Assembly (NCBI RefSeq): GCF_009914755.1
Contig: NC_060925.1
Reading direction: 5' to 3' (one strand)
Origin: the human T2T-CHM13v2.0 reference genome, Homo sapiens
DNA length: 64,000 nucleotides
Shown: positions 1 through 64,000 of the stretch, piece by piece
How the letters are laid out: every line of letters starts with the position of its first letter
Position numbering within the stretch: position 1 is the stretch's first letter
Translations under genes and position numbers: made by a program
Notes under the pieces: model-generated
Told to the model about the DNA's origin: nothing
The model's input: the letters and a program-made list of their open reading frames with translations, nothing else
Databases searched by the model: none

Positions 1-340
1 CAGAGAAGATTTGGGGTTTATCAGGAATTTTTGGATTTATGAGGAGTCTGGGGTCCACAGAGGGGCTATTCAGTTCATAAACATGAGGACCCTCTAGATG
101 CCAGACCCTGTGCTGGGAACTAGGGGGCAGAGAGGAATGAGATAGGGTTGTTCTTGGAGGCACTCAGGACATTCAATTAATTCATTCAACCCATATTCAC
201 CGAGGGACTAAAGCAGGCCAGGACCTGGGGCTACAAAGATGAATTAGAGTAGGCTCAGACCTCAGGAATTCAGAATGTAATAAGAGGCAAGTGAGAATGA
301 AACAATGGCGGGCACCTAAACCTTGGAGGATGCCCTGCTA

Positions 341-503
341 TTTTTTTTTTTTCTCGAGACAGTGTCTTCTTCTGTCACCCAGGCTAGAATGCAGTGACGC
401 CATTTCGGCTCACTGTAGCTTCAACATGCCGGGCTCAAGTGATCCTCTCACCTCAGCCTCCCCAAAATGCTAGGATTACAGAGGTGAGCGACTGTGCCTG
501 GCT
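341..503 (-). repeat. Alu monomer/FLAM-like
   Basis: Alu similarity with a T-tail. Confidence 0.8.
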
Positions 504-1344
504 GATGCCTTGCTGTATAAACTGCAGCCTGCTGGCTCTCCCTCTCCAACCCAGCCTGCTAACTCACCACGGTTCCATTCACATCCCTAAAGCTTAGCTG
601 TACCCTGAAAAAGAGCTTAGCAGTTGAGAACTCTGGTTCAGGGGACAGAAATATCTGGGTTCAAATCCTAGTTCCTCACTTGTTACTCATGCGGCCTTGA
701 ACAAGTCTGAGCCAGATTCCACCTCTAAACTTAGATATTATGTAACCTCATGAGGTTGCAGTGAGGATTAAACAAGATAATGTGTGCAAAGTGCCCAGCA
801 CAGTGACTGGCACAGGATTAAGTGCTCAATCAATGCTAGTTATTGCTACTACCTTTCATTAAAGGCTGCTTATAGGGTGGGTGCTTTGCATACTTCATCT
901 CATTTAATATTCAGATAATCCTGCAAGGTAAGAATCATGAATCTTTTTGAGTGTTAATTAATGTCCTATATCTCGTTTCAGTGGAGGAGTAAGTTTCTAT
1001 CTCACTTCCCAGGGGAGTGACTTATCATATGGAGAGGTTTTAAAGAAGGTGAGCGTGGGGCCCTCTCTTTTTGTAGAAAAGCCTGTCCTTGGCATGTAGA
1101 GCTTTTCAACTTTAGTACCCAGATCCTCCCATCACCCAGCACTGTTTCTCTCTATTCTGTTCCAATTCATACATGACACAGCTGCTGGGAAACCTTCAAT
1201 GGCCCCATTGCCTACAGAATAAAGCTCCAACTCCTTATCCTGGCATTGAAGACCCTCCAGGTGTGGCCTACCCTACCTTTCCAGTCTTTATTCTAGTTCA
1301 CTCCACCACATGCCCCATGAACTCAGGGCCAGCTATGGGGGACA

Positions 1345-2300
1345 GCAGTACTACCTGGGCTAAATAATTTAAAGATTTTTGTTGAGCTATAAAACTTTTT
1401 GCAGTGTCTTAAGCTATCTCACCAATAGTGGTGAATAGGTTTTGAATAATATCTCTGTTGACATAAACTCTAGCATTTGGAATTGGTATTCTCAGGATGT
1501 TTTCACCTATATTATCAACATATCTTATTAACATTGACCTTTTAGCTCTATAATGAAGAGAAAAAGGGGGTCCTTCTATATGTTTGTATAGGGATAAGGG
1601 GGTTAGAAAATGCTCCAGCAAGTGTAAACCTTTTATTTGTAATCTGTTGAGGCATTGGTGTGTCCATCTTTGTGTAGGTGATTCAGACCACATGTCACAC
1701 ACAAACACACGTCCTGGGGGAGCACAGGTGGTACCCCTGAAGGTGTGCTCACTAATAGATTCATTCATGGGGAATGCTGACAACACCAAATTGAACCATG
1801 GGTTCCTTTCTTTGCAAGCTTTTCAGAATTTGTTTATATCATAGCCTATATATAGGTATGGTTGGCATAGTAAGGACTTATCTTTAACTTTGTTCATATC
1901 ATCTAGAGTGTATTTGTTTACCCAGTAGCACATGGATTGAGGAGGTCTCATGATATAGAATGGATTTCTACCATTAAAAACAAGGGACAAATTAAAACAA
2001 GGGATAGCAGTATTTGGGTTATACAGTAGTAAGACCTGGAAAGTTAATCCAGCAAGATGTCAGTCTAAATAAGTGGTGACTTTAACTTTAGGGACATCTG
2101 AGAAGTCAGTGACAGGTGTTACTATGGCCTATATTGGTCATGAATGAAGCTAGGAATCATATAACAAATCCAACAATCTGATAGGTTTTCTCCAGTGTGA
2201 TACTTAGAGATAACTTAACCAAAGTGTTAACATGCCATCCTTTGCATTGGGACAGAGAGACAACTATAAGGAAAAATTATTTAAGGAAGTTAGTTAAAGT
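1345..2300 (-). pseudogene. ERV env remnant (SU, furin site, start of TM)
   Basis: ORF 1409-1789 has CAPPGRVFVC and furin site RAKR; after a stop the frame continues DTAKSFIAQQKSLNYLAQVVL (TM heptad), then breaks off. Confidence 0.75.
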
Positions 2301-2920
2301 AAACAAGGCAAATGTCCTACTTTACATAGGATGGTAACAATTATCTATCTTCCTAAGACAACAATAATTACAGCTACTATAACGTAAGTATAAGCATTCA
2401 TTTAGGTATAGGACTGGTCTCATGTCTTGGGAAACCTGACCATCTCTGATGTTGTCGTCTTTTTGTCCAGGCATTGGCTTAAACTGAAGATCACCTTCTG
2501 GTGTAACAGTCCATTCAGGAGGTTTTGCCCTCTTTAGATAAAGAGATTCCAGGAGTCTATGCCTTTTAATTTAGCTGCACAAGGATTCGAAAGCAGTACT
2601 TGGTAGGATCCATTCCACCATGGTTGGAGAGTCCTTTAAAAGATGTTTCCAATGAGAAAATCTCCAGGTTGAAGTCTGTGGTTCTTGAGATTTTCATCTC
2701 TTGGGAGCTCAATGTGAAACACTTTAACAAATATTTTTAGTTAATTGTTTCATAAGATCATTAATAAGTGAATATATCTTCTTTTATTATTAAGGAGGTG
2801 CAATTTCCAGGAGAGAATTTCATAAGTCTGTCTGTTATAATTTCAAATGGAGATAACTGGTGTTTACTTAAAGGAGTCAATTTTAGGTTTGGTAAAACCA
2901 GTGGAAGAGCTTTTGGCCAA

Positions 2921-3612
2921 TGTGTTAGTCTGTTTGGCATTGCTATAAACGAGTACCTGAGACTGGGCAATTTATAAAGAAAAGAGGTTTATTTGGCTCA
3001 CAGTTCTACAGGCTGTACAAGAAGCACAGTACTAGCATCCACTTCTGGTAAAGCCTCAGGAACTTACAATCATGGCAGAAGGTGAAGGGGGAGCAGGTAT
3101 ATACCACATGGCAAGAGAGGAAGCAAGAGAGAGGGAGGAGGTGCCAGGCTCATTTAAACAACCAGCTCCAGCTGGGTGTGGTGGCTCACACCTGTAATCC
3201 CAGCACTTTGGGAGGCTGAGGTGGTTGGATCGCTTGAGGCCAGGAGTTCGAGACCAGACTGGCCAACATGGTGAAACCCTGTCTCTACTAAAAATGCAAA
3301 AATGAGCTAGGCATGGTGGTATGCACCTGTAGTCCCAGCTACTCAGGAGGCTGAGGCACGAGAATCACTTGAACTCAGGAGGTGGATGTTGGGTTCCAGC
3401 CTGGGTGACAGAGACTCTGTCTCAAAAAACAACAAACAAACAAACAAACAAACAAACAAAAAACCAGCTCTCCTGTGAACTCATTACCATGAGGAAAGCA
3501 CCAAGGGATCTGCCCCCTATGACCCAAACATCTACCACCAGGCCCCACCTCCAACACTGGGGATCACATTTCAACATGAGATTTGGAGGGAACAAATATC
3601 AAAACTGTATCA
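2921..3612 (-). mobile_element. MST (MaLR) solo LTR with an internal Alu
   Basis: MST-like sequence TGTGTTAGTC...GTATCA; TSD GCCAA on both sides. Confidence 0.85.
3170..3462 (+). repeat. Alu
   Basis: Alu consensus, (CAAA)n tail, TSD AACCAGCTC. Confidence 0.9.
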
Positions 3613-4134
3613 GCCAAAGAATTTTAAAAGCCTTGATTAATTTTTTTAACTGGGTTTTTATTATTTCATTTGTGTGTTCCACTAATGCAGATAGCTGGGG
3701 TGATAAGCACAATGGAAATGTTGAAGAATAGGCCAGATTCTACATACTGATTGAATTATCTGTCCAGTGAAGTGAGTGTCTCTGTTGCTGTGAAGTCCCA
3801 GAGGAAACTCCAGCTTGGAATAATCTTTTTAAAGAGAATTTTACTTACTGCTAAAGCCGTTGCTCTTTTGCATGGAAATAACTCAATGAGAAAACATGCA
3901 GATCATTACCAGGACATATCTGTAGCTCTGTGAAGGTGGCTGCCAGATAAAATCCAGTTGCCATATTTCAAAGGGAGCCTTAGCTAAAGGAAAGTGTCTT
4001 TGGGAGCCATGTAATGGTTTTCCCTGACTATACCTTGTGCAAATATGACAAGAGTTGTATGTCTTATGAGCTATAGTCAGAGAAGGCTTTCAATAATATT
4101 GTTTTCCCCAAGCAACCATTCTGTCAGGACTCTA

Positions 4135-4692
<558 letters not shown>

Positions 4693-5645
4693 CTAATTTT
4701 TTGTCAAATTCAAGTGTGTCCTTAAAAGTTAATATAGGTTGTTTTTTGTTTGTTTCTTTGTTTGGACATGTTTGGAGCAGTTCTCTTTGTTACTTCATCA
4801 GCTAGCTGATTTCCTCTGCTTTCTGGAGTATCTGATCTGGAATTACCTGGAATTTTACTAGTGGCCAGTGACTGTGGTAATAATATGGCTTCTAGTAGTT
4901 GTGAAATAAGATGTCCATTTTTTATGCATTGATCCAGAGAGGTTAAGATCCCTTTTTGTTTCTATAACATTTCAAAATCATGGGCTACTCTAAAAGCATA
5001 CCTACTGTTTGTATAAATATTAGTGGATATTTCTTTTGCCAACGGGCAGGCCCTAATTAATGCTATTAATTCTGCTTGTTGAGCCGAGGTGGCTTCCAGA
5101 AGATAGGCACTTTCCATTTCTTCAGACACCATAGTGTAATATGCACAGGAGATTCCAGATTCATCCTTCAAGTAAAATCTATCTGCATTTTACTACAGCA
5201 TTTATAAGTGGGAGTGTCTTATAGTTCTCACCTGAGAGAAAGAAATTGATCAGTTGTGTTTAGGCAGTCATGTGGCATTTCATCTGAAAATGAAGGCAAA
5301 AGTGTTGCAGGTTTTAAATCGTTACACCTAGAGATGGTGATATGAGAGGCTGACAGAAGCAGGACCTCATATGAAGCCAGTCGGCTAACCAAGTAATGTT
5401 GAGTATGATATGAATTCAGCAATGCTGCAACAAAATGAGGGACAAAGATAATAAGAGATGTTTCCGTTACAATTTCTTCAGTTGTCTTAATTAACACAGC
5501 AGTGGCTGTTATGGCTGTCATACAAGGTGGCAATCCTCTTGCTACAGGGTCTAATTGTTGGCTATAATACTCTATGGGTCTATTTTGATCTCTCTTTTTG
5601 AGTTAGGACCGCTAAAACATTTCCATCACTTTTATGTACAAATAA

Positions 5646-6030
<385 letters not shown>

Positions 6031-6298
6031 TGATTTTCTTCTGTCCAGTCTAGAGGGTCTGGTATATCCTATTTTAAGACTGCATATAAGGGCTGGGCTT
6101 TTGAAGAAAAGTTTGGAATCTAATTTCTATAATATCCTTTCAGTCTCCAAAACCCTCTTAACAGTTTCTTGGTACTTGATGGAGGAAAAGCTAAAATTCC
6201 TTTAAATCTGACTGGAATAATAGAAAATCCTTCCTTGGATATTAGGTAGCCTCGGTACTTCATTTGTTTTTGACAAAATGGAAGCTTTTCTTTAGGAT

Positions 6299-6665
6299 TG
6301 TATTAGTCGTCTTCGTGCTGCTGATAAGGACATTCCTGAGACTAGGCAATTTACAAAAGAAAGAGGTTTAAGGGACTTAGAGTTTCACATGACTGGGGAG
6401 GCCTCACAATCATGGTGGAAGGCAAGGAGGAGCAAGTCACGTCTTACACGGATGGCAGCAGGCAAGAAGAGAGAGCTTGTGCAGGGACACTTTTGTTTTT
6501 AAAACCATGAGATCTCATGAGACTTATTCACTACCACGAGAACAGCATGGAAATGACCTACCCTCATGATTCAGTTATCTCCCACTGGGTCCCTGCCACA
6601 ACACGTGGGAATTATGGGAGCTACAAGGTGAGATTTGGGTGGGGACACAGAGCCAAACCATATCA
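6299..6665 (-). mobile_element. THE1 (A/B-like) solo LTR
   Basis: TGTATTAGTC...GCCAAACCATATCA termini typical of THE1. Confidence 0.88.
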
Positions 6666-6787
6666 GAAATCTTATGACCATTTAGGGCCAATTGTTCTAA
6701 CAGGTATATTCCATTTGCTGTGGAAGCTTGTTTGTTCTCTGAGCAAAGAAGTAAATTATCTATGTATTATATGAAGACAGACTTCTC

Positions 6788-7122
<335 letters not shown>

Positions 7123-7455
7123 AGACAGACTTCTCTATGAAGTCAACATCTGAGGAGGTCTGTTTTTAATATTTGTGGAAAGTAAGTTGGGCTTTCAGCA
7201 TATCTTTGGGGCATGACTGTCCAAGTGTATTGTTTGTTTTCCCAAGTGAAGGCAAAGAGAAATGAACTGTCTTTATCTACAAGAATGTAAAGAATGCACT
7301 GCATAAGTCTATGACTGTAAAAAAAAAAAAAAATCCTGCACTGGATGGAATAGTTGTGAGAAATGTATGAGGATTAGGCACTACTGCATTCTGTGGAATT
7401 ACTCTGTTGTTTACTGTTCTTAAATCCTGTACAAACCTTTCTTCTTTACCATTTG

Positions 7456-7642
7456 GTTTTCTTTCTTTCTTTCTTTTCTTTCTTTTTTTTTTTTTGAGAT
7501 GGGGTTTTGCCATGTTGCCCAGGCTAGTTTCAAACTCCTGAGCTCAGGAGATCCTTCTGCCTCAGCCTACCAACGTGCTGGAATTGCCTGAGCCACTCAG
7601 CCTCCCAAAGTGCTGGAATTGCCTGAGCCACTGCACCTGGCC
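7456..7642 (-). repeat. Alu left monomer/FLAM
   Basis: Alu similarity; TSD CCATTTGGTTTTCTT. Confidence 0.8.
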
Positions 7643-7935
7643 CCATTTGGTTTTCTTACCTGAAGGGTTGGTATATTACAAGGGCTTGTGCAAGAAATGA
7701 TCAATCCTTTTTCTATATAATCTCACATTATAGGTTTTGTTCCTTCTAGGGCTTCAGTTCTCAAGGAATATTGTTGGATATTTGGAAGTGATTTTGATGA
7801 CTCTATTTGAATTTTTATTGGAGTAGCTGAAAAAATAGTTCCTATATCAGTGGAGGACTTTGACTATAATTGATCAGGTACTACCTTTAGTTAAAGTTTT
7901 GTGATTCTTCATTGCTTAATAATTCAGTGTCCTCA

Positions 7936-8209
7936 GGCTGAGGTGGGAGGATCATGAGGTCAGGAGATCAAGACCATCCTGGCTAACACGGTGAAACCCC
8001 GTCTCTACTAAAAATACAAAAAATTAGCTGGGTGTGGTGGCGGGTGCCTGTAGTCCCAGCTACTCAGGAGGCTGAGGCAGAAGAATGGCGTGAACCCAGG
8101 AGGCAGAGCTTGCAGTGAGCCCAGATTGCACCACTGTACTCCAGCCTGGGCAACAGAGGGAGACTGGGTCTCAAAAAAAAAAAAAAAAAAGAAAAGAAAA
8201 AAGAAAAAA
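7936..8209 (+). repeat. 5'-truncated AluY
   Basis: AluY diagnostic GAGATCAAGACCATCCTGGCTAACACGG; TSD AATTCAGTGT(C/T)CTCA. Confidence 0.9.
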
Positions 8210-8361
8210 TTCAGTGTTCTCAATGGCAAGGTGGGTAGCAATTGGATTAGATTTTGAAAAATTTGCTCTGTTAATTCTGTTTTATCATCTATAGCATTTA
8301 ATTCTAAATACATTTCCCCTTCCAGGAGAAAGAAATATGGGTATTGTATAGATCTAAGGAG

Positions 8362-8362
8362 T

Positions 8363-8430
<68 letters not shown>

Positions 8431-9114
8431 TTCTTTCTCTTTCTTTATCCTTCTTTCTTTTTTTTTTTTTTTTTTTTGAGACAGAGTCTTGCTCTGTCGC
8501 CCAGGCTGTACCGCCACCACACCCGGCTAATTTCTTTTTGTATTTTTAGTAGAGACGGGGTTTCACCATGTTAGCCAGGATGGTCTCAATCTCCTGACCT
8601 CGTGATCCACCCGCCTTGGCTTCCCAAAGTGCTGGGATTACAGGCATGAGCCACCGCACCCAGCCTCCTCTTTATCCTCCTTTCTCTGTCTTTCTTTATC
8701 CTTCTTTCTCTTTCTTTCTTTTCTTTTCTTTCAAAAGAAATATGGGTATTGTATAGATCTAAGGACCTTCCTTCCTTCCTTCCTTCCCTCCTTCCCTCCT
8801 TCCCTCTTTCCTTCCTTCCTTCCTTCCTTCCTTCCTCTTTCTTTCATTCTATCGCCCAGGCTGGAGTGCAGTGGTGTGATCTCAGCTTACTGCAGCCTCT
8901 GCCTCCCAGGTTCAAGTGATTCTCCTGCCTCAACCACCTGAGTAGCTGAGATTACAGGCACCTGCCACCACGCCCAGCTAACTTTTGTATTTTTAGGAGA
9001 GATGGGGTTTCAATATGTTGGCCAGGCTGGTCTTGAACCCCTGACCTCAAGTGATCTGCCCGCTTCGGCCTCCCAAAGTGCTGAGATTACAGGCGTGAAC
9101 AACTGCACCCTGCC
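8362..9114 (-). repeat. Two antisense Alus (8460-8665 internally deleted; 8848-9114) with (TTTC)n and (CCTT)n tracts
   Basis: Alu consensus plus simple repeats. Confidence 0.85.
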
Positions 9115-9149
9115 AGGAGTCTCTTTCTATCCGATTAATGGGGGCTGAT

Positions 9150-10600
9150 GAAACCAAAAGGAAAACATGAATTTCCTTGTAAGAGACCTAGTTGAAAAGT
9201 TACAGGTTGAGACTTGTATGCTGATACAGGAGTATTTGTGACAGCCACTATTTGGACCAAGTTTTTACTTCAAAGAATGGGACTTTGTAATAAGGTGGAT
9301 TTATTACAAATAAAGTTGCTCTAGTGTCAGTGAGGGCTTGGGATTGTTCTCCATTTAAAATAGTTTCTATTTCTTCCAGAGTGCCAGTAAGGAAAAATAA
9401 AAGGTCCCTTTAAGTTCCTTGGAGCACCCCTATTTTCCTCCTTTGCTGTTGTTGTTCCTCCTGTTTCAGTTTTCAGCATCTTTTTTTATTTTAAGTGGCC
9501 AGTTTTTTTTTTTTTGCAGTAATTGCATTTGGAAGGTTAGATCTGTTCAGAGATTTGTTGGGATATTTTGTCAGTCTAGACTGTGTGGATAATTTAGGTT
9601 TTTTTCTTCTTTAGTTAAAGTACAAGACAACTGGTCAGCAGGGTTAACCAAATTGTGAGTTTGAGAAATGCCCCAACTAGGGCATTATCCCTTTACTATT
9701 AGTGCTAATACTTTATTGAGCCCTTTTATAAAGTTGGAATTGAGGAGAGTATTATTTTGATGATTAACATAACTTGCCTCAAATAAGCCTGACTAGTGTC
9801 TAAAAGTCTTTTCAAATCTTTCAAAGCATGACATTACTGACTCATCGGGTTTTGCTGACATTGTTGTATTTTATTTCAGTTGACTACCTTTTGGAAGATG
9901 AAAGGAATGGCTGCATGCAGAGCCCTTGCAGTTTCACAGGCATTCCTGCAGTCTTCTTGTGAACAGTGATAGAAATCCTCTAGGGGGTTTCTCCAGTGGG
10001 CTTTATCTAGCCAATCTTTAGCCTTACTTTCTGAAACTAACATGTGAACTAGTTGATATCAATCAGAAAACCAGGGTCATAAGCTCGAATATGTAGTTCA
10101 AATTCCCGACAAAACCAGTAGGGTCCTGATGGGGTCAGGAAGTTCCTTAATTATGCCTTTAAGTTCTGTCTTTGATCATGGTTATTAAGCTAAGGCAGGT
10201 TCTCCCCTACCAGACACTGGCTGCTTGCTGAACAGAGCCAGAACAGCAGGGGCCAGAGGAGGAGGAAGAAGGAAAAGAAGGTTAAAGAGGAAGGAAAGGC
10301 AGGTCAAGGAGAAGCTTCTGAGGGAGAAGAAGATTCAGCAGCCTTTTAAAATTCAGAAATTGTTTGACAATCTTTTTTCTTCCTGCAAAGAAATAACTTT
10401 ATCAGAGTCTCTTTTAGACACCTTCAAATACTACTGGAAATAACTCTCCCAATTATTCTATTTTATCCTAGAGCCAGCTTTTTCTAATTGAGCATGCAAA
10501 TACATTAGTTTAAGCATTTCAAAGGTATTCCATTTTCCTAAATAAGGGCAAGAGATGGTGCCATAAGTATGGATCACGAGTCTAGCTGGAGTTTCTAAAG
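9150..10600 (-). pseudogene. ERV gag and protease remnants
   Basis: Zinc-knuckle remnant CNYCKK..GH at ~9490-9530; protease active-site remnant LTDTRATL (from LxDTGA) at ~9310-9335. Confidence 0.7.
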
Positions 10601-11199
10601 GCGCATCTCTCCTTAAGGAACACTTGGTATTAGATGGCAGATTGCCTGCTATTTGTATTCTCCTCTTAAGGGACCAAAGGTTGAAAGGGAAAGATATTTT
10701 TAATCATGTGTACTGCTTATGGGAATGGCTTCCCCCAGGGGTCACCCTTGGGTTGGTTCTTCCCTCTTACGTGCCTTGGTAAAACCCCGGAATTCTGGGC
10801 ATTTAAAGCACTGGGAGATCAGCCCCTTATGTATGCCCATCAATTTAAGCAAATTTCTCTGCATGTTCTTCTTTGGGGACTCCTTATGGGACCATTTCTC
10901 ATCATAAGCAATAAACTCTGACACTCCTATGAGACCTTAGTCACCTAAGGTGTCTTTTGGCCAGAAGGATCTGTGTCTCTCATATTTGTGACTTATCATG
11001 TCCTCATAAACTTCTTCTATAAATTTTTCTATTCTTTCTTTTTATGAAAGAAGAATCTAAATGTGGCAATTTCAGCTGACCTTCAAAATCTAGCCAGCTT
11101 AACATCACAATTTTGCTTAAGCCACAGACATTTACTTCCTGTTAAAGAGCAACTGCTTTCTCTTTAACCAAATTTCAAATGAGAGAAAAGTTCATAAAT

Positions 11200-11564
11200 T
11201 GTATTAGTTTGTTCTCACATCGCTATGAAGAAATACCTGAGACTGTTTAATTTATAAAGAAAAGAAGTTTAATTGACTCACAGTTCTGCATGGCTGAGGA
11301 GGCCTCAGGAAACTTAAAATCATGGCGGAAGGGGAAGCAGACACCTTCTTCACTAGGTGGCAGGAGAGAGTGTGAGAGCACGGGAAAGACTACCTTTTAT
11401 AAAACCATCAGATCTCGTGAGAATTCACTCACTATCATGAGAACAGCATGGGGGAAACCAGTCCCCATGATTCAGTTATCTCCATCTGGTCCCACACTTG
11501 ACACATGGGGATTATTACAATGCACGATGAGATTTGGGAGAGAACACAGAGGCAAACCATATCA
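11200..11564 (-). mobile_element. THE1 (C/D-like) solo LTR
   Basis: THE1 termini; TSD TAAAT/CAAAT. Confidence 0.85.
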
Positions 11565-11903
11565 CAAATTTTAGCAAGTAAGACAGACAAAACTTTAACT
11601 TCAAGGAAGAGTAAAACCACAAACCTGCCTGCAACAGAATCTCTAAATAGGTAGCAAAGAGAACCCATACCTTAAAGCTTTAAAGTCGAGCTTTCAATTC
11701 CATCCCCATCAAGCATGCAATCAGGTCACTTGAATAAAATCTGAATTCACCTAAGCCGGGGAGAATCGAAACCCACGGGGGGCTTTGCCAAGAACTTTTG
11801 CAAACTTCAGCAAAAGTTGGTTGGATAGGAACAGTGTGTGCAGGTACCAGGGCCCCAATCTGTCTGTGAAGCAGCAGGAGTCAATGGAAAGAGACCACCT
11901 TGG

Positions 11904-11921
11904 GTCCCATCTGAATCATCA
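11904..11921 (-). other. Primer-binding site, tRNA-Arg(CCG)-like
   Basis: TGATGATTCAGATGGGAC versus TGGCGACCCAGATGGGAC (14/18), 3 nt after the LTR CA. Confidence 0.55.
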
Positions 11922-11924
11922 GAA

Positions 11925-12521
11925 TGTCATAGAGAAATAATCAAAAGGATCAGAATCTAGTTTAAAAGAGTTAATTCAAGCGCAAAGCTGAGGATGACCA
12001 TCTGGGAAACACAGACTCTAAATGGAATGGGGCCAGTGTCCCTAAGCTGAAAAGTGGGGGTCTTATTTAGATGGGCAGAAAACAAAGAAATTAACAGGTA
12101 TACAACATTTTTCATACAAGCCTGGTTTATGGGTTACAGAAACATATGATTAGTGATAGTTTGTTTTCTTTTGATTTTACAATTTAAATGAGTATCTTTA
12201 ACACCCCATTTAGACAATGTGATAGTTGTGAGATCTTTGTGTAAGAGAAGTCAAAGGGAAATTCATCTATAATGAAGATCAACAGTGAAGAGGAAAGGGT
12301 CTTCTCTGAAGCACTTTTTTTTTTTTTTAAATAACTTTTTACAACACAAGGTAGGCAAAGAAAAGGCTAATCTGCAACAGAAGAACAAAGTTTATAGCTG
12401 TCTAGGTTACAGCTTCCTAAGTTACAGCTTCCTGTCACATGACTCAGGCCCCATAATAACATTCCTTTAAGGCTCAAAATAAAATTCCAACAGCTTTGAC
12501 TTTGAATTACTTACTTTTACA
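11925..12521 (-). mobile_element. 5' LTR of the provirus (MER89-like)
   Basis: Minus strand TGTAAAAGTAAGTAATTC...ATGACA, with a PBS-like sequence just downstream. Confidence 0.7.
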
Positions 12522-13406
12522 ATAGGAAGGTTATCCAGATGCTGAGCAGCTATTGGATTTTTAATATTCATCTTCCTTAATTTCATACTGAATGCACAAG
12601 GCAATTTAGATGAGAGGGATTACCATTAGTCACTTAAAAAGCAAAGAAGGATCACTTGGCTCCCTCCATCCTAATTCTTACCACAGAGATGACACAATGA
12701 CAGTCAGAAAAATCTCCTACACATAAAAAGTTGTATCCTAGGAGAGGAATGAACTTAAAAAGAATTTTCTCTGCTTATAAAAGGGAAGGAGCTGTCACTT
12801 GCCACTCCTGGAAGGGTCTCCTCAGAAACCACAGGGCTTGAGTCCTTATCACAACACTTTGGCATGAAAGTCAGCCTTTCTAGGAGCTAGGTAAACTGAG
12901 TCTCCATTCTTCCTTGAAATGTAAACACATTCCTCCAGAATTAGGTAAATGCCTTCAGAGTTCTCTCACTATCTATACAATTGCAAATAATTTTAAGATT
13001 TGCTCTTGTGGGTCCCATGTTTCAGGAAAATTTGCTCAGAAAGCCCTAACTGTACAGAAATACAAACATATTTTATCTATACTATACAGCAACCAAAGTG
13101 ACAAATGTCTACCATATCCCTAAGCATTCATGGCACCCATATGGCACCAGGCTCTGTGTTGAGCACTAGGGATAGGCAAGGACTAAGCCAGGATCCCTGC
13201 CCTTAAGGAGCACTCAGGTTCTCAAGGGAAGGGCAGACATTGCTGTAGACCCAGTTTAAGTACCAGCTTGTATCTGCTCAGCCCACTTGTCTTGCTTCTT
13301 GGCCAGAGTGGCCTTAGTGATAATGCCCACCTCATAGTGGTCTTAAGGCTGGGATGCTATTGCCACAGACTGAGGAACCCCCATGTCAGTGACAGTTGAC
13401 AAGGAG

Positions 13407-13960
13407 AGACTATTGGGCATCTTCTTCCAGAAGAGCCCAGTTTCACCATGGTTGAAGACTTGCTTTGAATGGTGTGCTTTCGCCTTAATCAGCTTCTTGA
13501 ACTCTGCTGGAAATGTGGCAGCAGCTTCTTCATCAGCAGATGCAGCCTCTCCAGTAATTTTTATATTTCTCAGTCCAACCCATTCCTGAATCTGTGTAAT
13601 TGTCCCTTACTTGCAGTAAATGGCCTGGCGTCACTTGTTTCAGGAGATCACTTGCTGAAGTCTTTGTATAGACCATGCTTTCTGATACAACAAATTGCCT
13701 TCAGTGGGAACACATTTCTGTTCATATCTTCCATCCACAAATTTAATGTATTTTTCATCTTAACTAAGCACTTACCATGCACTGTAGCTTATCTTTTGCA
13801 ATTTAAGGTGTGACGGCAAAACTACCACAAATTTATCTTCCTTTCTTCCTAGTTTCATGGATAGATTTGTTCTTAACAAAGATTTTAGCAGCATCAGCAT
13901 ACTTTTTTTCTTTCCTTACTATATCGAGAACTTTCTTCTTCTCACTTAAAGGAAGCACTC
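13407..13960 (-). mobile_element. Tigger4 (Zombi)-like DNA transposon, transposase fragment
   Basis: Minus strand reads GEAASADEEAAATFPAEFKKLIK...QVFNHGETGLFWKKMPN, the pogo/Tigger D-E-T-G region. Confidence 0.8.
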
Positions 13961-14370
13961 TCCTCACAGGTCTCCCTGAAGCCATCGTGCCCACTCCAAT
14001 TCATCCTCCATGTGGCACCGAGTGGTCTTTTAAAATAAAGCATCTGATGCCAACCCTCTGTCTAAAGCCCTGGTTTCCCATTGCTCTTAGACAGACCTGG
14101 CCTATGAGCCCCCAAATGGTCTGGCTCCTGCCCCACCAACGTGGCCAGATTCCACTTGCCCCTTCCCTTTCTCTCCATGCTCCAGCCATCTGATCTTCTT
14201 TCAATATCTCGAACAGTTCAGATTCCTTCAGTCTCAAGGTCTTTGTACATACCATTTTCTCTCTCATTTAGACATTCTTCAGAACTCAGCTCAAAAGTTA
14301 CTTCCTCAAGGAAGCCTTTCCTGACATTGCCCACATTAGAACTGGCCCCTGTTATTTGCTTTTGAGGCCC

Positions 14371-16669
14371 TGATATGGTTGGGCTGTGTCCCCACTCAAA
14401 TCTCATCTCGAATTCTAGCTCCCATAATTACCACATGTTGTGGGAGGTACTTGGATCATGGGGACAGTTTCCTCCATGCTGTTATCATGATAATGAGTGA
14501 GTTCTCAAGAGATCTGATGGTTTAATAAGGGGCTCTTCCCCCTTCGCTCATCTGCCTTCTCTCTCTTTCTCTCTCACCTGCCACCATGTAAGTCATGCCT
14601 TTCACCTTCTGCCATAATTGTGAGGCCTCTCTAGCCACATGGAACTGTGAGTCCATTTAAACCTCTTTTTCTTTATAAATTACCCAGTCTCAGGTACGTC
14701 TTTATCAGCAGCATGAAACTGGACTAATACACTAAATTGGTACCAGGTAGGTGGGTGCTCTGTAAAGATACCCAAAAATGTGGAAGCAACTTTGGAACTG
14801 GGTAACAGGCAGAAGTTGGAACAGTTTGCAGGGCTCAGAAGAAGACAGGAAAATGTGGGAAAGTTTGGAACTTCCTAGAGACTTGTTGAATGGCTTTGAC
14901 AAAAATGCTAATAATAATATGGACAATGAAATCCAGGCTGAGGTAGTCTCAGATGGAGATGAGGAACTTGTTGGGAACTGGAGTAAAGGTGGCTCTTGCT
15001 ATATTTTAGTAAACAGACTGGTGGCATTTTGCCCCTGCCTTAGAGATTTGTGGAACTTTGAACTTGAAGGAAATGATTTAATGTATCTGGTGGAAAAAAT
15101 TTCTAAGCAGCAAAGCATTCAAGAGGTGACTTGGGTGCTGTTAAAAGCATTCAGTTTTAAAATGAAGTAGAGCATAAAAGTTCAGAAAATTTGCAGCTTG
15201 ATAATACAATAGAAAAGAAAAACCCATTTTCTGAGAAGAAATTCAAACTGGCTGCAGAAATTTGCATAAGTTACGAGGACCCAAATGTTAATCGCCAAGA
15301 CAATGGGGAAAATGTCTCCAGGGCATGTTAGAAACCTTTGCGGCAGCCCCTCCCATCACAGGCTGAGAAGCCTAAGAGGAAAAAATGGTTTCCTGGGCCA
15401 CGCCCAATGCCCCACTGCTGTGTGCAGTCTAGGAACTTGGTTCCCTGCATATCAGCTGCTCTAGCCATGGCTAACAGGGACCAAGGCACAGCTCAGGCCG
15501 TGGCTTCAGAGAATGCAAGCCCCAAGCCTTGGCAGCTTTCATGTGGTGTTGAGCCTGCAGGTGCACAGAAGTCAAGAACTGAGGTTTGGGAACCTCTGCC
15601 TAGAATTCAGAGGATGTATGGAAACACCTGGATGTTCAGGCAAAAATTTTCTGCAGGTGTGGGGCCCTCATGGAGAACCTCTGCTGGGGCAGTGGTTCTC
15701 AGTGGCCCCCTGGCACAGAGTCCCTACTGGGGCCCTGCCTAGTGGAGCTGTGAGAAGAGAACCACTATCCTCCAGACCCCAGAATGATAGATCACCAACA
15801 GCTTGCACCATGCACCGGGAAAAGCTGCAGACACTCAACACCAGCCCATGAAAGCAGTCAGGAGGGAGGCTATACCCTGCAAAGCCACAGAGGCAGGGCT
15901 GCCCAAGACCATGGGAACCCACCTCTTGTGTCAGCATGACCCGGCTGTGAGACATGGAGTGAAAGGAGATCATTTTGGAGCTTTAAGATTTGACTGCCCT
16001 GCTGGATTTTGGACTTGCATGGGACCTTTAGCCCCTTCATTCTGGCCAATTTCTCCCATTTGGAATGGGTATATTTATCCAATGCCTGTACCCCCATTGT
16101 GTCTAGGAAGTTACTAACTTGATTTTGATTTTACAGGCTCATAGGATAGGAGGAAGGGACTTGCCTTGTCTCAGGTGAGACTTTTGACTATGGACTTTTG
16201 AGTTAATCCTGAAATGAGTTAAAACTTTGGGGGACTGTTGGGAAGGCATGATTGGTTTTGAAATGTGAGGACATGATATCTGGGAGGAGCCAGGAGTGGA
16301 ATAATATGGTTTGGCTCTATCCCCACCCAAATCTCATCTTGAACTGTGGCTCCCATAATTTCCACATGTTGTGGGAGGGACCCAGTGGCAGATAATTGGA
16401 TCATGGGGGCAGATGCCCTCATGCTGTTCTCATGATACTGAGTGAGTTCTCTCAAGATCTGATGGTTTTATAAGGGGCTCTTCCTCCTTGGGTTTGTCTG
16501 CCCTCTCTCTCTTTCTTGCCTGCTGCCCTGTAAGACATGCCTTTCACCTTCTCCCATGATTGTGACGCTTTCTCAGCCATGTGCAACTGTGAGTCCATTA
16601 AACCTTTTTCTTTATAAATTACTCAGTCTTCGGTACGTCTTTATCAACAGTGTAAAATGGACTAATTCA
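14371..16669 (+). mobile_element. Full-length THE1 MaLR element (LTR 14371-14731, internal region, LTR 16302-16669)
   Basis: Two THE1 LTRs; TSD GGCCC on both sides; internal MaLR ORF remnant MWKQLWNWVTGRSWNSLQGSEEDRKMWESLELPRDLLNG... Confidence 0.93.
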
Positions 16670-16730
16670 GGCCCCACTTACAGTTTCTTCATTGAATTTA
16701 TCTGTTTGAAATTATATATTTATATGATTA

Positions 16731-17068
<338 letters not shown>

Positions 17069-17481
17069 CCCCATCTCTGGCTCCAGACTCTAAGCTCCTG
17101 GAGGCTAAGGACGGCTCTGTTTTGCTCACCATGGATTCCAGTCCAAGTAGAGTCTGGCACAAAGTAGGTACCTGGACTGATCCCTCCATGAACGAGGAGG
17201 GGTGGAGTGGGGTTCCTGAGTATTTCTTCAGTTACAAAAGACGTAAGTCATGGCCACGGATAGAGTCATGGGCTATTGCAAGCAACAGGGATTGTAGCTT
17301 TGGTTGGAATTATAGCTCATTGTGAAGACACTGGTGACCTCTCACTGTTTGTTACTTGAGTATATCTTTTATTAGTGGAATAGGAAGATAAGTTTACTAG
17401 GATTAAATCAATTCAGATGGATTTCATCAAGTCTTTTAAGTCATTGAGCTCTTGGGGTTAAAAACGAAAGCTCTCCCTGTG

Positions 17482-17500
17482 AGGCCACAAGGTGGCAGCA
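17482..17500 (+). promoter_or_regulatory. Candidate CTCF site
   Basis: AGGCCACAAGGTGGCAGCA closely matches the core CCACNAGGTGGCAG. Confidence 0.6.
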
Positions 17501-18961
17501 CAAAGCAGCAAGTCAAAGAGCACCCAGCTCCACTGCCTTCTTGAGAGGACCGGATGAAGACACTGGGCTGACCACCTGGGACAGAAACTAGGAAGCCTGG
17601 GTTCTGCCATCTTTGGCTTTAGCCAGGATTCCAAGAGACAGACATTTAGCTGCCTTGCGCCCCCACTTATCTACCCCTACAGTTGGAATAATGGAATTAT
17701 TCCATTCCTACTTCCCTATTCATTCATTCATTCGTTTGCTCGTTCATCTTTGAACAAACATCCAGAGACCCTTAGGTCTTGGCTGGGCACCGGGGACCCA
17801 GTGAGTAAGACCAGCCCTGCCCCTCCACAGTGTGGGAAGTGCTCTGACTGATCACTGGGCAAGGTGCGAGGGTTGCACCACAGGGCAGGAGGAGCCTTGG
17901 GTGTGGCAGGGCATTGGTGGAAGCCCAGGGAGATCCCACAGAGGGGTGGGGTGGGGCAGGGCTGGCATAGGCAGCAGAGGCTTCTGTGCAAGCAGGAAAG
18001 AGGGAGAGAAGCCACAGGTGGTGGCTAAGGGTGGTTGCAGTCTGAGGGGGAGAAAAGGGAGGTGGGAGAGGGGCTAGAGAGGTGGCAGGGGCCAGGTCAC
18101 AGAAGCTCTCCGGTTAAGGTGCTTGGCCTGTTTCCTGTGGAGGGTGTGAGGTCCCTGAAGAACTCTGATGAGGGCTTTGTGAGAAGAGAGGGAGACAGAC
18201 CTCCAGCATTGAGCTGGGAGACCAGGAAGAAGCTGAGGTTACTGCAGCATCAGTCATGGGCTAAGTAGTAGGCACCTGGAAGAAAAATGTTAGAAACTAG
18301 AATGCTCCTGGGGTTTTCTGTAACACAGAGGTTACTTGGACAAGATCAAATGGTGAACATGCTGTGTGTGTGTGCACGAACATGTGATTGATGACCCCCA
18401 TCCTTCCCTCTGGTAGCCCGTGCCTGCCCCAGTGGGTCCAGGGAAGAGCAGAGCAAAGCCCTTCCTGCCTGCTCATCAGAGCTGCCCCAGGCTTGAACAC
18501 TGGGGTGAGTGAATGCAGGACAACAAGTGTGCTTACTGCCAGGGAAGAGAAGCTGAGCCTTCGGACTGGACTTGGATCTGACCCCCCAACTCCACCTTGA
18601 ACTAGCTGGGAGAACTTGGGCGAGACTCTGCCCCTCTCTGAGCCTTGGGTCCTTCTTCTATTAAATGAGGAAATTGAATCTACTTCATGGAATTGTTGAG
18701 AAGGACCCAGCCCATGGTAGATCTCTAAATATGGGTAGTTTCCCACCCCTTCCGCCCCTTCATTCTTCCCCACCCTCACCCATTCTGACGATGCTGGCAG
18801 CCAGCTGGGTGGTGATTCAGGGAGACTGTGGCTAATGCAGCTCACCTGTAAGGGATGACGTTCAAATCAGCCCAACAGACTGGCCTGACGGTCACTGGGC
18901 CATGATGGGGAGGTTTGGAGATTGTTAATGCACCTTGGGACTCTGGTCTTCCATGAGTTGA

Positions 18962-22227
<3,266 letters not shown>

Positions 22228-23050
22228 CATATATATTAGTTCTTATATTCCCTTTATATATCCATCTTGTACATTTTCCCTATTTTCCTCCCTTTTAGTC
22301 ATGTCCTGGAGTTGGAAACTTGCCCTGGAGTGTTTCAACAAGGAAATTTCCATTGCTCATATTTCCCTTCCAAAAGGTTGACTCTGATCACGGTGTGGAG
22401 AGCTGGTGCAGGCCTGTGAGTGGGGGGGCTTTGAAGCTGTCCAGGGCAGACATATTAGTGGCTTGAACTAGGACAATGAGCAAGAGGGAGAGAAAGGGAG
22501 GGATGCACAAGTTATTTAGGCGTGGTAATGGTGGGGCTGGGTGTAGGACGAGGAGGATCCCCGGGGGTGGAAGTGAATGTCATAGCTAGGCTCGTGGAAC
22601 TGGGAGGAGGGAGCTGGAGCAGGGAGGGGGATGCGGCCCTCGCAGGAGCACAGGACATGGCTGCCCCTGGGATCAGCCTTGGCAGATGGCCAGACGGCCA
22701 GTGCTCAGCACAGAGCCTGGCATAGTGGCTGCGGAATGAGTGAAAGCTGAAGTTCTGGACCCTGAAAGAAGGAGGGAGAAGGAAGGGCATGGCAGGAACC
22801 ACCAAGTAGGCAGCTTGACCACATCGTGCCTGAGAGTGCCTGACAGTGCCAGGTGCCTCGGCCCCGGGCCATGAACGATCGTTTGTGAGCCTTCTGAGCT
22901 GCAGGCGGGCGACTGAGAACAGCCTGGCGGGCTGAGCCCCTGGTCCTGAGGACGCAGCCGTGTATTTTTTCCCCTGTGGCTCACGGGGCCTGGGAAGCAC
23001 AATGTCCTCCATTTACCGCAACTCCTCAATTAGACATGTGATGGCGGAAC

Positions 23051-23070
23051 TCATCACTAGGTGGCGCTCA
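23051..23070 (+). promoter_or_regulatory. Candidate CTCF site
   Basis: TCATCACTAGGTGGCGCTCA matches the CTCF core with one mismatch. Confidence 0.55.
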
Positions 23071-23354
23071 TAGGCTTTTTGTATTTTTTCCCATCCTTCT
23101 GTGACAAAGCTGGGATTCTTGCTGTGTTGCTGAACAAACAGAACCCTGACTTAGTCTTCACAAGTTACGAAACTGACCCAAGGGCTGTGCTGTTTTCAAT
23201 TCTACCATGCTGCAACTATCCCTCCCGCAGCCTGGGAAACAGGGTAGGATTCCAAGAACAAATAAAGGCCCTCCTTCAACAACCCCATGGCATCCGCCAG
23301 CCGCCCAATAGTGCTGGACTCTGACCAAGCGGTGAGACCTCGGGCAAGTCATTT

Positions 23355-24086
23355 TGCAACCGTCCATTGGATTCACCTTGCCCGCTGCATAGACACAGCC
23401 GATTTATTAAGACAGGGGAAATGCAGTGGAGAAAGAGTAATTCATGCAGAGCCGGCTGTGCGGGAGACCGGAGTTTTATTATTACTCAAATCAGTCTCCC
23501 TGAGCATTTCGGCATCAGAGTTTTTAAAGATAATTTGGCAGGTAGGGGCTTCGGAAGTGGGGAATGCTGGTTGGTGAGATTGGAGATGGAATCCTAGGGG
23601 GTCGAAGTGAGTTTTTCTTGCTGTTTTCTGTTCCTGGGTGGGATGGCAGAACTGGTTGAGCCAGATTACCAGTCTGGGTGGTGTCAGCTGATCCATCGAG
23701 TGCAGGGTCTGCAAAATATTTCAAGCACTAGTCTTAGCTTTTACAATAGTGATGTTATCCCCAGGAGCAATTTGGGGAGGTTCAGACTGTTGGAGTCAGA
23801 GGCTGCATGACTCCCTAAACGGTAATTTCTAATCTTATAGATAATTTGTTAGTCCTGCACGGGCAGACTGGTCCCCAGGTGAGAAGGAGGTCTTTTCGGG
23901 AAAGGGCTATTATCAATTTTGTTTCAGAGTCAAGCCATGAGCTGAATTCCTTCCCAAAGTTAGTTCGGCCTACGCCCAGGAATGAACAAGGACAGCTTAA
24001 AGGTTAGAAGCAAGATGGAGTCGGTTAGGTCTGATTTCTTTCACTCTCATAATTTCCTCAGTTAAAATTTTGCAAAGGTGGTTTCA
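23355..24086 (-). mobile_element. LTR8-like solo LTR inserted in a MIR
   Basis: Minus strand starts TGAAACCACCTTTGCAAAATT; TSD ATTT; MIR halves on both sides. Confidence 0.85.
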
Positions 24087-24227
24087 ATTTAACCTCTCAG
24101 AACCAAGTTTTCTTCAAGTGGGAAATGGGGATAAGAATCATTCCTCTCTTGTCCTGAGTTAAGATACATGTGAGAAAAAAAAAATCATAGAGTTCGTGGG
24201 AGAAGTAAGAGCAAACAGAAGCAGTAC

Positions 24228-24865
24228 TGTCAGAAGCATTTGAACCAGAGCAATTCCATCTTGAATAGGAGCTGGGTAAAATTAGGCTGAAACCTACTGG
24301 CCTGCATTCCCAGAAGGTTAGGCATTCTAAGTCACAGGATGAGATACGAGGTCGGCACAAGATACAGGTAATAAAGACCTTGCTGATACAACAGGTTGCA
24401 GTAAAGAAGCCGGCCAAAACCTACTAAAACCAAGATGGCCATGAGAGTGACCTCTGGTCGTCCTCACTGCTACACTCCCACCAGCGCCATGACAGTTTAC
24501 AAATGCCACGGTAACGTCAGGAAGTTATTCTATATGGTCTAAAAAGGGAAGGCATGAATAATCCACCCTTTGTTTAGCATTTCATCAAGAAATAACTATA
24601 AAAATGGGTAACCAGCAGCCCTTGGTGGGCTGCTCTGTCAGTGGAGTAGCCATTCTTTATTCCTTTACTTTCTTAATAAATTTGCTTTCACTTTACTGTA
24701 TGGACTCGTCCAAACTCGTTCTTGCATGAGATCCAAGAACCCTTTCTTGGGGCCTGGATTGGGACCCCTTTCCTGCAACATCTTTCTCGAGACCACAAAA
24801 GGGCAATACTGAGGAAAACCCTGACCCAAAGGCTAACTTTGGATAAGTTGTGGGGTCCAGGAACA
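24228..24865 (+). mobile_element. MER41 LTR (MER41A-like core to 24780 plus an 85-bp tail)
   Basis: TGTCAGAAGCATTTGAACCAGAGCAATTCCATCTTGAATAGG start; AATAAA; CCTGCAACA end, then a tail ending CCAGGAACA; flanks GTAC/CTAC. Confidence 0.85.
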
Positions 24866-27079
24866 CTACTGTATTTTATTAATAAAATGTTTTTATCAGA
24901 GCCTCCAGAACCCAGCCCTGCACTGCCACCTTGGTTGGATTCCTCCAGCCACATTTACAGAGCTCACACTCCCCACCTGCCCCCATGCATGCTGGAGGGA
25001 AGGGAGAGATAAAGGTGATGCTGTGGCTGTCTCAGGTGCCCGCAGCCTGTAGGAGTCTCCCTTGAGGATGGGTCCTCCCTGGGCATAGAATTGTGAGTGA
25101 CGTCCCTTAGGTCTCACAGTCAATGTGTGGGCTGTCTAGGGCCGCATCCTGAGTGTCCTGACTTCAGCTCTCCAAGACAGAACAGGATACCTGGCCAGGA
25201 TCTGTTAACACCTTGGCATTAGGTTGGCTGGTCCTGGTGAATGGAGGCCACAGTTTGAACTCCAACATGGGAATTTACAAGAAAACAGTGTCCAAGTGCT
25301 TCCAAATGTCACATGGTTTCCTGCAGGTCTAGGCCTTTGCAAAACCATAACAGGAGTCACTGTCCACTTGATGACTCAGGGCCTCCTGGACAGGAACCAC
25401 GTGATGTACCTCTCCTTGAATAAAGTTCCCAGGAAGGGTTTACCTCTGTGCACAAGGTTTAGTCTGGTTTTTCTTCTTTGGAGAGAGACACCAAGTGAGC
25501 CTGGCTTTTCCTCGATTCTGCTAAGCCAGAGAATGGCTGGAAGTCAGGTTTGGCTCTGGTAGTTCTCAGATGCCTGGTATCAGCAGCTCTCTCTGTCTCT
25601 TTCCAACAGGGATCTCCCCACTGGGAAGTATAGCATTGTGGCCGTGAGCATGTGCTCTGAAGCCACACTGGGTTCAATTCCCAGCTCTACTTCTTGTTAA
25701 AGCTATGTCCACTTGGTTAAGTGACTTAACTTTACTGTGCCTCAGTTTCCCCGTCTGTAAAATGGGTTGCTCTGAGTATTAAATGAGTTTATTTTGTAAA
25801 GTGCTTAGAACAGTGCCCATTATATAATAACTGGTATGTAAGTGTAGGCTGTTCTGTGTCTCTTCCAGTTGTCTTACTTTGCCCTCTAAGTAGAGATGCA
25901 ATAGAGAGTGAGGGACACAAACATTAATAAGGCAGCATGATCTCTGAAGCACTTTACATATGTAATTCGTGAAGCTCTTAATATTCATACAAGGTAGGCA
26001 CGCTCACCCGCATTTGGCTTATGAGGATACAGAGTCTCATTGTGGGGAAGTAATTCTTGCAAGGTCACCTCTGCTGTGGGGAAGCTTCTAAGACCTCAGC
26101 ACCCTTGGTGGGGCATTCTCTTCTGACCTCCTTGTCTCCTGGCCCAAGGCTGCTAGGCCCTCAGCTGTCTCTCAGTTCACTCCTCACTCTAATCTGTCTG
26201 GTCTTGGAGTCAGGACAGTCATCAGGAGTATTAGAGTAAATACACTGCTTGCTCTAACAAATAACCTCCGCTCTCAACACTTACCACACTGGAGATTACT
26301 CACTCACATCACAGTTTAATAAAAATCAGGTATGGTGTGTGGGGAGAATCCTGTTCCACACAGTCACTCAAGGACTCAGGATCCTTCCATCTAATGGCCT
26401 TGCCACCTTTGCCACCCTCCAAGGGCTCAGAGTGCCCCCCGCCTCAGGTCCTCTGCATTTGGTGAGCCAACAAAGGAAGAGGGAGAGCATAGAGGCTTGG
26501 AGGGTGGCCTATGAGGAGAGAGACTGTCTGCTTCATCTGAATCTCACTCCTGCCCAGGAGACATGAAATGCATGCTTGCTAAACTGAGGGGCTCATCATG
26601 GGGAAACTTGAAGGACACCTAACTCTGCCTGGGAAAGGTGGGTAAGTGTTCAACAAAACGGGAACATCTTAGTCAGGTCTTGAAGAGTGAATAAGAGTTC
26701 TCTGGATAAGGAGGAGGGAAAGGCATTCTGGGCAGGAGGAACAACGTGTGCAAAGACACATCAGGAAAGTGCCCGGCAGGCAAAGGCAGGACAGGTAAGG
26801 AAACAACAGGCAGAGTCATGGAGTGTGAGGTGGGGGCTGCAGGGAGGAGGCTGGAGAGGCAAGCAGAGCTGGACTTCGGAGGTTTCTGTTCCTCCTTGCT
26901 TTCTATCCTTCAAGTCCCAGCCCCAGGTTCCTTCCCCAGGACTCTAAGATGTGGGAATCCCTCCCTTCTGTCCTCAGAAACACTGATGTTCAGGGCATTT
27001 TAACCTGGAATGATCCAATGTGACCTTCACAGCAGCCCAGTGAGGTGGAAAGGACATAGGTAATTATAGTCCCCATTGC

Positions 27080-27570
27080 TTTTATATTCTGATTGTTTAT
27101 TAGGGGCTTATTTCAAAAAGTTGACTTTTGTTTATTGAAGTTGTATATGGTAAACTTGCTAACTTCATCTACAGATGCTTTTGGATTTGCTAGGTAGACA
27201 ATCATGTGCAAATAATCACAGTCCTATTTCTTCCTGTTTTTATTTATTTTCCTTACCTTATTGCACTAGCGACCATCTCCAATAAAATGTAATACAATCA
27301 ATGCCAGTGGACATCCTTGTCTCTTTCCTCATCTCAGTGGGAAAACTTTCAATATTTCACTATTAATTAAAATATTTGCTTACAGACATTTAAAATGTTT
27401 GCTTAAAAGTAGGTACCTTTTATCAGATTAAATATTTCCTCTTATTCTAGACTGCTAATTCTTAAAAAAATCATAAATCGGCGTTGAATTTTATCAAATG
27501 CTTTTCCTCCATCTGGTAAAATAATCTTATAGATTTTTCTACTTTTTCTGTTAATGAGATAATCATCAGT
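27080..27570 (-). mobile_element. Old L1 (L1M) fragment, continuing at ~36177-36830
   Basis: T-rich antisense L1 ORF2-like sequence (GGACATCCTTGTCTCTTTCC..., TTGAATTTTATCAAATGCTTTT). Confidence 0.7.
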
Positions 27571-28136
27571 GCTTTCATCAGTGGTGCTCAACTGATGTTA
27601 ATTTTTCTCTCTAGGGGACATTTGGCAATTTCTGGAGACATTTTTTATTAACTCAGCTGGGTGTGTGTGTGTGTGTGTGTGTGATTGGTATTTAGTGCAT
27701 AGAAGCCAGGGGTGTTGTTAAACCTTCTACAATGCACAGAAAATGCCCTCCACAACAAAGAATGATCCAATAGTGAAGCAGGAAAATAGGTCTGGAGCCA
27801 GGGAACATAAGTCTGATTCACACTTCAGCTATGACAGGAAATATCCTCTCCATAGGGTGTATGCCAAGTAAATAACTTTGTAACTTTACTTCCTCCTCTT
27901 CATTTACATAGGGCATAAACCAAGTAACCAGTGAGATCCTCTCGAGGGTATTTAAACTGCCCAAAATTCTGTAATGGGGCCCCTGAGGCCCTATGCTCAG
28001 GCCCACTGCCACACTGTGGAGTAAACTTTCATTTTCAGTAAATTTCTTCATTCTTTCCTTGCTTTGTTTGTGTGTTTTGTCCAATTCTTTGTTCAAGATG
28101 CCAAGAACCTGGCCACCCTTCACCGGGAACATATTT

Positions 28137-28154
28137 TGGTGAGCCTGCCAGGAG
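28137..28154 (+). other. Primer-binding site, tRNA-Arg(ACG)
   Basis: TGGTGAGCCTGCCAGGAG versus TGGCGAGCCAGCCAGGAG (16/18). Confidence 0.75.
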
Positions 28155-29400
28155 AAATTCCAGGAGAAGTTAGGCCCAAAGTTTGGGATTTATTTTTCTC
28201 CTTTTCCCTTTTCTTTCTGCTCCATACAGGGGAATCTGTCTCTGTCTCTCTCTTTTCCTTTCCAACTCAAGACCCTTGGTGGACTATGCCTAAACACAGA
28301 AGCAACTGCAGGTTTCTGGCCATGGTTGGTGAAACTAAGGGGTTCCCATATGGAGGTGCCTAACCGCCACCACCCTGTTCGCTTAAGGGACCAGGGTTGT
28401 TTTTTTTTCTTCCCCCTTTCTTTTTCAGTCTTTCAGCCACTATTTCCTAGTAGCTCTTTGGAAATTGAGGGCAATTGGCTGGGGTCATTCCCTGGTATTG
28501 CCTGAAGGCCAAGGAGTGAATGGGAATAATTGCCCTAACTGGAAGGGGAAAGGACTCTTTTTTAAAAAAATATTTTCTGCTTGTGGTCCCTGGTCCCTAC
28601 ATGTGATCCAGTGCAGAGCAAACTCACACGTTTCAGGTGACTTAAACCATTTTTTTATGCTAAATTCTTTCCTTCCCCTATTCAACTGGCTAAGGGCAAA
28701 AGAAGCCTACCCAGCCTCCAGTTCCTATCATTAAAGTTCATGGAATGGGAAACATGGGAAAGCGTGGCCTTAACAAATTATAAGGATGCTAAAAGTTGGA
28801 GATTACACCCAGGTACCGAGAGAAAGCTCATAGTAGGCTCTGGAGGGAAAGCATGCAAAGTGGCACCTGTGCCCACCTAAGGTCAGAGACTTGTAATACT
28901 CTAAGATTGGACCCCACAGGAGGACGGATGCTCCAGGGGATCCTACAGACCTCAACCTCCCTGAAGGGGATGCTCTTGGCAGAGGTTCTGAGGTCTAGTA
29001 ATAAGCCCTCCTTATAATTTTCTCTCACAGTTGCAATGCTGTTTGGACCCAACATTGTTTGGAATCTGGAGTTTACCGTTGAATGAGAAAGTGGAATGGC
29101 ATTGCATGTATCCAGGCTTTTGTGCTGCTGTTCTAAGAAGGGAGCCTGGTTAATGTGTGACACTCTCCTTTGGTGCTGTTTGGAGCCCCAGCACTCTTTG
29201 GAGTCTGGGGAAATTCGGCCTTTAAAAATCAAATTGCCATGGAGACTGCCTTACGTGAAATTTTGGTTCACAGCCTTCATTGGATTATCTATTGGTGCAA
29301 ACAAAGTAAAAACAACGAGCTTGTATTACTGTCTCATGGCTAAGGTTCCAAGCTATTGGATCTTTGTTTGTGTGTGTATCTACATGTCTTTGTATTGCTG

Positions 29401-30078
29401 TGAGAAATGGGAAAGTTCTTCTTCAAAGATTATAAAAAGTCATAATTTCTTCTTATAACACTGTTAACCACTATTAGTGTGTACATATGTGTGTGTGTAT
29501 ATATATACACATATATATATTTGATATATATACATATATATTTGATATATATATACACATATATATTTGATATATATATACACATATATATCTGATATAT
29601 ATATGTGTATATATATATACACATATATATATCTGATATATATGTGTATATATATATATATTCCAAATCAGCTGTCCTAGCTTGCTCCGGCATACCTGGA
29701 CAGAACTAGGCAAGCCCCAGCCCATAGTGCATGCCATTCCTTATTTGGAGATTCTTCCTTAACTATCCCTAGATAACTTCCTTTTCTTTCTTTGTTCTGT
29801 TCCCCTTACCTAATTAAGAAAGTTTTAAGCTAATAGCCACAATCGGGTAAAGTGTAAAGTGTGAGGTCCTATTCCAGCCAGTGGAAACTGGACACAGCAG
29901 TAGGGTAAATGCATCAGATTATAAATAACTCTGTCTCCTTTGTTCGGTGTTCTCTTGTGGCTGGACAGCTACTGAGTAGCACCCTTTCTGCAGAAAGTAA
30001 AGCTCGCCTTGCTGAGAGATCATTTGTTCCTGCATTAATTCTTTTTTTTTTGTGACACCGAAATCTTAATTCACAACA
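29401..30078 (+). mobile_element. HERV-K (class II)-type LTR, tentatively LTR14-like, containing a TA-rich microsatellite
   Basis: TG...CA ends (TGAGAAATGG...TTCACAACA); TATAAATA near 29920; AGTAAA polyA-like signal near 29996; followed by a Lys1,2 PBS; 6-bp TSD TTGCTG/TTGCTA around the composite unit. Confidence 0.75.
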
Positions 30079-30081
30079 ATT

Positions 30082-30157
30082 TGGCACCAAACGTGGGGCT
30101 CAAACCCATGACCCTGAGATTAAGAGTCTCATGCTCTACCGACTGAGCTAGCTGGGC
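30082..30157 (-). tRNA. tRNA-Lys(CTT) retrocopy/pseudogene with encoded CCA
   Basis: Reverse complement is GCCCAGCTAGCTCAGTCGGTAGAGCATGAGACTCTTAATCTCAGGGTCATGGGTTTGAGCCCCACGTTTGGTGCCA; anticodon CTT; B-box TTCGA changed to TTTGA; most differences from Lys1,2 are CpG decay. Confidence 0.92.
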
Positions 30158-30664
30158 TTTTGCAACACCAAAAACTTCATTCCCAACATTGCTATCTCAT
30201 GGCTAAGGTTCCAAGCTATTGGATCTTTGTTTGTGTGTGGGTATATACATGTCTTTTGTACTGCTATCTCATGGCTAAGGTTCCAAGCTATTGGATCTTC
30301 ATTTGTGTGTGTATACATGTCTATATGTGTTTATTTGTATGTACACTTATTGTTCCATGTTGTGTCTACCAAATTGGCTTATAAGTAAAAGAGGGCTTAT
30401 AAATTAAGTAAATAAGCCTAAGCAATTTTCAAGTTCACATGACTTAAGTGCAACTTTACTAAGCAAGCTAGCTTTAAAATTATTGGAATAAAAGTAAAAA
30501 TGCCTTCAGAACTGTCAGCATACATTTTGTCTGAATTTTATGTTTGTCTTTGCTAGATATTTTGAGATGTCCGTGTTTGGCGTGGAAGGTTATAAAACTA
30601 TAAACCCAGCCAAAACAAAATAATCTTGGTTTGTGTGCTTTCTTTTGACAAATGTGAGTAATTT

Positions 30665-30957
30665 ATAAAAGGAAAATATCTTGGGACCCCCAAAATTACT
30701 AGGCTGAAGGGAAGATTTAGGGTGGGAGCTGCTTGAGCCTGCCTCCCATTCTATTCAAAGTCTCACTAAGATAAATGCATATCTAACTGCCTCCTTTGGA
30801 AAGGCTAATCAGAAACTCAAAAGAATACAACCATTTATCTCACACCTACCTGTGACCTGGAAGCCCCAAGTCCCCTCTCCCGCTTTGAGTTGTCCTGCCT
30901 TTCCAGACAGAACCAATGTTCATTTTACATATGTTAATTAATGTCTCATGCCTCCCT
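30665..30957 (+). mobile_element. MER4A-like LTR fragment (3' truncated) inside the MER61 internal region
   Basis: AAAGGAAAATATCTTGGGACCCC...CCTGCCTCCCATTCTATTCAAAGTC...GGAAAGGCTAATCAGAAACTCAAAAGAAT. Confidence 0.75.
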
Positions 30958-31722
30958 TGTTAAAAGTGAAAGAATTGAGTACTGAATGGGATAAATGTTT
31001 TAGGTAAACCTTTTGCATAAATTAAAATCTTAAAGTTATTTTTCATGCTCATTTAATATCTGGGTCATTTCCAATTATGAAAGTGTTGTGATATGGGGAA
31101 ATATGTTTCTAAAATTGTGGAATTATTCTTATCTATAAATGCCCATATCTAATAGCTCAGGATTTCTTGCTTTTTAGGGTTTCACTAAAATTTTAGCATA
31201 AGAATCCTAGTTAACACATAATTCTGTGTACAAAATGTGCCCAAAAGGGTTATTAGTGAGAAAAAGAATAATTTTGTCTAATTCAGACGTTATCCAAAAG
31301 TTAGTTCAAATTACAGATTTGAAAAGGTTATTTATGAAACAATGTAGTAAGGAACCATTAAGTAGTAGGGGAGAAAAATGTGGAAAAAGTTTAGATAATA
31401 AAATATTCTTTAAAACCTGATAAAGAATTGGAGACATTTGGCTAATTAACATTTTTGTAGTTAAAGCTCTTAGTCTTGATTAAAATAAAATAAGAAGTAT
31501 TGGAAGTATTGTAGAAAATGCATCGGCAGTTTGGCAGTTCTTTTTTTTTTTTTTTTAATGTAGTTAAGCATGAAGCCAGATTTAGTGTGGAGCCAAATTT
31601 CACATACACACTTGCATTGCTTCACACCATGTTTACTGTTTGTGTAGATAGTGCCGGCACTGGAGTACTTATTGGTCACGTGCCTAAAGTGAATTTCTTA
31701 ATTGCACAGGATGTATGATGTG

Positions 31723-31758
<36 letters not shown>

Positions 31759-31893
31759 GTGGGGGAGCTCTGTATAACACTATAGCTTCCACAGTAAATT
31801 AAGTAGAAAAGATTTAGGGTTGTTTTCCTGTTTATTAATTTTTGCGTCTAGTTTTCATTTGTTTGCTGTTTATTCTCTGCTAGATTTTGTTTA

Positions 31894-32235
<342 letters not shown>

Positions 32236-35200
32236 CCATGATTTTTTTAGTTTTTAGTGGAAGGCTCTTATTTCATTCTGTGAATAGTTGTTTTTGTTTC
32301 CTATGCATTTCTAGCAAGTCATCCTTTGTTTCATCTATCTGGAATTCCTAAGCTACCTTTGTCAGGTCCGCAGGAATTAATGGAGCACACTAGCCTTTTA
32401 ACCTTAAACTAACTTTTTAGATTTTAGGGTTCTTGATACGTTAAGTGTGTTGAGTATACTTTCACAAATAGAATTTAAGACATATTTCTCTCTCTTTGCC
32501 TAATTTCTCCAAAATTTATAAACTATTTGTGAATATTCTTAATTCATGGCAATGTGTTTTTTTGCATCCAGTCAAGCAGGGTCTCCAGGGCTACTCAGGG
32601 AGAGAGAGCCCAGAAACCTGGCATGCCAGCAAAAGGGTAAGAATTTCTTACCAGTCAGTCTCTGGTCTCTTTCTCTCTGTGCAAACTGGTTAAATGAAAG
32701 GTAAAAGCCACTGTTTATTTCCTCTACAAGGTTTTAAATTAATTGGTTTAATAATAAGAGCTTAAATAAAATATTTTGTCAGAAAAGTAAAAAGTGCAAT
32801 GCCTTTTATTTAATTCATGTGACGTGAGTAATTCTTGGGAAATAAAGATGATTTTAATGATTATTAGTAGAATACAAATGTCTTCAAAATGTAAATATGT
32901 GGTCCAAATTATGTTCAAATATTAGGTTTGCTAAATGCTTTAAGGTCATAAGCTGCTTCTTTGGCTTTTGAAAATTGTTTAACTCGCCTCCTTTACTACT
33001 AGGTAAGGCCTGGGGACATGTGGAGTTGGCCACACCCCTAGCTATGCTGGAAATAATCAGACCTTATTAGCACCTAGCACATAATTAACATAACTTACTA
33101 GATTTTACATTAAAATTAAAATTGCTAAGAGCCAGCATTATAACATGCAATTAAGACTGCTAGAAACAGTTTTACATGCAAGGTGTGTAAGGACAGTAAA
33201 ATGTGTGGGGTTTTTTTGTCAAAGGTTATAAAAGGTTTTTCCTTCTTTAAAATTTCTGAGTCATCATTTTGGCCAAATAAATAATTTAGTTTCAAAATTG
33301 TCTTTCTAATGCCTGGCTTTTTAGATGGATCAGAGGCCCCTGAAAACATCCAGAAAAGAGGTAAACAGGGTTATTTAACATGTTTAAGTACACGGGGTTG
33401 CCAGAATGATGTCCAGTCTTCTTTAAGTTACATTTTTGTAAATAATACTAATATATGTTCCAAAATTGTATGAGATTTCTAAAATTCTAACATCTAAGTG
33501 TATTCTATCAATCAATTATAATTATGGTTATTATGTTAAGTTATAGTAAACCACAGAAATAACCAAATTTCCTTTTATAAAGCTACTAACCCAAGTAGAA
33601 AAAAAAGTAATTAAATACCAAGAAAATACTTTGTCAGATTTTCATGTTAAACCAGCTGATACTGAAATTGTTTAGATATACAGTTTGAATAAACTTCACG
33701 GTCTAAGTCGAATTACCTATGATAATCCATCAGTTATCAGTGCTGTGATTTAGAAAAACAACTGGCACTCAAGAGGATATTAGTCTAATGTTAATTAAGC
33801 ATGGCCTTCTGGAGAACCAGGATAATCACCTTGTCCTCCCTGAGTCCTTAAAGATTTTATTATTAAAAGTTTTGCGTTCCATGACTCATCATGGAAAAGA
33901 TAAAATAATCCAAATTAAATACATTGGTGTGGTAACTTACAAATTACAAAAATAGTTTATAACCAATGTTTAGTCCCATATTCCTGGGAAAACAGTTAAA
34001 GCATCGGGTACACTTGGTAACCTGATGGGCCATTTAAACATCTTATAAAGGAATTTCATTCAATTGTTATTATCAATGCATATTTTCTGGTTGATAAAAG
34101 CTTTCCCATGCAAGAGGGCTGATGTTATAACAGCAGATCATTATGCTACAGTGTGTTTTCACTGGGTAAAGAAAGCTTTTTATGGTTTGAATCTTTTGGG
34201 AAGATCAGAGAAAGAACTGTTGTTGCCATCCACACTACAACAGAACTTCGGGACCTTGAACTTTGGGTTCATAATCTCACAACTGAGAAGGGTATCTCCA
34301 TATTCTTGGAACTGTGTACCCATTGGAACCCTTGAGATTTCTCCCCAGAGGAGGATGGCATCCTTGATGTAAATAGCTTTTCCCAAGTTTACAGATTAAG
34401 ACTTCTACTATCATGAAACTCTCATCTATGAGTATTTCCCTTGCTTATGCCTCTCTGAACAATAGAAGTAGAAAAGAGGTCTGTTGTGTGACCTTATGGG
34501 GTGTACTTTTATTTGTGAAGGAGTTTGCAGCCAGGCTTATACAAGAATAAACTTATACTTTGATAGATAAAAGATGAAGGCCCAAAGTAGGTGAGAAACT
34601 TTAGTGGTACATATGTTGCCTCATAATCAGTCAGAAACAAAACATTGGTTCATTCCTCTTAACCCACATCATGGGTTAAAGAGAACATTGCCAGGAGGCC
34701 TTCATTCTTCTAGAAGGGCATCATTTGTTAGGTCCTTTTTCCATGGTTTAAAGTAAAAGAAGCAATGATTAAAAATGTATCCCTCATGATAGGCTCTATA
34801 GCAAATTCTACTGTAAAGGACACAAACTAAATTCTCTTGTGAAAGTTACGATAGAATTGGATGAACAGAGATGTATCTGTGCAGCTGCTGGCACTCATGG
34901 CCTATGGAGAAAACATCTGGTATTATAGAAATTCAGTTGTAGTGGATTAACAACGAAACTGCTTCTTTAAGTCAACCTTTGATCTATTTGGTTTTAGGAG
35001 GTTTGGTTTATGGGTACCTTGGGTAAGAAGCATACTCTGAATTCTTGGTATTATCCTCCCAATAGTAATAATAATAGTCTCCCTGGTGTGCTGTATTCTC
35101 TCAAAGGTTTTAAATGCTTGCATGCAGCCACCTCTAGAATGTCATATGGTCTCTCTTCAACTGGAATGACAAAAGCTGAAAGAAATGTACAACCGTGAAG

Positions 35201-36191
35201 ACACCACAACCCATGAATGACGGGCTGAGACTGGAAACCAAAAATGATAGTAACTGAGAGTGGTGCTAAGGCCCTAAGTTTTGGTCACACTCTTACCTAA
35301 GTGAGAACCTGACCAAAAAGGGGGAATATTTTAAACAAAATTCTGGGAGGCTATTGTTTTGGACTAAGCTCATGCACTAAGCCCCAACAGACCAAACCAA
35401 ACAAAAATGGAGTCACTTGTGCTAAGACTTTAAGGAAACACAGATTCTAGAACAGACCAGGTTTTGTTTTTTCTCCTGCAAATCTCTATAGCAAACATTC
35501 TTGACAACAGAGGTATCCACCCCCTGAAGTTCCCATTAAATCTTTTAGCCAAATTCATTTCTTCTCTCCTAGAGACCACCAAGTTTTAGATGATCATGCA
35601 ACAAAGCTTCCAGCCAGTTCCAGGTGAAGACACCACCCCTGACCATCAAGAAGCTACCCCGCCTCCACTAGATAGAGCAGGGAGAGAGTTCCGTCATCCT
35701 TAATAGGTAGAGACTATGCCGCAAGCCAGCATGAAGCAGTTACAGAAAAAAGACGATTGGTCCCTCTGCCTCCCATGAAGACTTATGGGGATCACATCTC
35801 TTACAGAGGAAATGAGGCAGGAAAATAGGGTCTGGAGGCAGGGAATATAAGGCAGATTCACGCTTCAGCTATGACAGGAAATATCCTCTCCATAGGGCAG
35901 ATGCAGAGTAAATGACTATGTAACTTTACTTCACCCTCTTCATTTACACAGGGCATACACCAGCTAACCAATGGAATCCTCTAGAGGGTATTTAAACTCC
36001 CAAAAATTCTGTAACAGGGCCCCGGTCCCACATTGTGGAGTGTACTTTCATTGTCAATAAAATTTCTTCATTCTTTCTTCACTTTGTTTGTGTGTTTTGT
36101 CCAATTCTTTGTTCAAGATGCCAAGGACCTGGACAGCCTCCACCGGTAACAATAGTGCTGAGGTTGACAAACCCTGATTTCTGTTGCTTAA

Positions 36192-36533
<342 letters not shown>

Positions 36534-37548
36534 TAATGTAATATTCTTTTTATGTATGTATTACTACATCTAATTTTCTTTTTTTTGTTTGTTTTGAGAC
36601 GAAGTCTTGCTCTTGTCACCCAGGCTGGAGTGCAATGGCATACTATATCTAATTTTCTAATATTTTGTTTAGGATTTGTATCTATGTTCATGAAAGAAAT
36701 TATCCTATATTTTTCCTCTCATGTAATGTCCTTGTCAGGTTTTGGTATTAATGTTGATTTGGTCCCATAAAATGAATTGGAAAGTGTTCCTTCTTTTTCA
36801 ATTCTCTGAAAGTGTTTGTGTAAGATAGATGTGTTCTCTGACTTCCTTTGTGATCAGACCTGCCTCTGCTCACCTCTTCAACCCCATAAGCCATTGATGG
36901 GCTTCATCTGAGCCTGAGACATTTACTGAACCCAGTTATAGCACTAAGCAAAATTACTGTTCCTTAAAGGCCAGAACTCACCTGACCTTACTGGACCCCT
37001 GCAAACCTGGGGACAGGTAGAAAGTCTCGCTTTGCCCTCAAGTCTAAGTTTTATGATCTACCTCAGACTTTAATCATTTTGGCAGTTATTAGGCACTGAC
37101 CCAAATGCTAATAAAGTAGGCTACCAATTCCCATTCAGCCATTGTTCCTGGTCTATAGCTGCCTTGGGCAGGAAACCTATGACAAGAATAAGGCAGGATC
37201 AAGACACTCTTGGGACCCCTGCCATAACACTATCATAGCAGCTCTGAAATCTTACCTTTTACCACTGTTATCTACTGTGTCTTCTATTGCTAACTAAACT
37301 TTTAACTCCTTTGCAGGAGTGGAAAACCTTTTCCATACCTTGACTGTCAAGACAGCTGGGTGGGTACAGGAGGGGAGAACATAGGTTTTTGCATTGGACA
37401 GACCTGGTTTAAATTTTAGTTGTGCCACTATTAGTAGGGTTACCTGAAACAAGATATTTAGCTTTTCTAGTGGAGCCTCTGTTTACTCATCTGTGAAGTG
37501 GAACTAATAATGTCCACTTCAGTGGTGTGTTTAAGAAAAAAGGGATTT

Positions 37549-37861
<313 letters not shown>

Positions 37862-38259
37862 TCATTAAGGGGTTTAGATGGTGCACAGCCTCAGAGGGCT
37901 GAAGACACAGACACTAGGCTGAGCTTCTAGAAACAGCTCTCAACACCAGCAGAGAGCTGGCCCACCCAGGGAACTGCTGCTTCTATCCTAATCAGCAAGA
38001 CTGCCCTTGACAACGAGGAAGCAGTGCTGGACCCATGCCCACAAAATGTCTTCATCCTTCCGGTTTCTTCACTAGACTCAAAATCCTATTCATGTGCAAC
38101 TGACTGGAGAAACCAAAATTTCATTTGTGATGCTAGCAGCAAGCAAGTCTGGAAAACATGGTTTTTTGCTTTCCAGCCTTTGCATGCTGGGAAGGAGTTG
38201 GAAATGGGGATGAGCAAGCCTATTCACTGTACCCACTACAGTTGGCTATCCTATTTTCA

Positions 38260-38725
38260 TACTTGTTTCCTTCCATGGCTGTTTCGGGCATCTGTGTTCT
38301 CTGGCCCAGCTAATGAATCATTATTCTTGGTCAGTTATGACAACCCTCTTCCTCTTGCAGCTAGGTGTAGTCAGGTGACTCAGTTCTGACCAATGAGAGT
38401 AAGGAGAAGTCTGCTGTGGGGCTGTGGGTAGAGGCTTCTGTGAAGGCTTTTGCTTTTCAATAAAAGGGACAGCTGTAGATTGATGCCAGTTCTTCCCCTT
38501 TCGTTCTGCCTCGAATGTCTGGAGCTGTAGCAGCCATCGTGTCAGCGTGAGGATGAAAGGCCAAAGAAAAGGCTGGCAAGAACAGAAGTACGGAAGATCA
38601 TAAGCTCTTGTTGGCAACGTTGAGCTGCTGAGCTAACTGGAATAAATGCCTCCCTCTAGACTTCTTGAGAAAAATACATTCATATTGATTTAAACGACTG
38701 CTAGTTGAGTTATCTGTTGTAGCTG
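38260..38725 (+). mobile_element. Old MLT1 MaLR LTR
   Basis: GACTCAGTTCTGACCAATGAGA, GCAGCCATC, GCTGAAAGTATTCCTGACTGATA end. Confidence 0.55.
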
Positions 38726-40187
38726 AAAGTATTCCTGACTGATAGATTCTTCTTCCTCTTAGCAAGGATGCGACTGGACTGCTGATGAAGTGGTCAATCT
38801 ACAAGATTAGATAATTCACAAATAGACTTTTAAGTCTTCCATATCCCCTCTTGAAGCTGAAATTTCCATAAGAACAAACAACGCTGCCTTTCTCTGGGGC
38901 AGAGGGGAGCTTTCTAGGAGTCTAAGAAGAGGGGCTGGTGGTGTGAGCAGGAGATACCTGTGACCCTCCATCTTCAGAGCCCAATCAGGGGGTCAGTGGA
39001 GAATGGGGGATCTCTGAGAGCACGGCTGAGAATTAGAGGAAACGTTCGAACAGTCAGCGGCATGGTGACCAGCCCTGAGGTCATGACGGCCATGCCTGAC
39101 CAGAGAGGAGGTGCTGCTGGGCAAGTGGATGAGAGACAGAAAAAGTAGAGAACAGAGTTGGTCCCTGGGACCAGGAGAACAGTGTTGGGGAAATGACACC
39201 CAAATGAGGCGACTCAGGGAGAAACGAGTTTTCCAAGTGAAGGCCTCAAGCACTGCTGTGTTCGGTGCCCATCTTCTGGTCTGCAAAGTGTGGGAGACAG
39301 AGGATTGAGGTTGGCTGTAAGAACCAGGGATCAAATGGACAATGTGTAATTTAAAAATGTTTACCCTCTCTGCTTGCTGTGAGCTTCCACCCATTTCTCG
39401 CTGATCCACACAGCCAGTGAGCGCTGGGTTCCCACTCTGCATGAAGGGCCGCACCAGGTACTGGTGATGGTGCAGGGAGAACATTCCCGTCTCTGAGGAA
39501 CCCAGGCTAGTCATGGAGAAATAGGAAGGTAAACTGACACTTTTGGGGAGTGCTCAAAAAAGGGGTGCTCATCTGATTTGGGAACACCTCCTCAGGAAAG
39601 GGATGGCTTGGCAGCAGTGGGAAGGATGAGTGGGCAAGGGACATGGCAGTGGAAGGAAGACCTTTTGTACCGGCTCGGGGGCAGGAGAACCTGAGGTTCC
39701 CACTTGATCACAGGTGGAGTGCGGGGTTCAGGGGAAGAGATGGAGAATCTGGAAAGGCACTGCAGCCTGGTTAAGTGGGAAAGAGGCTGTGGAGTCAGAC
39801 CTCTGACTCATCTCCGTGGCCTTGGGCATGTCACTTAACCCCTCGGAGCCTGTTTCCTCTTCTATGATATAGGCACAATGGTTCTTTCCTCTTGGAAAAA
39901 GTTTAATTGGGATAACAAATAACCAGGAATTGTTAATTAGGAAAATGATTATAAAATAACTATCATATTTTCTGACACATGATAGGGATTCAAGAACAAT
40001 TTAATCCATTCCAAAGAGGCATCTTCCCCCTAAATTTGAATATTTCTGATACCGAGGTTCATTGTTAAGGCCTAATTGGCAGCATCCTTTCTTTCTTGGT
40101 GGCACACGAACTAATGGTGTCATGCAATTGATGCCATCTTACTTTCAATAAAATATGGCAGTTCTTTGGAGTATCTACAATAAAGAT

Positions 40188-40810
<623 letters not shown>

Positions 40811-42554
40811 ATAATAATGTCTATTGGGAGATAGCCAAGAATTGCTTTTCATCGATGTGTGTGCTTTATGCTTCTATGACTACCTGGACAGTTTCCAGAA
40901 CACTTTCAAGCCTTACTAGGAATGATTTGTAATGGCGTTTGGGGGTATCAGAGGCAATTTGAATCTAGAAACTCAGCTTGGGTAGACTGGAATCAGGGAC
41001 GTTTCCTGGAGGAGCTGATTCATGAACTGAGTTTTGCAGGATGAATTCCATGTGTGTGGTGCAGCGAAGAAGCACAAGCAAAAATGTGGAGCAACTCTGT
41101 CCACATGTGGAGTCAGGCATGGCTAGAGAATAGGTGCTAAGGACAAGGGGCCGATGCAGAGTGATGGGCTCAGAGCATGCTAGGCTTTGGAAGCCAGGCA
41201 AAGACATTGATTCCAAGGCAGGAGCTCTTCACTTGAGGACCATAGATTGGGCTTTAGACAGTCTACACGTCTCTTGTAATTTATGCAAAATCTGTGGAAT
41301 TCCCATTTTTCTAGGAATAAAGTCTATGCCTTTTATCAAATTCTCAAAGGGGCAATGTAATCGCCACTAAGAAAATAAGATGACGGCACTAAAATGAGTG
41401 AGGAGTCCTTCGCGATAGACATCATCAATCTAGATGGCTGGCTGCCTTGGTCAGTTTCCCGCATCTCTAGAAAGGCCCTGATATGCAGGGATGGGCCCCC
41501 ATTGTCATTTCTTTGCTACATGACTCCGCTGCCTGGCCACAGTTTATTGGTCCAGGGGTGGGCACCTCATTCAAGTGATTGTCCCCAGAATTTTTAAGAC
41601 CTAGAACAAAAGGTGGTAGCTGGTATTGGAGGTGACAGCTAGATGAAGATAAGGAATATGCAGCTTGGGGGTGATAAGTGGCTAACGTTGCCCATCCCAT
41701 AGCAGAAACTGGTATGAATTAGGAGAGAGTGAAACCAATATACCAGGAAAAGTAAAAACACAAAACTTCAGGTGAGAATTCTGATGGTATTGAGTCAAGG
41801 TACCCTGGCTTTCATCCCTGCCCTTTTCATGGTGACGTGAGGTAGTCCTATGTCCCAATATTAAATCGGTTCTTGCCTAACTTTAATCAGATTTGGTTTC
41901 TGGCAAATTAAAGAATCCTAAGCAAAGGAGGTGGCGCGATCAGGTAGCTGCCATGAGGGGAATGAACTGGAGTGAGGAGGCCAGGGACCAGAGGGAAATT
42001 ATTGCAGTGGTCTTGGGGGGAGATGAGAGGCCTGGAACAGAGATGGCTGTCTTGGTATGGACAGCCAATGAATGGATAGAAAACATATTTCCAGAGCAAA
42101 ATCAGCAGACATGGTTATTGATTAGATATGGAGCCTGAAAGACGGGAAGGAGCAAGGGTGGGTGCTGGAACCACAAGAGGGTGATCAGGTTATGCCATAT
42201 GAGGCTGGAAATCCAGGATAATGGGTTTGAGGTTTAGGAGGAGGCTCTAGGCTGGATATGAAAATTTATCAGCTGAGAAGTAGTAACTGAAGTCACGGCA
42301 GTGAATGAGGTTGTCTAGGGCAATGTAGCAAGGGCCATCACATGCTCTGCCCAGTCCAGCACAGTCAGTGGACACCTGGTCACCAAAGGAGGGGGTCACA
42401 GAACTCTACCCAGAGCCCTGTGAGGGTTGGGGGGCAGGCTGTATGGCTGTATATTTATTTTGGTGGTTGAGGGAGCAGTGACCTCATTTGCAGGCATTGG
42501 AGAAGAGGAAGCCAGGATTCACTTGGCTGTGTATTCCTTCTTTATACCTTTTCC

Positions 42555-42885
42555 TTTTTTTCTTTTTTCTTTTTTTTTTTTTTTTTGTTGAGACAGAGTT
42601 TCACTCTTTGCTAGGCTGGAGTGAAGCAGTGTGATTTTGGCTCACTGCAACCCCCGCCCTCCCGCCCCTCCCCGCCCCCGGTTCAAGCGATTCTTTTGCC
42701 TCAGCCTCCTGAGTAGCTGGGATTATAGGCGCCCGCCACCATGCCCAGCTAATTTTTGTACTTTTAGTAGAGATAGGGTTTCTCCATGTTGGCCAGGCTG
42801 GTCTTGAACTCCTGACCTCAGGTGATCCACCCGCCTTGGCCTCCCAAAGTGCTGGGATTACAGGCTTGAGCCACCACGCCCGGCC
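42555..42885 (-). repeat. AluS
   Basis: Alu consensus; TSD TATACCTTTTC. Confidence 0.9.
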
Positions 42886-45800
42886 GGTATACCTTTTCTT
42901 TTTTAAGGGCAAGTAGCATGTGACTAAGGTGGTGTTAATGATCTGTGCTTGGTAGGAAGAGAAAGGGGGCTGGTCGGGGACATGGGATTAGTAAGGGCAG
43001 AAAAAGAGAGCCAAAGGAGAGATTGGGAGTGACAGAAAATCCCCATCTAGTCCAATGGCGATAGGGTGGGGGAGAAGCAGAGCCCAATGTGTGCAGGGCC
43101 ATGCTGTGAGGCGGAAAGAACGGGGACACAGTGGATGACAGATCTTGTTTCCATTCGGGTTAATTCAGCCCTCTGAGTCTCAGTTTCCCCATCTGTGAAG
43201 CAGGAATAACAGCAGTTGTGGGGATTACAAATAACCAGTCAAATTCAGGTATTCCTTGATATTTGAACCTCTTTATCTGAATACTCATGATGATGACTTG
43301 CAAAGTTATTACCTATGATTCACTGCCCTGATTGAATACCTGCCTGACTGGTCGACTTGTGTGCCAGTGACAACATGTATGTTGTGGGTGAGCTCCTGTG
43401 AGCGTTATGTAGTGTGCACCGCAGTCCGGTTTCAGCTCTTTCTCCCTTTATTGCATTGTCCAAATGTGTTGGGCATCATTTGCTGGCATCTTCCTCACAT
43501 TATAAGTGCAAATATCTTTTAGGAAAATGCAAAACCAGGGAAGAAAGTGAGTGAGCTTAGGTGGCCTAGAAACACTCTTCATTAACAGAAAAAGCAGAAG
43601 TGATGAAGAGTGCTGAGGGCAGGGGCACGTGCACAGAATGAGGCTGGTGATGCACGTGCCCGTCACCCACGCCTGCGTCAGGCAGGCAAGCTATGATGAC
43701 AAGAGAGTGTGGCCTTGACACAAGCAGATTAGTTGTATGCAAAAACGCAATGACCAGAGCATGGTCCCAGAGCTGTACAACTGTAAGCAAAGGAAAAGCA
43801 AACAGGTATGCACTTGGATTTTTTTTTAACCCAATGATTCATTTATGGCTTCAGATAATGAGTCAGAGGCATTTACTTCCTGAATCTCAAATGTCAAAAA
43901 GAAAGGGTATCCCCAGTTCCTGGGATGTGGACACGGACCAACCTCAGGCATCTCACCTACCACTTATAGCCACCACCTCCTCCTCTTGCCCTTGTACCTC
44001 ACGGAGGAAACTATTCTATTGATTAGTGTGATTTTCAAATTTGTTTATTTATGTATTTTGTTATGCTAACTGGCACTTGTAGTCAGTACATGTTTAATAT
44101 ACCATTCAGTGTAATTTACATTACAGTAAATGTTCATTGAAAGAAAATATAACATGCATCTACTACTGTACAGTATCATTATGTATCAATAACATCAAAT
44201 GAGGTCAACACTTTGTATTATATAGAGATTATAAGGCTTCATATTGTGTAGAAACCCTTAGTTGTTTGTTAAATAGATGTTTAAGGATGTTTTACTGCTA
44301 TTTGGACAAATTGGCTGGGCTTTTTAGGTGGGCTGTGAATACAATATTAATTTTTATATTTAAAATAATGGAATATAAGCTCCTGCTGGCCAAGTTTTCT
44401 CCAGCTCTGGGAAGCCACAGTGGTTAAGGGACCTCCAAATGTTCCAAAGAACAATCTGGAAGCTTCTACAGTGATTGAGAGGAGACAAACACATCCTGGA
44501 ACTGTTAAATGACCTAAAGAATCTGGTGCTAGAGTCCCAAAATGTCAGAGGTAGGGGTAGGGGGACCTTGGAGAGCAGGCAGGCCAACCCTCCCCATTGG
44601 ACAGAAGGGAAAACTGTGGCCCACCTGGGAAGGGACTGGCCCAGGGCTGCGTGATGAATTAGGTGAAGCCTAATTCATTAGGTGGTCATTAGGTGAAGCC
44701 AGATTTCCTGCCCCCAATGCCAGTGTGTTCCCACTCATCTGGTCCATTTCAATTACTGATGGGGAAACCGAGGCCACAGACAGCAATGACTTACTTGGCC
44801 AGGGTCACTCTGCAGGCTAATGGCAGAGTCAGGAGTAAATCGGCATTCAGGCCTGTCACCATACTTGGGCACCATCAAGCCCAACCTGTCATTCAGCTGT
44901 TGAGAAGCCAGGCCCGGAAAGGGGAGCAAGAGATTGCATTTCTACCAGGGTATCGTTTTGCTGCCCCTGGTGTTCTGGGTTGGGTGGGTGGAGGGTCAGA
45001 TAAAGGTGCAATTCTCTGAGCCTGGAGAAGGCTTAGAGGGAAAGGATGATTTGGTCTGAATGGGCTGAGTAGGAGGTTCTTGAGGGACATCAGCCCTTGG
45101 GTGAATGGGGCTCTATGGGGAGGGGGATTGGTGCATGGGGCAGGGGTTGAGGCAGGAAGTGGGGTTCTTTAGAAATCCTGGGGTAGCAGGCAGGTGATTC
45201 CAGAAGAGCCTCCAGATGCTGACTCAACAAAGTCCAGGATTTCTATTCAATTTGAATGGAAACTTGTGGATTAGTGAGTTCAATTCAAAATAAGAGGACG
45301 GAGAAGAGGAAGAAAGAGAACTAAGCCCCAGCATAGAGTCTCAGAACTTGAAAGGACATCCGACTTTTTACAGATCGGGAAACTGAGACTGGGAGGGTGC
45401 GAGGACTTGGCCAAGGCCACAAGTCACAGTCAGGACCAGAACCAGCCCCTCCTGTCCAGCTGTCTTCCCACCCATCCAATTTTGGCACATTGAGATTTTG
45501 CAACACTGACAGCTGGGCTTGCTGTGATTTTTAGAATCTGTCAACAGAGGGAGCAGCTGGCTCTTTCCCGGAATCTGAGCCTTTTCATGGGTCTGCCTGA
45601 ATCCCTGAGGTCACTCTTGGAGTCCAGGCTGTCACCAGCCCTCTCCATCCACAGACCCTCCCAGCTCTTAGCTCTTTGTCTTGGTTCCCAGACAAGATTT
45701 CCTCCTCCCGCTGGCATGCAGCTTCCCCAAGTTCCAAGTTCCAGGGCTGCCCTCCCAGAACAGCAGCCGCAGAATAGCCCTGGCTGACACACTTGGGCAA

Positions 45801-46449
45801 AAAATGTATTCCAAGGAAGGCAAAGCCTTGAGGTTTCTAATCCATTTCTTACCCACAGACTGTCATTTCCTTTTTTAGAGCATAAACTCAGAGGACGCAG
45901 CTACTTCTCTCCATGAATAGGCTGTCTCCCAGGCACAGAATTCCAGGAACCAGCAGGGCCTTTCAAGGTTGGTTTCAAGGGAAGAGTGTGTCCCTTGCAG
46001 GGTGGCTGGAGCCAGCTCCAAGAGCCTGAAAAATCATCTTGGCACCAAGTCTGATGCAACTCTGGACCCAACAGGAATCTTGGAGGATTTGCCACAACCT
46101 TAGTCATTCACCTTCAAATCATCCACACTGATTCAGCCTCTCCTTCACTGAACAAGTATTTATTGAGCACCTACTATGTGTAACCTTCTAGGCAATATAA
46201 CTTTTTGGATACAGCAGATTAAACAAAGATCACTGCAATCACTAAATGAATATCTTGAGAGGTGGATTGTAAAAGAGACTTCTGTACTATTTTATGTGTA
46301 CATAGAATCAAGTGGGTATAGAACTTTGGTGTTGGATGGACCTGAGTTTAAACACACTCTGTTCTGTGATCTTGGTTATTTGAATTTCTCTGAGCCTCAG
46401 TTTCCTCAATCCTTAGGTGGAAATAAAAATTCCTACCTTATCCAGAATC

Positions 46450-47032
46450 AGTTAAATATAGAGTTAGCCATATGACCAGCAAGTTCATGCCTAAATTACA
46501 TAACTGAGGGAAATAAAAACATATTTTTTATCTTTCACACAAAAACTAGTATCTGAATGTTCACAGCTGCAGTATCCATAATAGCCAAAAAGTAGAAACA
46601 ACTAAAATGTCTGTCAACCAAACAGTAAGTAAACAAAATGTTTTATATCATACAATGGAATATTACTCAGCAATAAAAAGGAATGAACTGATACATGCTT
46701 CAACATGGAGGAACCTTGAAAACATTATGCCACATGAAAGAAGCCAGATCTCATATTGTATGTTTCCATTTATGTGAAACGTTTAGAATAGGCAAATCCA
46801 TAGAGACAGAAAGTAGATGAGTCGTTGCCTCAGGCTGGGGGAAATGAGGAATTAGGGTGTGATAGTTAAGAGGTGTGAGATTTCTTTTCAGGGTGATGGA
46901 AATGTTTTAAAATTGATGATGATGGATGCACAACTCTGTGAATATACTGAAAGCTACCGAATTGTACACTTTAAATGAGTGAGTTTTACAGTATATAAAT
47001 TATATATCATAAAGTTGTAAAAAGAAAAAAAT
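46450..47032 (+). mobile_element. L1M (L1MB/MC-like) 3' end inserted in a MIR
   Basis: ATACAATGGAATATTACTCAGCAATAAAAAGGAATGAAC...GAACCTTGAAAACATTATG...A-rich tail. Confidence 0.8.
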
Positions 47033-47070
47033 CTTACCACGTAGGGCTCTTTCAGGATTAAATGAGCTAA

Positions 47071-47464
<394 letters not shown>

Positions 47465-47880
47465 TTACAGTCTGGCTTATACAAAAGGTTAAAATTATGT
47501 CCGTTGTCAACATAAGGATGATAGAAACTTTGGTAATCAGTGTTTTGCCTTGAACAGATGTTCTTTCCTTACTCCCAGTCCCTGCCCTTTCTCTGCCCGT
47601 TGACATCCTAGATGTATCACAACCCGGCTCAGAAGTCATCTCTTTGAAGCCTCCTTATTGGTGTAACTAAAAACCCTGGGGCATTTTTAGTGACCCCCAA
47701 AAGGGGCATTCAGAGACACACTCTTGTCACCATCTGGCTTTCTTCCAAATTCTTTGTGAACACACCATCTTTCCATGTGTCCTGCTTTCTGCATCCAGCG
47801 CCATGGCACCTGGCACAGCAGGGATGATCCTCTAATGAGTGTTCACAACACACATGCTCTGTCTTCCTTGCCACAGCACC

Positions 47881-48472
47881 TGCAGAAGGCAGAATTCTGA
47901 GATGGCTCTCATAGCCTTTGCCCTCCGATGTTAATGTTTTGATTATGTGACATGGCAAGAGGAATTCTGTAGATGAAATTAAGATTACTAATCAGCAGAC
48001 CTTAAGGTAGGAGATGGGTGGGTCTAACCTAATCATGGGAGCCCTTTAAAAGCAGAGAGTTTTCTTTGGCTAGTGGTAGAAAAGGCAGTCAGACAGGTTT
48101 AAGGCACGAGGCAGACTTGGCTTGAGGGAGGTTTTCCCTTGCTGGGTTGGAGGGGGCTAGGGGGCAGCCACTAGGAGCAGAGATTGGCCCCCTGGCTGAC
48201 AGCAGGAAAGAAAATGAGGACCTCAGTCCTATGACAAGGACCTGGATTCTGCCAACAACCTGGATTACCTTGGAAGCAGATTCTTCCCCTAAGCCTCCAG
48301 ACAAGAGGCCAGCCCAGCCAACACCTTGCCTTTGACTTTGACAGACCCTACGCAGAGAACCCAGTTGACTCCAGCTAGATTTCTAACTTACAGAAATATG
48401 AGATAATAAATATATGTTATTTTAAACTGCTAAGTTTATAATAATTTGTTGTGTAGCAATAGAAAACTAATG
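47881..48472 (+). mobile_element. MLT1 (D/E-like) MaLR LTR
   Basis: TTCTGCCAACAACCTGGA...GATAATAAAT...GCAATAGAAAACTAAT end. Confidence 0.75.
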
Positions 48473-48593
48473 AGGCACCCATCTCTGGAGAGAAGTTTTA
48501 CCCCTATTTTTTAAGTGATGAGGTCCAGGGAGGTATGGTTGCTTGGCCAAGATTGCACAGCACATGAGTGACAGGCTGAGCTACAGCCTAGGG

Positions 48594-49220
48594 CAGGGGC
48601 CAGCAAACATTTTTTGTAAAGGTTTAGATAGCAAATATTTAGGCTTTGTGAGCTATACAGTTTCTGTCATAACTATTTCCTTCTAACATCGTAGCACAAA
48701 AGTAGTATGTAAAGAATGAGCACAACTGTGTTCCAATAAAACTTTTTAGAGGCTACATTTTGAATTTCATAAAATTCTGTATGTAATGAAATATTCTTAT
48801 TTATTTATTTATTTTTGCGACAAAGTCTCGCTCTGTTGCCCAGGCTGGAGGGCAGTGGCATGATCTTGGCCACTGCAACCTCTGCCTCCCAGGTTCAAGT
48901 GATTCTCCTGCCTCAGCCCCCGAGTAGCTGGGATTACAGTTGCCCACCACCACACTTGGCTAATTTTTGTATTTTTAGTAGAGATGGGGTTTCACCATGT
49001 TGGCCAGGATGGTCATGAACTCCTGACCTTAAGTGATCCATCCTCCTCAGTCTCCCAGAGTGCTGGGATTATAGTCATGAGCCATCACGCCCGGCCATGA
49101 AATACTCTTTATTTTCTTCAACCATTAAAAAGATGTGGAAACTATTATTCTTAGTTGGCAGGCTGTATAAAAACGGGCAGTGAGCCAGGTCTGGTCTATG
49201 AGCCACAGTTTGCCAGCACT
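48594..49220 (+). mobile_element. MER58B-like hAT element interrupted by an Alu
   Basis: CAGGGGCCAGCAAAC...GTTTGCCAGCACTC ends; Alu TSD ATGAAATA(T/C)TCTT. Confidence 0.75.
48797..49096 (-). repeat. AluS
   Basis: Alu consensus with (ATTT)n tail. Confidence 0.9.
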
Positions 49221-49737
49221 CCCCAGGTGCCCGACTCCTAGCCCAGGGTGTCAGTGATTATCAATAGGGCTAAGGGGTGGTACAAAGCGTGCTGGACACC
49301 AAGGCTCTGTGTCTAGGTCCCTGTTGTACTTCAGATTTGCTACGTGACTTCAGGCAACTCACTTTCCTTTTCTGGGCCTATAAATCAAAGCAGGGTAATG
49401 GCATTCAAATCTTTTCTCTACGCACCCCCCTACCCCCAGGGACTTTTCCAAAGCAAAGCTAATACAGAACTCTAGCTTCAAAAGCTGACCTAAAGGGCAC
49501 CTGCTCTGACTGGCCGGGGAATGTGGTTGGGGTCCCTGTCCACTTCCTCTCGTTCCACTCCCAGGAGCTCCAGAGTCTCTGTAGAACACAGTGTGCAAAC
49601 CTTTGAACCAGCCAGTCTCTAAAACCTAACTAAGGCAGTCTAAACCAGGGATTCTCAACCCGGTGCTTGACATCTGGGACTGGATAATTCTTTGTTGGGG
49701 GTGCTGTCCTGTCCTGTGCATTGTAGGTTGCTACTAG

Positions 49738-50031
<294 letters not shown>

Positions 50032-52659
50032 TGATTTCTTTTAACTTACTGACATTTTCTGATTTTTCTGCAATGTACAGCAATTTCTTTTCACTGAAAA
50101 AAAAAAAAAAAAAAAAAAGAAGAAGAAGGCAGGCATGCAGTTTTGTTTTTGTCAGTGTGCTCAGGGCTAGGATGGATGGACCTGTAAATCCCTTTGGAAG
50201 CCTGGAAGAGGGACCAGATTATACTACTTTGGGACACTGAGAAGTCACCTAGAAAAGGTGACCTGTAACCTGAGTTTTAAGGGAAGTGCATGAGCTCACC
50301 AGGTGAGGAAAGGGCCTTTGTGACCAAGGTGTGGCATTGTCCCTGGGACACAGTGAACAGTGAGTTCAGGCATGATATGGTAGGGAGCACAGGAAGTGAA
50401 GCTGGGAGGTGGCCAGGGATTTGGTTACAAGACTGTGGATGCTTGGAGCTGGGGTTGTTATTCTGAGGGCAGTGGGGGAGCCATTGAAAGGTTTGGCAGG
50501 TGAGAGACTGATGGGGATGCTGGTCTGGAAGCTCAAGCTGGTGTCTCATGAAGGGCAGTCAGCTTGGGGGCAGAGAGGCCAGTGAGAGGCAGGAGCAGGA
50601 ACACAGGCTGTAACAAAGAGGGGACAATGTGGCAAAAACTGGAGAAGTGCATACGGGTCTGGAAGATTCAGACTGACATGGATTTCAGCACCTCCTCTCC
50701 CCAATCCCCACTTATTAGCTGTGAGCCCTGGGCAATGCACTTCTCTCTGAGCCTCCATGACTTAGCTGAGGTGACAACGAAATGGGAAGAGTATGTGGCT
50801 GGTGACATGTGATAAGTGGGTACAAATGGTAGCTCCCTTCCCTACCCGCTTGAGGCAGAAGCTGATGGCCAGTTTTCTTCTGAGTCGCCCAGCCGAGCCA
50901 GGGAAATTCTGAGTGTGCTTGTTTAGAGAGGGTCACCACCATGCCTGGGCAGCATCGCAGATCTGACGCTGGGACCAGTTTCTGAAAGGTGGGGAAGAAG
51001 ACAGAGCCAGAAAACCTGGGTTAGATTCCTGGATTTCAATTAGCACCCAGGCCCAGCCCCTTCTGGTCCCAGCTGTACTGCATCCGGCTGGGTCCTGAGC
51101 CAAGTGACACCTGGTCCCTGCACTCAGGAGGTCCCCATAAACTAGGGGAGATTCACAAATAGAGCCATTGTGTCATGTGAGGACATACCCTGGCCAGCTC
51201 CTCAGGCTAAGGTCTTACTAAACCCCAATAGCTATTCTAGGAAGGAGGTGCCATTGTCTCTATTTTACAGATAAAGATGTGGCCAGTCTTCTGGTCTGAA
51301 AGTGGCTAAGGCAGGAAGGAACCGTGACTTGTCCAGTTCCAGGGCCTGAGCTTCCAGCCTGGCCCAGGGATTCAGGTTGAAGCAGGGCCCGAGGGGTGTG
51401 CTAGCAACATCAGCCTGTCCAGGCCTGGACCCCAACATCAGCAACCTGTGACTCACTTCTGGGACTACACAGGCAGGGCTGGGAGGGTCCATTTTGACCA
51501 GTGAGGGGCCCACAACACACACAGATGCCTGCCCTGTGGAAATGAGTGGAGCCAAAAGCTCTGTGGCCTCCAGCTTCCCATTCATATCTCCCCTGTGCCT
51601 ACAAGGGTGCAAAGAGGGCTGCCAGTGGCCTTGGTCCCACCTACAGACTGAAAGTCAAAGGAAGTCTGCCTGGTCCTTGTCTCAGCTCTGTAGCCTTGCA
51701 CACACAGGCCTGTGCCCTTCTCTGAGCCTTAGTTTCCTGGTGGGATATTTCTTCAGAGACAGAGTTTGGGGGCCCAGGGCCCTGCCGCTGACCTGCTCTG
51801 TGACTTGGAGCCAGTGGCTTCCTCTCTCTGGGCTTCAGATCCCTGCTGGCCAGGCTGCTCCACCTTCTATCCTTGGGCTGGGAAGAGAGTTAGTCACCCC
51901 CAGCTCACTGGGGAATCTAGGCCATGCCAGTGGCAAGCTGGCCCCAGTCCCCCGGCTTGCTGGAGTAGCAGGAAAGGGCAAGAACAAAACCCAGACCCCA
52001 GCTGGTTCTGGAAATGGCTTCCCTTGGCCCACATGAACTTGTCAGGATCTCACCAGCCTGTGACTTCACCTACATGCTGCTCCTTCTGCCTGGATGCTGT
52101 TGTCCACTCCTACTCTCCTAAGACACCTCAGATGTCCTCTCACGGAAAGATTCTTACACACACGCACACACACGCGCACACACGCGCGCGCACGTAACCC
52201 TTCCTCCAGGCTCCCAAATCACCTGTCCACAAAAACTGCCTTCAGTAGCCACTTAACCTGCATGCTTAAGGCATTCAATCCTCACAGAACTGTGAGTTAG
52301 GGATTATCAGTTCTCCTTGAGGGAGGAAGGTTCAGAGAAGTTAGGTGACACATCTTCAGTCCCTCTCCGGGGCCTCCACTGGCTGGGGCAGTGACGCCGG
52401 TAACGGGGAGCACTTTAATGCTGGTCATTATCGCTGAGAACGCCTTCCTCCCCAGGAACTAGGGTCCTGGAGGGACGGGAGGGCTTGCTGTCTGACTGCT
52501 GTGAAAAAGCAGGTTCGGGCAACGCAGTCTGCAGCAAACACCTCGGCAAGTGCCTTTCCCCTGTCTGGGCCTCAGTTTCCCTTTCTATAAAATGGGGGTG
52601 AACAGGACTGGGCTCGGGACTCCTAAGCCCTGTCCGGCTGAGCGTTAACGGCTCGGAGG

Positions 52660-53440
52660 AGTTTGTCTCCATTTCCAAGCCCGCCCTGGAGCGCTCGCGG
52701 GGGCGTGACGGCCCCCAGGACCCAAGGTTCCGATCCGCGCCAAGGCGTTCCGGTCAGCAGCAGCCCCGCGGCTCCTCGGGCCCCGCCGCGCTGGCAAGCC
52801 CCAGTCCCCGCCAGCCCAATCGTGCTGGCGCTTTAAGGACGGGCGGGGCGGGCTGGGCGACAGCGCTGGACACCTGGAGCTGCCCGAGGACGCGGAGGAG
52901 AGGTGGGGCGGGCGTCACCACCGGAGTGGAGGGAGAGGCCCGGGTCCCGCGCTCCCCTGGGCGCCCCACGGCAGCCTCAGAGCCCCGCGGGGAGCGCGCA
53001 GCCCTCGGGGCGGGCGCCGGGGTGAGGCCTGGCTCGGTCCCTGCGCACCGGGTGCGGGCGGCGGAGAGGGCGCGGCTGGTGAGCCCTGGGAGGGCCCAGG
53101 AGCCAGACCTCGGTTTTGCGGGCTGGGGAGCAGGGCTCGGGGGCAGCGGCCAGGCCCCTCCGCCCCTAACACCCGCGCCTCCTGCAGACCCGAGGGTCGC
53201 CGCTGGTAGGGTCGCTCAGCCCTGCCGTCCTTCACCACCACACCTTCACCTGCGCCCAGCTCCCTGCGCGCCTGGACAGCGCCTGCTGCCCGCCTCCCGA
53301 TGGCCCTGCCCCAGGTGGGTGGAAACGGCCTTCTCCCTCCTTTACGGGCACTCAGCCCCTTCTGTCGTCGACCTTGCCCCGACCCCTTCCCCTAACCTCG
53401 GTCACCGTGGCTTGGTGGGCAGTGTGGACACCCGGGGCTC
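52660..53440 (+). promoter_or_regulatory. TMEM61: TMEM61 CpG-island promoter and 5' UTR
   Basis: Dense CpG and high GC; CCAAT at 52816-52820, TATA-like TTTAAG at 52832-52837, overlapping GC boxes GGGCGGGGCGGG at 52841-52852. Confidence 0.85.
53300..53314 (+). CDS. TMEM61: TMEM61 coding part of first coding exon (M-A-L-P-Q)
   Basis: ATGGCCCTGCCCCAG followed by donor GTGGGT inside the CpG island; a phase-0 join to exon 2 gives [19 protein letters not shown]..., the TMEM61 N-terminus as I recall it. Confidence 0.88.
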
Positions 53441-53569
53441 TGCCTGGGTTTTATCTTGCTGGGTGGCTTGAGGCCATGGCACTCAGGGCCTCAATTGGGG
53501 AACAAGAACAAATTCTTGTTCGGACAGTTTCGTCTTTACAGAAAGCGGCATCTAAAGTGCCCTTATTGG

Positions 53570-53875
53570 GGCCTGGTGCGGTGGCTCACGCCTGTAATCC
53601 CAGCACTTTGGGAGGCCGAGGCGGGCTGATAACTTGAGGTCAGGAGTTCGAGACCAGCCTGGGCAACATGATGAAACCCTGTCTCTACTAAAAATACAAA
53701 AATTAGCCGGGCATGGTGGCGGGCGCTTGTAATCCTAGCTGCTTAGGAAGCTGAGGCAGGAGAATCACTTGAACTCAGGAGGCAGAGGGTGCAATGAGCC
53801 GAGATCGCAGGACTGCCCTCCAGCCTGGGCGACAGAGCAAGATGGAATCTCAAACAAAACAAAACAAAACAAAAA
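53570..53875 (+). repeat. AluS in TMEM61 intron 1
   Basis: Alu consensus; TSD AAA(G/A)TGCCCTTATTGG. Confidence 0.9.
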
Positions 53876-55309
53876 TGCCCTTATTGGTATGGAGTAGGGC
53901 ACGGAGAATGGCATGGCGTTCCATCCTGGCTTTGTGCAGGAGTGGGTGCAGGAGGGAGGCTCTGTCCTCCGGACTCTCCTGACAGGAGCAGGGCCTTTCT
54001 ACTAGACTTTTACTGAAGATGCTGCCCCCTTGCCAGGGGGCAGATGATAGATTCAGGCTGGCCCTGCCACCAGTGAGCAGATAGGGCAAGATGAAGGGCA
54101 GGGACAGGTGCTGAGCACTGCTGTGGAAATAAAAATAATCATAATAAGAATAAATTTTATTTTAATATATTCTCATTCTGAGAAGCAATATGGTATTATT
54201 GTGCCCATTTACAGGGGAGGACACTAAGGCGTGGAGAAGCTGGATCCTGCCAGTGTCAGAGCAGGGTGCATCCTCGGTCCAGCCTTGTGTCCCTGTGCCT
54301 CACTTACAGCCTGCCGTCTTGCCATCTCATTTTCATTACCTGCTTTCCCCTTGCAGGCAGGGATTTGAACTCAGAGATGCTGGGTGGTCACAGAGCTAAC
54401 AGGGAATGACCACTGTAGTCAGAGGGGGTGATCAATGGATGCATCTGATTCCCGGAAAACCCTCCTCTGGCTGGAGGGAGGTGGGGGCAGCTTCTGTAGA
54501 CAGCCTTCTGGGAAGGGGTGCAATGAGGGTCCTGGATGTGAGCAGAGGGCGCTCCAGGTGGAAGGAGCACAGGTCTAGTAGAGGGTCCAGGTGAAAGGAG
54601 TTTGGGTGAGAACACCCTGCTGATAGTGACATCCCTGACCTATAATAATAAGGAAAACAACCACTGCACAATGGAACAGGCTGCCCTTCATCCAGTGGAC
54701 ATTGACCTTCTCCACCCCAACCGTCCCCCAGGATGGCAGGTTAGCATGTGCCCTGCCTGCTGTGGGGGATCCACATGGAAGGAGCGAGACCCACACAGAA
54801 AATGACCCCGACCCCATGTGAGAACACGCAAAGGGCAGTTGCAGGGGCTAGTCTGAGGCCCGGGAGGAGTTAAGCTGGGAAGGAGGGCCATGCATTCTAA
54901 AGAGTGAGAGCTGCCCGTGCCAAAGACAAGTACATCTATTTGCAGCGTGGTCTCAACTTTCTATATTAAAAAATATTGATAGACCTAGCTGTACACACAG
55001 ACAGGGATTTGACTCAGACTAGACCTGGGTCCAAATCCAGCAGTAACCCTAGTGGACAAATTGTCACCCTATTATGGTCACCAATTGTGGAGAAATTGTC
55101 ACCCTAGTGGCCACAGTGTCTTTAGGACACAGTGCTGTTGTGGGGATTAAGTGAGGGGACACCTGTAAAGTCCTTGGCATGGTGCCCAGCCTGGTAAATG
55201 CCCAGCCTGATAAATGCACAGCACACATCTGCTGCTGCCATCATCCTGTATGCAGGACAAGGGGGCAATGAACAGGAAACAGCCACCTGGGGATTTTGCT
55301 AATCTTTGA

Positions 55310-55801
<492 letters not shown>

Positions 55802-57453
55802 TGAGAACCCTGCTGTACCTGGCTTTGGACCAGGTCCTTCACTTTTTTGGGCTCACTCTCCTCATTTGTAAAATGGGACTTTTCATCTGGCCTGCCCACC
55901 TGTAGGGAGGCAGGTGCGATGCTAGGTATAAAGGGGGACTGTTGAGTACCATAACATACAGGCAGTGGTTACTGTTCTTGATTTGCTTGTGTGTTTTGTT
56001 TTTTGAATTTTTTTTCCCAGAAGCAGGTTTCTCCTCTTGACAGCCTCTCCTAGCTCTTTGACTTTGGGGATGGGGGACTGGGAGTAGTCAGAATTTTTTG
56101 CTCCCTACATGAAAAGGCTTTGAGCTGGAGACAGGAGGCACTTGCCCCCTGGACAGATTCACAGGAAGAGAACTGCAGGTAATTTACGAATGGAATTTCT
56201 CTATATGCATCCAGAGGTCTAGGGGTGCAGAAAGATTGAGGTCCACTCCCAGAGCGCCCCTTTTACATGTGTACATTCTCTCTCTCTCACACACACATGC
56301 ACACACACACACACGTGTGTTTTTAAACACATTTGGTAACATGCCCTTTTGAAATCTAAAGTTTCACCTACTGCATCTTGAACATTTGCCATGCCCTTCA
56401 GCTCCCATGGGATCATGCCTTTGAGCAGCCGCGCAGCAGTATGTCATTTGGATATATTGTTGTTGGCTGGGCAAGCCCCACTTGGAAGGGATTTGTGATC
56501 ACTGAAGCCTCTCTTTAAGGTCTGTGGCCCCCGCTGCCTGCTTCACTGGCTCAGCCTCTGGAAGAGGAGACAGTGCTTCTGCAAATCCTCCTAGCAGCCT
56601 CCTAGAGAGCCTGCCTTTTATCCGATGAGGAAGCAGGCCCGGGGCAGGTGAGAGGCTTATCCCATGATACAGCTGTAGAGGGGGGACCAAAGCCGGGACT
56701 GTCCTTCATGTCCCTGTGCTGTGGCAGCTGGAATCCTGCACTGCCTCCTCTCTCCCAGCTCTTCACAACTGTGAGGGTGGATTTTCACCCAACCAGCATT
56801 GATTTATCCAGCAACACTTTCCCTCAGTTCAGAGGATTTATTGAGCAGCTATTATATGCTAGGCACTGAGGGGATATAGTGGTGAACAAGGCCAGCATGG
56901 ACCCTGCCCTCAGGGAGCTCACAGACCGGGGAGTGGGATAAGTGAAGCAGAAGTTAAGCACAGGTTTCTGCTGTGGCAAAGGTGGCCCAGGGCACTTAGG
57001 GGTTTAAAGTTAAAGTGTCTTCAGAGAAGGCTTCCCTGGTGAGGCTGAGCTGAGCCTTGAGGGGAGCTAATGGGAAGTTACAGGTACAGGGACTGGAAGG
57101 TACAATGGACAGCCTAGAAATTGGCTTTGGGGACAACTCAGACCTAGGTTTCCGCCTCCTACATCTGTGTGATCCGGGGCCAGGACCCTTCCAGGTTTTT
57201 CCCCCCGTGCATTCTTTTATTTAATTGAGACAACACTGTATGCATAATTTAGTATACTAAGTTGAAAAAAGCAAGATGTGATAAATGTTTCCTCCTCTTG
57301 TTAAACCTTTGTGCTGAGCTTGATTTTTTAAAAAAATGGGCTAATATTAATTATTCATTCTAGAGATTATGCCATAGTTTACTCACCATTTCTTTACAAT
57401 TGAACATTTTAGCACTTTCCAAATTATGACCATTATTAATAAGGCCACGGTGA

Positions 57454-57804
<351 letters not shown>

Positions 57805-58269
57805 CTATGTTGCGAATTTCGGCCTCAGACTCTTCAATATCCCTCTTTCACACTTGTTCTGGGTCTCGGTATCTTCCTCTATTCAGTAACAGTGTCCATC
57901 TCACAAGATTATGACCAGGTGAAGTCAGGCAGTGCATAACCAGCAAACCCTGATCCTGGCAGGCCTGGAGGTTCCAACATGCGTTACTTTTCTCTGTCCC
58001 AGCTTCTGTGTGGCAGTCAGGGTGGGAAGTTTTAGACCCACCAGGTAGATGGGGCCCCTGAGGCCTGGAGGGAGGCCCTGAGTGAAAGTGGTCATACTTA
58101 GCTCCTGAGATTTCCCAGTCATGGTGTTGATACATGTTTACCTCTGACCTTCAGAATAGCCCGGCAAAGTCAGGGGCATCATCTCCACTTCACAGATGAG
58201 GAAACTGAGGCCCAGAGGAGTTAAGTGACTTCTCCAAGGTTGTACAGTGACCTCAGGCAAAGGAATTAA

Positions 58270-58722
<453 letters not shown>

Positions 58723-61700
58723 TAGGGGCCCAGTCACACCAGCCCACCAGCCAGCATTTGTAATTCCAGCAAATTCTCATGGGGTTCCTCCTTTGGATCA
58801 GGCTTTGCCCTGTGTCCTGGGTACACGGAAGCTGATCAGTACAGCCCTGAAGGAGTTTAAAGCCCCATGACAGAAGCTGATGATGACAAACCGGAGTAGG
58901 TAGTGCTGTGTGAGAGAGGCATGGCTTTTAAAGACATGGAGAAACCCAGGAAGGCTTCCTGGAGGAGGTGGCAGCTGAGCTCAGCTTGGTATGGGACAGA
59001 ATAGCAGAGGGTTAAAAGCCTAGGCGCAAGAGTCAGACCCACTGGGACCCTGTTCTGGTTCTATCACAAACTAGCAGTGGGACTTTGAGTAGGTCATGCA
59101 ATCCCCCTAAGCTTTAACTTCCTCATTTGAAATGAAAAGGACTAATAGCAACAGCAATAATAGCAAACCCCTCTACAGTACAGCCCTGTGCCAGGCACTG
59201 TTCAAAGTGCTCTTCCATACTCGCTCAGCTGATCCTTACAGCAGCCCTCTGAAGTAGCTACTGTTATGAGTTCCATTTGTAAAGGAGGAAAAGGAGGCAT
59301 GGAGACACTAAGTAACTCAGCCAAGGACATCAGATAGTGTGTGTCAGAACCAGGACTTGAACCCAGGCAGTCTGGCCTCAGAGTCTATGCTCACGCCCAC
59401 TCCCTACTTCAGGTGACACTTGGGAAAATTAAATGAGATATGTATGTTGAGCTTTAGCCCAGTGCCTGGTACACAGTGGGTGCACAGCAAATGTCAACTT
59501 TTCCTCTAGTGGACATGGTGGAAAAGAGGCATTTTAGGCAGGCAGAAGAGCATGCACAAAGGTATGGGGTTGGGGACAAAGTGTTGCATGAAGACAGCAT
59601 CTCTCAACCTTTTATTTTCATTATGGGTCTCCCCACCCTGCCTTGTGCCATCCTTCTTAGACTTTTTTTTTTCCAAATCCTCTTCCATGAAATTGTAACA
59701 CCCCAGATACACTGTGTATTTGTTTATGTTCTATATGTATATCTGTGCTTTATACATAAAAAGAGTATTACCCTCCCCAAGAACCAATGTGTGTCCTGTT
59801 GAGAATGCATGTATTATGCATGCCCTTTTATGTACTTATGTATTCAACAAAGTACAGAGTGTGCCTATGTACTAGGGGCCTGTGTACATCACCTCCTGTC
59901 TTTTCTATTTCCTGCAAGGTAAGAATGACTGTTGTGTCTGCAGAAAAGGAAGGAGAGGCATAGCTAGAAAGTGGCAGGAGCCTGCTGGCTGCACGGCTGG
60001 CATTCTTCCTCCCACGTCAGTCCTAAGCCCTGGATCCCTGTGTGTGAGGGGCTAAGCCAGACTGCCGTGAGCTGCTGGGACCTGGGACCTGAATGCTCTT
60101 CCTCCCTGTTTTAACAGGGAAAATGTTTTCCGAGTCGAAGAATGTAGGAGCATTCCTGCTACCAGCCTGTGACTTCTTAAAGCTAGAGATGATGCAGTAC
60201 AGTCAGCCCTTTCTGTCTATGGGTTCTGCATCCATGATTCAACCAACCATGGATCCAAAATACTTGAAATAGCATTTACATGTGTATTTACATAGCATTT
60301 ACATAGTGTTAGATATTGCAGGGCCTTGGGGACTCTCCAGCCAAACCCTTCACTTCTCAGATGAGAGACCTGGGTCTCAGAAAGACCAAGTGACCTAGCT
60401 GGTGATACAGTGAGTTAGTGGTCAGTTGGAACCAGGCCAGGCCCCAGATGCTCTGGACCAGAGCCTGCTCCTCCCACCCAGCCAGGCGTGAGTGCAGGGG
60501 GTGGGTGTTGCCTGTACACACAGCCATGTTGTTGCAACAGGGTCTAGGCACAGCTGCACCTGGCAGGTGGGGCCCCTTGGCCTTCACTCCCAGTGGGCCA
60601 GGGAGGAAGCCCACCTAGGAGGTCACAGGGTGATCGTAGCCCATCGAGCTCCAAGACCCCAGTCGTAGACTCAAAACTGGGGGGCTGGGGGTCGAGGAGG
60701 CTGCTTCTGCTGGAGGTGCTCTTTCCTGTCCTGAGGCTGACTCAGCCCAGCCCTGCTGCCTGCAGAGCCCAGCACCTGGCCCCCATGGGTGGCTACTCTG
60801 CTATTCCTGCTCCCAGGCACCTCAGTCTCTGGTGGTGCCCGCTGTGGGTAACTCTAGGTCAGAAATAAAGCCTTCCTGGGCTGATGGCTTGGGCAGGTCC
60901 CTTCCCCTCTTGGCCTCGGTTTCCCCGTTTATTCATCTACTTACTCTTTCATGCATGTGCCTAATATTGATTGAGCACACGTAGGTATGCTGGGTGCTAT
61001 TCAGAGAACTGACGGTGCCACAGTGGGCAAAACAGACAAAATCCCTGCCCTCAGGAAGCTCCTATCTTGAGTGTAAGTCCCCTTAGTGAGGTGGCTGGAT
61101 GTGGGGCCTCCAGTAGTCCCTGCTCTTTCTTTTAGAAGCTGTGTGTCCTTGAGGATGTTACTTAGACTCTCTGAGGCTGTGTCTGACACCTCTTCTCTCA
61201 ACTGGGGTGAAGACCTTTTCCCTATCATCGCTGTCAGGCTCAGATGAGATGAGAGTTAGGGAAGCGTGCACTCTGTAGCTGGTACACACATCTGCTTTCT
61301 CTGCTATTCCTGTTTTAATTTACAGTGCGCCCTCATGCCCACTAGATTTGAGCCTCAACTGCTTATGAGGTAAGTGTAAGGATTAGGCCCATTTGACAGC
61401 TGAGAAGACTGAGGTGAGGAGAGATGAGGTGGCTTGGGGGAGAGGTGTGATAGGTGGACTTAGCTTGAGCTTTGCAGTCAGACGAAGCTGGGGCTTTGCC
61501 ACTTAGTTGACACATGGCCTTTACTCATCTGTAAAGTGGGTGCAGGCCTCTACCCCCCAGGGTGGTTGTGAATATGAAAGGAGATTAGAGAACTTAAGTG
61601 TTGGGCAAATTGTATTTCATCCCTTGCCCCACTCTTCCTGGGTTTGCCTGACTCAGCTGAAAGGCAGTGGAGCTGGTGCCAGGCCCAGGTCTCCTGCCCC

Positions 61701-64000
61701 AACCAGGCTCCAAAGATTGGGGTGAGCCCTAGCCTCCATGGCACTTCCTGTGCGGGGAGACCACTGTGGCAGGACTGCCCCACACAGCTGCCGAGGCGCC
61801 ATATCCATGAATGGGGCCTGCTCCCAGAGGGGTGTGATGCAGCTGCCCTGCTTGCTGAGTTCCTGGCATCCTCGACTGTGACCTTGGCGACTTGGAGCTG
61901 GGCGGGCCCAGCTGGTCACTAAGGTGACAGAAGGTGGTGTGAGGGCCGCTTCACATCTGCCCTCTAAGCAAACTTCCTGCTGTGGGCAGAACTCACCGGC
62001 ACCTGTGCCCTGCCCTGCCAGCTGTCACCTGCTGGGATGGCCCCAGGCCTACCCAAAGCCTGTCTCAGGTGTCCAGGGCTCTAAGTGGGGCTGGAGCATG
62101 GCTGGGAGGTGAGCAGGCAGGAGATGGGGCTCTGGAAGCTAATTACTTACACTTTTCTGAGTGTTGTGAAACATTTGTTTTTCTTTTTTTTTTTGCCCCT
62201 GAATCTGAAAGGAGAAATATTATCCTCATTTTACGGATGAGGAGAAAGAGGTTCAGAGAAGGTGTAAATGTGGTCCAGGTCACACAGCAGTAGAACCCAA
62301 CTTGCCTCCTTCCAGGAGGAATATTCTCTGTCCTGCCCTCATCTGCAAGGATGCTGGGAGCTCAGAGGAGGGTGAGGACAGGCACTATCTCAGCTTCCTG
62401 GGCTGTCTTCCAGAGAAGGAAGGGAGGTCTGTGAGAGTTCACAGGAGCACTGGACAGGGAGTTCCATGTTTGGGACTCCTGGCTGGTGTCCCAGGGATTT
62501 CTGGCTGGTGCCCTGCCCTGTACTGACATACAGGCTGGGGTTCAAATCCAGGATCCCATCAATCTGCTCCGTCACCCTGGTCTGTGATTGGGAGCAGTGA
62601 GCCTCCCAGCAGGCTGCTGTGAGGCTGCAGTGGGCCGAGAAGACACATTGCCGGAGAAAGTCCAGGTCCCCGGTGGGTGCTGGGCGTTCACCTGAGGGGC
62701 AGCAGCAGGTTCCATCTACCAGCATGGGCCCCTCCGTCAGCTAAGTCCCATCTACTGCTTCTTCTGTTCCCCAGACTGGCCTCTTGCCATTGGCCCCTCC
62801 TCGGTCTAGACAGCAGGACCACAGGTATGGAATCAACTGCTTCCCAGCAGCTCCAAACTGAGGAGCCTGGCAAGTGACTCAGCCTCTCTCAGTCTTGTGG
62901 GGCCTGCCATCTTGAGGCCTGTGATAAGCTTTGCTCCCTGACCCATTCCCCACAGGAGCCCCTTGAGATTCTGCTCATAACCCCACTTACGTCCCGGGTG
63001 CTGAATGCTGCCCTCTGTGAGCCCATTTAACCTGCACTCTGTCCTGTGAGGCAGGTGCCACTACCATCCCCCATTTTACAGATGAGGAAACCAGGCCTTG
63101 ATGAATGGAATTACAGACCCATGATCTCCCAGCAGGAATGTGTCCAAGCAGGGAGGTGAACCAACCAGTGCCCAGACTCATAACCACCCTCAGTGTTGGA
63201 AGGGACCTTCAGGATCACCCCCAAAGCAAGAGCAGCCCACACCCAGGATCAGCGACATTCCCACCCCACTCCCCACTGTGTGTCCCAGGTTGGGGAGGGG
63301 CATTGGATCCCCAGAGATGACCTGCCAGGGCTCTGAGGGGGCCGACAGCTGGTCTCATTCCTATCAGCCTTAGGCTGGCTGGGGCGTGGGTGATCTGTCT
63401 CAGGGTCTGGCCTGCAGAACTTGGTCTCTGCCTCAAGCCCCTGTGGGGTGGTTTAGTTGGCCAGGGGTGGGGACCAGAAAAGAGTCACAGGAGAGCAAAC
63501 TGTCCAGAGATAGAAGTGGTTGATCTGGTAAGTTGTAAGCTCTCCATCCCTGGAGGTACGCAAGTAGAGATAATCACTTGGCAGACATCATATCAAAATC
63601 TAAAGCATCCAGATGGGCAGAGGAATTGAGGTCTCCCATTCTGCCCTGGGCATCCCAATTCTGATCTTGTAAAGGATATTTCAATAGGCGGGAGTCTTCT
63701 GTCTATGGACCACCATCACTCAATCTTTCAACATGAAACACCCATAAGCAGCTACCCTCAGCCCCTGGACTCTCAGTCACTGCCCTAGGGTAGGACTTAC
63801 CCTGCAGAGAGAACTGAGGAGGCACCAGGAGGTGCTGGGAGCACATACAGGGAACTAATTCTATGGCGCAGGGAGTGGGTGGCGGGAAGGCTGAGGGCCG
63901 CAGGGGCTGGCTCATGCCAAGTTTCAACTGCGTATATGTGACCCTGGAGAGCCACAAAGGCTTGGAGCAGGGTGTGAAGACTTCTCTGCCCCCAGCCTTC

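What the first reader, a model, noticed from the sequence alone, without database searches (positions are those of the whole stretch)
29395..30194. LTR + whole primer tRNA + duplicated U5 end, integrated as one unit
Seen in sequence: TSD TTGCTG (29395-29400); LTR (29401-30078, ending TTTTGTGACACCGAAATCTTAATTCACAACA); ATT; then the Lys1,2 PBS TGGCACCAAACGTGGGGC. The PBS does not stop at 18 nt but runs through the whole antisense tRNA-Lys(CTT) to its 5' G (30082-30157). A second copy of the LTR's last 31 nt follows (30158-30188, TTTTGCAACACCAAAAACTTCATTCCCAACA; 25/31 identical, three mismatches being CpG decay of GCGACACCG), then TSD TTGCTA. Established: plus-strand strong-stop synthesis normally halts at m1A58 of the primer tRNA, integrase needs CA-ended LTR termini, and HERV-K leaves 6-bp TSDs. 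Inference: RT read through the entire tRNA, then jumped back onto U5, giving an ~790-bp mini-element with a usable CA end. This would be an integrase-mediated route to tRNA pseudogenes, distinct from L1 retrocopying. It could be a one-off event or a small replicating family; I cannot tell whether it has been described.
Basis: partly seen in the sequence, partly recalled or inferred. Interest (0 to 1): 0.85.

Follow-up and report, generated by a model that had tools for sequence, protein, structure and literature searches.

The report
Retroviral LTR with copied primer tRNA
An ancient retrovirus copied its whole tRNA primer by mistake, and the resulting stub (one LTR, the tRNA, a scrap of LTR end) was still pasted into the germline; it is one of about eleven such fossils in the human genome, and it explains an annotated "tRNA gene".

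Summary
Window 29399-30078 is an LTR. ATT follows, then a complete antisense tRNA-Lys(CTT) with its CCA (30082-30157), then a 31-nt second copy of the LTR terminus (30158-30188).

- **Boundary and TSD:** The target-site duplication is therefore a perfect 4-bp TTGC (29395-98 and 30189-92), not 6 bp.
- **Family:** it is not HERV-K(HML). Other copies mostly carry 4-bp TSDs. A provirus of the family has a Lys(CTT) PBS and a gamma-type Env TM. It is a class-I-like ERV primed by tRNA-Lys.

Plus-strand synthesis read through the primer tRNA, switched back to U5, and the product was integrated. A genome scan found 11 loci where an LTR end is followed by CCA plus 63-76 nt of antisense tRNA-Lys(CTT).
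- Four have a U5/LTR tail (10, 31, 52 and about 403 nt) and a 4-6-bp TSD.
- Two tail-less ones look joined without integrase.
- One provirus shows RT leaving the tRNA 5' end for 28S rRNA at an 8-nt microhomology.

tRNA-His and tRNA-Pro controls gave none. The loci are independent events, not a replicating family. No description was found in ten literature searches.

The parts
29332..29391 (.). Host tandem-repeat unit to the left of the insertion (about 72-bp period).
   Evidence: this stretch matches 30195-30256 (95% over 62 nt) and 30267-30314 (96% over 48 nt).
29395..29398 (.). Left copy of the 4-bp target-site duplication, TTGC.
   Evidence: sequence. The LTR boundary was fixed. The joined pre-insertion site is in register with the other host repeat-unit junctions.
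29399..30078 (+). Complete LTR (680 bp, TG...CA) of a tRNA-Lys(CTT)-primed, class-I-like ERV family.
   Evidence: many genomic copies at 84-90% identity; boundaries and 4-bp TSDs of other copies; a provirus of the family has a Lys PBS and a TLV_coat Env TM.
29494..29661 (.). TA/TG-rich microsatellite expansion inside the LTR. It makes this copy about 160 bp longer than most.
   Evidence: TRF rows, 29494-29661; most other copies are 491-552 bp.
30079..30081 (+). ATT spacer between the LTR end (CA) and the PBS, as in the family's provirus.
   Evidence: L021 reads ...ccaaca|ATT|TGGTGCTCCAACGTGGGGC.
30082..30157 (-). Complete tRNA-Lys(CTT) with encoded CCA, antisense to the LTR. The first 18 nt on the + strand are the PBS. 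It is annotated TRK-CTT7-1.
   Evidence: ARAGORN. (Rfam tRNA, 50.0 bits, against 65.1 and 65.4 for two real genes); 5 differences from the gene sequence, 4 of them at CpG.
30158..30188 (+). Second copy of the last 31 nt of the LTR (U5 end), ending in CA. This is the right-hand attachment end of the insertion.
   Evidence: It is identical to the termini of family copies L003, L017 and L021.
30189..30192 (.). Right copy of the 4-bp target-site duplication, TTGC.
30195..30314 (.). Two further host tandem-repeat units to the right of the insertion.

Best explanation
This is a fossil of a failed reverse transcription that was integrated anyway. The steps below are marked as shown or inferred.

1. 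**Priming (shown).** A class-I-like endogenous retrovirus used tRNA-Lys(CTT) as its primer.
2. **Read-through (shown).** Plus-strand strong-stop synthesis starts at the polypurine tract and copies U3-R-U5. It normally stops 18 nt into the primer, before m1A58. Here it did not stop, and copied the whole tRNA to its first base.
3. **Template switch (inferred).** The nascent 3' end switched back onto the U5 part of minus-strand DNA, 31 nt from that template's 5' end, and ran off it. This made a second, correct CA-bearing U5 terminus.
4. **Integration (end state shown; the intermediate forms are inferred).** The molecule now had a U3 end on the left and a U5 end on the right. The viral integrase inserted it with the family's usual 4-bp duplication (TTGC).

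The result is about 790 bp: LTR, ATT, antisense tRNA with CCA, and a 31-nt U5 tail. It has no function today. The annotated gene TRK-CTT7-1 is this copied primer.
For: **The window element**
- Anatomy as described.
- The tail is an exact family LTR terminus.
- The ATT spacer and the Lys(CTT) PBS match the family's provirus L021.
- The 4-bp TTGC duplication fits the family. Of 13 independent other insertions, 6 have a perfect 4-bp TSD, 4 match at 3 of 4, 2 have a perfect 5-bp TSD and 1 has none.

**Recurrence**
- A 35-place pattern (TGG plus antisense tRNA-Lys-CTT, up to 3 mismatches) gave 22 hits against 0 in the control.
- The 12 hits that start TGG or TGA lie in 11 loci. All sit directly behind an LTR end plus a 2-3-nt spacer.
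- The 10 other hits start with other triplets. Nine of them coincide with ARAGORN-called tRNA-Lys genes in the overlapping loci. None starts TGG.

**Four loci with a tail and a short TSD**

| Locus | tRNA copied | Tail | TSD |
|---|---|---|---|
| Window | 76 nt | 31 nt | TTGC |
| C18:46.28M | 72 nt | 52 nt | CTTCCC |
| C1:39.37M | 66-69 nt | about 403 nt | AAGTG |
| C7:12.73M | 63 nt | 10 nt | AGAAAC |

**Direct evidence for run-off and template switching**
- In a provirus at C19:38.12M, the 76-nt tRNA copy is followed by antisense 28S rRNA. The junction lies at an 8-nt stretch that the tRNA 5' end and the rDNA share.

**Possible bypass scar**
- The only non-CpG column with 3 changes among the 11 tRNA copies is A58. 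All three are transversions.
Against: - No orthologous empty site could be examined. Simultaneity of LTR, tRNA and tail is inferred from anatomy and recurrence, not seen.
- The insertion lies in a host tandem repeat of about 72 bp, so a duplication of 4 + 72 bp cannot be formally excluded. One tail-less relative does have a direct repeat of about 52 bp.
- There is no microhomology at the tRNA-to-tail junction in the window. The other three have 1, 2 and 4 nt.
- The tail is nearly family-typical, while the LTR's own last 31 nt carry 5 departures from it. I cannot explain this asymmetry beyond chance or a second template.
- The window copy has the normal T opposite A58, so it carries no bypass scar itself.
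- How the second strand of such a molecule is completed is unknown.
Confidence: 0.8

Rival explanations
1. A full provirus was integrated whose 5' leader already carried the tRNA copy and the U5 tail. Later homologous recombination between the short tail and the U5 end of the 3' LTR deleted the interior.
For: Solo LTRs arise this way as a rule (established knowledge). The end product would look identical, with the same TSD. C1:39.37M shows that such tails can recombine: its middle copy is a clean chimera of the two outer ones.
Against: Homology of 31 nt (or 10 nt at C7:12.73M) competes with about 500-1000 nt of full LTR homology, and recombination between the full LTRs would erase the tRNA. 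None of the 11 loci is a provirus with LTR-tRNA-tail-PBS-interior.
Confidence: 0.08
2. The read-through strong-stop DNA was captured by host repair, or by a one-ended integrase reaction, and made a long duplication (4 + about 72 bp) of a host sequence. This is how the tail-less relatives appear to have been inserted.
For: C19:55.0M has LTR plus 73 nt of tRNA, no tail, and flanking direct repeats of about 52 bp at 96% identity. C7:98.37M has no TSD at all inside what I recognise by recall as one Alu. The window's flanks are 62-nt direct repeats at 95% identity. In yeast, Ty1 cDNA intermediates are captured at breaks (PMC11372161, passages read).
Against: The window element has a proper CA-ended U5 terminus and an exact 4-bp duplication of the length typical for its family. 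A third repeat unit and a partial unit exist beside the two flanking ones, so the host repeat pre-dates the insertion at least in part.
Confidence: 0.06
3. L1-mediated retrocopy of a tRNA or of a chimeric transcript that happened to land next to, or to include, an LTR.
For: L1-type tRNA retrocopies exist in this genome. A tRNA-His copy (C20:59.1M) and three tRNA-Lys(TTT) copies carry A-tails.
Against: There is no poly-A and no long TSD. The tRNA abuts the LTR at the exact PBS position with the family's spacer, and a second LTR terminus follows.
Confidence: 0.02
4. Chance juxtaposition: an LTR inserted next to a pre-existing tRNA-Lys gene or pseudogene.
For: The locus is annotated as a tRNA gene (hub table), and ARAGORN and Rfam call it.
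Against: The encoded CCA is absent from all 10 gene-type hits. The junction is exactly that of a PBS. The same junction recurs at 11 loci with three LTR families. The tail and TSD enclose LTR and tRNA together.
Confidence: 0.01

Closest known systems
m1A58 plus-strand strong-stop and its failure (HIV-1; Fukuda et al. 2021, PMC8599865, passages read)
   Same: The same step of reverse transcription: RT copying the primer tRNA beyond the 18-nt PBS when the stop at position 58 (or 54) fails.
   Different: That paper states that such extended products cannot complete plus-strand transfer or be integrated. Here they are found integrated in the germline, rescued by a second U5 end or joined without one.
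tRNA or PPT primer sequences inserted at 2-LTR circle junctions of HIV-1 (PMC5618025, passages read). A cloned MLV circle with a tRNA between the LTRs (Colicelli and Goff 1986) is recalled only and was not seen.
   Same: Aberrant viral DNA ends that retain primer-tRNA-derived sequence after U5.
   Different: Those are unintegrated circles from cell culture, with U5-tRNA-U3. Here the order is U5-tRNA-U5 end, in chromosomal, germline-fixed insertions with TSDs.
Strong-stop-DNA hypothesis for the origin of tRNA-Lys-derived SINEs
   Same: A tRNA-Lys joined through CCA to retroviral U5 sequence and placed in the genome. On the minus strand the window reads tRNA-CCA-AAT-U5-R-U3.
   Different: That hypothesis concerns minus-strand strong-stop DNA as the ancestor of a replicating SINE. 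The window holds a whole LTR (a plus-strand product) and shows no sign of amplification.
Ty1 cDNA replication intermediates captured at chromosome breaks in yeast (PMC11372161, passages read)
   Same: LTR-region cDNA intermediates with cDNA-only nucleotides inserted without integrase. This is a good analogue for the tail-less relatives (C19:55.0M, C7:98.37M).
   Different: The window element has two attachment ends and a family-typical 4-bp TSD, which fits integrase rather than end joining.
LTR-mediated retroposition by template switching (Tan et al. 2016, PMC5131818; search listing and start of abstract only)
   Same: Retroviral or LTR-element RT switching to cellular RNAs and carrying them into the genome. 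The 28S rRNA pieces in the C19:38.12M provirus are of this kind.
   Different: Those are mRNA retrocopies between two LTRs. Here the captured RNA is the primer itself, entered by read-through rather than by a switch.
Helenus TRIMs: non-autonomous LTR elements with tRNA-like sequence (Kojima 2024, PMC10886601, abstract and passages read)
   Same: Small LTR-type insertions that add tRNA-like sequences to genomes and mislead tRNA gene prediction. Animal Helenus gives 4-bp TSDs.
   Different: In Helenus the tRNA-like part lies inside both LTRs, is unrelated to the primer, and the elements have PBS and PPT and replicate as families. The window has one LTR, the primer tRNA itself, no PPT, and is a single copy.

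Membership tests
   TSD is 4 bp (TTGC). Among 13 other independent insertions of the family, 6 are a perfect 4 bp, 4 match 3 of 4, 2 are 5 bp and 1 has none. Group II gives 5-6 bp and group I 4 bp in Table 1 of PMC11905727.
   The provirus L021 of this LTR family has ATT followed by TGGTGCTCCAACGTGGGGC. Only this one provirus was examined.
   The only interior seen (872 bp, L021) holds an Env TM piece that matches Pfam TLV_coat (E 7.9e-07). No pol was available for this family.
Class I (gamma-like) ERV LTR | 4-bp TSD, TG...CA ends, gamma-type Env TM in the provirus | tested here: met
   The family name (Dfam or Repbase) could not be determined with these tools. Pol was not seen.
Ordinary recombinational solo LTR | The LTR alone between the two TSD copies | tested here: not met
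   110 extra bases (ATT, 76-nt tRNA copy, 31-nt tail) lie between the LTR end and the right TSD.
Genuine tRNA-Lys(CTT) gene (annotated TRK-CTT7-1) | CCA not encoded; own 5' leader and a T-run terminator; sequence like the expressed isodecoders | tested here: not met
   CCA is encoded, whereas 0 of 10 gene-type hits have it. The flanks are LTR sequence. There are 5 substitutions, including one in the B box as I read it. Rfam score is 50.0 bits against 65.1 and 65.4 for two real genes. Expression was not tested.
L1-mediated tRNA retropseudogene | A-rich tail and a 7-20-bp TSD, with no viral junction | tested here: not met
   No A-tail. The junction is the viral U5-spacer-PBS junction. Compare the A-tailed tRNA-His copy.
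Primer-tRNA read-through insertions (the class proposed here) | LTR end + family spacer + TGG + more than 18 nt of antisense primer tRNA reaching its 5' region | tested here: met
   76 of 76 nt in the window. 63-76 nt at ten other loci.
Primer-tRNA read-through insertions (the class proposed here) | Second LTR terminus after the tRNA, and a TSD of the length typical for the virus | tested here: met
   Met in the window and at 3 other loci. Six other loci have no tail, and one lies inside a provirus.

The most novel reading that the evidence does not exclude
Human DNA holds an unrecognised class of germline insertions made from plus-strand strong-stop DNA that read through the whole primer tRNA.
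- They were rescued for integrase by a template switch that rebuilt a U5 end, or were captured without one.
- In the controls run here (tRNA-His and tRNA-Pro none, tRNA-Lys(TTT) one candidate) the class is confined to viruses primed by tRNA-Lys(CTT), in two retroviral classes. This would point to a property of that tRNA, such as weaker or variable m1A58 blockage in the germline, rather than of one virus.
- The class accounts for at least six tRNA-Lys(CTT) 'genes' that tRNA finders call.
- It gives physical precedent for the old idea that tRNA-Lys SINEs began as integrated strong-stop DNA.
Probability: 0.45. Interest if true: 0.78.

Novelty: new variant of a known kind. Interest (0 to 1): 0.68.

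Why it matters
- **Retrovirology.** Textbook and recent experimental work treat read-through of the primer tRNA as a dead end that cannot be integrated (PMC8599865). These fossils show that it can be, and by which rescue routes: a rebuilt U5 end plus integrase, or end joining.
- **Natural record of RT behaviour.** They record RT run-off and microhomology-guided template switching, including capture of 28S rRNA. They may also record misincorporation opposite m1A58.
- **Annotation.** TRK-CTT7-1, and five other ARAGORN-called tRNA-Lys(CTT) loci, are copied primers and not genes.
- **Evolution.** They are the nearest thing yet to an observed intermediate for the strong-stop-DNA origin of tRNA-Lys-derived SINEs.

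Tried and rejected
**Approaches that led nowhere**
- Naming the LTR family: there is no Dfam or RepeatMasker here. Vargiu et al. (PMC4724089) and Frith (PMC11905727) gave no name for a Lys-primed group I family.
- Earlier findings of the scan were not open.
A tRNA family search returned places without loci. Twenty small fetches gave only Thr, Lys-TTT, Cys, Arg-TCG and Ala. The Arg-TCG 3' end does not match the Arg-type PBS quoted, so I did not use it. tRNA-His, tRNA-Pro and others were then found beside Lys genes in loci already held.
- TRF did not report the 72-bp host repeat, because the insertion splits it. It was seen by BLAST of the flanks.

**Ideas considered and dropped**
- A replicating LTR-tRNA family: only the window matched the junction query end to end (40 of 55 candidates scored).
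- RT-made double read-through at C1:39.37M: rejected. The middle copy is a chimera of the outer two with no private change, so it is a recent unequal crossover.
- Right-end TSDs of four tail-less loci (C5:26.3M, C15:93.5M, C16:2.95M, C11:54.7M): nothing convincing by eye or by BLAST.
- That the tail and the LTR end came from two different co-packaged genomes, because the tail is family-typical and the LTR end is not: the counts are too small to decide.

**Literature**
- Ten full-text searches found no description of LTR + whole primer tRNA + U5 tail insertions.
- Subscription-journal papers and bioRxiv supplements were not searchable, so prior description cannot be excluded.
Full report
**1. 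What is in the window**

The sequence reads, left to right:

| Piece | Window coordinates |
|---|---|
| Host DNA ending in TTGC | 29395-29398 |
| LTR, from TGTGAGAAATGG to TTCACAACA | 29399-30078 |
| ATT spacer | 30079-30081 |
| Reverse complement of a complete tRNA-Lys(CTT), starting with TGG (its CCA) and ending at the complement of its first base | 30082-30157 |
| TTTTGCAACACCAAAAACTTCATTCCCAACA, a second LTR end | 30158-30188 |
| TTGC, then host DNA | 30189-30192 |

- ARAGORN calls the tRNA over all 76 nt.
- The 31-mer has one match in the window at up to 3 mismatches, against none in 100 shuffles.
- The exact 31-mer is the 3' terminus of three other copies of this LTR family, L003, L017 and L021. 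A further copy at C12:50133216-246 also matches exactly.
- It differs from the adjacent LTR's own end at 6 of 31 places.

**2. Two corrections**

- **LTR start.** In 16 of 16 other copies whose 5' edge I located, TG precedes TGAGAAATGG. The LTR therefore starts at 29399.
- **TSD.** It is then a perfect 4-bp TTGC on both sides.
- **Family TSD length.** Among 13 independent other insertions of the family (three subtelomeric paralogues counted once): 6 have a perfect 4-bp TSD, 4 match at 3 of 4, 2 have a perfect 5-bp TSD and 1 has none.
- **Family class.** A short provirus of the family (L021, C2:61.966M) has CA, ATT and a Lys(CTT) PBS. Its 872-bp interior holds an Env TM piece that matches Pfam TLV_coat (E 7.9e-07).
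- Four-bp TSDs go with group I ERVs and 5-6 bp with group II (Table 1 of PMC11905727).

The family is thus a class-I-like ERV primed by tRNA-Lys. It is not HERV-K(HML). I could not name it, because no Dfam tool was available.

**3. The host repeat**

- The insertion sits in a tandem repeat of about 72 bp. One unit lies to the left (29332-29391) and two to the right (30195-30256 and 30267-30314), at 95-96% identity.
- Removing the insertion and one TTGC gives tttgtaTTGCtatctcatgg. This has the same structure as the intact unit junction further right (ttgtactgctatctcatgg). The 4-bp duplication is therefore extra to the host periodicity.
- Because of the repeat, a duplication of 4 + 72 bp cannot be excluded without an empty site.

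**4. It is not a one-off**

A 155-nt junction query found only the window end to end (40 of 55 candidates scored). However, several tRNA-Lys copies began exactly at the spacer.

A 35-place pattern (TGG plus antisense tRNA-Lys-CTT, up to 3 mismatches) gave 22 hits against 0 for the reversed control.
- Ten hits begin with triplets other than TGG or TGA. Nine of them coincide with ARAGORN-called tRNA-Lys genes in the overlapping loci.
- Twelve hits, in 11 loci, begin TGG or TGA. Every one follows an LTR end plus a 2-3-nt spacer.

Three LTR families are involved:
- the window's family;
- a family of about 990 bp that starts TGTGGGG (six loci, plus a U5 stub at a seventh);
- a family of about 1010 bp that starts TGTTGCGGGAAG (three loci).

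The last two give 5-6-bp TSDs. The one provirus seen has a protease followed by a G-patch, so they are class II.

**5. The four tailed elements**

| Locus | tRNA copied | Tail | TSD |
|---|---|---|---|
| Window | 76 nt | 31 nt | TTGC |
| C18:46.28M | 72 nt | 52 nt (4 differences from its own LTR end) | perfect CTTCCC |
| C7:12.73M | 63 nt | 10 nt | perfect AGAAAC |
| C1:39.37M | 66-69 nt | about 400 nt of LTR | AAGTG |

- At C1:39.37M the unit of tail plus tRNA is present twice. The middle copy equals the last copy at all 6 informative sites in columns 1-112. It equals the first copy at all informative sites from column 197 on. It has no private change. This marks a recent unequal crossover, so the original element had a single tail of about 403 nt.
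- Microhomology at the tRNA-to-tail junctions is 0 nt (window), 2, 1 and 4 nt.

**6. The tail-less loci**

- **C19:55.0M:** LTR plus 73 nt of tRNA lie between direct repeats of about 52 bp at 96% identity.
- **C7:98.37M:** LTR plus about 66 nt of tRNA interrupt what I recognise, from recall, as one antisense Alu. There is no duplication and at most 3 nt are lost.
- These two look like strong-stop DNA joined without a proper U5 end.
- **C5:26.3M, C15:93.5M, C16:2.95M and C11:54.7M:** the right ends remain unresolved. At C11:54.7M the LTR is 5'-truncated.

**7. A provirus that shows the switch**

At C19:38.12M a class II provirus has protease and G-patch upstream, and RNase H and integrase downstream. 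Its RT region is replaced by, in order:
- about 20 nt of U5 end;
- the spacer;
- the full 76-nt antisense tRNA;
- three antisense pieces of 28S rRNA (Rfam LSU 155-162 bits; rDNA matches at 96% identity).

The first rRNA piece abuts the tRNA's first base where the rDNA reads GCCCGGCT (L084). The tRNA-Lys gene begins with the same 8 nt. RT therefore ran to the end of the tRNA and re-annealed by microhomology on another template. This is the step the window element requires.

**8. Properties of the copied tRNAs**

- All carry CCA (twice decayed to TCA). Both Lys(CTT) isodecoders occur.
- The window copy differs from the gene at 5 of 76 places, 4 of them at CpG.
- Copies end at tRNA positions 1 to 14.
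- At non-CpG sites, 26 of 653 cells differ from the gene. The only such column with three changes is position 58, the m1A site: T>A twice and T>G once. All three are transversions, against 5 transversions in the other 642 cells. This fits misincorporation during bypass. An RT mismatch signature at m1A is on record (PMC4787781; search listing and start of abstract only). With 11 copies it is suggestive, not proof.
- The window copy has the normal base at position 58.
- ARAGORN calls a tRNA-Lys(ctt) at 6 of the 11 loci.
- Rfam gives the window copy 50.0 bits, against 65.1 and 65.4 for two real genes.

**9. Controls with other primers**

| Primer tRNA | Candidates scored | Result |
|---|---|---|
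| tRNA-His(GTG) | 23 of 23 | One dispersed hit reaches the 3' end; it has an A-tail and no LTR |
| tRNA-Pro(AGG) | 25 of 25 | No dispersed hit reaches the 3' end |
| tRNA-Lys(TTT) | 37 of 37 | Nine dispersed copies inspected; see below |

Of the nine tRNA-Lys(TTT) copies:
- one (C2:61.65M) has TGG plus about 46 nt of antisense tRNA behind a possible LTR end;
- three share a trailer and an A-tail;
- the rest lack CCA.

These searches see only matches longer than a PBS, and other primers (Arg, Glu, Leu, Phe) were not tested. As far as tested, the phenomenon is concentrated on tRNA-Lys(CTT), in two retroviral classes.

**10. Mechanism**

*Shown:*
- The primer was copied in full, as a mature tRNA, in the orientation and position of plus-strand strong-stop synthesis.
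- A second U5 end follows.
- The whole insertion is bracketed by a duplication of the length typical for the family.
- RT of such viruses switched templates at the tRNA 5' end.

*Inferred:*
- Once the tRNA had been copied, RNase H could remove it.
- The freed 3' end re-annealed on the U5 part of minus-strand DNA (its own, or that of the co-packaged genome). It then ran off the now tRNA-free 5' end and recreated a normal right-hand terminus.
- The minus strand, annealed at the PBS, completed the left LTR as usual.
- Integrase joined the two ends. Host replication or repair then fixed the short plus-strand version.
- The last two steps are speculation.

**11. Literature**

- Read-through beyond positions 58 and 54 is described as blocking plus-strand transfer and integration (PMC8599865, passages).
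- tRNA and PPT sequences occur at HIV 2-LTR circle junctions (PMC5618025, passages).
- Ty1 cDNA intermediates are captured at breaks in yeast (PMC11372161, passages).
- LTR-mediated retroposition by template switching is known (PMC5131818, listing only).
- Helenus TRIMs carry tRNA-like LTR parts that are not primer-derived (PMC10886601, abstract and passages).
- The strong-stop-DNA origin of tRNA-Lys SINEs, and a tRNA in a cloned MLV circle junction, are recalled only.
- Ten full-text searches found no account of germline LTR + whole primer tRNA + U5 tail insertions. Subscription journals are outside that library.

**12. Limits**

- No primate genomes and no repeat library were available.
Because of that, flanks of further candidates could not be read.
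- The genome searches score only the best candidates, so 11 loci is a lower bound.

Noticed in passing
L065 (G000:C19:38119343-38122377), raw 1217-1535: A class II provirus whose RT region is replaced by a U5 stub, the spacer, the whole primer tRNA and three shuffled antisense pieces of 28S rRNA. The tRNA-to-rRNA junction lies at a shared 8-nt GCCCGGCT. The entry into the U5 stub appears to use the shared letters AGGGGCA.
   Followed up: partly
L067/L068 (G000:C1:39.371-39.374M): LTR-tRNA-tail element in which the unit of tail plus tRNA (459 bp) is doubled. The middle copy is a clean chimera of the outer two with no private change, so this is a recent unequal crossover.
   Followed up: yes
L066 (G000:C19:55007835-55010869), 455-509 and 1571-1625: LTR plus 73 nt of primer tRNA without a U5 tail, flanked by direct repeats of about 52-55 bp at 96% identity. 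This is far too long for an integrase TSD.
   Followed up: partly
L062 (G000:C7:98369770-98372804), about 416-1566: LTR plus about 66 nt of primer tRNA inserted in what I take (by recall) to be one antisense Alu. There is no duplication and at most 3 nt are lost.
   Followed up: partly
tRNA copies at the 11 loci, position 58 (19th base of the antisense copy): Three of 11 copies carry a transversion exactly opposite m1A58 (T>A at C19:38.12M and C19:55.0M, T>G at C16:2.95M). No other non-CpG column has three changes.
   Followed up: partly
L116 (G000:C2:61652832-61653097): TGG plus about 46 nt of antisense tRNA-Lys(TTT) behind ...gtggcaaag. This is a possible read-through by a Lys3-primed ERV that stops near the anticodon stem. 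The upstream sequence was not identified.
   Followed up: no
L110, L112, L113 (C17:61.65M, C3:15.21M, C19:52.53M): Three dispersed tRNA-Lys(TTT)-like copies share about 45 nt of the same 3' trailer followed by an A-run. They look like L1-type retrocopies of a read-through Pol III transcript, or a small SINE-like family.
   Followed up: no
Window 29494-29661: TA/TG microsatellite expansion inside the LTR. Three other copies (L002, L003, L004) also match into this part of the LTR, while most copies are about 500-550 bp.
   Followed up: no
L006, L009, L011, L012, L014-L016, L018, L019, L022, L023, L025, L027, L029, L030 (mostly within 5-12 kb of contig ends): More than a dozen copies of the window's LTR family share the same right flank (GCACTCTGAGAAAA/CC...). 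They lie near chromosome ends, so one insertion was spread by subtelomeric duplication. One copy lies at C2:114.04M.
   Followed up: no
Window 29322-29398 and 30189-30335: Host tandem repeat of about 72 bp (tctcatggctaaggttccaagctattgg...), split by the insertion. TRF did not list it.
   Followed up: partly
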